Assembly (NCBI GenBank): GCA_963662465.1
Contig: OY759599.1
Coordinates: 4,992,001 to 5,056,000, forward strand
Length of the DNA stretch: 64,000 nt
Source: Desulfatiglandales bacterium
Lineage (GTDB): Bacteria; Desulfobacterota; DSM-4660; Desulfatiglandales; Desulfatiglandaceae
Reading direction: 5' to 3'
The position numbers and the translations under genes were made by a program. The stretch's first letter is position 1; every line of letters starts with the position of its first letter. A model generated the notes under the pieces. It was not told where the DNA came from and made no database searches. It saw nothing but the letters and a program-made list of their open reading frames with translations. Below, piece by piece: positions 1 to 64,000 of the stretch.

Positions 1-1
1 G

Positions 2-772
2 GCACTGGGGGACACCCACTATACCGAAGCCGCCGAAAATGCCGTCCGTTTTATCCTCGAAAACCTTCGAGATCCAAATGGCAGACTGCTGCGTCGCTAT
101 AGGGAACGTGAAGCCGCACTTCCCGCCTACCTGGACGACTATGCCTTCCTGGTGTGGGGACTGCTGGAACTTTATGAGGCCACATTCAATATTGTCTGGC
201 TTGAAACGGCCATCCGGCTCAATCAAGATATGATCGATATTTTCTGGGACGAGGCGGACGGGGGCCTTTTTTTCACCGGAAAGGGGAATGAAAATCTGAT
301 CACCCAAAGCAAGGAAGTTTACGATGGAGCACTCCCCTCGGGAAACTCAGTAGTAGCACTGAATTTTCTGCGATTGAACCGAATGACGGGAGATTCGGAT
401 TTGGCGCAAAAACTCGACCGACTCATGGTCGCTTTTTCCGGACAGGTCAAGAATGTCCCCATGGCCCATACCCAGTTTCTGGCTGCCGTGGATTTCATGG
501 TGGGTCCCGGTCGGGAAATCGTCATCACCGGAGATCTTGCCCTGGAGACTACCCGCGCCATGGCAAAAACCATTCAACAAAAGTTTCTGCCCAACAAAGT
601 GTTGTTGTTACGACCGGATGAGAGACCGATTGCCGACAAATACATTGCCTTGGCGCCCTTTCTGGCGGGCATGCACTCTCAAAACCGGAAGCCGACGGTC
701 TATATTTGCGAACAGTACGCCTGCAAGGCACCCGTTACAACCCTGGAGGATTTAGAGACCGCCCTCAACTGA
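2..772 (+). CDS. YyaL/SSP411 (thioredoxin domain / six-hairpin glycosidase-like) protein, 5'-truncated by the window edge
   Basis: The frame is open from base 2 (ALGDTHYTEAA...RLLRRYR...AYLDDYAFLVWGLLELYEAT). It contains FWDEADGGLFFT, YDGALPSGNS and C-terminal YICEQYACKAP, all typical of this family. Confidence 0.85.
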   Translation, partial: ALGDTHYTEAAENAVRFILENLRDPNGRLLRRYREREAALPAYLDDYAFLVWGLLELYEATFNIVWLETAIRLNQDMIDIFWDEADGGLFFTGKGNENLITQSKEVYDGALPSGNSVVALNFLRLNRMTGDSDLAQKLDRLMVAFSGQVKNVPMAHTQFLAAVDFMVGPGREIVITGDLALETTRAMAKTIQQKFLPNKVLLLRPDERPIADKYIALAPFLAGMHSQNRKPTVYICEQYACKAPVTTLEDLETALN

Positions 773-823
773 AAGTAATGCATGACATTAGCAAAAATCT
801 TTGCCGACACAAGGATTCAAAAT

Positions 824-1699
824 TTAAATTAAATTGACGGCATTTGGATCTAATCCCATGCCCCGTAACCAGTCTTGAATGGCCCTGAAAAGAAGCCGGT
901 AGTATGCATCCATGCCGCCCAGTCCCCGCCGTCCAAAATAGTAATTGATCTCCAGAAAAAGCGGCAATGGAACCGGCTCCAAAAGGGGAAATACAAAATC
1001 CACGGCAGCCAGATTAATCCCCGTGCGTCTCGCCAGCGCCTGCGCCTGTGCCTTTCCTTTTTCCTGAAGCTCAGGTAACCACTCATGGTCAATGCGAGCG
1101 CCCTTGCTGATGGTAGTAATGACTTGTCCCACTTCGACGGGGCGTTTCCAGTAGCTTATAACCTGGTCGCCCATAATGACCGCTCGGAGCACATTCCCTC
1201 CTGAGGGCACAAAATCCTGCGTCACAAACCCTTTGTTTCCGTCCCCCTCCCGCAAAGCCATGGCACCCAACGCCGCCTCCAGGGATTCCCGTCCTTTTAC
1301 CATAAAAACGCCTTCGGCTTCGTGGCTCACATCGTCCTTGACCACAAAGGGAAAGGGATGCGGCATTCCAGCGGCGCCGAAAACGACATTTTTGAATGCC
1401 TCAACCGTCTTCCAACGAAAGGTTTTGGGATGAGGCAATTGAAATTCCTGGAACAAACGACTTTGTCCGACCTTACCGGGGTAGGCTTGGCGCATTTTAT
1501 AACTGGGAAACATGTTTATTCCGGCTTCGGAACACGCACTTACCAGGCTTTCCACCCGTCCCTGGGGTAAAATAACGGCCTGCGCGCCGCGAATCAGTCG
1601 GAGGTTTTCCTCATTGAGAGCGCGAGCTCCCAGAATAATCTGGCAGTCGGCTGTAAAACAGGGGTGAAAGGACAGGATCATGGCTGTTGTTGACCTCAT
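824..1699 (-). CDS. RimK/glutathione-synthase-like ATP-grasp protein (start may be ATG 1681)
   Basis: PFPFVVK, EGVFMV, VTQDFVP, AAVDF and LFLEINYYFG motifs of the ATP-grasp fold. Confidence 0.8.
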   Translation of the reverse strand: MRSTTAMILSFHPCFTADCQIILGARALNEENLRLIRGAQAVILPQGRVESLVSACSEAGINMFPSYKMRQAYPGKVGQSRLFQEFQLPHPKTFRWKTVEAFKNVVFGAAGMPHPFPFVVKDDVSHEAEGVFMVKGRESLEAALGAMALREGDGNKGFVTQDFVPSGGNVLRAVIMGDQVISYWKRPVEVGQVITTISKGARIDHEWLPELQEKGKAQAQALARRTGINLAAVDFVFPLLEPVPLPLFLEINYYFGRRGLGGMDAYYRLLFRAIQDWLRGMGLDPNAVNLI

Positions 1700-1774
1700 T
1701 CAGGTGGCTTCTGTTTCAGGCGATGTCAAGTGCGACACCCGGAACATCGGGTTCCGAACTAAAAAAACCGATGT

Positions 1775-1803
1775 TTGACTTTGTCTTTGCTTGTGACTAT
1801 ATT
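1775..1803 (+). promoter_or_regulatory. sigma70-type promoter of the FmdB operon
   Basis: TTGACT-17 nt-TATATT upstream of the AAGGAG SD and ATG 1839. Confidence 0.6.
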
Positions 1804-1838
1804 GGGGGACTTATACGATACAATCAAGGAGCAAAACA

Positions 1839-2084
1839 ATGCCTATTTATGAATTCAAATGCCTTGAGTGCGGTGAAGTTTTTGAAAAGCTGTTTATGAA
1901 CTCGGATGAAAAAGCCGATCTCTCATGTCCCAAGTGTTCGTCATACACCCTTCAAAAGGTGGCCAGCGCCACCAATTATGCCCTGGGTGTGGGACCTGGG
2001 GGCAATCAACCCAAGATGACAACCAAATCTTGCGGTTCGGGCAACCAGTGCATGACCCTGGACTTGCCGGGACCATCAAGATAA
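1839..2084 (+). CDS. FmdB family zinc-ribbon protein
   Basis: MPIYEFKCLECG...CPKCSS signature; good SD (AAGGAG). Confidence 0.9.
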   Translation: MPIYEFKCLECGEVFEKLFMNSDEKADLSCPKCSSYTLQKVASATNYALGVGPGGNQPKMTTKSCGSGNQCMTLDLPGPSR

Positions 2085-2362
2085 TGGATATGCCTGCCTT
2101 GCCACTGCTGAAACGGGAACTTGACGAAGATGATAAGTTCCATATCACGGATCTCTTTCATCGGGAAATTGCCGCCCGGCTTTTACGCATGGATGCACGA
2201 ATCGGAAACATCTGCTGTGAATTTGCCGGACCCCAGTACCGGAATTGGATACTTGAATTCAAATCCTCCCGGTGGGGGCTGGAAGTGGTTGATTTTGAAT
2301 ACGACGAAGACGCTAGAAGCTTCGATTTGCCATCACCTGTCACTATTTTGGAACGATATTGA
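2084..2362 (+). CDS. small hypothetical protein (92 aa)
   Basis: ATG overlaps the FmdB stop (TAATG), and its stop overlaps the next gene's start, which indicates operon coupling. It is the 3' part of ORF 1925..2362. Confidence 0.65.
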   Translation: MDMPALPLLKRELDEDDKFHITDLFHREIAARLLRMDARIGNICCEFAGPQYRNWILEFKSSRWGLEVVDFEYDEDARSFDLPSPVTILERY

Positions 2363-3462
2363 AAATGTTTGATCAAAAATTTTTTGGAAGAGAACCGGTC
2401 CAAAGGGCCAAATGCCCTTTTTGCGATTTGCCCGTTGAAAAACCAAAAGAACTGGCCACCCGAAAACCCGGGGAAATGCCCGTCGGCATATGTTCATGCG
2501 GCGCCGTGTATGCCTGCGATGAAACCGGCCATAACCTGGGAGCGGCCCTGATTGAAGCCCTGCTGTTCGGCTGTAACATGGACTGGGACCTGGCATGGGG
2601 GCTGGTGGCGGATGAGGATTATAAACAAGAAATCCTTGAGAATTACGATCTCATCACACACCTGGTGATCCCTTCCGGAACCTATGAGGGCAGAAGAATA
2701 TCCGGGGCCCTTTATTTTATCCGGCTGCATCAGGAAGTGCAGGAAGTTACTGCCCAGGGGGCCAGGGAGCGACTGAATAACGCTGTCAACCATACACCCA
2801 GATCATGGGATAAACAAAGTCGCACCCACAACATGAGCAAGAAAGAGGTGGAAAAAAAGGTCAAGGCATACCAGATAGACCCCATACTGGATGCCGCTCG
2901 GAACGACAAAAAGGTCATCCGGTATCTTCAGCGCCTGCTCTATTCAGGGGACAGTCTGCTTCGCCACAGGGCTGCCGAAGCCCTTGGCCGCGCTTGCGCC
3001 ATTGTCGGAGACAAGGACCCGGGAATGGTTTCCAAACTCCTGCAGGGGCTTTTTTATTCTCTCACGGATACGGCGGCGTTTCCCCTGGGCGCTTTTGAGG
3101 CCATTGGTGAGATCATTACCCATCGGCCCGATCTGTATGGCGGATATACGGCCCAACTCTACCAGTTCACGGGGGATGTTAACCGCCGGATCGATGCTTT
3201 GAAAGCCCTCGGGAGAATTTCGACAACCCAGGCGCCTTTCATCCGCAAGCACACCCTCTACTTTTTTGCCTTTCTTGAAGACCAGGATCCTTCGGTCCGT
3301 GGATATACCACATGGCTCATGGGCAATATCGGGGCTCACGAAGCCGGGAAAGACATGGAAAAGCTTTTGGATGACCCCCATGAAATCGAGATCTACGAAA
3401 CCGGCAATATCCGAAAAATATCGGTGGGTCAAATCGCTTCAGAAGCTCTGAAGAAACTATGA
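2359..3462 (+). CDS. Cys-motif N-terminal domain plus HEAT/PBS-lyase-like repeat protein
   Basis: N-terminal CPFC...CSCGAVYAC. C-terminal helical repeats: LLRHRAAEALG, AFEAIGEI, DALKALGRI, LEDQDPSVRGYTTWLMGNIG. Confidence 0.75.
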   Translation: MKMFDQKFFGREPVQRAKCPFCDLPVEKPKELATRKPGEMPVGICSCGAVYACDETGHNLGAALIEALLFGCNMDWDLAWGLVADEDYKQEILENYDLITHLVIPSGTYEGRRISGALYFIRLHQEVQEVTAQGARERLNNAVNHTPRSWDKQSRTHNMSKKEVEKKVKAYQIDPILDAARNDKKVIRYLQRLLYSGDSLLRHRAAEALGRACAIVGDKDPGMVSKLLQGLFYSLTDTAAFPLGAFEAIGEIITHRPDLYGGYTAQLYQFTGDVNRRIDALKALGRISTTQAPFIRKHTLYFFAFLEDQDPSVRGYTTWLMGNIGAHEAGKDMEKLLDDPHEIEIYETGNIRKISVGQIASEALKKL

Positions 3463-4601
3463 TTGTTTCATATCTATTCGCTTCCCCGGAAGGCGATATT
3501 CCCCTTGAACCGGAAGATCTGTCCAAACCGTTCCGCATAGCGCCCGAAAAAAACCACCCTGTTCTGACCCTTGGCAACTATTTTGATACCCTCAAGGCAT
3601 GTGTTTTGAAAAACCAGGGAGAACTCCTGCAACGCATACTGAAAAATGGACGGCATTGGCGCCTGGAGGATCTATGGAAAATCAAAATTCGCAGTGAAAA
3701 GCATGGCATCCTTTATCACGTGGCCGGCGTCGAAGTGTTTATAAAAGAAACCCGGACAAAATTTACACTGAGTACGGCCATTTCCAGGAAAGGCATTGAA
3801 TGCCTGGTACGCGAACATGACACGCTGGCTCATTTAAACAGTACCTTTGATTTATCATTTTTGCCGGAAATTTACGGCATCAGGGAATTGGCATATCAAA
3901 CGAAACAGGGAACAGCCGAAAAGATGGTCATCCTGATCGCCCAATGGTTTGAGGATTACCATGAATGGCATATGGTCATGGACCCGACGGACGGCAGACA
4001 AAAAATTCAAATCTGGGACTTGAAAAGAGGCCATCGATATGCTTCTTCCACTGAAGGATTTCACATTTTTGAGGAATCCTCCAAAATCCTGGCCCTTTAT
4101 TATGACGGTCGGGATTTCAGCCGGATTGGTGCCTGGCATCATGCGGCCGGAGACTTTATCATCAACGCTCGGGAGGATGGGGGAATAAATGTCAGGCTGA
4201 CCACCGTTCGGGAATACGAGCCGCTGCTGGAAACGGAAAATGCCGGCCCCATGATTGCCATGGCCTATTTTTTCCTGGATACAACGGTCAGGATGCGGCT
4301 CGACAGGCTGGATGGGGTCGGAGAAACGGTTTGGGCGGGCGATTTTGCCGTAACCGCCACCGTCAAGGGATTTATTGAAGGACTTCGTGCGCGGGAAATA
4401 AAAGGAAATGGTGTTGCGGGGGTCCGGACGGCGGACCTTCTTTCCCTGCTGCAATCTTTCGACAAACCGGAACTCAGCCAGGTTTTCGAGCCGCTGCTGG
4501 CCCATTACGCGGCACGGGGTTCAAATGACATGGGTCCCATAAGTGCCCACATTGCCGATCACATCAGCTGCCTGCGCCAAGCCCTTCAGGATTTTCATTG
4601 A
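3459..4601 (+). CDS. conserved hypothetical protein, possibly protein-kinase-like fold
   Basis: 380-aa ORF coupled by an ATGA overlap. The motif order REHDTL / FLPEIYG / LIAQWFEDY / WHHAAGDFII resembles the kinase-like fold. Confidence 0.65.
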   Translation: MIVSYLFASPEGDIPLEPEDLSKPFRIAPEKNHPVLTLGNYFDTLKACVLKNQGELLQRILKNGRHWRLEDLWKIKIRSEKHGILYHVAGVEVFIKETRTKFTLSTAISRKGIECLVREHDTLAHLNSTFDLSFLPEIYGIRELAYQTKQGTAEKMVILIAQWFEDYHEWHMVMDPTDGRQKIQIWDLKRGHRYASSTEGFHIFEESSKILALYYDGRDFSRIGAWHHAAGDFIINAREDGGINVRLTTVREYEPLLETENAGPMIAMAYFFLDTTVRMRLDRLDGVGETVWAGDFAVTATVKGFIEGLRAREIKGNGVAGVRTADLLSLLQSFDKPELSQVFEPLLAHYAARGSNDMGPISAHIADHISCLRQALQDFH

Positions 4602-4603
4602 CC
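4564..4603. repeat. 40-bp direct repeat, copy 1 (copy 2 at 5458-5497)
   Basis: tcagctgcctgcgccaagcccttcaggattttcattgacc; 38/40 identical to copy 2. Confidence 0.95.
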
Positions 4604-4645
4604 CGTTTGCATCATCCCGGATACCTATAATTCTCCTGCCCGTCC

Positions 4646-4672
4646 GTAGAGACAAGGCATGCCTTGTCTCAC
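4646..4672. repeat. GTAG-type REP-like palindrome
   Basis: GTAG leading into the perfect 22-bp palindrome gagacaaggcatgccttgtctc. Confidence 0.7.
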
Positions 4673-5095
4673 CTATCGATCATACGGCGACAGTACTGGA
4701 ATAATTTGTTTTTTGTTTTTCCGATAGATGCCAAAATCAGTATCAATCGTAAAAACAGCGCTTTCGGCGTATACTTCTGCCATTTTCACCAGGCAGGCAT
4801 CTGCCAACGACATCGGAACATTGGAATATTTCCGCGAAAGCCAGGCCATTTGGCTTATATGCTCAATCATTCTAAAAGGAATATCCAAGATCCTTCGTTT
4901 AAGAAGTTCAAAAACAGCGATTTGTCCTCCATCAAAACCACCGAGAAGAAAACATGCCTCTGATAACACGGCTTCACACGTCAACAAAGGGGGCTCAATC
5001 TGCGCCCATTGCAATGTCGCCCACTTATGGTATTTGTCCCTGCCGTTAATAATCGCCACAAGAGGCCCGGTATCCAAAATAACACGTCGCTTCAT
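4673..5095 (-). CDS. vapC: VapC/PIN-domain toxin
   Basis: VILDTGPLVA, EAVLSEA, MSLADACLV and FTIDTDF acidic PIN motifs. Confidence 0.9.
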   Translation of the reverse strand: MKRRVILDTGPLVAIINGRDKYHKWATLQWAQIEPPLLTCEAVLSEACFLLGGFDGGQIAVFELLKRRILDIPFRMIEHISQMAWLSRKYSNVPMSLADACLVKMAEVYAESAVFTIDTDFGIYRKNKKQIIPVLSPYDR

Positions 5096-5331
5096 TTGCC
5101 GTAACCACGCATGTGCTTTTGATGAAAAGACAGGTCCACCGGTCCCTTCACAGATCCCACAAGATCTTTAGCAAGATCTAAACAGGATCCCTTTGGGGCG
5201 TGAAGGTCTCCTGCTATAAATGTCTCAATGGCTTCTCTTAACAGTGCAGACCTGCTTTCACCTCTTTCCCTCGCCATGGAATCAAGATTTACAAGCAATG
5301 ATTCCGACAACTTGAGTGACAATGTTTTCAT
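5092..5331 (-). CDS. CopG/ribbon-helix-helix antitoxin
   Basis: MKTLSLKL...SRSALLREAI; 4-nt overlap directly upstream of the PIN toxin. Confidence 0.85.
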   Translation of the reverse strand: MKTLSLKLSESLLVNLDSMARERGESRSALLREAIETFIAGDLHAPKGSCLDLAKDLVGSVKGPVDLSFHQKHMRGYGK

Positions 5332-5457
5332 AACACCCTCCCCTTATAATACCATCCTGACCGAAGGGTAATACCACGGCGATTTTATGTCAAGAATATA
5401 ATGAGAAGCAAAATGCCCTTGATGGGGGAATGGGAGTGGCCGAAACGATGATCAAAG

Positions 5458-5497
5458 TCAGCTGCCTGCGTCAGGCCCTTCAGGATTTTCATTGACC
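5458..5497. repeat. 40-bp direct repeat, copy 2
   Basis: tcagctgcctgcgtcaggcccttcaggattttcattgacc. Confidence 0.95.
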
Positions 5498-6111
5498 AGA
5501 TCTTCCACGGTTGTCTTGATGATTTTCGGAATAGAGATCAGCAGGGATGCCCTTTCCTCGGCAGAATCATTTTTGATATTCTCCAGAAGGTCCCTGGATA
5601 ATTCAAACAGCTCCTTCTGTACCCCATCCATGTTAAAGATGGGATAGGCCTGACCCTTCTTGAAGCCGGTGCTGCCGCAAATCCGCGGCACCCGATGGAC
5701 CATGGTGGGAATACCGTAAACCCGACAGGTGATGGGGCGATAAGGGTACAGAATGCAAGCGTCTTCATCGTTGAGCAGGGGACAGCGAATTCTCGCTCTG
5801 GCCATGGAATAGGCACTCATCTGGGGATCATCCCTGAACTCCCCAAGGGTTCTTTGAAGAATTTCAAGCTCCTTTTCCGCTGCAAGCCCCCTTGCCAGGG
5901 CCGCATTTTTCTCCGTTTCCCCAAGCTGATCGAAATCATGCTTCAAAAAAACGGCTTCGATCAGAAAAAGTCCAAACACGGCGTGACAGCAATCCGCGCA
6001 GCCGGGCTTGCAGGCAATACAATCCGGATATTCCCTTGCCATCCGCTCAAAGGACTTGTCTGCTCGACTGACCAGTCTATCGTAAGGCTCAAATAAATAA
6101 GAAAAATCCAT
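5458..6111 (-). CDS. YkgJ/UPF0153 (CxxCxxCC) cysteine-cluster protein
   Basis: CKPGCADCC ... RCPLL...CILYPYRPITCRVYG...C. Confidence 0.9.
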   Translation of the reverse strand: MDFSYLFEPYDRLVSRADKSFERMAREYPDCIACKPGCADCCHAVFGLFLIEAVFLKHDFDQLGETEKNAALARGLAAEKELEILQRTLGEFRDDPQMSAYSMARARIRCPLLNDEDACILYPYRPITCRVYGIPTMVHRVPRICGSTGFKKGQAYPIFNMDGVQKELFELSRDLLENIKNDSAEERASLLISIPKIIKTTVEDLVNENPEGPDAGS

Positions 6112-6113
6112 TT

Positions 6114-6734
6114 TTATCGATGCGGCTCCAATGCTTTTAGAAACTCGGGATGAGGGTCAAGCCCTAAGGCAACCGCCTTGTCCAAATTTTCAATGGCCTT
6201 CGAATAATCACCCTTATTGTAATAGGCGGAGGCGAGGTTGTTCCGACCGAGAGCGAAATCAGGGGCAAGCGCCGCCATTTTTTCCCCGGTTTCAATGGCT
6301 TTTTCAATCTCATCATTTTGCAAATAGGCGTTGGTCAGATTGTTCCAGGCTTGAATAATCTCCGGATTCAGTTCAATGGCTTTGGTAAGGGCATTAATGG
6401 CCTCTTCGGTTTTCATCATCTGAAGATAAGCGAAACCGAGGTTGGCGTATCCCCGTGCGTATCGGGGCTCTATCTGAATCGCTCTCTCATTGACATGAAT
6501 AACCCTCTCCAGATCCCCCTTCTTAAAGTAAATATAACCCAGGTTAACAAATGCTTCAAACATTCGCGCGCTGTTTTCAATGGCGTCGTTAAAGGCGCCG
6601 ATGGCCTCATCCAGCTTTCCCTGTTCCATGAGGGAAACCCCCTCATTATATTGTGTGCTGGCGCATTCCGTATCTTCATCCCGTATTTGTTTTTGCTTGA
6701 AAATAAACTCTTCCGAGTCCTGTGGCGTCTTCAT
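6114..6734 (-). CDS. tetratricopeptide repeat protein
   Basis: About five 34-aa repeats with AxxNLG/NLA consensus. Confidence 0.9.
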   Translation of the reverse strand: MKTPQDSEEFIFKQKQIRDEDTECASTQYNEGVSLMEQGKLDEAIGAFNDAIENSARMFEAFVNLGYIYFKKGDLERVIHVNERAIQIEPRYARGYANLGFAYLQMMKTEEAINALTKAIELNPEIIQAWNNLTNAYLQNDEIEKAIETGEKMAALAPDFALGRNNLASAYYNKGDYSKAIENLDKAVALGLDPHPEFLKALEPHR

Positions 6735-6743
6735 GGTATACCT

Positions 6744-8072
6744 CTAAGCTTGGTTAAAATCAGAAGAAAAAAAACTCTTCATAACGTTAATAAATTCTTC
6801 TCCGCGATGGGCGGTGGACGGCTTTGATTTTTCAGATACCAGCACATCCTTCTTTAAAAAGGGCAAAAAATCCGACACCCCCGGAACCACGACCCTGACA
6901 ACGGGAAACCCCAAAACAGGATGAGTATGGTTCAAAATAATCGCGTCGGTTTTCAAATGTCGGCAGATCCCCTTAAGGTCATCAATCTCTTCAAAGATGT
7001 CTTTGCATTTTTTTTCCCTGAAAGGCGTTGGCTTTCCATTTTCCAAAAATGAAATATCTTTCAACGCCACACCGCATCGCATGAGCATATAGTAATCATC
7101 AACCGCTGCCTTGCGAACCACCGCTTTATCAAAATTGGGCCTTGATTTTTTAAGTGTGGCACGCCCCTGTACGCCCTCCGTAAAACATCGGGTTAACCCC
7201 TCCATGAGGTTAAAAGATGCCCCAGGCGTGAGGACCCGGTGTTCGAGACGATCCGGGGCCAGGTTGTGGTTGGTGTACAAAACGCCGATCACCGGCAGCA
7301 TGCCGTCAAATGAAAGGTCCTTGATAAGCACTGAAATGTTCTGTTTCTCATAAAACCCGATCATTTCCTGAACAAAGGGGTCTTTCACGGTCCGGCTGTC
7401 GATGGTGGGGACTTCTTTTTCGGGTCTGACAACCCGAATCTGCACATATCGTTCAAATATCTCACAAGTGGCCTGCACAAGGGCTTCTTCAAGGGTATTG
7501 CCGGCGGCCATGCCATTGGACCCATGAATATAGTTGACAAAATTGACAGGCACCTTAATATTTTGCTGCTTCACCAGTGAAAAACCATCCACCCAATGAC
7601 GGCACATTTCGCTGTTTTTAATGCTTTGGATATCTTCTGTTGACAAATGGGTTTCCTTTTGCAGCAACGCTTCCACCGTCAACGGATGGTCCAGCTCATC
7701 CTGGTGGGCATTGACGTAACCTTCCATCCATTCAAAATTGAGAAACCGCCTGGCGTCCCGGCCATATAACGCCGGCATATTGAACCGAACCTGTTCTTCA
7801 AAGACCGGATAAAACATACCGGCACTCAGCCGTTCGGTCAATTCCGCCAATGCGCTGGCTTCACAAAGAGAAGCGGTTGTTCCCTTCCCTTCACAGATGA
7901 TCTTGATTGAATCAATCCAGATTTGCCCCCAGTAGAGATTGTCCGCTGCCTTGAATTGCCGGTATTCCGGTTGAAGGCGCAAGCGTTTAAACCCCTTCCG
8001 AATTCGGTCGATGGTGTTGGCGGGAATATCGCATTTCCCATAATCGTTTCTAACAAAGTTCCGCAATTTCAT
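6744..8072 (-). CDS. ycaO: YcaO-family protein
   Basis: GKG..ASALAELTER, GSNGMAAGNTLEEALVQATCEIFER, RCFTE and LGFPVVRVVVPG are YcaO ATP-binding and core motifs. Confidence 0.9.
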   Translation of the reverse strand: MKLRNFVRNDYGKCDIPANTIDRIRKGFKRLRLQPEYRQFKAADNLYWGQIWIDSIKIICEGKGTTASLCEASALAELTERLSAGMFYPVFEEQVRFNMPALYGRDARRFLNFEWMEGYVNAHQDELDHPLTVEALLQKETHLSTEDIQSIKNSEMCRHWVDGFSLVKQQNIKVPVNFVNYIHGSNGMAAGNTLEEALVQATCEIFERYVQIRVVRPEKEVPTIDSRTVKDPFVQEMIGFYEKQNISVLIKDLSFDGMLPVIGVLYTNHNLAPDRLEHRVLTPGASFNLMEGLTRCFTEGVQGRATLKKSRPNFDKAVVRKAAVDDYYMLMRCGVALKDISFLENGKPTPFREKKCKDIFEEIDDLKGICRHLKTDAIILNHTHPVLGFPVVRVVVPGVSDFLPFLKKDVLVSEKSKPSTAHRGEEFINVMKSFFSSDFNQA

Positions 8073-8164
8073 GCCGGATATCCCTTACATTTCCGCCGGA
8101 TCGAATTCATCTTAAACCCCATAAACCGGGAACCCATCCGTTAAACATCCAATCCACATGAAGC

Positions 8165-8197
8165 AAAAAGGCCGCAACCCAACCGGGACAGCGACCT
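8165..8197 (-). terminator. intrinsic terminator after dsrD
   Basis: Minus strand aggtcgctgtccc-ggtt-gggttgcggcct followed by a short T run; imperfect stem. Confidence 0.55.
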
Positions 8198-8247
8198 CTT
8201 TGCTATCAGTTCGTCTTTATTGGTACAGCAAGCCAAAACAATCTTTT

Positions 8248-8478
8248 CTAATGATCTTCCGTTTGTCCTCTCCCTTTCATACCGTACATGGTGCTGCTGC
8301 CGGTGGAAAAATAGATCAGTTTTTCTTCAGTAATCAACGCAGTGGCAGCCTTTTTGATCATCCTGGCCTTGGCATCCGGAAGCACCTTCTGAACCGCTTT
8401 CTGGATGTCGTTAAAATAGAATTTGCTTTTTTTGCTATTTTCAGCAAATTCCATAATGGCTTTTTTCATGTCTTCCAT
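8248..8478 (-). CDS. dsrD: dissimilatory sulfite reductase D protein
   Basis: KSKFYFND...YFSTGSSTMYG; directly downstream of dsrB. Confidence 0.95.
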   Translation of the reverse strand: MEDMKKAIMEFAENSKKSKFYFNDIQKAVQKVLPDAKARMIKKAATALITEEKLIYFSTGSSTMYGMKGRGQTEDH

Positions 8479-8569
8479 TGTTGCTCCTTTATGTCATATT
8501 CCGTCCGGGGAAGAGACGTTTTGCAAGCATGGTTCCCCCCCCCCCGGGCGGAACTAATTGAGCATTCGT

Positions 8570-9757
8570 TTATTTGATGCCGTTGACGGCTCTTGATACA
8601 GCCCAGGACGCCTCGGTATATTTAAACTGAGTGGATGTCCTGTAGGTATCATACTGGAGTCGGTAATCATCAATAAGATGTTCCGTAAAGGGAAGATCGC
8701 ATTTTTCAAAGAATTTTTCCCAGCCGATTCTCTCGGCCCAGTCGCCAATACGCTCATATTTGTTGGCGTCCCCTGCGTAAGCATTAATGATCTGCTTGAC
8801 GTTCTCGCACACCTCAGGGAATCTCGGGAAGGTGTTGGGCAGCGCCGGTACAACCACCTTGGAAAATTTGGGCGGTGAAATCCGGTTGGAAACCTTGCCG
8901 CCCGCCATAATGGTAACACAGTCCCCTTCACTATCCGACAGGGGCAGGGCCATACACATGGTGTAGCAGTTACCGCAGAACATACAACGTTCGCTCTTAA
9001 TCTTGACCGCTTTTTTGCCGGATTCGGTTTTGGCGGGCGAAATAGCGGCTGTGGGGCAAGCCGCAATGACCAGCGGAATTTCGCAGTACTGATCCAAGAC
9101 TTCGGCGTCCACAATCGGCGGTTTCCGGTGATATCCCAGAAGGGCGATATCGGAACAATGCACGGCCCCGCACATATTGAGGCAGCAGGCCATGGACACA
9201 CGGACCTGGGCCGGCAGACTCATGCCCTGGAAATGGTCAAAAAGATCATCCATGACGGCCTTGACCATACTGGAAGCATCCGTAGCAGGCGTATGGCAAT
9301 GAATATAACCCTGAGTATGGATGATATTGGTGACGCCGGCCCCCGTGCCGCCAATGGGGAATTTATAACTGCCGGTAACATGCTTACGGCTCTGAAGGTC
9401 CTTTTTCAGGGCCTCCATTTTGCTCTGGCTGTCCACCATAAATTCCAGGTTATTTCGCGTGGTAAACCGCATGAACCCGTCACAGTGTTTGTCGGCGATT
9501 TCACAGATTTCCCGAACATTTTCAACGCTCATGTAACGGCAACCGCCGCACCGGACGGTAAAGACCTTGTCGCCGCTTTCGGCCACATGCACCAGAATGC
9601 CGGGTTCCAGAATATCGTGGTACAGCCATTTGCCGTAATTATTCTGAATAACCGAAGGAAAATACTGCCAGAAATGCCGAGGACCAAGATCCGTCAGACG
9701 GTTTTCCATGGGTTTTTCAGGATTATATAGTCCTAGTCTTTCTAATGATAATGCCAT
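8570..9757 (-). CDS. dsrB: dissimilatory sulfite reductase beta subunit
   Basis: [42 protein letters not shown] ferredoxin domain, KYERIGDW. Confidence 0.98.
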
Positions 9758-9769
9758 TATAGATTCCTC

Positions 9770-11188
9770 CTATCTTGCATGTCTGGATCGGTAGTCGTCG
9801 ATATCGCGGTCCCATCCACCGGGCACATCCTCTTCCTTCCAGAAGATGTAGGGGTTGCTTCTCGGCTCTCTCACCATCTGCGGCATGGGCGGAATCTCCA
9901 GGACCTGCAGCAACTTGGCGACACCCTGACGCTGGATCAGCTCGCCCAAACGTTCACGGTTCTTCCCTTCTTCCGGCCACCATTCCCAGATTTTTTCCAC
10001 GATTTCCTTGATATTGTCATAAGGCGCTTCGCATTCCATGAAAGGAATCGTCAGAATACCCATCTGGGCGCCGTCCAAGATGGGGGCTTTGGCGCCGAAC
10101 TGGATGCTGCATCCTGTTTCAACACCGGGTCTCAGGGCTCTCGGCATGACGTTGATGCAATGCATGCAACGGGTGCATTCCTTGTCGTCGATCATGAGTT
10201 TGCCGTCTTCCATCCACATGCAGTTGGTGGGACACAGGTTAATCACTTCTTTTTCAATGTTGAAGGCGCCCCAGTCTTTGCCCGCATGGGCGCCGGCGTT
10301 GGGTGCAATTTCACCACCGATATAGGCCTGTACCGCTTCCTGATCGATCCGAATATTGTCTTTCCATGTACCGATAAAGCTCATATCCGACCGGGCAATG
10401 GAGGCCACGCAACCGTTGGGGCAGCCATCAAATTTAAACTTAAATTTGTAGGGAAAAGCCGGACGGTGCAGCTCATCCTGATAAAAATGGGTCAATTCGT
10501 AACACATGCCCTGGGTGTCAATACAGGAGTATTCACAACGAGCCTTGCCGATACAGCAGGACGGCGTACGAAGATTGGAACCGGAACCGCCCAGATCCTG
10601 CTGAAGGACGTGCCCCAATTCATAAAAAATGGGCTCCAACTGCTCGGTAGTGGTCCCGATGCAGACCATATCGCCCGTGGAACCATGAAAATTCATCAAG
10701 CCGCTGCCCCGATACTCCCAAAGGTCGCAAACACACCGGAGATAATCGCTGGAATAGAACTTACTGGCAGGCTGGTTGATACGCATGGTATGAAAATGCG
10801 CAATAGAAGGGAACCTTTCGGGCAAATCCGAATACCTGCCGATAACGCCGCCGCCGTAACCGAACACGCCCACGATGCCGCCATGTTTCCAGTGGGTTTC
10901 CTTGTCGTCATAGGAAACCTGGAGCTGTCCCATCAGATCCTCGACCACGTCTCGATCGATCAACATGCGGTCATCGGCCAGATTTTTGCGGTGAAGGGCC
11001 TCTCGTTTGGAATCCGCTACAAAACTCGGCCAGGGACCTTTTTCCAGTTCGTCCAGATCGGGGATGTCATGTTTGCATTTATATGCCTTGAGTTCATCCT
11101 CCGTATAGTTGTTCAGCTCCTCATCCGTGTAGATGCGAAGCTCGTCGTACTTCAATACTTTTTGTTCTTCGTTGGGTTCAAAAGCCAT
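9770..11188 (-). CDS. dsrA: dissimilatory sulfite reductase alpha subunit
   Basis: GPWPSFV, THWKHGGIVGVFGYGGGVIGRY, Cx5C siroheme motif, FPYKFKFKFDGCPNGC, PRSNPYIFW. Confidence 0.98.
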   Translation of the reverse strand: MAFEPNEEQKVLKYDELRIYTDEELNNYTEDELKAYKCKHDIPDLDELEKGPWPSFVADSKREALHRKNLADDRMLIDRDVVEDLMGQLQVSYDDKETHWKHGGIVGVFGYGGGVIGRYSDLPERFPSIAHFHTMRINQPASKFYSSDYLRCVCDLWEYRGSGLMNFHGSTGDMVCIGTTTEQLEPIFYELGHVLQQDLGGSGSNLRTPSCCIGKARCEYSCIDTQGMCYELTHFYQDELHRPAFPYKFKFKFDGCPNGCVASIARSDMSFIGTWKDNIRIDQEAVQAYIGGEIAPNAGAHAGKDWGAFNIEKEVINLCPTNCMWMEDGKLMIDDKECTRCMHCINVMPRALRPGVETGCSIQFGAKAPILDGAQMGILTIPFMECEAPYDNIKEIVEKIWEWWPEEGKNRERLGELIQRQGVAKLLQVLEIPPMPQMVREPRSNPYIFWKEEDVPGGWDRDIDDYRSRHAR

Positions 11189-11402
11189 TAGACTTGCCTC
11201 CTTAAAATGTTATGACATCAAGGTATCGCTAAGGAATTTCTCCTAAAACTAGTGCCGACCGTCACCTCCTCCCCAAATAATTCTGATCCGCGGCAGGGAT
11301 ACTGAAAATATGTTTAACCCTATTTTCCACCGAATCCTGAAATAAACGATCCGATTTCAGTCGCTGCTTGTACAAATACGAATTGACCAATTAATCAGAT
11401 AG

Positions 11403-11432
11403 TTAATAATCAAAAGGTCGATAGGATGTCAA
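11403..11432 (-). promoter_or_regulatory. probable sigma70 promoter for dsrABD
   Basis: Minus strand TTGACA followed after 17-18 nt by TTATTA/TATTAA. A second TTGACA (11467-11472, + strand) faces dsrN. Confidence 0.45.
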
Positions 11433-11566
11433 TAAAAAAAAACGGAACGGTTCCATGACTTTTTTGTTGACAATTTTAAGAGACCGTGTTCCTTATTTCG
11501 GCCATGATGGGTTACAATCATAAATCACAACCACTCAAAACCAAATTGATAAAAAGAGACGCTGAT

Positions 11567-12988
11567 ATGCATCCCCGCGTAATTATTGCCGCCCTGAAAG
11601 GCGGATCCGGTAAAACCATTCTTTCCCTGGGCCTTGCCGCAGCCTGGCGGGAAGCAGGCTACATCGTTGCACCTTTTAAAAAAGGACCCGATTTTATTGA
11701 CGCCGGCTGGCTTTCCCTGGCAACGGGAAAGAAATGTTATAACCTGGATCCTTTTCTAATGAATGAAGAACAGATCCTGAACTCCTTTCTGAAACATTCC
11801 GAAAGCGCGGAGATTGCCATTATTGAAGGGAACAGAGGGATCTATGACGGCCTCGACCTCAATGGGTGCTGCAGCACTGCCGAACTGGCCAGACTGCTTA
11901 AAGCGCCGGTGCTGATTGTTTTGGACGTCACCATGACAACGCGTACCATGGCAGCCGTCGTTCAAGGATGCCAGGTATTTGATCCGGACCTGAACATTGC
12001 CGGCGTTATTCTCAACCGAGTGGCCGGGCCCCGACAGAAGAAACTGATTACGGAAGCCATTTGGAAATACTGCGGCATCCCCGTGGTGGGTTCAATTCCA
12101 AAACTTAGGGAACACCCCTTTCCGGAAAGGCATATGGGCCTGGTCCCCCACCAGGAGAGCGACCGGGCGCAAAAAGCCATTTCATGGGCCAAAAAAACCG
12201 TCATGGACAACCTGCAACTGGAACATATCCGGGAAATCGCCGACCGGGCCCCGCAACTGGAGGGAATAACACCCTCCAGTAAACCGGCAACCTTCCCTGA
12301 AAATGAAACCTTACACCCGCGAATTGGTTTTATAAGGGATCAGGCCCTGTGGTTCTATTATCCTGAAAACCTGTCTCAACTTGAGGATCTGGGGGCAGAG
12401 CTGATTGAACTGGACGCCCTTTCATCAACCCGGTTGCCGAAGCTGGATGCGCTCTATATTGGTGGGGGATTTCCCGAAACGCAGGCCCGGGCCCTGGCCG
12501 ATAACGCCTCTTTTCGAAATGCCCTGAAACAGGAAATCGAAGCGGGACTTCCCGTTTATGCCGAGTGTGGCGGGCTCATTTATCTGGGAGAAAGGATTCT
12601 GCTGGATAGCGGGAATTATCCGATGGTCGGAGCGCTTCCCATGGAATTCGTTTTTCAAAAAAAGCCACAGGGGCACGGATATACCGTATTGGAAACCCGC
12701 GGTCAAAATCCCTACTACCCCATTGGGGAAACACTGCGTGGGCACGAATTCCACTATTCAAAAGCCGTGTTTACCGCTTCGAAAGAGCCGGTCCATTTTG
12801 CCTTTAATGTAAAACGAGGTCACGGCATCGACGGTGCAAGAGATGGGATTTGCAAGAAAAATGTATTGGGCACTTATACGCATATTCATGCGGCCGGTCA
12901 GTCCAAGTGGGCTAAAGGCCTTTTCAGGGCAGCTCTCAATCACCAAAAAAAGTGGTCAACGGCCAAAGAAGGGGAAAAGAATATTTGA
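11567..12988 (+). CDS. dsrN: cobyrinate a,c-diamide synthase homologue (siroheme amidase DsrN)
   Basis: GGSGKT, FKKGPDFID, EGNRG, ERHMGL, YAECGG, GHEFHYS and YTHIH motifs of the CbiA/CobB family; dsr context. Confidence 0.9.
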   Translation: MHPRVIIAALKGGSGKTILSLGLAAAWREAGYIVAPFKKGPDFIDAGWLSLATGKKCYNLDPFLMNEEQILNSFLKHSESAEIAIIEGNRGIYDGLDLNGCCSTAELARLLKAPVLIVLDVTMTTRTMAAVVQGCQVFDPDLNIAGVILNRVAGPRQKKLITEAIWKYCGIPVVGSIPKLREHPFPERHMGLVPHQESDRAQKAISWAKKTVMDNLQLEHIREIADRAPQLEGITPSSKPATFPENETLHPRIGFIRDQALWFYYPENLSQLEDLGAELIELDALSSTRLPKLDALYIGGGFPETQARALADNASFRNALKQEIEAGLPVYAECGGLIYLGERILLDSGNYPMVGALPMEFVFQKKPQGHGYTVLETRGQNPYYPIGETLRGHEFHYSKAVFTASKEPVHFAFNVKRGHGIDGARDGICKKNVLGTYTHIHAAGQSKWAKGLFRAALNHQKKWSTAKEGEKNI

Positions 12989-13013
12989 CAACATAAAAAA
13001 TGGGAATTATACT
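12985..13013 (+). promoter_or_regulatory. sigma70 promoter of dsrC
   Basis: Near-consensus TTGACA-17 nt-TATACT overlapping the dsrN stop. Confidence 0.75.
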
Positions 13014-13102
13014 GTTTTGATTGTGTATGGAGATGGACGAAAAAAATTTTCAGACAAGATATCTTGGAGTATCTTAAATTAACAAAGGGAGGTTAATTAG
13101 TT

Positions 13103-13420
13103 ATGCCGACAGTAGAATTTGAGGGAACCAGCTATGACGTTGATGAAGACGGGTTCATTGATGACTTCGCCCACTGGGATGTAGGATGGATGAGTTATGT
13201 AAAGACAAGCGAGGGCATTGACGAGATTACGGACGAACACAAAAAGGTCGTTGATGTTTTACAGGAGTACTACAAGAAAAACGGCATCGCACCCATGGTC
13301 AGAATTCTGTCCAAAGTCACCGGCTACAAACTGAAATATATCTACGAACTGTTCCCTTCAGGACCGGGCAAAGGCGCCTGTAAAATGGCTGGACTTCCCA
13401 AACCGACCGGTTGCGTATAA
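13103..13420 (+). CDS. dsrC: DsrC sulfur-carrier protein
   Basis: C-terminal LFPSGPGKGACKMAGLPKPTGCV with both conserved Cys; SD GGAGG. Confidence 0.97.
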   Translation: MPTVEFEGTSYDVDEDGFIDDFAHWDVGWMSYVKTSEGIDEITDEHKKVVDVLQEYYKKNGIAPMVRILSKVTGYKLKYIYELFPSGPGKGACKMAGLPKPTGCV

Positions 13421-13476
13421 CCATTTGGATGGGAATTTTGGAGAATCACTGCATTCCCCGAAAATTAAAAGGCACT

Positions 13477-13525
13477 AAAAAAAAGGCACACAGAAAACAA
13501 TATTCAGTTTTCTTGTGCCTTTTTT
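13477..13525. terminator. bidirectional intrinsic terminator between dsrC and the nitrilase gene
   Basis: A-run, ggcaca.agaaaac...gttttct.tgtgcc, T-run between convergent genes. Confidence 0.75.
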
Positions 13526-13529
13526 CCGT

Positions 13530-14336
13530 TTACGTGTAAAGTTTGGGCCGTCGCTGGGACAGGAAATATTTCATTCGATGTTCCCTGATGTTTTTCAGCG
13601 TTTCACCTTTCAGTACCGCGAAAAGGATCTTTTCCCCTTTCCCTTGAAACTGCGCTAACAGTCTTCCATCAGGACCCAACACCAGGGCGACCCCAGGAAA
13701 TGAGAGCCCGGCGCCGTTTTCACCCACCGGATTGCAGGCCACCACAAAAACGCCATTGTCAAAGGCCCTGGCCGAGAGGTGACGCATCCAGCTCTTCATC
13801 TTTTCTTCCGGATCACCCCTGGGAGAAGCATGTGGGAAAAAAAGGATATCCGCCCCCTTGAGTGCCATGGTTGTGCTGATCTCCGGGAAATGGGCATCAT
13901 AACAGAGTTGAATACCAAAGGTCCAACTCCCGCAGGTAAAAACACCAAGCTCTTCCCCTGGGGCATAAACACCTTTCTCAGTGGGGGACAGATGCGTTTT
14001 GCGGTATATGCCAACCAGGCCTTCAGGACCCGCAACCACCTGTGAAACGAAAGGTTTTTCCTGACCCCCATGCTCGATTACACCCACCATCAGCACAATG
14101 CCCATATCCCGGCCCAATCGAATCAAACGATCCAGAATCTTGTCGGTGTCTCCGGCACTGCAATATTTTCCAGGATTTTCCAGGGCATAACCGGTGGCCG
14201 CAAACTCAGGGAAGCAGACCATCCGGGCGCCCTCCTGAGCCGCTGCCGAAGCCATCCCCGCAATCCGGTCCATATTCCCTCGAATATCCCCAAGGACTGA
14301 GTTCATGCAGACAACGGCAATTTTGAGATCCATCAT
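13530..14336 (-). CDS. carbon-nitrogen hydrolase (nitrilase superfamily)
   Basis: Catalytic triad in FPEF, YRKTHL, LCYDAHFPE; RAFDNGVFV. ATG 14336 overlaps the ilvC stop (ATGA). Confidence 0.9.
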   Translation of the reverse strand: MMDLKIAVVCMNSVLGDIRGNMDRIAGMASAAAQEGARMVCFPEFAATGYALENPGKYCSAGDTDKILDRLIRLGRDMGIVLMVGVIEHGGQEKPFVSQVVAGPEGLVGIYRKTHLSPTEKGVYAPGEELGVFTCGSWTFGIQLCYDAHFPEISTTMALKGADILFFPHASPRGDPEEKMKSWMRHLSARAFDNGVFVVACNPVGENGAGLSFPGVALVLGPDGRLLAQFQGKGEKILFAVLKGETLKNIREHRMKYFLSQRRPKLYT

Positions 14337-15385
14337 TTGTTTCGGTTTTCCGGTCTCAAAGCCCTGACGGCTGCCCCGGCCCGCCACATCTCGGAGTCCC
14401 TGATTTCCGAGAGTTCCCGGTCAAGTCCATCCCGATAGTCGTCCCGGCTGTTGGCGTCCAGAACAATCCGGGCTTCCTTTCCGGATTTGACGCTTTCATA
14501 AAGATCGTCAAATACGGGGGCCACGGCCTCTTTGAACTTTCCACGCCAATCCAGGGCGCCCCGCTGGGCTGTGGTGCTGCAGTTTCCGAACATCCAGTCC
14601 ATGCCGTTTTCCGCCACCAGGCGGATAAGGCTCTGGGTCAGCTCTTCAACGGTTTCATTGAAGGCCTCACTGGGGCTGTGCCCATGCTTGCGCAGAAGGT
14701 CATACTGAGCTTCCATGACGCCGGCCAGGCAACCCATCAATACCCCCCGTTCACCGGTCAAATCACTGAACACCTCTTTTTCAAAGGTCGTTGGAAAAAG
14801 ATAACCACTCCCAATGGCCACGCCAAGGGCCAGGGTGCGTTCCCGGGCACGACCCGTATAGTCCTGAAATATGGCAAAACTGGAGTTGATGCCGCTGCCG
14901 GCCAGGAAATTTCTGCGAACGGTTTTGCCGCTTCCCTTTGGGGCCACCAGTATTACATCCACATCCTTGGGGGGGACGATACCCGTCTGGTCCTTGTAAG
15001 TGACCCCAAAACCATGGGAAAAATAAAGCGCATCCCCCGAATTCAAACAGGCCTTAATGCTGGGCCATGTGGCCACCTGGCCGGCATCAGACACCAGATA
15101 CTGAATAACCGTCGCGCGTTTTGCGGCTTCCTCCAGTGAAAACAACGTCTCACCCGGAACAAAGCCATCCTCGATGGCGCGGTTCCAGGAGGGACTCCCA
15201 TCACGCTGCCCCACGATCACCGTAAACCCGTTATCTTTCATATTAAGGGCCTGACCCGGTCCCTGCACGCCGTACCCCAGAACAGCAATGGTTTCATTTT
15301 CCAGGACCTTTTGCGCTTTTTCCAGGCTGAACTCCGCCAAGGTGATCACCTCTTCAATCGTACCGCCAAAATCAATCTGCGCCAT
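14333..15385 (-). CDS. ilvC: ketol-acid reductoisomerase
   Basis: GYGVQG, FSHGF, APKGSG, EVFSDLTGERGVLMG, NCSTTAQRGA. Confidence 0.95.
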   Translation of the reverse strand: MAQIDFGGTIEEVITLAEFSLEKAQKVLENETIAVLGYGVQGPGQALNMKDNGFTVIVGQRDGSPSWNRAIEDGFVPGETLFSLEEAAKRATVIQYLVSDAGQVATWPSIKACLNSGDALYFSHGFGVTYKDQTGIVPPKDVDVILVAPKGSGKTVRRNFLAGSGINSSFAIFQDYTGRARERTLALGVAIGSGYLFPTTFEKEVFSDLTGERGVLMGCLAGVMEAQYDLLRKHGHSPSEAFNETVEELTQSLIRLVAENGMDWMFGNCSTTAQRGALDWRGKFKEAVAPVFDDLYESVKSGKEARIVLDANSRDDYRDGLDRELSEIRDSEMWRAGAAVRALRPENRNK

Positions 15386-15397
15386 TTCTTTCACTCC

Positions 15398-15895
15398 CTA
15401 TTTCTTTTTTTCGCGAGGCAGTGCAATGGTTCCCGTCCTCGCAATTTCTTTAATGCCCATTGGCTTTAAAAGGCCCAGGATCGCATCGATTTTCTCCAGA
15501 TCCCCCGTGACCTCCAAGGTATAGCATTCCGCTCCCACATCCACTACTCTTCCTCTGAAAATGTCAACGATCCTCAGGATTTCAGCCCGATGTCCGTTTT
15601 TGGCGCTTACCTTGATGAGTGCCAGGTCCCGTTGAACAAATGCAGTATCCGCAAAATCCACTACCTTGATAACATTGATCAACTTGTTCAACTGCTTTTT
15701 GATCTGTTCAATCACCACCAGGTCCCCAAGGGTGACCAGTGTAATCCTCGACACCTCTGCTTCCGCGGTTTCAGCCACACAGAGACTTTCAATATTGAAC
15801 CCCCTGCCGCTGAAAAGGCCTACGATACGGGACAAGACCCCCGGTTGATTGTCCACCATCAGCGACAGAATATGTTTTTCCGACTTATCATTCAT
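15398..15895 (-). CDS. ilvN: acetolactate synthase small subunit
   Basis: NQPGVLSRIVGLFSGRGFNIESL...EQIKKQLNKLINV. Confidence 0.95.
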   Translation of the reverse strand: MNDKSEKHILSLMVDNQPGVLSRIVGLFSGRGFNIESLCVAETAEAEVSRITLVTLGDLVVIEQIKKQLNKLINVIKVVDFADTAFVQRDLALIKVSAKNGHRAEILRIVDIFRGRVVDVGAECYTLEVTGDLEKIDAILGLLKPMGIKEIARTGTIALPREKKK

Positions 15896-15911
15896 GTATT
15901 CTCCCCCACCT

Positions 15912-15942
15912 GCTAACAGCTAATCGCTAACGGCTAACAGCT
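15912..15942. repeat. heptamer tandem repeat (GCTAACA)x4
   Basis: gctaaca gctaatc gctaacg gctaaca gct in the ilvB-ilvN spacer. Confidence 0.8.
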
Positions 15943-15947
15943 TCCTT

Positions 15948-17633
15948 TCAAACCAGCAACATTTCAGTAATAGGCGCACCCGCCGGAACCATTGGATAAA
16001 CATTTTCCTCTCTTTCCACCCTGAACTCCATAATCACGGTCCTGCCGGTGGAAAGCCCCTCACGAAGCACGGGTTCAACCTCCTCAGGCCGCGTGGCGCG
16101 CAATCCCACGGCGCCATAGGCCTCCGCCAGCTTGAGGAAATCGGGGGCATGTTCCATGGGAGTGCCCGCATAGCATTTATCATAAAAGAGTTCCTGCCAC
16201 TGCCGCACCATACCCAGGTACTGATTGTTCAGAATTACCACCTTGATGGGCAACCCGTACTGAACGGCGGTTGCCAGTTCCTGGATATTCATCTGAATGC
16301 TGCCGTCGCCGGCAATGTCCACCACCAGCTTGTCCGGACAGGCCATTTGCGCGCCAATGGCGGCCGGCAACCCGAAACCCATACAGCCAAGGCCCCCCGA
16401 GGTAATAAAACAGTTGGGCCGGTCAAAATGGTAGTACTGGGCCGCCCACATCTGATTCTGCCCCACTTCGGTGGTGATGATGGCCTCGCCTTTTGTGAGC
16501 CGGTACAGCGTCTCCACCACATATTGAGGTTTAATCACCTCCTGCTGGTGGTATTCCAGTTTTTTGGTGCTTTTCCATTCCTCAATCTCATCAAACCAAC
16601 GCTTACGCGAACCGTTGAAAACACCTCCCACCTGGGCGGTTACCAGTTCATTCAGCATTTCCAGCGTTTGCCGGCAATCCCCCACCACGGGAATGGCCAC
16701 CGGAATGTTTTTTCGAATGGATGTGGGATCAATATCAATGTGTACAATTTTGGCTTTCGGCGCAAAGGCGTCTATCTTTCCGGTCACCCGGTCATCAAAA
16801 CGGACGCCAATGGCAATCATCAAGTCGCAGTTGCCGGAAGCCATATTGGCCCGATAAGTGCCGTGCATACCAATCATGCCCAGCCATTTCGGCGTACCGG
16901 TGGGAAATCCGCCCAGTCCCATCAACGTAGTGGTCACCGGGGATTCAATGGCTTCGGCAAATTTTCGCAATTCATCCGCCGCCTTTGAAAGGATAACGCC
17001 GCCGCCTGCCAGGATCAAAGGCTTTTTGGCCTTTTTGATCAGCTCAACCACCTTGCCCAACTGCCTGACGTTGGGCTTGTAGTTGGGCTGATAAGACTTC
17101 AGGTGAACCGCTTTGACCGGTTTCAATTTCGTTGTGCAGGACATCATGTCCTTAGGAAGATCCACCAGGACCGGCCCCGGTCGACCACTCCTGGCAATAT
17201 GGAACGCCTCCCGAATCGTTTGCTCAAGGTCCTCGATCTTTGTAATCAGATAATTGTGCTTGGTGCAGGGCCGGGTAATCCCGACAATATCCACCTCCTG
17301 AAAGGCGTCATTGCCAATCAACCCGGTGGGCACCTGTCCCGTAAAAATGACAATGGGGATTGAATCCGCGTAAGCCGCAGCAATACCGCTGACCGTATTG
17401 GTAGCTCCCGGGCCGGATGTGACCAGACAAACCCCCACCTCCCCCGAAGCCCTGGCATATCCATCCGCCGCATGGACCGCCCCCTGCTCATGGCGCACCA
17501 GGATATGCTTGAAATCCGTCTTGCTCAATGCATCATATATGTCGATGACGGCCGCCCCGGGATAACCGAAAATGGTACTCACCCCTTCATCTTTCAGGAC
17601 TTTCAGCAATATTTCAGTTCCTGTTCGTTTAAT
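15948..17633 (-). CDS. ilvB: acetolactate synthase large subunit (probable ATT start at 17633; ORF track starts at TTG 17609)
   Basis: FGYPG, RHEQGA, TSGPGATN, GDGSIQMN...LNNQYLGMVRQWQ ThDP motifs. Confidence 0.95.
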   Translation of the reverse strand: MKRTGTEILLKVLKDEGVSTIFGYPGAAVIDIYDALSKTDFKHILVRHEQGAVHAADGYARASGEVGVCLVTSGPGATNTVSGIAAAYADSIPIVIFTGQVPTGLIGNDAFQEVDIVGITRPCTKHNYLITKIEDLEQTIREAFHIARSGRPGPVLVDLPKDMMSCTTKLKPVKAVHLKSYQPNYKPNVRQLGKVVELIKKAKKPLILAGGGVILSKAADELRKFAEAIESPVTTTLMGLGGFPTGTPKWLGMIGMHGTYRANMASGNCDLMIAIGVRFDDRVTGKIDAFAPKAKIVHIDIDPTSIRKNIPVAIPVVGDCRQTLEMLNELVTAQVGGVFNGSRKRWFDEIEEWKSTKKLEYHQQEVIKPQYVVETLYRLTKGEAIITTEVGQNQMWAAQYYHFDRPNCFITSGGLGCMGFGLPAAIGAQMACPDKLVVDIAGDGSIQMNIQELATAVQYGLPIKVVILNNQYLGMVRQWQELFYDKCYAGTPMEHAPDFLKLAEAYGAVGLRATRPEEVEPVLREGLSTGRTVIMEFRVEREENVYPMVPAGAPITEMLLV

Positions 17634-17651
17634 AACAACACCCCCTTTTTA

Positions 17652-17686
17652 TCAGTGGTCAGAGATCAGAGGTCAGAAGTCAGTGG
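17652..17686. repeat. heptamer tandem repeat (TCAGnnn)x5
   Basis: tcagtgg tcagaga tcagagg tcagaag tcagtgg in the leuD-ilvB spacer. Confidence 0.8.
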
Positions 17687-17744
17687 CCTCAAAAATCGAA
17701 CCACCCTTTTCTCCAGGAAAATCGATACACAAACCCATGGGAAA

Positions 17745-18245
17745 TTATTTCGAATCCATGGTCGATTTCTTAATGTAATTAACCAAGCCGCCACATTCCA
17801 CAATCTTCTGCATAAAGGACGGCAGGGGCATGGCCTTTATGACCTGGCCGCTTTCTTCACTTCGAATTTCCCCTGAAGCAAGATCGATGCTGACAAGGTC
17901 GCCTTCCGCCATGAGATCAAAGGCGTCCGGCGCTTCCAGAATAGGGAGACCGATGTTAAACGCATTTCGATAAAATATTCTGGCAAAACTTTTGGCGATA
18001 ATACAGTCAATACCCGCCGCCTTTATGGCAATGGGCGCATGTTCCCTGCTGGATCCACAACCGAAATTTTCACCGGCAACCATGATATCGCCTGATTTTA
18101 CCCGTGTGGCGAAATCTGGTCTCAGATCCGCAAAACAGTTTTTTGCCAGTTCGTTTTTGTCCGATACATTCAAAAACCTGGCCGGAATAATCAAATCCGT
18201 ATCGATATGATCCCCAAACTTCCAGACGCTGCCTTTCAATTTCAT
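17745..18245 (-). CDS. leuD: 3-isopropylmalate dehydratase small subunit (short type)
   Basis: IDTDLIIPARFL, NFGCGSSREHA, SFARIFYRNAFNIGL. Confidence 0.95.
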   Translation of the reverse strand: MKLKGSVWKFGDHIDTDLIIPARFLNVSDKNELAKNCFADLRPDFATRVKSGDIMVAGENFGCGSSREHAPIAIKAAGIDCIIAKSFARIFYRNAFNIGLPILEAPDAFDLMAEGDLVSIDLASGEIRSEESGQVIKAMPLPSFMQKIVECGGLVNYIKKSTMDSK

Positions 18246-18303
18246 ATTAGTCCCTTATTTCCAAAAAACCTGTCACAAAAAACAGGAAAGTCATTGACAG
18301 AAC

Positions 18304-18329
18304 AACTTAAAACTTAAAACCTAAAACTT
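18304..18329. repeat. heptamer tandem repeat (AACTTAA)x3.7
   Basis: aacttaa aacttaa aacctaa aactt in the leuC-leuD spacer. Confidence 0.7.
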
Positions 18330-18334
18330 CGATA

Positions 18335-19594
18335 TCAGATCTCTTCCGGGCTGCCGATCCTGCCCAGAATCGCCGAGGCTGCCGCCACTGCCGGTCCCGC
18401 CAGATAGACGTCGCTCTCACTGTGGCCCATACGACCGATAAAATTCCGATTGGTGGTGGAAAGGGCTTTTTCCCCTTTGGCGAGGATTCCCAGATGTCCA
18501 CCCAGGCATGGCCCGCAACTGGGGGGACCAATCACGGCGCCCGCATCAAGCAACGTTTCAAGAATTCCCTCCTTCATGGCTTCCTTGTAAATGGCGGGGG
18601 ACCCCGGTATCACAATAAGCCGGGTTTTTTGAGCCGCAACACGCCCTTTTAAAATTTTAGCCGCCATTCTTAAATCGCTCATTCGTCCGTTGGTACATGA
18701 ACCGATAAAAACCTGATCCAGAGCCACCCTGTCCACGGAAGATACCGGCAATACATTGTCCGGCGAGTGGGGGCAGGCTACCTGAAGGGAAATCTCACTC
18801 ACATCGATCTGAATCGTTTCTTCATACTGGGCATCCGGATCACTATTCCAATAAGTCCATTCCCGATTTGTTCTGCCTTCCAAATAGGATCGCACCCGAT
18901 CATCCGGCTCAAAAATGCCGTTTTTAGCGCCGGCCTCCACGGCCATGTTGGCCATGGTGAACCGATCATCCATGGGAAGATCCGTTATGGCGGAACCGGT
19001 AAACTCCAAGGTCTTGTATCGCGCGCCCTGAACACTCAGTCGGCCGATGGTAAACAGGATCAAGTCTTTTCCGCCAACCCACGGCCCGAGGGTTCCTTCA
19101 TACACCAGTTTGATGGCCTCGGGGACCTTAAGCCAGGTATGACCGGTGGCCATAATCGCCCCCAGATCCGTGCTGCCCACTCCCGCCGAGAAGGCGCCCA
19201 AGGCGCCATAGGTACAGGTATGACTGTCTGCCCCGATCACCAGATCCCCCGGAACCACCAAGCCTTTTTCCGGCAGGATCACATGCTCTATTCCCGCTTC
19301 GCCCACCCTAAAATAGTGTTTGATATCATATTGATAGGCGAACATTTCCATGATTTTGGCCTGTTCCGCGGAAGGAATATCCTTATTGGGAACAAAGTGG
19401 TCCGGTACAAGTGCGATTTTTTCCCGGTCAAAAACATCCGGCATCCCCAATTCATGAAATACCTTAATGGCCAAAGGCGCTGTAATGTCATTGGCCAATG
19501 CGAGATCCACCTGAACCTGGACCAGCTCACCAGGGCAAACAGACTCCTTCCCCGCATGGGCCGCGAGGATCTTTTCCGTGATTGTCATGCTCAT
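18335..19594 (-). CDS. leuC: 3-isopropylmalate dehydratase large subunit
   Basis: GADSHTCTYG, IGSCTNGR, CGPCLG, STTNRNFIGRMG. Confidence 0.95.
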   Translation of the reverse strand: MSMTITEKILAAHAGKESVCPGELVQVQVDLALANDITAPLAIKVFHELGMPDVFDREKIALVPDHFVPNKDIPSAEQAKIMEMFAYQYDIKHYFRVGEAGIEHVILPEKGLVVPGDLVIGADSHTCTYGALGAFSAGVGSTDLGAIMATGHTWLKVPEAIKLVYEGTLGPWVGGKDLILFTIGRLSVQGARYKTLEFTGSAITDLPMDDRFTMANMAVEAGAKNGIFEPDDRVRSYLEGRTNREWTYWNSDPDAQYEETIQIDVSEISLQVACPHSPDNVLPVSSVDRVALDQVFIGSCTNGRMSDLRMAAKILKGRVAAQKTRLIVIPGSPAIYKEAMKEGILETLLDAGAVIGPPSCGPCLGGHLGILAKGEKALSTTNRNFIGRMGHSESDVYLAGPAVAAASAILGRIGSPEEI

Positions 19595-19613
19595 TAAATC
19601 ATTACCTCCTGAG

Positions 19614-19748
19614 CTGTTAGCTGTTAACTGTTAGCTATTAGCCTTGAAATTTTATGGTTCTGCATTACGTACTATTCAATCCATCGGTTATCACCGGCGT
19701 TCCCCGAACGCGTCGGCGTTTTAAGCTAACAGCTAAAAGCTTACAGCT
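19614..19748. repeat. two inverted heptamer arrays: (CTGTTAG)x4 at 19614-19641 and (AGCTAAC)x3.5 at 19724-19748
   Basis: Read directly from the leuA-leuC spacer; the right array overlaps the leuA stop. Confidence 0.75.
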
Positions 19749-21280
19749 TCATTAGGAGACAACCTGGGATTCTGTTTCAGATATTCCAACCGGTTCAATC
19801 CGTTGACAAAGGCTTTTGCACTGGCGGTGATAATATCAGAGTCGGTGCCCTTGCCTAAAGCCACAAGTCCATTCTCCTGCAACCGCGCCGTTACTTCGCC
19901 CTGTGCATCCATTCCGCCGGTAATAGCGTTCACCGAAAACCGCATCAGCCTGGCGGCGCTGCCCGTCATCTTGACAATGGTATTAAAAGCCGCGTCGATG
20001 GGACCCACGCCAAAACCGGCGCTCTGGGCCTCTTCGTCCTTAATTTTCAATCTTACGGTGGCTGTGGGAACCGCGACGGTGCCACTAACCACGTTCAGGT
20101 AAAGAAGTTCATAAACATCGGGAACACGCAGAATTTCCTCGGCCACCAACGCCTCGATATCCTCTTCCAGGATTTCTTTTCGTTTGTCCGCCAATTGCTT
20201 GAATTTTCCAAAAAGGGTGTTCAGTTCCTCTTTTTGTAATTCATAACCCATTTGGCGCAATCTTTCATCGAAGGCGTGTCGACCCGAATGTTTCCCTATG
20301 ACCATGCGGTTGCCAGCAAGCCCTACGGTATCCGGACTCATGATTTCATAGGTCATGGGGTTTTTGAGGACCCCGTCCTGATGGATGCCGGCTTCATGGG
20401 CAAAGGCGTTGGCCCCCACAATGGCTTTGTTGGGTTGCACCACGATGCCCGTAATCATAGAAACCAGACGGCTGGTAGGATGAATCTCCCGAGTATTGAT
20501 GCCGGTGGTCAAAGCCATCCGATCCCGCCGGGTAAAAAGAGTCATCACCATCTCTTCCAGTGAGGTATTGCCGGCACGTTCCCCAATGCCGTTGATGGTG
20601 ACCTCCGCCTGCCGGGCCCCGGCTTTAATGCCCGCCAGGGTATTGGCCGTGGCAAGCCCCAGGTCATTGTGGCAGTGGACACTCATGACGGCCTGGTGGA
20701 TATTGGGCGTATGCGCCCGAACATAAGAGATCAATGCGCTGAACTCTTCGGGAACCGTATAGCCTACCGTGTCGGGAAGGTTGATGGTAGTGGCGCCGGC
20801 CGCGATCACGGCCTCAAATATTCGGCAAAGAAAATCCCGATCCGACCGGGTGCCGTCCTCGGTTGAAAATTCCACACTGTCACAGAGGCTTCTGGCGTAT
20901 TTAACGCTTTCAACCGCTTCGCGCACAACCTCATCACGGCTCATTTTCAGTTTGTATTTCAGATGGATATCGGAAGTAGCAATAAAGGTGTGGATCCTTG
21001 GATGAGCCGCTTCACGAACCGCCGCCCATGCCTGGTCAATATCATTTTTGGCGGTTCTGGCGAGGCCCGCTATCTCCACATTTCTGATTTTTCCGGCGAT
21101 CATTTGAACCGATTCAAAATCCCCCGGAGACGAGGCTGGAAAACCCGCCTCCATCACATCCACCCCGAGCTTCTCCAGCTGTTTGGCGATTCGCAATTTT
21201 TCGGCGCTGTTCATGCTGGCGCCGGGGGACTGTTCCCCGTCCCTCAAGGTGGTATCAAAAAAAATAACACGATCTTCCAT
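19733..21280 (-). CDS. leuA: 2-isopropylmalate synthase
   Basis: DTTLRDGEQSPG, HCHNDLGLA, NGIGERAGN, HEAGIHQDG and a C-terminal regulatory domain. Confidence 0.95.
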   Translation of the reverse strand: MEDRVIFFDTTLRDGEQSPGASMNSAEKLRIAKQLEKLGVDVMEAGFPASSPGDFESVQMIAGKIRNVEIAGLARTAKNDIDQAWAAVREAAHPRIHTFIATSDIHLKYKLKMSRDEVVREAVESVKYARSLCDSVEFSTEDGTRSDRDFLCRIFEAVIAAGATTINLPDTVGYTVPEEFSALISYVRAHTPNIHQAVMSVHCHNDLGLATANTLAGIKAGARQAEVTINGIGERAGNTSLEEMVMTLFTRRDRMALTTGINTREIHPTSRLVSMITGIVVQPNKAIVGANAFAHEAGIHQDGVLKNPMTYEIMSPDTVGLAGNRMVIGKHSGRHAFDERLRQMGYELQKEELNTLFGKFKQLADKRKEILEEDIEALVAEEILRVPDVYELLYLNVVSGTVAVPTATVRLKIKDEEAQSAGFGVGPIDAAFNTIVKMTGSAARLMRFSVNAITGGMDAQGEVTARLQENGLVALGKGTDSDIITASAKAFVNGLNRLEYLKQNPRLSPNEAVSF

Positions 21281-21325
21281 TGACTTTTGCTCCTTAATAA
21301 AGAAACGTCGGTAAAAAATTATCTT

Positions 21326-22900
21326 TTAGGGTTTATTTAATTCTTTCAGCAGTTTGTACTGAACACTATCCACCAGGGCCTGCCAACTGGCCTCAATAAC
21401 ATTTTCCGATACCCCGATGGTGGACCAGATCTCACGGGAATCCCTTGATTCAATCTGGACCCGGACTTTGGCCGCGGTAGCATCGCCCCCGTCAATAACG
21501 CGTACTTTAAAGTCCACCAGGGCCATTTCACTGATCTGGGGGAAAAACTTGCTCAGCGCTTTTCTGAGCGCATTGTCAAGGGCATTAACCGGGCCTTCAC
21601 CCTCAGCAGCGGTGATCTCATGTTCATCTCCCACTGCGATTTTAATGGTCGCCTGCGATGTACTGGCTTTATCACCATCCTTTTCAGTGGTCACCCGCAA
21701 CGATTCCAAAACAAAAGGCTCATCAAACTGGCCCGTCACCTTCTTGATCAACAGTTCCAATGACCCTTCAGCCGCATCAAACTGGTAGCCCTCGTCTTCC
21801 AGCCGTTTGATTTCACGAACAATTTTTTCACTTCCATAACCGTTGCCGCCCAACTTAATCCCCATTTCACGGGACTTGAAATCGATATTGCTCTTGCCTG
21901 AAAGGTCCGACACCAGAACACGCCGACGATTGCCCACCTGTTCGGGAGGAATATGCTCATAGGCTTCGGGGAGTTTCAATATGGCGCTCACATGCACCCC
22001 ACCCTTGTGGGCAAAAGCGCTTTTCCCCACAAAAGGACGGTGATTCAGGGGGGGGACATTGGCAACTTCACTCACAAAACGCGAAAGCTCCGTCAATTGC
22101 CTGAGACTTTCATCTGAAACGCATTTTTTGCCCATTTTAAAATGGAGGTTGCCCATAACCGATATGAGGTCGGCATTGCCACAGCGCTCCCCATAACCAT
22201 TGATAGTACCCTGGACCATGCTTCCCCCTTCCTGAACCGACACCAGCGAATTGGCAAGGGCCAGACCGCAGTCATTATGCGCATGAATTCCCAATGGCAC
22301 AGCTAATCGTGTTTTGACCTCCTTCATAATGGTTTCCACGTCACAGGGCAGGGTCCCCCCGTTGGTATCGCACAATACAATAAAGTCGGCGCCTCCCGCT
22401 TCAGCCGCTTTGATGGCACTAAGCGCATAAGCCCGATTCCGTTTATATCCGTCAAAAAAATGCTCCGCATCGAAAATAACCTGTCGGTCTTCATTTTTCA
22501 GGCAGGCGACCGTATCTTCAATCATGGCCAAATTTTCGTCCAGGGAAACACCCAGAATCCGAGACGCATGGAGGTCCCAGGTTTTCCCAAAAATGGTGAG
22601 GGTCTCCGCTTCGGTTTTTAAAAGGGCGCGAACATTATCGTCATCTTCCGGTTTTATCCGGGGACGCCGCGTGCTGCCAAAAGCGGTCAGGCGGGCAATG
22701 CGAAAGTTGATTTGTTTTGCCATTTCGAAAAAACGTTCGTCCTTTGGGTTACTGCCGGGCCAGCCGCCTTCAATATAATGAATACCGAAGTCATCGAGCT
22801 TCCGAGCGATTCTCAGCTTATCTTCCGCTGAAAGATTCACCTGTTCACCCTGTGTACCGTCGCGTAGGGTCGTGTCATAGATAAAGATGTCTTTGGCCAT
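21326..22900 (-). CDS. cimA: citramalate synthase
   Basis: YDTTLRDGTQGE, EGGWPGSNPKD, DAEHFFDG, HKGGVHVSA, YEHI and GYQFDAAEGS are CimA-type signatures. Confidence 0.9.
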   Translation of the reverse strand: MAKDIFIYDTTLRDGTQGEQVNLSAEDKLRIARKLDDFGIHYIEGGWPGSNPKDERFFEMAKQINFRIARLTAFGSTRRPRIKPEDDDNVRALLKTEAETLTIFGKTWDLHASRILGVSLDENLAMIEDTVACLKNEDRQVIFDAEHFFDGYKRNRAYALSAIKAAEAGGADFIVLCDTNGGTLPCDVETIMKEVKTRLAVPLGIHAHNDCGLALANSLVSVQEGGSMVQGTINGYGERCGNADLISVMGNLHFKMGKKCVSDESLRQLTELSRFVSEVANVPPLNHRPFVGKSAFAHKGGVHVSAILKLPEAYEHIPPEQVGNRRRVLVSDLSGKSNIDFKSREMGIKLGGNGYGSEKIVREIKRLEDEGYQFDAAEGSLELLIKKVTGQFDEPFVLESLRVTTEKDGDKASTSQATIKIAVGDEHEITAAEGEGPVNALDNALRKALSKFFPQISEMALVDFKVRVIDGGDATAAKVRVQIESRDSREIWSTIGVSENVIEASWQALVDSVQYKLLKELNKP

Positions 22901-22955
22901 TCTTTTTCTCCAATATCATTCGGGACTAAATGCCCCGATATTTCGGCTTTCCGGC

Positions 22956-22990
22956 AAAAAAAAACCGTTATCAGGAAGACCTGATAACGG
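22956..22990 (-). terminator. attenuator terminator upstream of cimA
   Basis: Perfect 11-bp stem CCGTTATCAGG-TCTT-CCTGATAACGG followed by T9. Confidence 0.9.
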
Positions 22991-23015
22991 CTGGGGGAAA
23001 ATCTGTTTGGGGCTG

Positions 23016-23147
23016 CTACGTCATTATCAGGTCCTGGCTTTTGGTTTTCGCAACCAAAAGAAGAAGAAGAAGAAGAAGAAGCAACAAGGATACGAGAATC
23101 CCTGCTGCGCTGATAATGGCGATAATGCTGTTGGGTGTCGAAATCAT
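23016..23147 (-). CDS. Leu/Ile-rich attenuation leader peptide (43 aa)
   Basis: Translated by hand as MISTPNSIIAIISAAGILVS-L11-VAKTKSQDLIMT*; lies between the promoter and the terminator. Confidence 0.85.
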   Translation of the reverse strand: MISTPNSIIAIISAAGILVSLLLLLLLLLLLVAKTKSQDLIMT

Positions 23148-23194
23148 TTTATAAATACAGTGCCTAAAAAGTCGAGCGTTTCTATAAAGGGGAA

Positions 23195-23223
23195 CTTATA
23201 TGCCAAAAAAATTTTCTTGTCAA
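23195..23223 (-). promoter_or_regulatory. sigma70 promoter of the leader-cimA-leu-ilv operon
   Basis: TTGACA-17 nt-TATAAG on the minus strand. Confidence 0.75.
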
Positions 23224-23255
23224 GTACTTTTTTTCATCTCTTTACTCAGACCGGA

Positions 23256-23422
23256 TCAGCCCGTTTTTCCAGTCAGCGCCACCACCGGTTGGCGAAGCCT
23301 TGCCGACAACTGAAACAACAGCTTTGTCGCCACCTGATTGACCTCCATGACCAACCCATAGGTTTGAGCTGTTCGCAGAAAGGCCGCTCCACCAGATCGT
23401 ATTCCCATTGGATATTGCTCAT
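23256..23422 (-). pseudogene. remnant resembling the N-terminus of type I restriction subunit HsdR
   Basis: ATG 23422 gives MSNIQWEYDLVERPFCEQLKPMGW; MEVNQVATKLL follows in another frame. It follows rhuM, a frequent type I R-M neighbour. Confidence 0.5.
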
Positions 23423-24040
23423 GATTCAGCCTCGTCCTTATCCACGGATTCCGCAGATTCACGCTGATTTTGGGGTATGTTCAGATCAATTTGTTTCAGC
23501 ATCCTGTCGAAGTCGCTTTCAAACAGCCGGTCCTGAACAATACGGTATTTCTCAAATGCTGAGCCGAATTTCCCGGATTTCTTCCAGCAGACGTTCATAG
23601 TAGTCCTCGCCCAGGAATGTGCCGTTTTCCATGCGCTTTTTATCCAGCACATAGCCCTTGACGGCAAATTCCCGCAACACGCGGGTAGCCCACTGGCGGA
23701 ATTGCGTCGCCCGCACTGAATTGACTCGGTAGCCCACGGATATGATGGCATCCAGATTGTAAAAATCGACATCGCGGGCAACCTGTCGTGTACCTTCCTG
23801 CTGAACTATTCGAAATTTTCGAATAGTTGCCTCCGGATGCATCTCTCCGCTTTCATAGACCTCTTTCAGATGGTAATTGATCGTGTTGACGCCCACATCG
23901 AACAATGTGGCCATCAGTTTCTAAGATAGCCAGATGGTTTCATCCTCATACCGAGCCTCAATGCTCTGACCTCCCGCCTGACCGGTGAAAATGAGAAACT
24001 CCGCCGTGCTGTTGCGGATCAGTTGCTTTTTCTCTTTCAT
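23419..24040 (-). pseudogene. rhuM: virulence RhuM-family gene, inactivated
   Basis: LIRNSTAEFLIF...ETIWLS*KLMATLFDV (TAG at 23921-23923) and YNLDAIISVGYRVNSVRATQFRQWAT. It then jumps out of frame from EIREIRLS to the C-terminal FEKYRIVQDRLFESDFD. Confidence 0.85.
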
Positions 24041-24344
24041 ACCCCACCATCTCCTTCCATAAGGGTTTCAGGAACAAAGAACTCATAATGGAAATCTGAA
24101 TTTTCATAGAAAAACATCCTCCCGACCCATTTGAGTTTTGCCTGTTTTGACACTTAATTCCAAGGGATATACCTGCATTCGCTTATAAAGAAACACACCC
24201 GAAGTCAAGGCAATGGTTTATTGTTGGAAAACATGATATAATGAAGAATATTTTTTTAAACTTTTTATCTATTGCAGTGTAAGCTGAAAATTGCAATCTT
24301 TTAAAATTTCAAATGTCTTTGGGTAGATTTTAAGAAATAAAAAA

Positions 24345-26033
24345 ATGAAAATATTACTCATATATCCTTATTTTGTTGAAGCCAGGGTCCATGAAGAAGA
24401 GGTGGGCGTTCCGCCCATGGGTCTCTTTTATGTGGGGGCTGTCCTGAAGGAAAGCGGCTATGACGTGGAAATCCTGGATTGGCACCATTTGACCAAATCA
24501 CCGGATGTTATAGCGGCGGCGTTAAAAGAAAAAAACCCCGGCGTAATCGGATTTTCAGTACTTCAAGCGAACCGCTGGGGGGCCATTGAGATTGCGCAAT
24601 CGGCCAAAGCAATCAATCCCTCGGTCACAATCGTTTTTGGCGGCATCGGCGCCACTTTCCTGTGGAAGCACTTCCTCACCCACTTTGAGGCTGTGGACTT
24701 CTGTGTTCTGGGGGAAGGGGAATATCCCTTCCTGAATCTGGTGCAAGCCCTTGAGAAAAATTCGCCCAAAAACCTGAAAGACATAAAAGGCATCGCCTTC
24801 AGGTCTCCAAAGGGCCCCATAAAAACAGATGATGCCGAACCGATCGAAAACCTGGATCATCTGCCCATCCCATCAACCTATTTCGATTATCAGCATGTCA
24901 CCTCTACCCGAGGCTGCACGGGTAATTGCACTTTCTGCGGCTCACCTCAGTTCTGGGGCCGTAAAGTTCGTTTTCATTCTCCGCGCTATTTTGTGGAACA
25001 GTTGACGCGCCTTTATAACAGGGGGATTACATTTTTCTATTTTTCAGATGATACGTTCATGCTCAAAAAAAAGCGCGTGATTGAAATCTGCCAAAAAATC
25101 ATTGACCGAGGGCTTAACATTTCCTGGTTTGCCATCTCCCGGGTGGATCTGGTGGACGAAGAAGTTCTGGTTTGGATGAGAAAGGCAGGCTGCACTCAGA
25201 TCAGCTACGGGGTGGAGAGTGGTTCTGAAAAAATAAGGAATTTTCTGAACAAAAACATTCAAACACAACAGATCAAAAAAGCGTTTAAGATAACACAGCA
25301 ATATGGCATTTTGGCACGCGCCTATTTCATTTACGGTTCCCCGGGCGAAAATCGGCGCACCATTCAGGACTCCATCGACCTCATCCATGAAATAAAACCG
25401 CTGAGCGCCATTTTTTACATTCTGGACATTTTCCCCGGTACAACCCTTTATGACAATTTTTTGAAACAATCCGGGCTTACAGATGACATATGGCTCAAAA
25501 AGATTGAAGATATCCTGTACTTTGAAACGGATCCCAGGTTATCCCAGGAATTGCTCCTTGCTTTCGGCAAAGAACTTCGAACGGCATTTCATGAAGCGGT
25601 TTCAGGCTTTGCAAAAAACATTGAACTCACAGACCGGAAGGATTTTCGTCGCCTGAACGCTGATTTTCTTTCCAGGTTGGCCATGACCTTCAGTCATGGA
25701 GACTATGCGAAAATTGAAAGTATTCCCGATAAACAAGAAACAGCGGAAAACCTATATAAAAGGTCCCTGGATTATGCACCCAATGATCGGGCCTACCTGG
25801 GATTGGGAATGATTAAGCAGAATGAAAGGGCCTTTGATGAATCCATTGCCTTTCTTAAGGAAGGGGTACGGTTATTCCCTGGAAATGATCAACTGAAACT
25901 CTGCCAGGGGATCAGTCACATGAACCTGAGGGAGTTCCAAACAGCACTTGGCTGTTTTGCGGGGATACGGGATTCAAAACAAGCGGAACCCTACAAAGAG
26001 GCATGTTACAAAGCGCTTGAGATAAGAAAGTGA
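24345..26033 (+). CDS. B12-binding-domain radical SAM protein with C-terminal TPR
   Basis: PPMGL..V, VFGGIGAT, GEGE, TRGCTGNCTFC (CxxxCxxC), YGVESGS; TPR-like tail. Confidence 0.9.
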   Translation: MKILLIYPYFVEARVHEEEVGVPPMGLFYVGAVLKESGYDVEILDWHHLTKSPDVIAAALKEKNPGVIGFSVLQANRWGAIEIAQSAKAINPSVTIVFGGIGATFLWKHFLTHFEAVDFCVLGEGEYPFLNLVQALEKNSPKNLKDIKGIAFRSPKGPIKTDDAEPIENLDHLPIPSTYFDYQHVTSTRGCTGNCTFCGSPQFWGRKVRFHSPRYFVEQLTRLYNRGITFFYFSDDTFMLKKKRVIEICQKIIDRGLNISWFAISRVDLVDEEVLVWMRKAGCTQISYGVESGSEKIRNFLNKNIQTQQIKKAFKITQQYGILARAYFIYGSPGENRRTIQDSIDLIHEIKPLSAIFYILDIFPGTTLYDNFLKQSGLTDDIWLKKIEDILYFETDPRLSQELLLAFGKELRTAFHEAVSGFAKNIELTDRKDFRRLNADFLSRLAMTFSHGDYAKIESIPDKQETAENLYKRSLDYAPNDRAYLGLGMIKQNERAFDESIAFLKEGVRLFPGNDQLKLCQGISHMNLREFQTALGCFAGIRDSKQAEPYKEACYKALEIRK

Positions 26034-26050
26034 AATACAGGCTTAACCAA

Positions 26051-27424
26051 TCACAATTTTTCAAGCCGGTACCGCAGGGAACGCAGGTTAATACCCAAGA
26101 GATCCGCTGCCCGCTGTTTTGACCCCTGAGCCATTTTCATAGCCTGCGTCACATACTCCCTTTCAATTTCAGACATCACCTCGTCCAATTGAATCCCGTT
26201 TGGATCAAAAGGTCTCATTTGGCCTATTTTTTCAGAACCAGTTCCCGTACGCAAATTCGACAAAGTCAGGCTCCCCGGCAGGACAATATTTGAAGTCTCC
26301 AGCGCCACGCTTCGCTCGACGATATTCTCCAATTCCCTGACATTGCCGGGAAAAGCATATTCCTCCAGAATTGCCATGGCATAAGCGGAGATTTTACCAA
26401 TGTCTTTTCCCATCTCCAAGGAATATTTTTCGAGAAAATGCTGGGCCAGTCGAGGAATATCGCCTTTTCTCTCCCTCAAGGGGGGGAGGACAATGGGAAT
26501 CACGTTTAACCGAAAATAAAGATCCTCTCTGAAATTGCCATTGATCACTTCCGCTTCGAGATCTTTATTGGTGGCGGCAATGAAACGAACATCAACAACT
26601 TGCACGTCGGTGCCGCCAACGGCCGTAAAGGTTCTATCTTGGATAACCCGCAGCAACTTCACCTGGATGACCGGAGATAATTCACCAATTTCATCTAAAA
26701 AGACCGTCCCCCCATCGGCGACCCCGAACAGTCCTTCTTTATCGGCCATAGCGCCCGTAAAGGCCCCTTTTTTATAACCGAAAAGCTCGCTTTCGATGAG
26801 ATTCTCAGGAATCCCCGCACAATTAATCACGACAATGGGTCTATTTTTGCGGTTGCTGCAGTTATGAATGGCTCGCGCCACCAACTCCTTTCCAGTCCCG
26901 CTTTCACCCGAAATCAAAATATTGGTTCTGGTGCCGGCCACCCGTCGGATAAGATCATACACTTTCCGCATCCGCAGACTTTCACCAATGAGCGAACCGA
27001 AATGAGACTCTTCTTTGATTGATTCGAAATTTTCATGAGGAACCACGTGAACCGATTTCAATGCATCAGCAATAATCCGCTTGAAATCATGAACCTTAAA
27101 GGGCTTGGGCACATAGTCATAAGCGCCCTCTTTCATGGCCTCAACGGCGGTTTCAGCCGTGGCAAAAGCGGAAATCAAAACGACCACGGTAGAGGGATTT
27201 ACCTCCTTAACTTTTTTCAGCACCCCCAGCCCATCAATTTTTTTCATTCGAATATCGGTAATAACCAGATCGAAGGGCTCTTTTACTAGAAGCAGACAGG
27301 CTTCTTCGCCGTCCTTGGCGCAAACCACATGGTAACCCTCCTTGGCCAACATGATATCCAAGAACTCCCGCATGCTCTTTTCATCATCAACTACAAGGAT
27401 CTTTGGTCTCTCGCTGATAGACAA
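26051..27424 (-). CDS. sigma-54-dependent response regulator (NtrC/PilR type)
   Basis: Receiver ILVVDDE...DIRM; GESGTGKE, ESELFG...GAFTGA, FPGNVRELEN; Fis HTH. TTG 27424 follows a GGAGGG SD. Confidence 0.92.
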   Translation of the reverse strand: MSISERPKILVVDDEKSMREFLDIMLAKEGYHVVCAKDGEEACLLLVKEPFDLVITDIRMKKIDGLGVLKKVKEVNPSTVVVLISAFATAETAVEAMKEGAYDYVPKPFKVHDFKRIIADALKSVHVVPHENFESIKEESHFGSLIGESLRMRKVYDLIRRVAGTRTNILISGESGTGKELVARAIHNCSNRKNRPIVVINCAGIPENLIESELFGYKKGAFTGAMADKEGLFGVADGGTVFLDEIGELSPVIQVKLLRVIQDRTFTAVGGTDVQVVDVRFIAATNKDLEAEVINGNFREDLYFRLNVIPIVLPPLRERKGDIPRLAQHFLEKYSLEMGKDIGKISAYAMAILEEYAFPGNVRELENIVERSVALETSNIVLPGSLTLSNLRTGTGSEKIGQMRPFDPNGIQLDEVMSEIEREYVTQAMKMAQGSKQRAADLLGINLRSLRYRLEKL

Positions 27425-28691
27425 TCTTCCCTCCAACCATTGTCAAGTCGTTTCGCCCTTTCATCATTCTTCCTAAGAAAGGGGAATTCTTACTTTTTGA
27501 AAGAATATCCCTTTCTTCGAAACGATATTCACACGCCATATCAATAATGGCCAGATCAGCGTTTTCACCTTCTTTAATTCGGCCGCCGGGAATCCCCAAA
27601 ATACCGGCGCCATTAGCGGAGAGCTTTGAAACAGCATCCGGCAAGGTAATAATCCCTTCTCTCACCAGTTCCAGCGTCAAAGGAAGAGCCGTTTGAAGTC
27701 CAATCATTCCAAAAGCCGCTTTATCAAATTCCACATCCTTCGCGAGTCGGTCATGAGGCGCATGGTCCGTGGCAATCACATCGATAACGCCATCAGCAAG
27801 ACCCTTTTTAATGCCGGCGACATCTTCCGACGTCCGCAATGGCGGGTTGACTTTATATCGTGTATCATATCCCACGAGAGATTCATGCGTCAGTGTAAAG
27901 TAGTGGGGGGTGGTTTCAGCGGTCACAGGAAGGCCCTCATCCTTGGCGCGACGCACCAATTCAACCGAAACAGCGGTGCTGACGTGAGCAATGTGAACCG
28001 GACATCCGGTCAGTCGCGCAAGAGAAATTTCTCTGTAAACAAAAATATCCTCGCTTGCGCACGGTATCCCCGGTAAACCGATCCGCGTTGAAACCGCCCC
28101 TTCATGCATCACCCCGCCTCCGGACAGATTAAGATCCTCGCAGTGTGAAATCACGGTCAACCCACAATACCGTGCGTATTCAAGTGCCCGTCTCATCAAT
28201 TCACTGTTAACAACCGGAAAGCCGTCATCTGAAACACCCACGGCGCCGGCGGCAGCTAACTCGCAAAAATCAACAAGGGATTCCCCCTTCTGCCCTTTTG
28301 ATATGGCGGCAATAGGATAAACCGCGGCTGCGCAAGCCCTTTTACCCTGTTCAATAATAAACTCCGTAACGGAACGGCAATCGTTAGGCGGATCGGTATT
28401 CGGCATACAAGCCACAGCGGAATAGCCGCCGGCAGCGGCAGCCAAGGCCCCGCTGGCAATGGTTTCTTTGTACTCGTACCCGGGCTCTCTCAAATGAGCG
28501 TGAATATCCACCAAACCGGGAATTACAATTTTACCGAAGGCATCAATGGTTGTTGAAACCGCCGTTGCTTCGCCAAAAGTACCCTTTGGCAAAATTCTTG
28601 AGATCTTTCCATTCTCAATCAATAAATCTCTGTCCTCTACAGTACCCAAATGAGGATCAACAACCTTACCCCCTTTAATTAATATTATCAC
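27387..28691 (-). CDS. pyrC: dihydroorotase
   Basis: [43 protein letters not shown] start after GGAGG. Confidence 0.95.
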
Positions 28692-29616
28692 TCTTTGCGC
28701 CTCCAATGAAAAGATAAAGAACCGCCATGCGCACGGCAACGCCATTGGCCACTTGGTCAAGAATGACTGAGTAAGGTCCATCCGCAACCTCATTGGAAAT
28801 CTCAACACCCCGATTCAAAGGGCCTGGATGCATCACAATCACGTCTTCCTTAGCACCCTTGAGCATATCTTCATTGAGGCAAAAAAAAGCGCTATACTCT
28901 CGAAGACTTGGAAAAAGGAGCTTGTTTTGTCGTTCCAACTGAACCCGCAACAACATTATCACATCGCAATCTTTGACCGCAATCGCCGGATCAGCGGAAA
29001 CAGATACGCCCATGGCCTCTATCCCTTTGGGAATCAAGGTTGGCGGCCCCGCAATCTTTACCTTCGCCCCCATTTTGACCAAGCCTATAATATCGGATCT
29101 AGCCACCCGACTGTGTGCGATATCCCCAACAATAGCGATTTTCAACCCTTTAATGGCGCCTTTTTTTTCCCGGATCGTATACAAATCAAGCAATGCCTGC
29201 GTCGGGTGTTCATTAACGCCGTCACCGGCGTTAATAACGGAAGCTCTCACCTCTTTTGCAAAGACATGGGGGGCGCCGCTTGAGGAGTGCCGCAAAACAA
29301 TAACGTCCGGATTCATTGCCTGAAGGTTTCTAGCGGTATCGAGAAGCGTTTCGCCTTTAACCATGCTGCTCGTTGAAGCCGAAAGGCTGAAAGTGTCTGC
29401 GCTCAACCGTTTCGCGGCAATTTCGAATGAGGTCCGCGTCCTGGTGCTGGGCTCGTAGAAAAAATTAATGACACTCTTGCCTCTGAGCGTCGGCGCCTTT
29501 TTGATATCTCTCACGGAAATGGACTTCAGGGACTCCGCGGTATCCAGAATTAACCCAATGTCTTCAACAGACAATGCCTCCATGCCAAGGAGGTCTTTAT
29601 GTTGGAATTTCCTCAC
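28675..29616 (-). CDS. pyrB: aspartate carbamoyltransferase catalytic subunit
   Basis: [36 protein letters not shown] 29616 after GGGGAG. Confidence 0.95.
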
Positions 29617-29629
29617 AGTCAACTCCCCG

Positions 29630-29666
29630 AAAAAAACCCTCTTGCCCGAATCGGGCAAGAGGGTTT
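29630..29666 (-). terminator. strong hairpin terminator between rplQ and pyrB
   Basis: aaaccctcttgcccga-t-tcgggcaagagggttt plus further Ts. Confidence 0.85.
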
Positions 29667-29809
29667 CAATTGTTTCTCCCACTTGGTTCCATGACCTATC
29701 TATACATTATACGCACAGCTCATGCCTTTCAGCAACAGCCAAATGCCTATTGATGTCGAAACGAAAGTGTCCCCAAAAAAATCTCTTGAAGACACAATTC
29801 AAATTCCGA

Positions 29810-30193
29810 TCAGTTCTTTGCAGCGCTCTCACCCTCTTCCTTGGCCAATAGTTGTACCACGGAAATGGAGGCGCTATCTCCCTTTCGAAAGCCCTTTTTG
29901 ATGATTCTAAGATACCCACCCTGCCTGTTCGAATACCGATGCTTCAATTCATCAAAAAGTCTATGGGTAACATTTTTATCCTGCATATAGCTAAGGGCCT
30001 GACGCCTCGCATGAAGATCGCCTCTTTTTGCAAGCGTAATCATCTTTTCGGCAATCGGCCTGATCGCTTTGGCTTTGGCGTCAGTGGTTTCTATCTGCTC
30101 ATATTTAAAAAGCGACGTCACCATATTTCTCAGCATCGCCCTGCGATGACTCGTATTCCGCCCTAACTGATTTCCAGCCTTCCTGTGCCTCAT
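29810..30193 (-). CDS. rplQ: 50S ribosomal protein L17
   Basis: [22 protein letters not shown]. Confidence 0.97.
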
Positions 30194-30204
30194 CGATTTT
30201 TCCC

Positions 30205-31398
30205 CTATTCCTGATCCTTTTTGTCACCATTCTCTTCTTCTAAGTCTTCGCCTCTTTGCACAGTAGAAGTTTCATCATCCTCCCCTACCATCAATGCAGC
30301 CTCTTCTTCATCTTCAGGAAGAATCTCGTCTTCATCGAACGAATCAGTGTTGTCCTCTTCTTCATCCAAGTCCTGGGAGGGCGCAAAAAAATCAAGTTTC
30401 ATGCCCAAAGAAAGCCCCATATCAGTCAAAATGGCTTTTATTTCATTTAAAGATTTCCGTCCAAAATTCTTTGTTTTGAGCATTTCAGCATCTGTCTTCT
30501 GAACCAATTCGCCAATGAGATTAATCTTGGCATTTTGCAAACAATTGGCAGACCGAACGGATAATTCAAGATCGGAAACCGGGCGGAAAAGGTTCTCGTT
30601 AACATCTTCGTTCTGGCTAACTTCTTCTTCCTCAAAAGGTTCAGCTTCTTCTTCAAAATTAATAAACGGATTCATCTGTTCCTTGAGGATCTTAGCTGCA
30701 AAAGCAACTGCGTCTTCAGGAAAAACACTTCCATCAGTCCAGACCTCCAAGGTAAGCTTATCATAATCCGTAACTTGCCCTACTCTCGAATTGGTGATCA
30801 CATAATTAACTTTTTGAACACACGAAAACGCTGCATCAATGGCGATAACCCCGATGGGCATACTTTCGTCTTTAAGCCTTTCAGCGGGAACATACCCCTT
30901 GCCCATTCTGACCACCATCTCCATATTCAACTTGCCTTCTTTGTTCAAGGTGGCAATGTGCTGATCAGGTTCAAGAATCTCTACAAAACCCTCAGTTTGA
31001 ATATCCCCCGCCGTAACGACGCCTTCACCTTCTCGACTGATATGAATAATAGCTTCTTCAACATCAAGGGCCTTAAGTTTAATCTCCTTCAGATTGAGAA
31101 TGATATCTGTAACATCCTCCAACACACCGGGTATGCTGGAGAATTCATGAACGACGCCGTCAAACTTAACAGATACAATCGCCGCCCCCTGCAGGGATGA
31201 TAGCAGAATTCGCCTCAACGAATTTCCGATCGTAATGCCAAAGCCCCTCTCCAGCGGCTCACATACAAATTTACCGTAAGTATTTGTATTGTTTTCTTGA
31301 TCGATTTCAATCCGTTTTGGTTTTATCAACTCCCGCCAATTTCTGCTTTTTAGATCTGCCAAAAAAGCCTCCCCATTGATTGATTCACTTTTTTGCAA
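30205..31398 (-). CDS. rpoA: RNA polymerase alpha subunit (with acidic C-terminal tail)
   Basis: [44 protein letters not shown]. Confidence 0.98.
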
Positions 31399-31430
31399 TG
31401 CATCCTCAGTAAATTCTCAGCTGAATCATC

Positions 31431-32060
31431 CTACTTCGAGTATAATTCGACAATAAGCTGTTCCTGAATCGGCATCGTTAGATCTTCTCGATTTGGCAGC
31501 CCCTTCATTGTCCCCTTATAGGCTGCCTTATCTACTTCCATCCAGCCTGGAACACCACGCCTGACCACTGTCTCCAGAGCCTCAACAATCTGGGAAATTT
31601 CTCGACTTTTCTCCTTTGGCTCAACAACATCACCCATTTTCACCTGAAATGAGGGAATATTGACTTTTCTCTGGTTGACTAAAAAGTGATTATGTCTAAC
31701 CAACTGCCGAGCCTGTGTTCTGGAGGCGGCAAAACCCATCTTATACACAACATTATCCAATCTACTTTCAAGCAACAGGAGCAGATTCGTGCCGGTAATG
31801 CCCTTTTGTTTATCCGCCCTATAGTAATATCCCTTAAACTGTTTCTCCAGGATACCATAAATTCTTTTAACCTTCTGTTTCTCTCTGAGCTGCTGGTTGT
31901 AGTCAGAGAGCTTTCCCCCTCTTCGCTGGCCATGCTGTCCAGGCGCATAGGCCCGCCTCTCAAATGCGCATTTATCTCCGTAGCAACGATCTCCCTTAAG
32001 AAAAAGCTTTAAGTTTTCACGTCGGCACAACCTGCATGAAGAATCCGTATATCTAGCCAA
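31431..32060 (-). CDS. rpsD: 30S ribosomal protein S4
   Basis: ARYT..CRLCRRE...LIVELYSK. Confidence 0.98.
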
Positions 32061-32158
32061 GCTAGCCCCTCCTACCTTCCGTACTTATGTCTGATGTTCA
32101 TTGTTTTGAACCGGCATTTCCATGATTCAACGAAAAATGATACTCAAATGATAATTTT

Positions 32159-32554
32159 TTAGACCCTTCGCCTTTTCGGAGGCCGACAACCGTTATGGGG
32201 TATAGGAGTGACATCCCGGATCATCGTAACGGTAAATCCATCAACCTGTAGCGAACGAAGAGCGGACTCTCGACCCACCCCAGGCCCCTTTACACGAACC
32301 TCAGCCACACGCATACCTTGATCCATGGCTTTCCTGAGTGCATCACGCCCAGCAATCTGAGCAGCAAAGGGCGTACTTTTCCGTGAGCCTTTTATGCCAC
32401 CCCGACCTGCACTTGATTGCGCTACGACATTACCGCTCGGATCCGTGATGGTGACAATGGTGTTATTGAAAGTGGACTGAATATGAACAATCCCCGTCGG
32501 GACATTTTTTTTCTCCCGCTTGGACCGACTTTTCTTTTTTTCGGTTCTTGCCAT
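32159..32554 (-). CDS. rpsK: 30S ribosomal protein S11
   Basis: STFNNTIVT...[18 protein letters not shown]. Confidence 0.98.
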
Positions 32555-32569
32555 GCTATTCCCTCACCT

Positions 32570-32941
32570 CTATTTCTTCCGTTTCCCCATCACTGCCCTT
32601 CTGGGGCCCTTTCTTGTCCTGGCATTCGTGCTGGTTCTCTGCCCCCGGACCGGTAATCCGCGCCTGTGTCTTAAACCTCGATAGAGGCGCAAATCCATAA
32701 GCCTCTTGATGTTCATGGATACTTCTCGCCTTAGATCGCCCTCAACGGTATGCTTTTCATCGATGATCTTTCGAATACTGGCAATCTGTTCAGAGGTCAG
32801 CTCATCAGACTTGATATCCCAATCGATACCCGCCTCGGAGAGCATTTTCTGGGAAGAAGACCTCCCGATGCCAAATATGTACGTCAGAGCAATCTCTATC
32901 CTCTTTCCTCTTGGTAAATCGACGCCTGCGATCCTTGCCAA
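32570..32941 (-). CDS. rpsM: 30S ribosomal protein S13
   Basis: ARIAGVDLP...[17 protein letters not shown]. Confidence 0.98.
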
Positions 32942-33028
32942 TCTATAGCTCCTCTTTTCACGCCTTTTGTTCTATCAACAGCGTACAGCCCTGCCCACTC
33001 AGCCATTGGACTGTTACCTATAGGGAAA

Positions 33029-33145
33029 TTATTTTCCCTGCCTCTGCTTATGACGAGGGTTCTCGCATATCACACGAGTGATACCGTGTCGCCGAATAAT
33101 CTTGCAGTTCTTGCACATTTTTTTTACTGATGGTCGCACTTTCAT
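33029..33145 (-). CDS. rpmJ: 50S ribosomal protein L36 (Zn-binding type)
   Basis: Hand translation [38 protein letters not shown]; below the ORF-track cutoff. Confidence 0.95.
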
Positions 33146-33199
33146 AACCGCACCTACTCCTTAGTAATAGTAAGACAATGTCAATCATCATTCTATTTA

Positions 33200-33418
33200 C
33201 TACAACGCTCTATAAATAATCCGTCCTCGGCTCAAATCATAGGGAGATAATTCTATTGTAACCACATCACCTGATAAAATTTTTATAAAATTTTTCCTCA
33301 TTTTTCCAGAGATGTGACCCAGTACCCGATGACCATTTTTCAGTTCAATTCGAAACTGTGCATTTGGGAGCGTCTCAATCACAACCCCTTGAACTTCAAT
33401 GGATTCATCTTTACCCAT
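33200..33418 (-). CDS. infA: translation initiation factor IF-1
   Basis: ETLPNA.F...GHISGKMR...ELSPYDL.RGRI. Confidence 0.97.
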
Positions 33419-33515
33419 GGTTTTAATCCTGCGGGTTGAACTACTTTTTCAAAACTGCCAAACAAAATACCCCACAACTCGCTGGAATCCAAATTTTCAC
33501 CCTAGAAAAATAAAA

Positions 33516-34829
33516 CTACCTCGTTTTACCGAAGCCCTTTTTCATAAAGCCTTCATAATGACGCGTCAGCATATGGGACTCAATCTGATTTGTGGTGTCC
33601 ATTGCAACGCCCACAACGATCAGAAGAGCAGTGCCCCCAAAATAGAAAGGTACATGCGCGTGATAGATCAAGATATTGGGCAAAACGCATACAGCTGAAA
33701 CATAAATGGCACCGGAAAAAGTCAGTCTTGTTAAAACGCGATCGATATACTCTGCCGTATTTTTCCCAGGCCTGATGCCCGGAATAAATCCACCCGAACG
33801 TTTCATATTATCAGCAACATCAACAGGATTAAAATGAACCGCCGTATAGAAATAGCAGAAAAAGAAAATAAACGTCACATAAATTGATGTGTAAACGATA
33901 TGTCCGGGCGCCAAAGCATTGACAACATGCTGGAGCCAGGGATATTCCTCAACGCTCAAAAAATTGGCAATGGTCGCGGGGAACATGATGATGGAAGAAG
34001 CGAAAATCGGTGGAATAACGCCGGCAGTATTGACTTTTAAGGGAAGATGCGTCGTCTGTCCCCCATACATCTTTCGTCCCACCACTCGCTTTGCATACTG
34101 CACGGGAATCCTTCGCTGTCCACGTTCAACAAAAACGATAACACCCACCACGACGATCATCAAAACCAAAATGAGCGCCATAAAAAAAGGCGTCACCTCT
34201 CCAGTTCCCATGAGTCTGAAGCTGTTCATCACCGCCACAGGGAGCCCAGCCACAATCCCCGAAAAAATAATCAGAGATATGCCATTTCCAATCCCTCTCT
34301 CCGTGATCTGCTCTCCCAGCCACATTAGAAATGAAGTCCCCGCCGTAAGGGTAATAACGGTTAAAACACGAAATCCCCAACCACCAACGGGCACCACCAT
34401 CACACCACCGGGGCTGGTCATGTTCTCGAGACCGACTGCAATGCCAAACCCTTGAATAACGCTGAGGATCACGGTCCCATATCGTGTATATTGCGTAATC
34501 TTTTTACGGCCCTGTTCTCCCTCTTTCTTTAGTTTTTCAAGATAGGGAACAACAACGGTCATCAGCTCTAAAATAATAGAAGCACTGATATAGGGCATAA
34601 TCCCAAGAGCCATAACCGACATCTGACTCAACGCACCGCCCGAAAACATGTCAAATAGTCCAAAAAGAGTTCCCTGCCTGGCGCCGAAAAAAGCCGCCAA
34701 TGCCGCGCCATCAATTCCAGGCGTTGGGATATGGCACCCCACCCGGTAAACAGCAAGCATCAGCAGAGTAAACAGAATCTTTTTCTTCAACTCAGGGATC
34801 TTGGGAATATTCTGCAGGCCACCAATCAT
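33516..34829 (-). CDS. secY: preprotein translocase SecY
   Basis: [47 protein letters not shown]. Confidence 0.98.
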
Positions 34830-34889
34830 TCAATTATCTCATATTATGATTTTGTAAGGGAACCATCCGGCGTATTAAAGCCTAAAAAA

Positions 34890-35330
34890 CTAGAGAATTT
34901 CTACCCTTCCTCCAGCGCCCTCTATTTTCTTTCTTGCCGATTCACTGATTTTATGGATTCGGACCACCAAGGGATGAGAAATCTCGCCGCTGCCAAGCAA
35001 CTTAACACCATCCAACATCTTCCATACCAGGCCCGCCTGTTTCAAAGTATCCGGATCCAATTGAGAATCAGGTTCAAAGCGACCTAAGTCGCCGACATTG
35101 ACAACGCTGTACTCTTTCCGAAAAGGATTTTTAAAGCCACGCTTCGGTAGGCGCCTGTGTATAGGCATCTGCCCCCCTTCGAAGCCGGGTCGAATCCCCC
35201 CGCCGGATCGGGATTTCTGCCCTTTATGCCCCCGGCAGCTGGTTTTACCATGCCCCGATCCGGGCCCTCTCCCGACTCTCTTCCTTGCCCGTCTTGACCC
35301 TTCCGCGGGTGAAAGCTCATTAATTTTCAT
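34890..35330 (-). CDS. rplO: 50S ribosomal protein L15
   Basis: RVGRGPGSGHGKT...FEGGQMP..RRLPKRGF. Confidence 0.98.
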   Translation of the reverse strand: MKINELSPAEGSRRARKRVGRGPGSGHGKTSCRGHKGQKSRSGGGIRPGFEGGQMPIHRRLPKRGFKNPFRKEYSVVNVGDLGRFEPDSQLDPDTLKQAGLVWKMLDGVKLLGSGEISHPLVVRIHKISESARKKIEGAGGRVEIL

Positions 35331-35348
35331 TCCCTTTCCCCATCTTTC

Positions 35349-35525
35349 TCAACCAACTTTTACCAGGAACGAAACTTTGTTAATCATACCCCTGATCGCT
35401 GGTGTATTTTTCAACTCTACGGACTTCCTCAATTTGATCAGGCCGATCCCTCTCAAAGTATCTCGAATCTTTTTGTTTTTACCTATGCCGCTTTTTACAA
35501 GGGTAACTTTAATAGTTTCTTTCAT
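35349..35525 (-). CDS. rpmD: 50S ribosomal protein L30
   Basis: Hand translation [15 protein letters not shown]...[19 protein letters not shown]; canonical position. Confidence 0.93.
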
Positions 35526-35593
35526 GGCTTAGACTCTCTTACAAAAGCGTTGGAAACAAATTCAATCGCATAATCCGCTTCCAGTATTTTAAA

Positions 35594-36115
35594 TTATTGA
35601 ACCGGTGCGTTATCTGCCCCAGCGCCCGCGTTTTCCAGGACCTTTCCCCTTCGGGACATGATCTCAACCGGATCTCGCAACGACCTTAATCCTTTAATGG
35701 TGGCTTTTACGATATTATGTGCATTATGGGAACCCAGACATTTAGTCAGAATATTCTGAACCCCAGCCGCCTCCAAAACAGCGCGAACGCCACCTCCGGC
35801 GATAAGACCCGTACCCGGCCCTGCCGGCTTCAGAAGAACACGACCCGCTCCCCATTTCCCAATGACCTCGTAAGGAATAGAAGTTTCATGCAAAACCACC
35901 ATGTTCATATCCCTCTTGGCCTTCTCAACGCCCTTTCTTATGGCCTCAGGCACCTGATTTGCTTTACCAAGTCCACAACCGACCGTTCCATTGCCATCAC
36001 CCACAACGACGATAGCGCTAAAACTGAACCGTCGGCCACCTTTTACAACCTTTGCCACCCGGTTAATGTGGACCACCTTTTCAATTAGCTGAACTTCATC
36101 ATCTCCCTCAAACAA
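35594..36115 (-). CDS. rpsE: 30S ribosomal protein S5
   Basis: [18 protein letters not shown]. Confidence 0.98.
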
Positions 36116-36244
36116 TGGAACTCTCCCTACCTTTCGTCAGAAACCGCATTTCGGCCCACAAACCCGTGTTCCTTAAACCGGATGAGGACCCCCAAGACTT
36201 AAATCCGTTTCCCTCGGTTGCAAAAAACCACGAGGCAATTAACA

Positions 36245-36613
36245 TCAAAACTGAAGTCCACTTTCCCTTGCCGCTTTTGATAGCGCTTCTACACGTCCAT
36301 GATATAAAAAACCATTTCTATCAAATGCCACTTTTTTAATTCCCTTTGCAAGAGCAGCAGTGCCTATGGCAGACCCAACAACCGAGGCGCCTTTTTTATT
36401 GCCGCTATCCTTGCCGACCTTCGAAAGAAGATCTTTTGACAGAGAAGAAACGGCAACCAGTGTTCTGCCCGTCGTGTCATCAATCACCTGTGCATATATA
36501 TGTTTTCCACTCCTGAAAACACACAAACGAGGTCTCTCAGCACTTCCCTTTACGCGCTTCCTGACACGCATTTTTCGCTTCAATCTTCTCTTAACACTAT
36601 TGTCGGCACCCAT
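36245..36613 (-). CDS. rplR: 50S ribosomal protein L18
   Basis: [18 protein letters not shown]...[12 protein letters not shown]. Confidence 0.98.
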
Positions 36614-36649
36614 TTCGGAAACCCCTTCACCCTTAATTGCGCAATCGTT

Positions 36650-37186
36650 TTACTTGGCTCCAGCCTTTCCTGCCTTTCTCCGAATACTTTCAGAAACGTA
36701 CTTAACCCCTTTGCCTTTGTAAGGCTCAGGTTTTCTCAAACTTCGGATTTTAGCAGCAGTCCTGCCTAAAAGCTCTTTATCAATTCCGCTCAGCACGATC
36801 TTACTTTTATCCACAGTCGCATCAATCCCATCAGGAAGATCAAAACTGATAGGATTCGAATATCCCAGATTAAATACCGCTGTTCTACCGTTAAGCTCAG
36901 CCCGATAACCAACGCCGACAATTTCCAACGCCTTTTCAAATCCTTGGGTAACACCCGTGACCATATTTAAGACAAGCGCACCGAAAAGCCCATGAAGCGC
37001 CCGCGTTTCCCTTAGGTTATCCGTTGCGGAAACCAACAGGCTTTCACTATTAATTTCCACGCCAATCTTGTGATGGATACGACGTTGAAGTACGCCTTTC
37101 GGCCCTTTTACGGTCATCATGTCCCCATCAATCTTGACCTCAACATCCTTTGTTATTGGGATGGGCCGCTTACCTATGCGTGACAT
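36650..37186 (-). CDS. rplF: 50S ribosomal protein L6
   Basis: MSRIGK.PI...PEPYKGKG. Confidence 0.98.
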   Translation of the reverse strand: MSRIGKRPIPITKDVEVKIDGDMMTVKGPKGVLQRRIHHKIGVEINSESLLVSATDNLRETRALHGLFGALVLNMVTGVTQGFEKALEIVGVGYRAELNGRTAVFNLGYSNPISFDLPDGIDATVDKSKIVLSGIDKELLGRTAAKIRSLRKPEPYKGKGVKYVSESIRRKAGKAGAK

Positions 37187-37227
37187 CAAAAACCTCCAAG
37201 TTTTTGCATTTATTATACCTTAAGAAA

Positions 37228-37626
37228 CTACCAAACAGAGCAAAGAATTTCACCACCCAATTTTCGTTTGCGCGCCTCGCGGTCCGTCATAATCCCTTTG
37301 GAGGTCGAAACAACGTTTACGCCGTACCCATTTAAAACCTCAGGTATTTCATTATACCCCGAGTACACACGACAACTTGGCTTGCTTATTCGCTTTAGCC
37401 CCTCAATAACGGGAACGCCATTTTTATCAAATTTCAGAAATACCCTGATAAATCGATGCTGACCATCGGAAATTATCCTGAGATTCTTAATATAACCCTC
37501 TGATTTAAGGACATTGGCCAAATTGATCTTCAACTTGGAACTTGGAATGTTTACAAGTTCATGTGCCGCCCTCATCGCGTTTCGAATACGCGTCAGCATG
37601 TCAGCAACCGGATCCGTCATACCCAT
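37228..37626 (-). CDS. rpsH: 30S ribosomal protein S8
   Basis: [15 protein letters not shown]...STSKG...GGE. Confidence 0.98.
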
Positions 37627-37694
37627 CGTTCACTCTGCCCCCTGATTATTTGCAATCCAAGCCTGCCGGCTTCCGGATCGAAAAATTCCAAAAT

Positions 37695-37880
37695 TTACCA
37701 GCTTGATTTGACCACCCCAGGGAGTTCTCCTCTTGAGGCCATGCTCCTGAAACAGATACGGCAAATCCCGAATGTTCTTAAATAGGCCCTCCGTCGACCA
37801 CATATCGGGCAACGGTTGTACTGACGGCTCGAAAACTTTGGTTTTCGTTGGGCTTTTACAACAAGCGACTTCCTAGCCAA
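37695..37880 (-). CDS. rpsN: 30S ribosomal protein S14, type Z
   Basis: 61 aa, RCPICGR...CRICFR. Confidence 0.97.
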
Positions 37881-37907
37881 AATAACCCCCTCTTTAATAC
37901 AACAACG

Positions 37908-38447
37908 TTAGTCTCGTAAAGGCATACCCAAATGCTTCAGCATAAAACGACCTTCTTCATCATTTCCAGCCGTAGTTACGATGGTAATATTCAGGCCTTT
38001 CATTCTATCAACTTTATCATAGTCGATCTCAGGAAAAACAATAAACTCTTTTATGCCAATGCTACAATTCCCTCTACCGTCAAAGACTTTACCCTTAATG
38101 CCCCTGAAATCGCGAACCCTTGCCAATGAAGCATTAAAGAGCTTATCCAGAAACTCATACATACGCTGCCGCCTGAGGGTAACCATGCAACCAATCGGCA
38201 TGCCTTCTCTAAGTTTAAACCCGGCAATGGACTTTTTCGCCTTGGTCACAACCGCTTTCTGACCTGCAATCGCACTCAACTCATTAACGCCGGCGTCAAG
38301 CACTTTAATATTCTGGATCGCTTCACCCAAGCCCATATTTAAAACAACTTTTTTTAATCGAGGCACTGCCATGCTGCTGGAATATTTAAACTCTTTCAGC
38401 AAAGCAGGCACCACTTCGGAATGGTATTTTTCCTTCAATCGAGACAA
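37908..38447 (-). CDS. rplE: 50S ribosomal protein L5
   Basis: [34 protein letters not shown] after GGAGGG. Confidence 0.97.
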
Positions 38448-38561
38448 CGATTCACCCTCCAAGGTTTCAGGCTCCCTTCACCGGAACCTGAAAAACATTA
38501 GGTATCCCAACGGTGCGGACAGCAAGATTTAACACACCCTCTATCAATCAACAAACCCTGT

Positions 38562-38891
38562 TTACTTGTTTAAGGGCTCTCCGCATTTCTTACAAACACG
38601 CACCCTCGATCCATCTTCCAATACGCTCTTTCCGACACGCGTTGGTTCAGCACACTTGTCGCAAACGAGCATCACATTTGAAATTCTCAATGGCGCTTCT
38701 TTTTCGACAATACCGCCTTGTCCCAGTTGCGGATTAGGCTTGGAATGCCTTTTGATCATGTTGACCTTTTCTACAATCAACTTCTCCCTATCAACGTCAA
38801 CCTTCAAAACCGTGCCGATTTTCCCTTTTTCTTTTCCAACAAGCACAACGACTTTGTCGTCTTTTTTTATTCTTGGATGTTTTTTCCGCAC
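38562..38891 (-). CDS. rplX: 50S ribosomal protein L24
   Basis: IKKDDKVVVLVGKEKGK...GGIVEKEAP; GTG after AGGAG. Confidence 0.96.
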   Translation of the reverse strand: MRKKHPRIKKDDKVVVLVGKEKGKIGTVLKVDVDREKLIVEKVNMIKRHSKPNPQLGQGGIVEKEAPLRISNVMLVCDKCAEPTRVGKSVLEDGSRVRVCKKCGEPLNK

Positions 38892-38948
38892 GCCAATTAC
38901 TCCTGACCTAAAATTCCCTGGTCCCACAAAATAAAAAATCAACCGCCC

Positions 38949-39317
38949 TTAAAGAACTTCCGGCGCCAGAGAAATAATTTTCATAAAATTCTTACCTCTT
39001 AATTCTCTCGCCACCGGCCCAAATATCCGGGTTCCTACAGGTTCGCTTGCCTGGTTGATCAAAACCGCGGAATTATCATCAAATTTAATATGGGACCCAT
39101 CAGGCCTTCGGATCTCCTTCGCTGTCCTGACAATGACCGCTTTGGCCACATCGCCCTTTTTTACTTTGGAATTGGGCATCGCTTCCCTAACTGCCACGAC
39201 AATGACATCGCCTACATAAGCATATCGCCTTTTGGATCCACCCAAAACCTTAATACAGGTGACAACTTTGGCTCCGGAATTATCAGCTATTCTTAATTTC
39301 GTTTCAGTCTGTATCAT
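38949..39317 (-). CDS. rplN: 50S ribosomal protein L14
   Basis: MIQ...ADNSGA...[13 protein letters not shown]...SLAPEVL. Confidence 0.98.
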
Positions 39318-39351
39318 TTGCTCAGCTCCGATGGATCAATATCACGCAATG

Positions 39352-39621
39352 CTAATCCGCAATATTTCCCTTCTCGATAATATCAGCCACAGCCCATCTT
39401 TTACACTTACTAATGGGACGACTTTCAACAATTCTCACTTTATCACCAATACCGCAACTATTCTTGGGATCATGAGCCATATATTTGGAACGTTTCCGCA
39501 CGTATTTTCCATAGGTCGCATGTTTTGTTAGCCGTTCGACCATTACCAAGACGGTCTTATTCGCCTGATCGCCAATAACAGTGCCAACCATTTTTCTTTG
39601 CTGTCCACGCTCTGCCATCAT
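39352..39621 (-). CDS. rpsQ: 30S ribosomal protein S17
   Basis: KTV.V.VER...HD...GD.V.I.ESRPISK. Confidence 0.96.
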
Positions 39622-39630
39622 TACCTCATG

Positions 39631-39834
39631 TTATTTACTAACACCTGAAATTTCCATTTCCCTGATCACCGTTTTAACACGCGCCAAATTCTTTTTTGTT
39701 TTGGGGATCATGGCCGTGTTTCCAAGCTGTCCGGTCGCCTTTTGAAATCGCAAATTAAAGAGTTCTTGACTCGTCTCCTTTACACGCGCCTTCAGCTCCT
39801 CAACGCTTAGCTCTTTTAGTTCCCTGGCCTTCAT
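39631..39834 (-). CDS. rpmC: 50S ribosomal protein L29
   Basis: MKARELK...ELFNLRFQ.ATGQL. Confidence 0.96.
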   Translation of the reverse strand: MKARELKELSVEELKARVKETSQELFNLRFQKATGQLGNTAMIPKTKKNLARVKTVIREMEISGVSK

Positions 39835-39837
39835 AAC

Positions 39838-40248
39838 TTAACCTCTCCTGACGATGAATCTGGTGGCAAAAGGCAGCTTGTGCCCCGCAAGACGAAATGC
39901 CTCTCCCGCCACATCTTTCGTCACACCTTCCAGTTCATACAGGATACGTCCTGGCTTGACAATGGCAACCCAACCGTCCGGAGCGCCTTTACCCTTACCC
40001 ATCCTGGTTTCAGCCGGCTTCTTCCCAACAGGTTTATCCGGAAAAACACGTATCCAGACTTTACCCCCACGCTTGACATGCCGTGTCACCGCTATCCTGG
40101 CAGATTCAATCTGTTGCGAAGACATTAGTCCACACTCCATCGCCTGCAATCCAAACTCACCGAATTCAAGCGTACCCCCACGAAGTGCTTTTCCTTTAGT
40201 CCGACCCTTTTGCTTTTTACGATACTTGACTTTTTTTGGGCTAAGCAT
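39838..40248 (-). CDS. rplP: 50S ribosomal protein L16
   Basis: [22 protein letters not shown]. Confidence 0.98.
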
Positions 40249-40900
40249 CAGCTGTTCCTACTTTCTGTTTCTTCTCAGGTAAAATTTCACCCTTAAAGAT
40301 AGTTACCTTTACACCTATAACGCCATAGGTTGTGAAAGCCTCGGCAAATCCATAATCGATGTCCGCTCGAATCGTGTGAAGCGGCACTCGACCTTCACGG
40401 TACCACTCTCGCCGCGCCATCTCCGCCCCACCTAATCGACCACTACAGGCGATTTTAATCCCCTGGGCGCCAAATCTCAATGCCGAGGTAACGCTTTTTT
40501 TCATGGCCCTCCTAAACGCGACCCTGCGGACAAGCTGAGTCGCAACATTTTCCGCAACCAGCTGAGCATCAACCTCTGCTTTTCTCACTTCCTGAATATC
40601 GAGTATAACATCGCGCTTGATCATCTTTTCCAGATCTTTTTTCGTTTTCTCGATTTCAACGCCCTTCTTTCCAATCACAATGCCCGGTCGTGCAGTATGC
40701 ACTCTAATTCGAACCTTACTTGCGGCTCTCTCGATCTCAATCTTTGACACACCGGCCTGATAAACGCGTTTCTTCAAGAACTTGCGAATCTTATAGTCTT
40801 CATAAACAAAGGTGCTATAATCAGCTCCCGCAAACCACCTTGAATCCCAAGTCTTTATGATTCCCAATCTAAAACTGATTGGATGAACTTTTTGTCCCAA
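40241..40900 (-). CDS. rpsC: 30S ribosomal protein S3
   Basis: [34 protein letters not shown]. Confidence 0.98.
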
Positions 40901-40954
40901 TATTCACCTCCAGTGTGTTCAAAAGAGCCTTTCGGTTAAACAACGACCCGGTTT

Positions 40955-41302
40955 CTATTTTTCATCCAAAACAACAGTTAAATGGCTGGTCCTCTTAAGT
41001 ATTTTAGTGGCTCGACCAAGAGCCCTGGGTCGCCATCTTTTCTGAGTTGGGCCCTCATCCGCATATATTTTCGAAATATAGAGGTTATCCACATCCATAT
41101 CCGTATTCTCCTGCACATTGGCTACTGCGGAATTAACCAATTTTTTGAGAATTTTGGCGCCTTTTTGAGGTGCAAAGGAGAGCAAACCAAGAGCATCTTC
41201 CACCTTTTCTCCCCGAACCTGCGCCATCACCAACCGTACCTTCTGAGGAGAAACCCTCACAAATCTTGCAACTGCCCTGACTTCCATATCAAATCTCGCC
41301 AA
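40955..41302 (-). CDS. rplV: 50S ribosomal protein L22 (start may be ATG 41287)
   Basis: RVSPQKVRLV...SAVAN...PRA.GRA..ILKRTSH. Confidence 0.97.
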   Translation of the reverse strand: MARFDMEVRAVARFVRVSPQKVRLVMAQVRGEKVEDALGLLSFAPQKGAKILKKLVNSAVANVQENTDMDVDNLYISKIYADEGPTQKRWRPRALGRATKILKRTSHLTVVLDEK

Positions 41303-41414
41303 TCTTTCAATAACCCGGCTGGGTTATTCAATTTGTCGTTTCTCAACGGTTCAATGCTTATTTACAGGCCGTCACTGTCCCACTCATCGCACGGGCGCCT
41401 CGTAATTCCCCGTT

Positions 41415-41696
41415 CTAGCCCTTCAGTTTACTTTTCTTGTCCCCTGCATGACCATAAAAAGTTCGCGTTGGCGCAAATTCCCCCAACTTATGACCCACCA
41501 TGTCCTCAGAGACAAATACAGGCAAAAATTTTCTACCATTATGCACTGCAAAGGTCAACCCTACAAACTCAGGAAGCACCGTAGATCTCCGAGACCAGGT
41601 TTTTATGATCTTTCGACTCATTGTTTCCGCTGCTTGTTCGGCCTTCTTTAGCAAATGCCCATCAACAAATGGCCCTTTTTTGAGAGATCTTGGCAA
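41415..41696 (-). CDS. rpsS: 30S ribosomal protein S19
   Basis: [10 protein letters not shown]...[13 protein letters not shown]. Confidence 0.98.
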
Positions 41697-41766
41697 AGCA
41701 CCCCCTCCTCTTCCCTATTTTCTTTCCAAATGTTTGGATCACCAACAACGTTGAAACCACAAGAGC

Positions 41767-42591
41767 CTATTTAGAGCGGCGTTTAACAATCAATCTATCA
41801 CTGCTCTTCCGAACTCTGGTTTTATATCCTTTGGTCGGCACTCCCCAAGGCGTTACCGGATGTCGGCCCCCCGAAGATTTCCCTTCCCCTCCACCATGTG
41901 GATGGTCCACGGGGTTCATGGCAACTCCCCTTACATGCGGCTTTTTTCCTAACCATCGCTTTCGTCCGGCTTTGCCGATTGAAATATTCTCATGATCAAG
42001 ATTACCCACCTGACCAATTGTGGCTTTGCAGGCCAAAGGGATAAGCCGCACTTCGCCGGAAGGCAGTTTAACCTGTGCATATTTCCCCTCCTTGGCCATG
42101 AGCTGACAATAGCTGCCGGCACATCTTGCCATCTGACCCCCATGCCCGATGTTAAGTTCAATGTTGTGGACATGTGTACCCAAAGGAATGCTTTTAAGGG
42201 GCAACGCATTGCCAATTCGGATCTCGGATCCCTCTCCTGACATTAATTTATCCCCAATAAGGAGATTTTTGGGAGAGAGGATGTATCGCTTTTCTCCATC
42301 CACATAATGAAGAAGTGCAATATTGGCTGATCGATTGGGATCATATTCAATGAAAGCCACAGTCGCCGGGATACCCTCTTTATCCCGCTTAAAATCAATC
42401 AGGCGGTAGGCTCTTTTATGGCCGCCTCCCTTGTATCTGGCCGTAATCCGACCATTTGAATTCCTACCGCCGCTCTTATTAAGCGACCTTAGAAGACTCT
42501 TTTCAGGCCTCTTTCGCGTTATTTCCTCAAAGGTGGAAGTGGTCTGAAATCTCCTGCCGGGAGATGTGGGTTTACTGGATTTAATGCCCAT
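41767..42591 (-). CDS. rplB: 50S ribosomal protein L2
   Basis: [26 protein letters not shown]. Confidence 0.98.
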
Positions 42592-42651
42592 TCTTTGCTC
42601 CGAATCCCAAGTTGAAATTACATACGTATTTGTTCATTATTTTAATAGAAA

Positions 42652-42939
42652 TCACATGCCCTCGAAAAACTCGATGTTTTCGCCCGGAGCAAGCTGAACA
42701 ATGGCTTTTTTCCAATGAGGTTTTCTGCCCATATGCTTTCCCATCCGCCTGCTCTTACCGCGCATGTTCATTGTTCGCACATCCAAAACCTTTATCTTAA
42801 AGAGGGTTTCAACGGCTTGCCGAATCTCAACCTTATTGGCCTGTCTATGGACCTTAAAGGAGACCTTGTTCGATTCTCCCTTTTGAAGATTGGCTTTTTC
42901 GGTAATGTGCGGCTCCTTGATCACTTGATAGATATCCAC
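42652..42939 (-). CDS. rplW: 50S ribosomal protein L23
   Basis: P.ITEK...ANK.EI..AVE.LF...WKKAIV. Confidence 0.96.
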   Translation of the reverse strand: MDIYQVIKEPHITEKANLQKGESNKVSFKVHRQANKVEIRQAVETLFKIKVLDVRTMNMRGKSRRMGKHMGRKPHWKKAIVQLAPGENIEFFEGM

Positions 42940-43562
42940 TAGGACCCCAATGCCTCCTCTATCTTCTCAATAGCAACCCGCTCCAAAAAAAGGCTGTCAT
43001 AGTTCAGGATATCATAAACATTCAATCCCTCATATCGCATAACCTTTATCCTCGGCACGTTTTTAGATGATTTTTCAAGGTTTTCCGATTTACCATGGGT
43101 CACAATCAGCGCCTTACGGACATCAAATTGATTCATCGCCTCAACAAACCTTTTGGTCTTAATTTCCGGAAGGGAAAAGTCATCAATTACGATCAGCTGA
43201 TCACACAAAACCTTATCCGACAAGGCCATGCGCAGGGCAGCTTTTTTCACTTTTTTTGAGACCTTCTGATCATATTTACGTGGCGATGGTCCAAAAGCCA
43301 CACCGCCTCCCTTTCTCGTGGGAGACGAACCACTACCGACTCTCGCCCTCCCGGTGCCTTTCTGCCGCCAAAGCTTTGCACTGGAACATTTTACGGCGGA
43401 TCTGCTCTTTACCGTCGCAGTACCCGATCTACGCCCCGCCAATTGCGCAACGACGACCTGATGAAGGACATGTTTCTTGACTGGAACCGAGAATACTTCC
43501 TCTTTTAATTCCACTTCCGAGACTTTTTCTTTCTGCAAATTGTATACGTCCAAGACAGTCAT
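42939..43562 (-). CDS. rplD: 50S ribosomal protein L4
   Basis: WRQKGTGRAR.GS...GGGVAFGP. Confidence 0.97.
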   Translation of the reverse strand: MTVLDVYNLQKEKVSEVELKEEVFSVPVKKHVLHQVVVAQLAGRRSGTATVKSRSAVKCSSAKLWRQKGTGRARVGSGSSPTRKGGGVAFGPSPRKYDQKVSKKVKKAALRMALSDKVLCDQLIVIDDFSLPEIKTKRFVEAMNQFDVRKALIVTHGKSENLEKSSKNVPRIKVMRYEGLNVYDILNYDSLFLERVAIEKIEEALGS

Positions 43563-43657
43563 TCGAGGCCTCTGCCTGCATGATTTATTTGAAAAACTAA
43601 AAAATTATCGCTCATTTCTTAAATGATCTGATCCGACCCAGCCATACAATCGTCAGC

Positions 43658-44281
43658 CTACGGCACCTTGAAAATTTCCAAAAGGCTCCCAGGTGCGCCG
43701 GGAACAGATCCCTTAAGTAGTAAAACGTCCATTTCAGGCCTGACATCAACCACTTTCAAATTTTTTGTTGTCACATGGGAAAACCCCATCCTACCCGGCA
43801 TTTTCCGACCTTTTGTGATTTTGGCTGGCGTAGCACTGCACCCAACTGACCCGGGGACCCGATGAGACCGAGATCCATGGGTTTTCATCCCACCGGAAAA
43901 CCCCCATCGCTTCATGACGCCTGCAAACCCCCGGCCCTTGCTTTTCCCCCGAACATGAACAGTATCGCCAATGGAAAAGATATCGGACTTAATCTCCTGA
44001 CCCAGCTCAAACAGGTCAACATCGTCAACTCTCACCTCGTTCAGGTAGGTAAAGCATGTTCCGCCGGACATCTTGAAGTGCCCTTTCAAAGGCTTGTTGG
44101 TTCGCCCCTCAGCTTTGGGACCATAACCGATTTGGATGGCATTGTAGCCTTCCTTTTCATGGGTCTTCTTCTGAGTCACGACACAGGGCCCTATTTTAAC
44201 GACACTCACCGCTTCGCTGCTCCCTCCTTCGAGGAAGTATCTTGTCATACCAATTTTTTTGCCAAAAAGCTTATTGACCAT
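43658..44281 (-). CDS. rplC: 50S ribosomal protein L3
   Basis: GKKIGMT, SKGRGFAG.MKRW, HR.PGS.G, KMPGRMG. Confidence 0.97.
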   Translation of the reverse strand: MVNKLFGKKIGMTRYFLEGGSSEAVSVVKIGPCVVTQKKTHEKEGYNAIQIGYGPKAEGRTNKPLKGHFKMSGGTCFTYLNEVRVDDVDLFELGQEIKSDIFSIGDTVHVRGKSKGRGFAGVMKRWGFSGGMKTHGSRSHRVPGSVGCSATPAKITKGRKMPGRMGFSHVTTKNLKVVDVRPEMDVLLLKGSVPGAPGSLLEIFKVP

Positions 44282-44381
44282 AAGAATCAAACTCCAATAT
44301 CACCTTCCACAACTTCCACAATCCTTGCCCCTGAATCGTCCAAGGGAGAAAAAGTAGGCTACACTCAATCGTGATTAATTG

Positions 44382-44693
44382 CTACAGTTTAATCTCCACA
44401 TCCACGCCGGCCGCCAAATCAAGCTTCATGAGCGAATCAACCGTCTGCTGCGTCGGTTCCAATATATCCATTACCCGCTTATGGGTCCTTATTTCAAATT
44501 GTTCTCTCGACTTTTTGTTAACGTGAGGAGATCTAAGTACGCAAAATTTATTGATTACCGTAGGCAAAGGAATCGGTCCAGCCACCCTTGCGCCTGTCTC
44601 CCTTGCGGTCTCGACGATTTCCAAAGCGGCGCGATCCAGTAATTTATAATCATATGCTTTCAAGCGGATCCGGATTTTTTGGTTGGTTAGCAT
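44382..44693 (-). CDS. rpsJ: 30S ribosomal protein S10
   Basis: IRIRLKAYD...GPIPLPT...[14 protein letters not shown]. Confidence 0.98.
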
Positions 44694-44704
44694 TCGCCAC
44701 TCCC

Positions 44705-45898
44705 TTATTCAATAATTTCGCTGATAACACCGGCCCCGACTGTCCTGCCGCCCTCGCGAATGGCAAAGCGCAGTTCCTTTTCCATGGCAATGGGCGTAAT
44801 CAAAACAACCTCCATGGACACATTGTCCCCCGGCATCACCATCTCCACGCCTTCCGGAAGCGTCGTCACGCCGGTCACATCCGTCGTCCTGAAATAAAAC
44901 TGAGGGCGATATCCATTAAAGAACGGCGTGTGCCTGCCGCCCTCCTCTTTCGTCAAGATATAGGCTTCCGCTTTAAACTTCGTATGGGGCTTAATGGACC
45001 CGGGTTTTGCCACCACCTGCCCACGTTCCACCTCATCACGTTTTGTACCGCGAATCAAAACACCGATATTGTCGCCCGCCAGGCCCTGATCCAGAATCTT
45101 CCGAAACATCTCAACACCGGTACAAACCGTTTTCATGGTGTCTTTGATCCCGACAATCTCGACTTCGTCGCCCACCTTTACGATGCCCCGTTCCACACGG
45201 CCCGTCACGACGGTTCCCCGGCCCGAAATGCTGAATACGTCTTCAATGGGCATCAAGAACGGTTTATCCGTGTCGCGCACCGGTTCAGGAATGTATTCAT
45301 CAATGGCATCCATCAATTCAAAGATAGGCTTAACATCCTCCGAATCCGATTCTTCCGCTTCAAGGGCCTTTAAGGCGCTCCCTTTGATGATTGGAATATC
45401 ATCACCAGGAAACTCATACTTGCTCAGCAGCTCTCGCATCTCAAGCTCAACCAGCTCAATAAGCTCTTCGTCGTCCACCATGTCGCATTTATTCAGGAAA
45501 ACCACCATGCTGGGAACACCCACCTGCCGGGCCAGCAATATATGTTCCCGTGTCTGGGGCATGGGGCCGTCGTCGGCGCCAACCACCAAAATAGCGCCGT
45601 CCATCTGGGCAGCGCCCGTAATCATATTCTTGATATAATCCGCATGGCCCGGACAATCCACATGGGCATAATGACGTTTGTCCGTCTCATACTCAACGTG
45701 GGCCGTTGCAATGGTAATTCCCCTGGCCTTTTCCTCCGGGGCTTTATCAATCTGATCAAAGGGAATAAATGTCGACATCCCTTTTTTGGCCAGGTGTTTC
45801 GTGATCGCCGCGGTCAGGGTCGTTTTGCCATGATCAATATGGCCGATGGTTCCCACGTTTAAATGCGGCTTTGTCCTCTCAAATTTCATTTTGGCCAT
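44705..45898 (-). CDS. tuf: elongation factor Tu (str-operon copy)
   Basis: [28 protein letters not shown]. Confidence 0.99.
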
Positions 45899-45977
45899 TT
45901 TCGTGCCCTCCTGCATGATAGTCAGTCAACATATGAACTGTAATGAATTCGCCGCCTGCCATCAATTTATTCTTTAG

Positions 45978-46448
45978 TTACCAGCGATAATGAGCGAAAG
46001 CCTTGTTTGCTTCAGCCATTCTGTGAGTATCTTCACGCTTTTTAATGGATGCTCCCCGCTCGCTTGCCGCATCCATCAGCTCGCCGGCCAGTTTTATCGC
46101 CATGGTTTTTTCACCTCTCCCTGTGGCGAAGCCGATTATCCACCGCATGCTGAGTGCCTGTCGCCTGGCCGGTCGCACTTCGGTCGGGACCTGGTATGTG
46201 GACCCTCCCACCCGTCGGGATTTCACTTCTACAGCGGGCCTCACATTTTCAAGGGCGGCTTGAAAAACGGACAACGGATCTTTTTTTGTTTTGTCTTCTA
46301 TGATGCCAAAGGCCTCATAAAGAATCGCCTGAGCCGTACTTTTCTTCCCTTTACTCATCAAGTTATTAATAAATTTAGCCGCAAGCACACTGTTATATTT
46401 GGGATCGGGTTTGATTTCCCTTTTGACCCCCACTCTCTTTCTGGACAT
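45978..46448 (-). CDS. rpsG: 30S ribosomal protein S7
   Basis: [15 protein letters not shown]...[13 protein letters not shown]. Confidence 0.98.
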
Positions 46449-46565
46449 AAAAAATCTCCGAAATGCAGGTAGGTTTTTCTTTTAACACCGCCAAAGCAGA
46501 TCAAGACCTGTTTACTCAGCGGGTTTATTCGGCGTTACCTCGCGTTATGTCAGCTGATCACTGCA

Positions 46566-46958
46566 TTATGAACCGCTTGCCCGAAGACCCTTTGGCTTTT
46601 TTGCGCCATATTTGGATCGCCCTTTACGACGGTCATCAACCCCTGTGGTATCCATGGTACCTCTCACCACATGATATCTGACACCGGGTAAATCCTTAAC
46701 TCGACCGCCCCTTATCAAAACCACTGAATGCTCCTGAAGGTTATGTCCCATTCCTGGAATATAGGAAGTCACCTCAAGCCCATTTGTCAACCTGACTCTG
46801 GCAACCTTTCTCAGCGCGGAATTCGGCTTTTTAGGCGTTGACGTATAAACACGAACACACACGCCCCTTTTTTGAGGAGCACCCTGCAGAGCGGGCGTCG
46901 TAGCTTTCCTTCTTGACTTACGGCGGCCCTTTCTAACAAGCTGGTTAATGGTCGGCAT
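46566..46958 (-). CDS. rpsL: 30S ribosomal protein S12
   Basis: [33 protein letters not shown]. Confidence 0.99.
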
Positions 46959-47030
46959 GAAATCTCCTTCGTTGTTGCTTAATCACAAACGCTTAAAAAA
47001 AATATATTTTCTTAAACCACAAAATTCTTT

Positions 47031-47059
47031 TTTATATTCGCTTTATTGTTCTTTGTCAA
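47031..47059 (-). promoter_or_regulatory. sigma70 promoter of the rpsL (str/S10) operon
   Basis: TTGACA-17 nt-TATAAA on the minus strand between rpoC and rpsL. Confidence 0.75.
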
Positions 47060-47086
47060 GACAATTTACAAGGCTAACCAAAAAAA

Positions 47087-50000
47087 CTATCCCGCGACAC
47101 CGATCTCAATATTCCGATAGGACTCAAGACCCGTGCCGGCTGGTATCAAGCGTCCCATGATCACGTTTTCCTTGAGACCTTTCAGCATATCCACTTTCCC
47201 GGCGATACTCGCTTCAGACAAAACCTTGGTGGTTTCCTGAAATGACGCCGCCGAAATAAAACTCTCCGTATTAAGAGAGGCTTTGGTGATCCCTAACAGA
47301 AGGGACTCAGCACTGGCAGGCTGTTTTCCCTGCGCAATCAATTTATTGTTCTCCTCCTGGAAACGCCATTTTTCAACACTCTCCGCCAAAAGAAAACCTG
47401 AGTCGCCAACATCGGTAACACTCACCTGTCTGACCATCTGGCGAACAATGACTTCAATATGCTTATCGTTAATTCTAACCCCCTGGAGGCGGTATACCTC
47501 CTGAACCTCGTTCACAAGGTATTTGGCAAGCTCTTTTAGCCCCCTGATTTTCAAAATATCGTGAGGATCGGCGGAACCATCCATGAGCGCCTCTCCCGCA
47601 CGCACATAATCACCTTCCAGAACACTGACATGCTTTCCCCTTGGCACGAAATAAGTCACGGCATCGCCCACGTCAGGCGTGACGATCATTTTTCTTTTAC
47701 CCTTGGTATTTTTACCGAAAGAAACCATCCCGTCGATTTCGGTGATAATAGCAGTCTCCTTGGGCTTCCGCACTTCAAAAAGTTCCGCAACACGGGGCAG
47801 ACCACCTGTAATATCCTTCGTTTTGGTGGTTTCCCGAGGGATCTTGGCCAACACGGCGCCCGCGCCCACCATATCCCCCTCATTGACCATAATGACCGCC
47901 CCAACAGGCAACTGATAACGCCCCTTGCCTTTTACACTTCCTGGAAGGTCCGCCGTTTTTCCAGAGCTGTCTTTGATTGAAATGCGAGGCCTCACATCCG
48001 CATCCCGTGATTCCACGATAACACGACTGATTTTTCCCGTCACCGTGTCCCGCTTCTCTTTCATGGTCCGATCTTCAATAATATCCCCGAATTTCAAAAC
48101 ACCCGACACTTCCGTTACAATGGGAATAGTAAAAGGGTCCCACTCGGCCAAAACTTGCGAGGGTTCTACGTTTTGCCCGTCCACCACTTTCAGGGAGGCG
48201 CCGTAGATAATTGGATACCGCTCAACTTCCCGACCGCCTTTCCCCAGAATGGCCATTTCACCATTGCGATTCATGGCAACAAGATCCCCGCTGACATTTG
48301 CGACGGTCTTGAGATCAATAAATTTCACTTCTCCCGGATTACGTGCCTGAACCGTCGATTGCTCGACCCGCCGGCTTGCCGTACCCCCAATATGAAAAGT
48401 TCTCATGGTTAACTGGGTCCCCGGTTCACCAATGGACTGTGCGGCGATGACACCCACCGCCTCCCCCAAATTCACTTCATGTCCATGCGCCAAATCACGG
48501 CCATAGCATTTTTTACAAACCCCCCTGCGAGCCTCACAGGTCAGAACAGAGCGGATCCTGACTTTTTCAATGCCGGCCCTTTCAACCAGTTCAACCTCTT
48601 CTTCATTGATGGCCTGGTTAGCGCGAACCAACACCTCCCCCGTCACGGGATCCTGGATATCATCACTGGCAACACGTCCGAGAATTCTCTCTCCTACCCG
48701 TTGAAGGATTTCGCCCCCTTCCAGCAGAGATTCCACCCAGATGCCATCAATAGTGCCGCAATCAGTCTCAGTAATGATGGCCTCCTGAGAAACATCAACA
48801 AGACGGCGAGTCAAATATCCTGAATTAGCGGTTTTCAAAGCGGTATCCGCAAGGCCTTTTCTAGCCCCATGGGTAGAAATAAAATATTGCAGTACAGTCA
48901 ATCCTTCCCGGAAATTCGACGTAATGGGTGTTTCAATAATCTCACCCGATGGCTTCGCCATCAGACCTCTCATCCCGGCTAACTGCCGCATCTGGTCCTT
49001 TGAGCCCCTGGCGCCGGAATCAGACATCATATAAACAGCATTAAAACTGCTGACGTCGGTTGGACCGGACAAAGGGCTGTCAATCCGTTCGACGGCCATC
49101 TCCTTCATCATTTCAGTGGCCACATTTTCCGTGGATTGCGCCCAGATATCAACGACCTTGTTGTATTTTTCACCTGAAGTAATTAGACCGTCCACATACT
49201 GATCTTCAATCTTTTTGACTTCACTTTCGGCCTCGCTGATAATCGTTCCCTTATTCGCTGGAATCACCATGTCCTTCATAGCAATGGAAATACCGGAAAG
49301 GGTCGCATATTTATAGCCAAGATCCTTGAGGCGATCCGCCAGAATAACCGTGGCCTTAATCCCCGCTTTTCGGTGAGACTCGTTAATGAGATGCCTAAGG
49401 GCTTTCTTAGTCATGATTTTGTTGACAAGATCAAAAGACAAGGATTTGTCGGGAATAATCTCATAAAGGATGACCCGACCCGTCGTGGTTTCCCATATTT
49501 TTCCTTCCATCCTGACTTTAATGGTCGCATGCAGATCAAGTTCGCCAGCATCATAAGCAACACGAAGCTCCTGAGGGCTTGAAAAGGTTTTGCCTTCCCC
49601 TTTCGTATGTTTTTCCCGGGTTGAAGGCCTTTCCCGGGTCATATAATAGATACCCAAAACAATATCCTGGCTCGGAACAATAATGGGATCGCCATTGGCG
49701 GGGGACAGGATATTGTTGGTGGACATCATCAACACCCTGGCCTCAATCTGGGCTTCAATGGATAGCGGAATGTGAACAGCCATCTGATCACCGTCAAAAT
49801 CAGCGTTAAAAGCCGTACAAACCAGAGGGTGCAGCTGAATCGCCTTTCCCTCAATCAAAGTCGGCTCAAAAGCCTGCATCCCCAGGCGATGCAGTGTCGG
49901 GGCCCGATTCAACATAATACAGTATTCTCTTACCACTTCGTCCAGTGAGTCCCAAACCTCCGGCGTTTCTCGTTCTACCATCTTCTTAGCGCTTTTGATG

Positions 50001-51178
50001 GTGGTCACATGCCCTTTTTCATCCAGCTTGTTGTAGATGAAAGGTTTGAAAAGTTCCAACGCCATTTTTTTGGGAAGACCGCATTGGTGGAGACGCAAAT
50101 CAGGACCTACAACGATTACCGACCGGCCTGAATAATCCACGCGCTTACCCAGGAGATTCTGTCTGAATCGGCCCTGTTTCCCTTTCAGCATATCACTTAA
50201 AGATTTGAAAGGGCGCTTGTTGGCGCCCGTAACGACTTTGCCCCTTCGACCGTTATCGAATAGGACATCTACGGCCTCTTGAAGCATCCGCTTTTCATTT
50301 CGAACAATGATATCGGGCGCATTAAGTTCCAGAAGCCTTTTCAGGCGATTATTCCGATTAATAACGCGACGATACAGGTCATTTAAATCTGAAGTGGCAA
50401 ACCGCCCACCGTCCAGGGGCACCAGAGGCCTCAAATCAGGCGGCAGAACAGGAACAACATTCAGGATGGTCATTTCAGGGCTGTTCTTTGAATCCCTGAA
50501 AGCATTAATGACTTTCAGGCGTTTGGTAAGCTTCTTTCTTTTTGCCTCTGATTTGGTCGTGGCCATCTCTTCTCTGAGGCTTACGGACAACTCCTCAACA
50601 TTCAAATCCTTCAGCATGGTCTGAATGGCTTCGGCGCCGATCCCGGCCACAAATCGATGGCCAAAATCCTCCCGCGCTTGCTGCAGCTGTTCATCGGACA
50701 GCACTTCACCCTTTGTCAATGGCGTATCTTTCGGATCAACAACAATATGCCCTTCAAAATAGAGAACCCGTTCAAGCTCCTTCAGGGTCATATCCAGTAG
50801 ATTACCGACTTTTGAGGGGAGTGCCTTTAAAAACCAGATATGGGCCACGGGCGCAGCTAAGGTAATATGCCCCATCCTTTCCCTGCGGACTTTGCTTTGA
50901 ATCACCTCGACACCGCACTTCTCACAAACAATGCCCCGGTGCTTCATCCTTTTGTATTTTCCGCAATTACATTCAAAATCCTTTATGGGCCCAAAAATTT
51001 TGGAACAGAAAAGCCCATCCCGTTCCGGCTTAAAAGTTCTGTAATTAATAGTCTCCGGCTTTTTCACCTCACCAAATGACCATTCTAGTATTTTCTCTTT
51101 GGATGCCAGAGAAATTCTGACGGAATTAAAACTGGATGGATCTTTCGGCTTTGTAAAAAAGTTATATAATTCTTCCAA
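47087..51178 (-). CDS. rpoC: RNA polymerase beta' subunit
   Basis: KPETINYRT, zinc ribbon, NADFDGD active site, [12 protein letters not shown]. Confidence 0.99.
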
Positions 51179-51217
51179 TGCCTACTCCCCTTTCTCCATT
51201 TTGCGCAACCATTCTAA

Positions 51218-54200
51218 TCAACTATCCTCAAAAAGTTCCATTTCAAGGCCGAGGCTTTGCAGTTCCTTCATCAGGACCTTAAAGGACTCGGGCAGTCCGG
51301 GTTCAAGCGCATTATTTCCCTTGACAATCCTTTCATACATGCGTGTTCGACCCGCCACATCGTCTGACTTTACCGTAAGGAATTCCTGCAACGTATAAGC
51401 CGCCCCATAGGCCTCCATGGCCCACACTTCCATTTCACCCAGGCGTTGTCCACCGAATTGCGCCTTTCCACCCAAAGGTTGTTGCGTAACCAGTGAATAG
51501 GGTCCGATGGAACGTGCATGCAATTTATCATCCACCAAATGATGCAACTTCAAGATATACATAATGCCAACGGTGACATCCTGTTCAAAAGCCTCGCCGG
51601 TACGCCCGTCATAGAGGGTGGCTTGACCGGTTTCCGACAGTCCCGCCTCCGTCAAAAACGCCTTGATCTCATCTTCGGAGGCCCCATCAAATACAGGGGT
51701 TGCCAACGGCACGCCATCCAGCATTAAGGAGGATTCCTTTAACAGTTCCTTATCCGATAAATTCGCAAAAAAAGACTGATATTCATTTTTAGAGAACCAC
51801 CCTTTGAATTTTTCCCTGAGAAGGTTGGCACTGTCAATCTTGCCAAACAGTTCCCTCACTTTCATGCCCAGCCCATAAGAAGCCCATCCCAAATGCGTCT
51901 CAAGGACCTGACCCACATTCATTCGCGACGGCACGCCCAAGGGATTCAATACAATGTCCACCTGAGTGCCATCCGCAAAATACGGCATATCTTCAATGGG
52001 CAGGATTCGGGAGAGAACGCCTTTATTGCCATGACGCCCCGCCATCTTGTCCCCTACGGACAGTTTCCGTTTAACCGCCACATACACTTTGACCATTTTA
52101 ACCACCCCGGGAGCCAATTCATCCCCCAGGTCAAAGTTTTCTATTTTGTTTTCGCAAAGCTTCGTCAAACGTTCAATTTTGGAGGTACACTTTTCAACAA
52201 TTGCCTCGACTCTTTCAATTTCGTCCATGGAGACCTTCACATCCGCCCACGCCAGCGCCTCGATGGGAATAGACTCAATATCCCCTCGCGTCATACTCTC
52301 GGTTGTCTTCAGCAAAACCTCCCCGCTCTTTTTCTCGCAAAGATCCGACTTGAGCGCCTTTCCCTCAAGTATTCCGAATAACTTTTCCTTGGCGCTCCGT
52401 TCCACAACCTCGATTTCATCCCTAAGATCTTTTCTCATCCGCCGCATTTCCTCGGCTTCGATGGCAAGTGTTCGCGCATCCTTTTCTACACCGCCCCGAG
52501 AAAACACCTTGGCATCAATCACGGTCCCCCGCACGCCGGGCGGAACCCGCATGGAGCTATCTTTAACATCCCCGGCTTTATCGCCAAATATGGCCCTCAA
52601 GAGTTTCTCTTCAGGGGAAAGCTGCGTTTCACCTTTCGGCGTAATTTTACCAACCAGAATGTCGCCGGGGTTAATTTCAGCGCCGATCTTCACAATCCCG
52701 CTCTCATCAAGATTTCTCAATGCATCCTCGCCCACATTGGGAATATCCCGGGTGATCTCTTCCTTCCCCAATTTGGTATCGCGAGACAAGATTTCAAATT
52801 CATCGATATGAATCGACGTGTAAACGTCTTCCTTAACAACCCGTTCGCTGATCAAGATAGAGTCTTCGAAATTATACCCTCCCCAGGACATAAATGCGAC
52901 CATCACATTTCGACCCAGAGCAAGCTCCCCTTGTTCCATGGCAGGCCCATCCGCAATAATCTGCCCTTTTTTGACGAATTCTCCTTTTCGCACAATAGGC
53001 TTCTGGGTGTAACAACTGTTCTGATTGGAACGTCTAAACTTTGTTAGTTTGCAGATTTCCACCTCAGGTTCATCGTTTTCAACAGTGTCGGTAAACCGAA
53101 CAACAATTCGAGTCGCATCCACATGTTCAATGACGCCGTCTCTTTTGGCAATGACTGAAATGCCGGAATCTCTCGCCACGAGCTTTTCAACACCGGTTCC
53201 CACCAAAGGGGCCTTGGCTTTCAAAAGGGGAACTGCCTGGCGTTGCATATTGGAACCCATCAGTGCTCTGTTGGCATCATCATGTTCCAAAAAAGGAATC
53301 AGAGAGGCCGAAATGCTCACCAATTGATCAGGCGACACATCCATGTACCTGATCTTCTCCACAGGCACCTTGAAAGCCTCTCCCTCAATTCGAGCGGCCG
53401 CTTCATCGCGAATAAAACGCCCATCATCGTCCAACGGCGCATTCGCCTGAGCGATAGGATAATCCTTTTCATCAAGCGCTGATAAATATTCAAAACTTTC
53501 GGTAGCCCTGTTATCCGATACGCGTCTGTAGGGCGTCTCAATAAACCCGAATTCATTCACCTGCGCATAAGTACTCAAGGAAACAATCAACCCGATATTC
53601 GGGCCTTCAGGAGTCTCAATCGGGCAAATCCTGCCGTAATGCGTCGGGTGTACATCGCGAACCTCAAATCCAGCCCTTTCCCGTGTCAGTCCACCGGGTC
53701 CCAAGGCGCTGAGCCTACGCTTGTGGGTCACTTCCGACAAGGGGTTCGTCTGATCCATGAATTGAGACAACTGGCTCGTGCCAAAAAACTCTTTCACCAC
53801 CGCCGAAACGGGTTTGGAATTGATGAGATCATGCGGCATCAGGGTCTCAACCTCTTGAAGGCTCATTCTCTCCTTAATAGCCCTTTCCATTCTCACCAGA
53901 CCCACACGATATTGATTCTCAAGGAGTTCGCCCACGGCACGCACGCGCCGGTTTCCGAGATTATCGATATCATCAACAACCGCCTCCGAACTTTTTAGCC
54001 TGATAAGTTCCTCAACGGTGGCAAAGATATCTTCCTTTCTCAGTGTTCGCTGCTCCAGGGGGATATCTTCCATATTCAAGCGATAATTAAGTTTAAGCCT
54101 TCCCACACGCGATAGGTCATAGGTATCCAAATTGAAAAACAGATTTTGGAAAAAGGTTTCAGCCACCTCTGACGTCGGGGGACTGCTGGGCCTCATTTTT

Positions 54201-55522
54201 CGATAAATATCAAGAATAGCCTCATCCGGCGTGTTAATTCTGTCCGCCAGCAATGTTTCGCGAATACTGCGACTAATGCCGTGCCCATCCAGAAGAAGGC
54301 ATTCAATATTCGTAACACCTTTTTCCCGAATTAAATCGATTCTTTCCAGAGTAATCGGACTGTTGCCTTCAAGAAGAACTTCACCCGTTTCAGGATCCAC
54401 GAGATCATCGCAAATGACACGGTCGACAATATCTTCAAGCTCAACCGGAATTCGCAGCCTCTTCCGGTCAAGACATTTGACCCGGGAAATCCCTTTTTCA
54501 ACCAGGAGAGCATACCCATCTTTCGAGAGGACAGCTCCTGCCGGAATCAGGATATCTCCGGTTTCGGGGTCCGAGATATCTTCCATCACCAACAATTCAG
54601 AACCCTTTGTAATATCAAAAGGTATCCGTTTTACCATGGGCATTCTGGGTTTTGCCGTTTCATTCGTCCCCAATGCTCTAAGCAAACGTTTTGTAAATTT
54701 AATGCCTTTCTTGGCAAGGACTTCTTCGTTTTCACCAACGATATTCTTCGTAACCCGATCCTGAGCCAAAGTTTCGGGCCTTGCTTCCCGCCAGCCCCCT
54801 GTCTCCCCAATTTCAACCATTTCGGTATCGTAAAAATAATAAAGGAGATCTTTCGCCGTATAACCCAGTGCCTTCAAAAGGATGGTTACCGGAAATTTTC
54901 TTCGCCGATCAATTCGAACATATAAAAAATCCTTGGGATCAAACTCAAAATCCAGCCAGGAGCCCCTGAGTGGAATAATTCTAGCCGAATAAAGCAACTT
55001 TCCACTCGCATGAGTTTTACCCTTGTCATGATCGAAAAAAGCGCCGGGCGAACGATGCAACTGACTCACCACGGCGCGCTCGGTTCCATTAATAATGAAT
55101 GTGCCCCGGTCTGTCATGATGGGGAGAGTGCCAAAATAAATCTCTTGCTCTTTGATGTCCCGAATGCTTTTTGTTTCACTCACGGTATCTGTGTCAAAAA
55201 CGACCAACCGAACCGTAAGTCTGAGGGATGCCTCATAAGTCATCCCTTTGCTAAGGCAGTCTTCTTCACTGTACTTGGCCCCTTCAAAGGCATATTTGAC
55301 GAACTCCAGCGAGGACGTCCCCGCAAAATCATGGATCGGAAAAACACCCATATACGCAGCCTGAAGTCCTACGTCTTCACGATCCTGAAAGGGGATATCC
55401 TTCTGTAAATACCGCTCATAGGACCGCTTTTGCATTGCAATCAGATTGGGGGTTTCTATGATTTTACTGATCTTCCCGAAACTTTTTCTAGCCCGTCTTC
55501 TGACACCATCTATCTTAAACAT
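51218..55522 (-). CDS. rpoB: RNA polymerase beta subunit
   Basis: [34 protein letters not shown]. Confidence 0.99.
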
Positions 55523-55648
55523 GGTATCTCCTTATAATCATCCGTTGGTCCCGCGCATTTTAAAAATTCCCATGTTTAAAACAACAAGCGCTAATGGGAA
55601 TATTGTTTTTCAGAACATTTGGCGCCTCTCCCCAGAACCTAGGCCCCG

Positions 55649-56032
55649 CTATTTAATCTCAACTGCCGCGCCGACTTCTTCCAACTGAGTTTTGATCCCT
55701 TCAGCCTCATCTCTCGGAACGCCCTCTTTAACAGGACCCGGCGCGCCATCCACAAGGCCTTTTGCCTCTTTGAGACCCAAACCGGTAATGGAACGCACAA
55801 CTTTAATGACCTGAATCTTTTTATCGCCGATAGCCGTCAAAATAACATCGAACTCCGTCTGTTCGACCTCTTCTTCCACCTGCGCGCCGGGCGCCGCAGC
55901 TGCCATCGCCATCGGCGCGGCAGCGCTGACGCCGAATTTTTCTTCAAGCTCTTTCACAAACTCCGAAAGATCCAAAACCGTCATGTTGGAAATAAATTCT
56001 ACAACATCTTCCTTGCTGATATCAGTAGCCAT
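55649..56032 (-). CDS. rplL: 50S ribosomal protein L7/L12
   Basis: [10 protein letters not shown]...TGLGLKEAK. Confidence 0.98.
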
Positions 56033-56061
56033 ATTATTACAACCTCCACCTTACTCAAAAA

Positions 56062-56586
56062 TTATTGCGATTCGCTTTTCTTTTCTTCAATGGCCTTTAA
56101 AACATTCATGAATTTGCCAATGATCCCATTCAACACACAGACGAAAGATGTGGGTACCGCCTGCATCACAGACAATGCCTGACCCAGCAACGCATCTCTT
56201 CCAGGCAAAGCCGCCAGTTGTTTTACGCCCGCGGCATCGACTTGTTTACCGGATATCTGACCGCCTTTTATTTCAAGCTGCTTAAATTCTTTAGCAAAAT
56301 CCACCAATGCTTTTGCAGGACCAATCACATCGTCATAGGTTAAAGCAATCGCAGTAGGCCCCTGCATAAGATCTAAAATAAGCTCAGTATCAGTATCTTT
56401 ACTCGCCAGTTTTAAAAGTCTGTTCTTTACAACCTCAACCTCGGCATTCGCCTGCCTGAGATCCCGTCTTAATCGGTTCATGGATTCAACGCCAAGTCCC
56501 TGATAATCCACCAGGTAAGCACCTTGAGCCCTTCCAAGACGTTCATGAAGGTTGTCGACCAATTCTTTTTTTCCCTGTTTATTCAT
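56062..56586 (-). CDS. rplJ: 50S ribosomal protein L10
   Basis: DYQGL....LR..LR.....VVKNRL, GPTAIA; ATG after GAGGAGGT. Confidence 0.96.
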   Translation of the reverse strand: MNKQGKKELVDNLHERLGRAQGAYLVDYQGLGVESMNRLRRDLRQANAEVEVVKNRLLKLASKDTDTELILDLMQGPTAIALTYDDVIGPAKALVDFAKEFKQLEIKGGQISGKQVDAAGVKQLAALPGRDALLGQALSVMQAVPTSFVCVLNGIIGKFMNVLKAIEEKKSESQ

Positions 56587-56660
56587 ATTCACCTCCTCTC
56601 TTGTATGGACAATAATATTGTCAAAGACAAAAGGTGTACACCGCAACACTGCTTTCATCT

Positions 56661-56742
56661 AGTCTCGGCAGGCTTAATTTTAAGCCGCAACGCCTTCAGA
56701 ACGTACTGTCCTTAAACGTAACGGCGCCTACTGTCTTTGACC
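56661..56742 (-). promoter_or_regulatory. L10 leader (autoregulatory RNA)
   Basis: Minus strand AAGACAGTAGG...GGCTTAA..TTAAGCCTGCCGAGAC upstream of rplJ matches the L10-leader pattern. Confidence 0.7.
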
Positions 56743-57028
56743 TTCAGCCGCTCTATAAAAAAGAAGAGCGTTACACTCTATTTTCATTACGCCAAAACAA
56801 TTTGGGATAATGTTTAAAACACAAAAGTGGACGATCTTCTTCATGACAAAGACCATCCACTGTATTACTCTAAAAAATGGAATATATTTTTTTTGAAACC
56901 TAAACTCGCACAGAGAGGATGCCAACCCCGCTAAACCGCTGTAAGGAACTAACGACGCACATCCGAACGGTCGGATCATTGAATTCAGGAGAATGCGAAA
57001 TGATAATGGACAGGTAATATAACGATGT

Positions 57029-57736
57029 CTATCGATTCAACATATCCTTTACATAAACGGGATCAACCTTAATCCCAGGTCCCATAGTCGAAGAAACCGC
57101 AATACTTCTATAATAAGTTCCTTTACTGGCCGGTGGTTTCAATCTCTGAATCGTTTCAACAAAAGAAGCAACATTTTCCACAAGCTTTTCCAAACCGAAG
57201 TCCATTTTGCCAACTGAAGCATGAACAATACCGGTCTTATCTACTTTAAAATCAATTTTTCCAGCCTTAATCTCCGTTACCGCTCTGGCAACATCGAAGG
57301 TAACCGTCCCCAATTTGGCGTTTGGCATCAATCCTCTGGGTCCCAGTACACGCCCAAGCTTTCCAACAGACCCCATCATATCAGGTGTTGCAATGGCCTT
57401 ATCAAACTCAAGCCAGCCACCTTGAATTTTCTCAAGGAGATCGTCCGACCCTGCATAATCAGCGCCGGCATCCATGGCCTCCTTTTCTTTTTCGCCTTTC
57501 GCAAACACCGCTACCCTGACCTCTTTTCCCACGCCATTCGGAAGCGCTACAGTACCTCTAACCATTTGGTCGGCATGCCTTGGATCAACTCCCAGTTTAA
57601 TTGCCAAATCCAGACTCTCATTGAACCTGGCGTAAACGCAATCAATCGAAAGCTGGATCGCTTCTTCAAACGTATATCGCTTCAGCTTATCAATCTTCTG
57701 AACACTTTCCCTGTATTTTTTACCTTTTACGGCCAT
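57029..57736 (-). CDS. rplA: 50S ribosomal protein L1
   Basis: [35 protein letters not shown]. Confidence 0.98.
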
Positions 57737-57766
57737 CACTATCTTCCCCTCATCATTGCACGGATG

Positions 57767-58189
57767 CTAAGACACCGTGATCCCCATACTTCTTGCGGTA
57801 CCCTCAATAATCCTCGCCGCGCCTTCTATATCAATGGCATTTAAGTCTTCCATTTTGGTCCTAGCGATCTCCTCAATCTGTTTCCGCGTAACCGTTCCTA
57901 CCTTGTCGCGATTAGGTTCTGAAGACCCTTTTGCAATTTTTGCGACCTGCTTCAACAGAACGGATGCCGGAGGCGTCTTTGTAATAAAGGAAAAAGACCT
58001 GTCCGCATATATGGTAATGATAACAGGGATTACGGTCCCCGTCTGGTCCTGAGTCCTTGCATTAAATGCCTTACAAAATTCCGCGATATTAACGCCATGC
58101 TGACCCAATGCAGGACCTATGGGCGGTGAAGGATTTGCCTGCCCGCCTTTTACCTGCAATTTAACAGATCCGATGATTTTCTTTGCCAT
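57767..58189 (-). CDS. rplK: 50S ribosomal protein L11
   Basis: [27 protein letters not shown]. Confidence 0.98.
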
Positions 58190-58243
58190 TGTTTAATCCC
58201 TTATATGTTCCTTGCGAATGATGGGGGGCATCGACTGTCTTAA

Positions 58244-58774
58244 TCAAATGGTGGTAACTTGAATAAAATCCAGCTCCACAGGAGTCGGCCGTCCAAAAAT
58301 GGTAATAAGAACTCTTAATTTCTCTTTATCGGGTTTTACTTCGGAAACTGATCCTTGAAAATTGGTAAAAGGACCATCAATCACCCGTACCTCATCTCCC
58401 TCTTCAAAATTGTACCTGGCCTTAGGCCTATTCACACCCTCTTCCATCTGTTGTATGACCCGTTCGGCCTCTTCGGCCGACACCGGCGTGGGATTAACTT
58501 CTCCGCCAACGAACCCCGTTACTTTCGCCGTATTCCGAACCGTATGCCAGGTATCCTGGTTAATATTCATCTCAACCAGGATATAACCAGGATAAAATTT
58601 TCTGGATGTCGTCTTCTTCTGCCCTTTTTTTAATTCAACGACTTGTTCAGTGGGAACCAGTATCCTTCCAAAGCAATCTTCCTGCCCAAAGGATTCGATC
58701 CGTTCTTCCAGGCTTTTTTTAACTTTATCCTCAAACCCGGAATAGGTATGAACAATGTACCATTTTAATTCCAC
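58244..58774 (-). CDS. nusG: transcription termination/antitermination factor NusG
   Basis: WYIVHTYSGFE, FYPGYILV, KOW DGPF..F.G, IFGRPTPVEL. Confidence 0.98.
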   Translation of the reverse strand: MELKWYIVHTYSGFEDKVKKSLEERIESFGQEDCFGRILVPTEQVVELKKGQKKTTSRKFYPGYILVEMNINQDTWHTVRNTAKVTGFVGGEVNPTPVSAEEAERVIQQMEEGVNRPKARYNFEEGDEVRVIDGPFTNFQGSVSEVKPDKEKLRVLITIFGRPTPVELDFIQVTTI

Positions 58775-58844
58775 AAAAACCCCTGATCACCGAAAAAAGT
58801 TCATGTACAGCAGAATCCCCAAAAAAAAACGCTCCAGCAAAAAA

Positions 58845-59231
58845 CTAACCAACCACATGCTTTATAATCTTAATAAGGCCCAAATCTACCAAACCAAGAT
58901 AAAAAGAGACAAGCATCGTCAATACAATAACAACCACCGTAGAAGCAATCAATTCTTTACGGGTAGGCCACTTGACCTTTTTCAGCTCCACCTTGGCTTG
59001 TCGCAAAAACAAACCCACGGTTTTAAACCAATTGGACATACCCCCGCTATCGCCGGATTTTTTTGCTTTTGCTGTTTTCTGAGCAACCCGCCCGGACTTT
59101 GTATCCATCGACGCCCCATTTTTAACGGGGTTCACCAACACAGCCCCTGCACCTATTGTAGCCGCATCTTTCATTTTTTTGTCGGGGCTTTTGTTACTTT
59201 TTGATTTTCGGCTATTCTTTTTCATTCGCAC
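58845..59231 (-). CDS. secE: preprotein translocase SecE with basic N-terminal extension
   Basis: ELKKVKWPTRKE plus a single TM helix; between tRNA-Trp and nusG. Confidence 0.93.
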   Translation of the reverse strand: MRMKKNSRKSKSNKSPDKKMKDAATIGAGAVLVNPVKNGASMDTKSGRVAQKTAKAKKSGDSGGMSNWFKTVGLFLRQAKVELKKVKWPTRKELIASTVVVIVLTMLVSFYLGLVDLGLIKIIKHVVG

Positions 59232-59318
59232 ATGAACTTCCTTAAGCTTCCCCTGAACCGAAAAGGATTGAGAACGCCGTCACTGGATAAAAATTTCTCA
59301 AAAACCTCACAAAAAAAA

Positions 59319-59395
59319 TGGCAGGCCAGGAGGGATTCGAACCCACAACACCCGGATTTGGAGTCCGGTGCTCTAGCCGTTAGAGCTACTGGCCT
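59319..59395 (-). tRNA. tRNA-Trp(CCA)
   Basis: Cloverleaf AGGCCAG...CCGGA CT CCA AA TCCGG...TTCGAAT...CTGGCCTGCCA. Confidence 0.95.
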
Positions 59396-59410
59396 GCATT
59401 CGTCAACAAA

Positions 59411-59560
59411 CTACTTGGTTTCTTTGTGAAGCGTATGGGTCCTGCAATAAGGACAGTACTTTTTAAATCCCAGTTTATCCGGAGTCTTTTTCTTATTTTT
59501 TGTGGTTGTATAATTCCTGTTTTTGCAATGCTCACAGGCCAATGTCGTAATATCACGCAT
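59411..59560 (-). CDS. rpmG: 50S ribosomal protein L33 (Zn-binding type)
   Basis: Hand translation [24 protein letters not shown]...[17 protein letters not shown]. Confidence 0.95.
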
Positions 59561-59579
59561 CCTGTTAAAGGTCTCCTAA

Positions 59580-60773
59580 TTATTCAATAATTTCGCTGAT
59601 AACGCCGGCGCCGACTGTCCTGCCGCCCTCGCGAATGGCAAAGCGAAGTTCCTTTTCCATGGCAATGGGCGTAATCAAAACAACCTCCATGGACACATTG
59701 TCCCCCGGCATCACCATCTCCACGCCTTCCGGAAGCGTCGTCACGCCGGTCACATCCGTCGTCCTGAAATAAAACTGAGGGCGATATCCATTAAAGAACG
59801 GCGTGTGCCTGCCGCCCTCCTCTTTCGTCAAGATATAGGCTTCCGCTTTAAACTTCGTATGGGGCTTAATGGACCCGGGTTTTGCCACCACCTGTCCACG
59901 TTCCACCTCATCACGTTTTGTACCGCGAATCAAAACACCGATATTGTCGCCCGCCAGACCCTGGTCCAGAATCTTCCGGAACATCTCAACACCGGTACAA
60001 ACCGTTTTCATGGTATCTTTGATGCCGACAATCTCGACTTCGTCGCCCACCTTTACGATGCCCCGTTCCACACGGCCCGTCACGACGGTTCCCCGGCCCG
60101 AAATGCTGAATACGTCTTCAATGGGCATCAAGAACGGTTTATCCGTGTCGCGCACCGGTTCAGGAATGTATTCATCAATGGCATCCATCAATTCAAAGAT
60201 AGCCTTAACATCCTCCGAATCCGATTCTTCCGCTTCCAGGGCCTTCAAGGCGCTCCCCTTGATAATCGGGATATCATCACCAGGAAACTCATACTTGCTC
60301 AGCAGCTCTCGCATCTCAAGCTCAACCAGCTCAATAAGCTCTTCATCGTCCACCATGTCACACTTATTGAGGAAAACCACCATACTGGGAACACCCACCT
60401 GCCGGGCCAGCAATATATGTTCCCGTGTCTGGGGCATGGGGCCGTCGTCTGCGCCAACCACCAAAATAGCGCCGTCCATCTGGGCAGCACCCGTAATCAT
60501 GTTCTTAATGTAGTCCGCATGGCCGGGGCAATCCACATGGGCATAATGACGTTTGTCCGTCTCATACTCAACGTGGGCAGTCGCAATGGTAATACCCCTG
60601 GCCTTTTCCTCAGGCGCTTTATCAATCTGGTCAAAAGGGATAAAAGTCGACATCCCTTTTTTTGCCAGATGCTTCGTGATTGCCGCAGTCAGGGTCGTTT
60701 TGCCATGATCAATATGGCCGATGGTTCCCACGTTTAAATGGGGCTTCGTCCTCTCAAATTTCATTTTGGCCAT
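59580..60773 (-). CDS. tuf: elongation factor Tu (tRNA-operon copy)
   Basis: Near-identical to 44705..45898; one visible amino-acid difference (VKAIF vs VKPIF). Confidence 0.99.
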
Positions 60774-60869
60774 TTTCATGCCCTCCTAACTGCGTTCCTA
60801 CGCGACATCCATTTGCAAACGCTCTTGCACCGTCAAAATATCCGCCACGATTTACTGCTTATTGAATAA

Positions 60870-60946
60870 TGGAGCCCACGACCGGGATCGAACCGGTGAA
60901 CCTCATCCTTACCAAGGATGCGCTCTACCTACTGAGCTACGTGGGC
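60870..60946 (-). tRNA. tRNA-Thr(GGT)
   Basis: GCCCACG...CATCC TT GGT AA GGATG...TTCGAT...CGTGGGCTCCA. Confidence 0.95.
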
Positions 60947-61030
60947 GTTATCCTACAAAATATAGTGCCTTAACTGCGGCAAAAATGGAGCGTAGCAACA
61001 ACTATCGATAATACTCGCCCCAAGATTCTC

Positions 61031-61107
61031 TGGAGCGGGAAACGGGACTCGAACCCGCGACCCTCAGCTTGGAAGGCTGACGCTCTAGCCAACTGAGCTA
61101 TTCCCGC
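61031..61107 (-). tRNA. tRNA-Gly(TCC)
   Basis: GCGGGAA...TCAGC CT TCC AA GCTGA...TTCGAG...TTCCCGCTCCA. Confidence 0.95.
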
Positions 61108-61218
61108 CAATTTAAACCTTTATAATTACTTCATACTCATATATCACGGAAGACCACACCTCAAACTCGGAAAATCAACGCCTTTCCCCAAAGCACAAAG
61201 ATGTTATTTTTTGGGGGG

Positions 61219-61303
<85 letters not shown>

Positions 61304-61334
61304 ACAATGAATCCCTCTTTCTTTGATCCTGCCG

Positions 61335-61410
61335 TGGAGCCAGCGAAGGGAATCGAACCCCCGACCCACTGATTACAAATCAGTTGCTCTGCCATCTGAG
61401 CTACGCTGGC
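61335..61410 (-). tRNA. tRNA-Thr(TGT)
   Basis: GCCAGCG...ACTGA TT TGT AA TCAGT...TTCGAT...CGCTGGCTCCA. Confidence 0.95.
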
Positions 61411-62067
61411 GAATAATGCTTGCAAACAAATTATCAGTATAATTTCAAGTTCAAAAAACTACAACCCTGATTTAATCCGATTTTCAGGGAATTTTCCGGG
61501 AAAATATGGAATTGAGCCGCAAAAATTCCAATTATCATAGATAATCACGCTTTTTCGTGACATTTCACGATATCAAACGGTTTAACGCTTATGGTACAAG
61601 CTTTTTCTTCCTTCGCACTCGAAGGGATACCAAAAAAACCGCTGCGAAGGCGCCCTATCTGAAGGTTTATGGAAGACCTTTACATTTAATTCAGCGCCAC
61701 CAACACCCAAACAGGAGGAACATAGGGGGAAAACCTTTAACTGTCAATATGTATTTTCATATGGGCTCACGGATCCTGCGTTTTTCGCGTTTGTTTTCTT
61801 TCGTTTATTTAGTTTTGGAGATTTAAAAATTTTCGTTAACCATCAAACATCACACGGTTTTTTTGTGGTCTGTTCCCCTTCGGCGGATGAGCATCTTAAT
61901 TTTGAAACATATACCGCTTATATTTTTAAAATATTCGACAATAAGTGCTTGAACAGTTAATTTGTTTATGGTAGCTTTGCTGTATGTAAGGTTCTGGTTG
62001 GAGTCAAAAAGCGCCGCTCATCGCTTTTTTTTATCAAGTTTTAACAATTAATTGAGGAGGAATTGGA

Positions 62068-62331
62068 ATGGCAGCTTTAGGTGGAGGTTTGGTAGCATTA
62101 TTGCTTGGTATCATTGGAATTATTACTTGGTGGGGCTATTTCGCAAAGGCTCTTTTGGCAGCGGTTCCCGCCATGCTGATTTTGGGAGGCGCCTTGGCCG
62201 CTTACCTGGGATTTGAAGAATTGAAAGACAAAAAAAACACCCCGGAGCCCTTTGATGAAACCAATAGCCTCAAGGGTGAAATTAATACGCTTAAAGAGGA
62301 ACTCACAAAACTGAAAGCAGAAAAGAAGTAG
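62068..62331 (+). CDS. small membrane protein (2 TM helices plus coiled-coil tail)
   Basis: Strong SD (GAGGAGG), two hydrophobic segments, heptad-like C-terminus. Confidence 0.75.
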   Translation: MAALGGGLVALLLGIIGIITWWGYFAKALLAAVPAMLILGGALAAYLGFEELKDKKNTPEPFDETNSLKGEINTLKEELTKLKAEKK

Positions 62332-62359
62332 TATCAACGAATAGCCGGTGGCATGACTC

Positions 62360-62410
62360 AAAAAAAAGGGCTCCTGAATTGAAGGTATTAATCGGGAACC
62401 CTTTTTTTTT
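62360..62410. terminator. bidirectional terminator
   Basis: A8-gggctcctga...tcgggaaccc-T9 between convergent genes. Confidence 0.65.
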
Positions 62411-62413
62411 GTT

Positions 62414-62830
62414 TCAGGGAATTTCCAGCGCATTAAAAAAATAATTGATTTCAATTTCAGCATTTTCCGGTGAGTCAGATCCATGCACCACGTTCTTTTC
62501 AATGTCCGTGGCAAAATCCCGCCGTATGGTCCCTTCGGCCGCGTCTTTGTAATTTGTCGCCCCCATAAGTTCCCGGTACCGAGCGATCACATTTTCTCCT
62601 TCCAATATCATAACAACACACGGTCCGGACGACATGAAGTCGGTAACGCTTTCAAAAAAAGGTTTTCCCTCATGCACCTTGTAAAAACCTTTTGCCTGCG
62701 CCTTGCTCATCTGAATCATCTTCATAGCGCCAACATTGAGCCCTTCCTTCTCCAGGCGACGGATAACATCTCCGATCACATTTCTCGAAACACCATCCGG
62801 TTTTATGATTGATAAAGTTCGCTCCTTCAT
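62414..62830 (-). CDS. ndk: nucleoside diphosphate kinase
   Basis: [27 protein letters not shown]. Confidence 0.98.
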
Positions 62831-63048
62831 CCTAAAAATCCTCCTCTTTCATAATTTTAATTGACCCAGCGCTTTCGTTGCTGGTATAGACCTTCCCTGG
62901 GTTCTGAATCCATTTAAATCCACCCTCGGCAAAAACCTGACTAATCGGCTTCTTCACCTTAATCGTACCAAAGCCCCCAATAAGAATCAAATGGGCACGG
63001 GTTAGTCAAGAAGTTTATGATCAATGGAAAATCAATTTCTAAAAGGAA

Positions 63049-63825
63049 ATGCACATAATGAGCCAATCAAAAAGTCACCCAACAACAGATAAACCGCTTA
63101 GAATGGATCCTGACCAACTTTTCCGTTTCAAATGCGGCCCCGGGGTTCCCTGTTTCACTGACTGCTGCAGAGATATCACCATTTTGCTAACCCCGTACGA
63201 TGTGGTCCGGTTAAAAAACGCACTTCGAATCTCTTCAGGGGATTTCCTTGACCAATATACGATCATTGTTCCCAAGGAAAAGCGGCTGATTCCCATGGTC
63301 GTCCTCAAAATGAACGAAGAAAACGACAAGCGTTGCCCATTCGTCGGCAAGGAGGGATGCAGCGTTTACAACGATCGGCCATGGCCATGCAGGATGTATC
63401 CACTGAACATGAATGATGACGGCAGCTTCGGCCTCATCGCCGATCCAGCAATATGCAAGGGCCTGGAACAACCCGATCATGCCAGGATATCCAGCTGGCT
63501 TATCGAACAGGGCGTCCCCATATATGACGAAATGAACATGCTGTTTTCGCAAGTCACAACCCCTTTGCAGGCCCAGGAATTGGACATTGACAATCCTAAA
63601 ATTTATCAAATGACTTTTATGGCGCTGTATAACCTGGATAAATTCAAGGACTTTATATTTAACAGCACCTTCTTAGATCGCTTCGTGATTGATGATCTTT
63701 CCATTGAAAAACTAAAAAGAAGCGACGTTGAACTTTTGAAATTTGCGTTTGACTGGATTAAGTTTGGCGTTTTTGGGCAGAAAACACTTCAAGTCAAAGA
63801 AGCCCCTCAGAACAATGACCATTAA
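63049..63825 (+). CDS. YkgJ/UPF0153 cysteine-cluster protein (start may be ATG 63058)
   Basis: FRFKC.PGVPCFTDCC...LTPYD...CPF....CSVYNDRPWPCRMYP. Confidence 0.9.
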   Translation: MHIMSQSKSHPTTDKPLRMDPDQLFRFKCGPGVPCFTDCCRDITILLTPYDVVRLKNALRISSGDFLDQYTIIVPKEKRLIPMVVLKMNEENDKRCPFVGKEGCSVYNDRPWPCRMYPLNMNDDGSFGLIADPAICKGLEQPDHARISSWLIEQGVPIYDEMNMLFSQVTTPLQAQELDIDNPKIYQMTFMALYNLDKFKDFIFNSTFLDRFVIDDLSIEKLKRSDVELLKFAFDWIKFGVFGQKTLQVKEAPQNNDH

Positions 63826-63855
63826 TCTAAAATCCCATTAATATTGGAATAAACA

Positions 63856-64000
63856 ATGCGCTATCACGAAAAACCTGATGTATTCAAACCCTTTTCAGGC
63901 AGTACCTTTCAATTTGAATGTCACAAGGGCATTTCATGTTTCACGGAATGTTGCGCCAAACTCCGGTTGCTCCTGACGCCCTACGATATTCTTCGCATGA
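63856..64000 (+). CDS. second YkgJ-family paralogue, truncated by the window edge
   Basis: Hand translation MRYHEK...FQFECHKGISCFTECCAKLRLLLTPYDILRM. Confidence 0.85.
   Translation, partial: MRYHEKPDVFKPFSGSTFQFECHKGISCFTECCAKLRLLLTPYDILRM

Follow-up and report, generated by a model that had tools for sequence, protein, structure and literature searches.

Eight genes lie downstream of dsrABD in the window, the 64,000-nucleotide stretch of a Desulfatiglandales genome analysed here, and they raise the question of whether their products act together and on what. An initial annotation proposed a single module for the modification or maturation of Dsr proteins or a small peptide. The dsr link of most of the genes stands, while the single eight-gene modification pathway does not. 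We give roughly even weight, for and against, to a two-layered locus in which an old DsrAB assembly or repair kit, comprising the TPR, CxxxCxxCC, Cys/HEAT and kinase-fold proteins and probably FmdB, has been joined by lineage add-ons. The conserved dsr-side genes probably help to build or maintain the sulfite reductase, and such a kit would be an undescribed one. An intracellular, Dsr-related role, consistent with the intracellular target originally favoured, is likewise the best reading.

All eight open reading frames called in the window are present at the positions first described (Table 1), and their family labels stand: YcaO, TPR, CxxxCxxCC, DVU0298-family HEAT, RimK-like ATP-grasp and FmdB, with the kinase-like protein assigned by fold. 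The CobB-like amidase gene next to dsrC is, by position, presumably dsrN. The reported gaps between ycaO and the TPR gene (9 bp) and between the TPR and CxxxCxxCC genes (2 bp) were measured again. Overlapping stop and start codons were found for FmdB and the small ORF (1 bp, TAATG at 2082-2086) and for the HEAT and kinase-like genes (4 bp), but not, as had been claimed, for the small ORF and HEAT, where orthologue alignment makes the ATG at 2365 the likelier start and leaves a probable 2-bp gap. Orthologue alignment also favours 1681 as the start of the ATP-grasp gene. Promoter and terminator scans of the locus gave matches at chance level only, so the three transcription units are drawn from gene spacing alone. 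The RHH-PIN toxin-antitoxin pair is flanked by a 40-nt direct repeat in which both convergent genes have their stop codons; no further copy of the repeat occurs elsewhere in the genome, and the PIN toxin gene is absent from the relatives' loci. In the insert-free relatives L016, L017 and L019 the convergent genes share a 38-bp 3' overlap, showing that the linkage of the two main units predates the insertion, as had been supposed.

Table 1. Features of the dsr locus, in window coordinates.
Feature	Coordinates	Strand	Basis or remark
RimK-like ATP-grasp ligase, 285 aa from likely start	824..1681	-	longest ORF to 1699
FmdB-type zinc ribbon, 81 aa	1839..2084	+	TIGR02605 57 bits
Small conserved protein, 92 aa	2084..2362	+	order-specific
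N-terminal Cys domain (CPFC...CxCG) + DVU0298-family HEAT domain, ~365 aa	2365..3462	+	longest ORF from 2359
Protein-kinase-like (APH/choline kinase fold) protein, 380 aa	3459..4601	+	non-canonical catalytic loop
Direct repeat, 40 nt, left copy (end of kinase-like gene)	4564..4603	.	
PIN-domain (VapC-like) toxin of inserted pair	4673..5095	-	PF01850 36.3 bits
RHH antitoxin of inserted pair	5092..5331	-	PF01402 32.2 bits
Direct repeat, 40 nt, right copy (end of CxxxCxxCC gene)	5458..5497	.	95% identical to left copy
YkgJ-type CxxxCxxCC protein, 217 aa	5458..6111	-	PF03692 27.4 bits (cut-off 23)
TPR protein, 206 aa	6114..6734	-	most widespread member of set
Short stand-alone YcaO, 442 aa	6744..8072	-	PF02624 174 bits
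dsrD	8248-8478	-	ORF and domain calls
dsrB	8570-9757	-	ORF and domain calls
dsrA	9770-11188	-	ORF and domain calls
dsrN (CobB-like amidase) + dsrC	11486..13420	+	TIGR00379 421 bits, TIGR03342 107 bits

Gene-neighbourhood and phylogenetic profiling, the check suggested at the outset, ties the TPR, CxxxCxxCC, HEAT and kinase-fold genes to dsr far beyond chance; their orthologues are not scattered independently of dsr. The sample comprised 160 genomes of the phylum, 79 with dsrB, many of them kin and not independent, and the profiles derive from dsr-linked homologues, many of which came from the genomes sampled, with cut-offs chosen after the scores had been seen. The TPR gene occurs in 61 genomes, 60 of them dsrB-positive and the last one carrying dsrA at the end of a contig, and in 40 its distance from dsrB is within 10 kb; 19 of the 79 dsrB-positive genomes have no match. 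Within 10 kb of dsrB in 81 loci the neighbours are DsrD (74), DsrN (52), TPR (40) and DsrC (29). In the window's order the TPR orthologue was present in 6/6 dsrB-positive and 0/4 dsrB-negative genomes tested, a pattern of co-loss. The CxxxCxxCC gene, encoding a putative Fe-S or Zn binder with eight Cys invariant in an alignment of 24, was found in 33 genomes, all dsrB-positive (16 within 10 kb of dsrB). Full-length Cys/HEAT genes were present in 29, again all dsrB-positive (17 within 10 kb); the window protein scores 149.5 bits against NF045662 (cut-off 75), and C19, C22, C45 and C47 are invariant in an alignment of 25. The kinase-fold gene is carried by 25 genomes, 23 with dsrB (20 within 10 kb); the dsrB-negative carriers are G001 and G172, and a profile retest of dsrB-positive relatives found it in 0/5. 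Its product has no Pfam or NCBIfam match, and its AF2 model (pLDDT 88.6) has a predicted protein-kinase-like (APH/choline kinase) domain fold, the best structural match being N-acetylhexosamine kinase (Z 14.1, rmsd 4.3, 249 aligned).

The least probable of the readings weighed is that all eight genes form one RiPP-like peptide or protein modification pathway whose substrate is the FmdB tail or the small ORF, a reading that the genome profiles largely refute. The whole arrangement is kept in several close relatives (L016, L019, L147, L240 and L241), active-site residues of YcaO and ATP-grasp are intact, and the FmdB C-terminal tail, which has two Cys, is conserved. However, the six profiled genes occur together in 1/160 genomes (the four-gene core does so in 14), and YcaO lies between dsrD and TPR in just one of 14 same-order dsr loci showing that junction, the other 13 keeping the rest without it. 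The two halves are separated in loci L013 and L014, and by ~131 kb in the same-genus genome G170. ATP-grasp, included in the module as first conceived, has K76, K121, D234, E250 and N252 invariant in an alignment of 12 (PF08443 26.4 bits; TIGR00768 36.8, cut-off 143.4) and is found in 31 genomes, all dsrB-positive, but within 10 kb of dsrB in only two; in the other 29 it lies elsewhere, for example adjoining era or lysS-lolC-bamA genes. Among the eight genes there is no E1/ThiF, TfuA, protease or transporter, the latter two absences having been recognized from the start, and no RiPP precursor was found. The small ORF, present in 4/160 genomes, all dsrB-positive and of the window's order, was rejected as a variable precursor: it encodes a conserved order-specific protein with 17 invariant columns across 13 sequences. 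The window's FmdB subfamily occurs in 9/81 dsrB-centred loci. The short YcaO, the small ORF and the placement of ATP-grasp next to dsr are lineage add-ons. It is also very unlikely that the linkage reflects inherited gene order with no common function. Relatedness among the sampled genomes would favour this explanation, as would the HEAT and kinase-fold genes, which match the species tree no worse than they match DsrB: rank correlations of tree distances are higher for HEAT with RpoB (0.73) than with DsrB (0.55) and ambiguous for the kinase-fold gene (0.40 vs 0.45). Against it, adjacency persists while order and orientation are shuffled, with five or more arrangements seen around dsrAB, HEAT lies within 5 kb of TPR in 29/29 genomes, even away from dsrAB, and TPR and dsrB are lost together in the order. 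The TPR and CxxxCxxCC distances correlate more closely with DsrB (0.73 and 0.80) than with RpoB (0.47 and 0.37), the DsrA control giving 0.81 and 0.43. One 10-row clade is common to the DsrB, TPR and CxxxCxxCC trees; RpoB rejects neither Dsr-type grouping (p-AU 0.42 and 0.21), and hence no case is made for co-transfer.

Counterparts of the core in Desulfovibrio bear on its function. Locus L152 has the order htrA, ferredoxin, CxxxCxxCC (223 aa), a 130-aa protein and TPR (208 aa), which matches DVU3276-DVU3272 and Dde_3776-Dde_3772 in order and lengths; the window's TPR and CxxxCxxCC proteins are 32% and 38% identical to their L152 counterparts. With gene order and length as the sole basis, they are probable orthologues of DVU3272/Dde_3772 and DVU3274/Dde_3774, respectively; DVU3272 and DVU3274 flank DVU3273. 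In a high-confidence AP-MS set DVU3273 pairs with DsrA and DsrB, a class shared with DsrD, while the TPR protein DVU3272 has AroA and DVU0318 as its partners and no Dsr protein; RibH is a further partner of DsrA/B, so rows supported by AP-MS alone can be noise (PMC5083090 Dataset S5). The DVU3273 family occurs in 9/81 dsrB-centred loci and has no homologue in the window's genome, the small protein being unrelated to it (hhalign probability 0.7). Insertion densities for DVU3272-3274 are low in the wild-type library (0.05, 0.17 and 0.11), whereas insertions are tolerated in JW710 (1.15, 0.89 and 0.21); Dde_3772 and Dde_3773 are dispensable. The literature found assigns no function to the TPR, CxxxCxxCC, HEAT or kinase-fold genes, and names those of the Desulfovibrio operon merely as hypothetical or TPR proteins.

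The YcaO modification idea survives in narrower form, as a stand-alone enzyme repeatedly beside dsr genes. In the short YcaO the ATP-binding residues are intact, and E196, Q200, E204, E207, R208, K63, E77, E80 and R81 are invariant in an alignment of 20. Each of three short-YcaO subclades has its own dsr position: one follows dsrD, another follows dsrN-dsrC, and the third precedes TPR-kinase-dsrA or dsrA. A second, TPR-fused (long) subfamily occurs in 53/160 genomes, 52 of them dsrB-positive, and lies on the same strand as dsrC and within ~2 kb of it in 8/20 genomes, covering six families and two gene orders, as it does in three of a set of nine long-YcaO loci. The window's genome encodes a second YcaO (~580 aa) elsewhere, of the DVU2210 type as judged by length and domains only. 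The repeated adjacency of two YcaO subfamilies to dsr genes is the boldest lead from the locus, compatible with a Dsr protein as thioamidation target or with sulfur donation by DsrC, both unproven.

Two further explanations concern what the locus acts on. It is possible, though doubtful, that the core serves sulfate reducers as a general kit for redox or oxygen-stress and ferredoxin maintenance, placed near dsrAB for co-regulation and without action on DsrAB. Desulfovibrio-type loci place the genes after ferredoxin I, away from dsrAB, and in 20/60 dsrB-positive carriers TPR and dsrB are over 10 kb apart or on different contigs. The two strongest co-fitness partners of Nox, an oxygen-stress enzyme, are Dde_3773 and Dde_3772 (r 0.80 and 0.79; PMC4215793 section 2.4.5), with sulfate present or not, and the phenotypes of Nox are not confined to sulfate reduction (PMC4215793). 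In addition, Dde_3774 and Dde_3773 fall in one stationary-phase fitness cluster with Dde_3201 (PMC5193443). By contrast, the near confinement of the genes to dsr-bearing genomes, their co-loss with dsrB in the order, tree distances that track DsrB and the DVU3273-DsrA/B pull-down rows speak against this reading. Compatible with the two-layered reading, but unlikely, is a locus with YcaO as its active heart, which would thioamidate DsrC, DsrA/B or DsrD, or draw sulfur from DsrC, in the manner of the methanogen YcaO acting on McrA. Besides the recurrent dsr positions of both subfamilies, TfuA is absent in 5/5 genomes examined, and the YcaO pI (5.3-8.2) is unlike that of the acidic uL16 enzyme (4.4). 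However, the short form is rare (2/160 phylum and 6/100 order genomes) and lacks a dsr or TPR neighbour in 6/25 genome loci (three more being too short to tell) and in 16/29 metagenome loci, several of them short, while in 12/20 genomes the long form lies apart from dsrC. None of the DsrAB or DsrC structures is known to contain a thioamide. The DVU2210 deletion mutant still respires sulfate and sulfite (PMC7774982); the gene is dispensable and has no row in the interactome files searched.

For the favoured reading, an old DsrAB kit with add-ons, we propose that the TPR protein would serve as a scaffold bringing the Cys-rich proteins to DsrAB, where these may insert, protect or repair its iron-sulfur and siroheme-linked clusters, chiefly following exposure to oxidants. 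The kinase-fold protein, without the usual catalytic motifs, may be an optional nucleotide-binding regulator. The short YcaO would act alone, most likely thioamidating the backbone of a putative folded target protein with ATP but no TfuA, and with sulfide or sulfur carried by DsrC as its source. The RimK-like ligase would be merely adjacent in the window and the order-specific small protein an add-on.

DsrD, DsrN and DsrC are known accessory proteins of DsrAB and, like the TPR gene, are dsr-linked helpers. The Desulfovibrio ferredoxin I operon (DVU3276-DVU3272; Dde_3775-Dde_3772) shares the CxxxCxxCC and TPR families in the same order, but there the genes come after ferredoxin I, at a distance from dsrAB, together with the 130-aa DVU3273 family, whereas the window locus adds HEAT, kinase-fold, FmdB, YcaO and ATP-grasp genes. 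The kinase-fold protein resembles small-molecule kinases (Z 12-14 to NahK, APH(2''), homoserine kinase and methylthioribose kinase) but is just 8-12% identical to them, with apparent replacement of the canonical catalytic Asp and of the DFG/DxE Asp in the register inferred from sequence. DVU2210, the YcaO-TPR protein of Desulfovibrio vulgaris (PMC7774982), is likewise a sulfate-reducer YcaO with no assigned substrate, although the short YcaO is ~27% identical to such long forms, has no fused TPR and forms a separate clade. E. coli YcaO, a uL16 Met82 thioamidase (PMC13063428), is, both in sequence (E 2.7e-19) and in fold, the closest relative with a solved structure and also stands alone without TfuA; the short YcaO differs in its dsr linkage, its NF040716 score (124.8 bits, cut-off 700), length (442 vs 586 aa) and pI (7.6 vs 4.4). 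Against the family of the methanogen YcaO(-TfuA) that thioamidates an McrA glycine (TIGR03266; MJ1094) the short YcaO reaches 72 bits (cut-off 365); it lacks TfuA and is not universal among dsr-bearing genomes, and a modified Dsr residue would be hypothetical. Nevertheless, the methanogen enzyme is the best PDB match of the joint short and long profile, and it too is a YcaO tied to the key enzyme of an anaerobic energy pathway.

The window comes from a sulfate-reducing member of the Desulfatiglandales (hereafter the order). The eight genes occupy the positions set out in the initial annotation, directly below dsrABD and facing dsrC and its partner gene, which we take to be dsrN (see table). 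That annotation also held that the linkage is older than the TA insert between the CxxxCxxCC and kinase-fold genes, and relatives lacking the insert bear this out, as they retain one repeat copy and overlapping 3' ends. In the window a 40-nt direct repeat brackets the RHH-PIN pair, with the stop codons of both convergent genes inside the repeat. The pair belongs to VapBC, PF01402 (RHH) and PF01850 (PIN) both scoring above cut-off and the genes overlapping by 4 bp. One public DNA sample (sequencing runs X2 and X3), which may be the window's own source, contains the same stretch with the TA pair in place, and the excised form was absent among the contig joints shown for that sample. Scans of the locus for promoters and terminators gave results at chance level, and the public runs, consisting of contigs alone, revealed nothing of transcript structure.

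Several other features of the locus were observed. In other relatives the CxxxCxxCC/kinase-fold junction takes differing, unrelated inserts (a PAS-receiver-LuxR gene in L135, cyclase and MORN genes in L146), and it is a breakpoint in genome G170 and in the fetched neighbourhoods L013 and L014. The palindromic element inside the TA insert, possibly a REP-like repeat, recurs at 32 genomic sites, many of which look intergenic. The length of the poly-C run varies among contigs of sequencing run X4, and the carbon-nitrogen hydrolase gene is kept in close relatives.

Positions of the genes at the dsr locus and of associated features (window coordinates unless a locus or genome is named)
Feature	Position	Strand	Remark
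ATP-grasp	824-1681	-	start probably 1681, shorter than longest ORF
FmdB	1839-2084	+	
Small ORF	2084-2362	+	
HEAT	2365-3462	+	start probably 2365, shorter than longest ORF
Kinase-fold	3459-4601	+	
CxxxCxxCC/kinase-fold junction	4564-5497		occupied by TA pair
Palindromic element, ~27 nt	about 4645-4672		
RHH-PIN TA pair	4673-5331	-	
CxxxCxxCC	5458-6111	-	
TPR	6114-6734	-	
Short YcaO	6744-8072	-	
dsrA/dsrB/dsrD	8248-11188	-	
Poly-C run	8535-8543		between dsrB and dsrD
dsrN-dsrC	11486-13420	+	
Carbon-nitrogen hydrolase	13530-14387		convergent on dsrC
Junction insert, relative L135	L135:6918-9688		
Junction insert, relative L146	L146:7258-9647		
Second YcaO (about 580 aa) and short DVU0298-type HEAT paralogue, same genome	G000:C1:3533350-3534000 and G000:C1:3577156-3577836		

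The distribution of the genes was profiled in one fixed sample of 160 genomes of this one phylum, at least 90% complete, of which 79 contain dsrB; the profiles were built from dsr-linked homologues, cut-offs were picked after scores were seen, related genomes are not independent and many are fragmented. The comparison of dsrAB-positive with dsrAB-negative genomes proposed in the initial annotation favours the link for four genes, hereafter the core. TPR is present in 61 genomes, 60 of them dsrB-positive, and lies within 10 kb of dsrB in 40; the corresponding figures are 33, 33 and 16 for CxxxCxxCC, 29, 29 and 17 for full-length HEAT, and 25, 23 and 20 for the kinase-fold gene. Excluded before counting were four partial CxxxCxxCC matches in dsrB-negative genomes (E 1e-26 to 1e-30) and HEAT matches confined to the C-terminal or the N-terminal part, of which three came from genomes lacking a dsrB match. 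TPR adjoins dsrAB as regularly in this sample as dsrC or dsrN does, and inside the order it occurs in 6/6 dsrB-positive versus 0/4 dsrB-negative genomes tested. In all 29 genomes that carry it, full-length HEAT is no more than 5 kb from TPR. The complete core is found in 14 genomes, and the kinase-fold gene was not found in any of five dsrB-positive relatives retested; for relatives without the kinase-fold gene, the order of genes near TPR is taken from match positions alone.

Side observations from this survey include the N-terminal Cys domain of HEAT standing alone (about 120-135 aa) in 10 dsrB-positive genomes, nine without a TPR match (G005, G046, G060, G081, G092, G112, G123, G127, G142 and G153). 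The kinase-fold gene occurs without dsrB at L129 (G001), where it adjoins ATP synthase genes, and L143 (G172). ATP-grasp orthologues adjoin the ribosome GTPase gene era in two genomes (L168, L169), and CxxxCxxCC adjoins mnmE in two (L166, L173). Genome G004 (L052, L063, L164, L165) carries dsrB in two divergent copies and HEAT plus CxxxCxxCC in two sets grouping with different lineages, with dsrN and HEAT adjoined by two YcaO genes at L164, and G135 (L078, L091) has two dsrAB copies; these duplicates may reflect bin mixing.

A starred clade of 10 rows, made up of the order and of family f37 plus a single G004 copy, recurs in the trees of DsrB, TPR and CxxxCxxCC. With G004 and G135's second copy of dsrB left out, tree distances of TPR and CxxxCxxCC correlate with those of DsrB (rho 0.73 and 0.80, against 0.81 for DsrA) more closely than with those of RpoB (0.47 and 0.37). 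HEAT distances track RpoB (0.73) over DsrB (0.55), and those of the kinase-fold protein are ambiguous between the two. Joint transfer of these genes with dsr, as something demonstrated, was dropped, as AU tests on RpoB fail to reject two Dsr-type groupings (p-AU 0.42 and 0.21, the groups being named after the trees were seen). The data thus show co-divergence.

HEAT consists of a four-Cys N-terminal domain and a DVU0298-family domain (NF045662, 149.5 against a cut-off of 75, residues 164-365). DVU0298 itself (786 nt) is a short form without the Cys domain, and for that reason was ruled out as the orthologue. An ESM Atlas search with the Cys domain returned unnamed clusters, most commonly from Nitrospirota. 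In five thermophile-like families (L083, L089, L093, L094, L156) HEAT has a C-terminal TPR-like extension (570-580 aa in total), and in others a separate TPR-like gene follows it. The CxxxCxxCC protein belongs to the CxxCxxCC family, presumably YkgJ (PF03692, 27.4 against 23), has eight invariant Cys and is a putative Fe-S or Zn binder. The kinase-like protein has a confidently predicted bilobed APH/choline-kinase fold, all listed Foldseek matches are kinases, and VIA gives Z 14.1. Canonical kinases carry a catalytic H-x-D-x4-N loop and a DFG/DxE Asp. Here, with the register taken from sequence, the unusual loop reads W226-H-H-A-A-G-D232 and is strongly conserved, with W, G and D in 46/46, T249 in 43/46 and R251 in 46/46. 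An ESM Atlas search with the kinase-like protein gave unnamed clusters and DUF6206 only, and its profile matched 840 representative clusters, without names, at E≤0.001. Co-folding of HEAT, CxxxCxxCC and TPR, with TPR scored, gave 0.00, which speaks neither for nor against contact.

Counterparts in Desulfovibrio bring published data to bear. Locus L152 encodes HtrA, a ferredoxin, CxxxCxxCC (223 aa; 38% identity to the window protein), a 130-aa protein and TPR (208 aa; 32%). This series matches DVU3276-3272 of D. vulgaris in order and length (PMC10102598) and Dde_3776-3772 of strain G20 in order (PMC4045070). By gene order and length, the window's TPR probably has its orthologues in DVU3272/Dde_3772, and the window's CxxxCxxCC in DVU3274/Dde_3774. 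The middle gene, DVU3273/Dde_3773, is probably the 110-130-aa family without a Pfam match that recurs beside TPR, CxxxCxxCC or dsrAB (L057, L060, L064, L067, L071, L082, L095, L097, L098, L151-L153, L166, L173); DVU3273-like proteins occur at 9/81 dsrB loci and nowhere in the window's genome, and the small ORF was rejected as a stand-in.

Of the enzymes of the global sulfur cycle, DsrAB is the central one; to our knowledge little is known of its assembly and the maintenance of its activity. The reading we give even odds is that the core genes assemble or repair DsrAB, in which case TPR would act as scaffold and the Cys-rich proteins as metal carriers; linkage and co-divergence are observed, and binding, metal content and function are what we infer. 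In Dataset S5, DVU3273 pairs with DsrA and DsrB by AP-MS only, a class that includes DsrD and also RibH, and DVU3272 pairs with AroA and DVU0318 (PMC5083090). That the core serves redox stress generally is a less favoured, though serious, alternative, with which the fitness data at hand are compatible: Dde_3773 and Dde_3772 are the top co-fit genes of Nox, needed under oxygen stress (PMC4215793), and Dde_3774 and Dde_3773 cluster with Dde_3201 (PMC5193443); the near-confinement of the core to dsrB-positive genomes points to DsrAB. Linkage by inherited gene order alone is improbable; across the 81 dsrB-centred loci the genes are arranged in many different orders.

Least probable of all is that the eight genes form one modification pathway. 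They do lie together in the window, but all six profiled genes co-occur in 1/160 genomes, and ATP-grasp, found in 31 genomes, all dsrB-positive, is within 10 kb of dsrB in only 2, so RiPP-type co-localization of enzymes does not hold. Nor does a RiPP-type precursor: the small ORF (4/160 genomes, all in the order) is conserved along its full length and occurs without short YcaO in three of its four genomes, and FmdB recurs without YcaO. ATP-grasp retains its fold residues and fits no named family, scoring below the cut-offs for RimK (TIGR00768, 36.8 against 143.4), MptN (23.7 against 350) and LysX (15.7 against 275.6).

If the assembly or repair reading is correct, the genes are helpers rather than obligatory parts. 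For DVU3272-3274, insertion densities are low in wild type (0.05, 0.17, 0.11) and higher in JW710 (1.15, 0.89, 0.21) (PMC10102598); G20 can do without Dde_3772 and Dde_3773, and in Dde_3774 insertions lie only at the edges (PMC4045070). The locus offers a short list of candidate DsrAB helpers that lends itself to direct testing, mutants of the probable orthologues being present already in the libraries of two Desulfovibrio models. TPR and CxxxCxxCC might also be used as additional dsr-pathway markers.

The short YcaO occurs in 6/100 genomes of the order and 2/160 of the sample (both dsrB-positive, within 10 kb of dsrB), and of 14 same-order loci that show the dsrD-TPR junction, 13 lack it there; it is a late arrival at the locus. 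Three subclades are placed differently relative to dsr genes: one follows dsrD, one follows dsrN-dsrC (G129, G237, G256), and one precedes TPR-kinase-dsrA or dsrA, the last comprising Desulfobacterales-type records with other members unlinked. Among 25 genome loci, 16 have a dsr or TPR neighbour, six have none and three are too short; among metagenome loci the figure is 13/29. The long YcaO-TPR, DVU2210-like by length and domains, is found in 53/160 genomes, 52 dsrB-positive. In eight of 20 genomes picked across families (G028, G066, G158, G054, G149, G088, G037, G104) and in 3/9 fetched loci (L178, L182, L183), it is no more than about 2 kb from dsrC and shares its strand, two gene orders being represented.

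Membership of the YcaO superfamily is clear (PF02624, 174 bits), with the ATP-binding residues E196, Q200, E204, E207 and R208 invariant; PMC7774982 gives the ATP-binding motif as Sx6-7Ex3Qx3ExxER. By sequence and fold its nearest solved relative is E. coli YcaO, and its closest titled records are Desulfatiglandales MAGs and delta proteobacterium NaphS2 (85-94% identity). Its scores fall below the subfamily cut-offs for uL16, McrA and TOMM enzymes alike. TOMM/SagD YcaOs typically have an E1/ThiF-like partner and a Pro-rich C-terminus. Membership of this azoline-forming class was rejected: TIGR03604 scores 59 bits against 219, none of the eight genes encodes such a partner and the C-termini are not Pro-rich. 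Membership of a TfuA-YcaO system was likewise rejected, PF07812 being found in 0/5 genomes, including the window's own, with a positive control in M. acetivorans. In PMC13063428 a YcaO that works by itself, with no TfuA, is shown to introduce a thioamide into a folded protein, its sulfur source being described as an open question. By analogy, thioamidase chemistry is the most likely activity of the short YcaO, which may work like TfuA-YcaO thioamidases without TfuA.

The idea that a YcaO has a Dsr protein as its target or partner is compatible with the assembly or repair reading of the core and, in our view, unlikely though worth stating; a central role is opposed by the DVU2210 deletion strain, which still respires sulfate and sulfite (PMC7774982). 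In the literature searched, with most subscription papers outside its reach, we found no description of the gene set or of the YcaO-DsrC link. The link supplies a substrate or sulfur-donor hypothesis for the orphan YcaO group typified by DVU2210, and bears on the sulfur supply of TfuA-free YcaOs, an open question (PMC13063428). The uL16-thioamidating YcaO of E. coli is acidic (pI 4.4), whereas the window's short YcaO is not (pI 7.6; 12 short forms, 5.3-8.2) and scores 124.8 against 700 with NF040716, which excludes it from that class. Tentatively, and against the odds, sulfate reducers may have a counterpart of methanogen MCR thioamidation in YcaOs recruited to dsr genes several times, often beside dsrC, which would thioamidate DsrC, DsrAB or DsrD alongside the proposed TPR/Fe-S DsrAB assembly kit, or take sulfur from DsrC instead of ThiS/TfuA.
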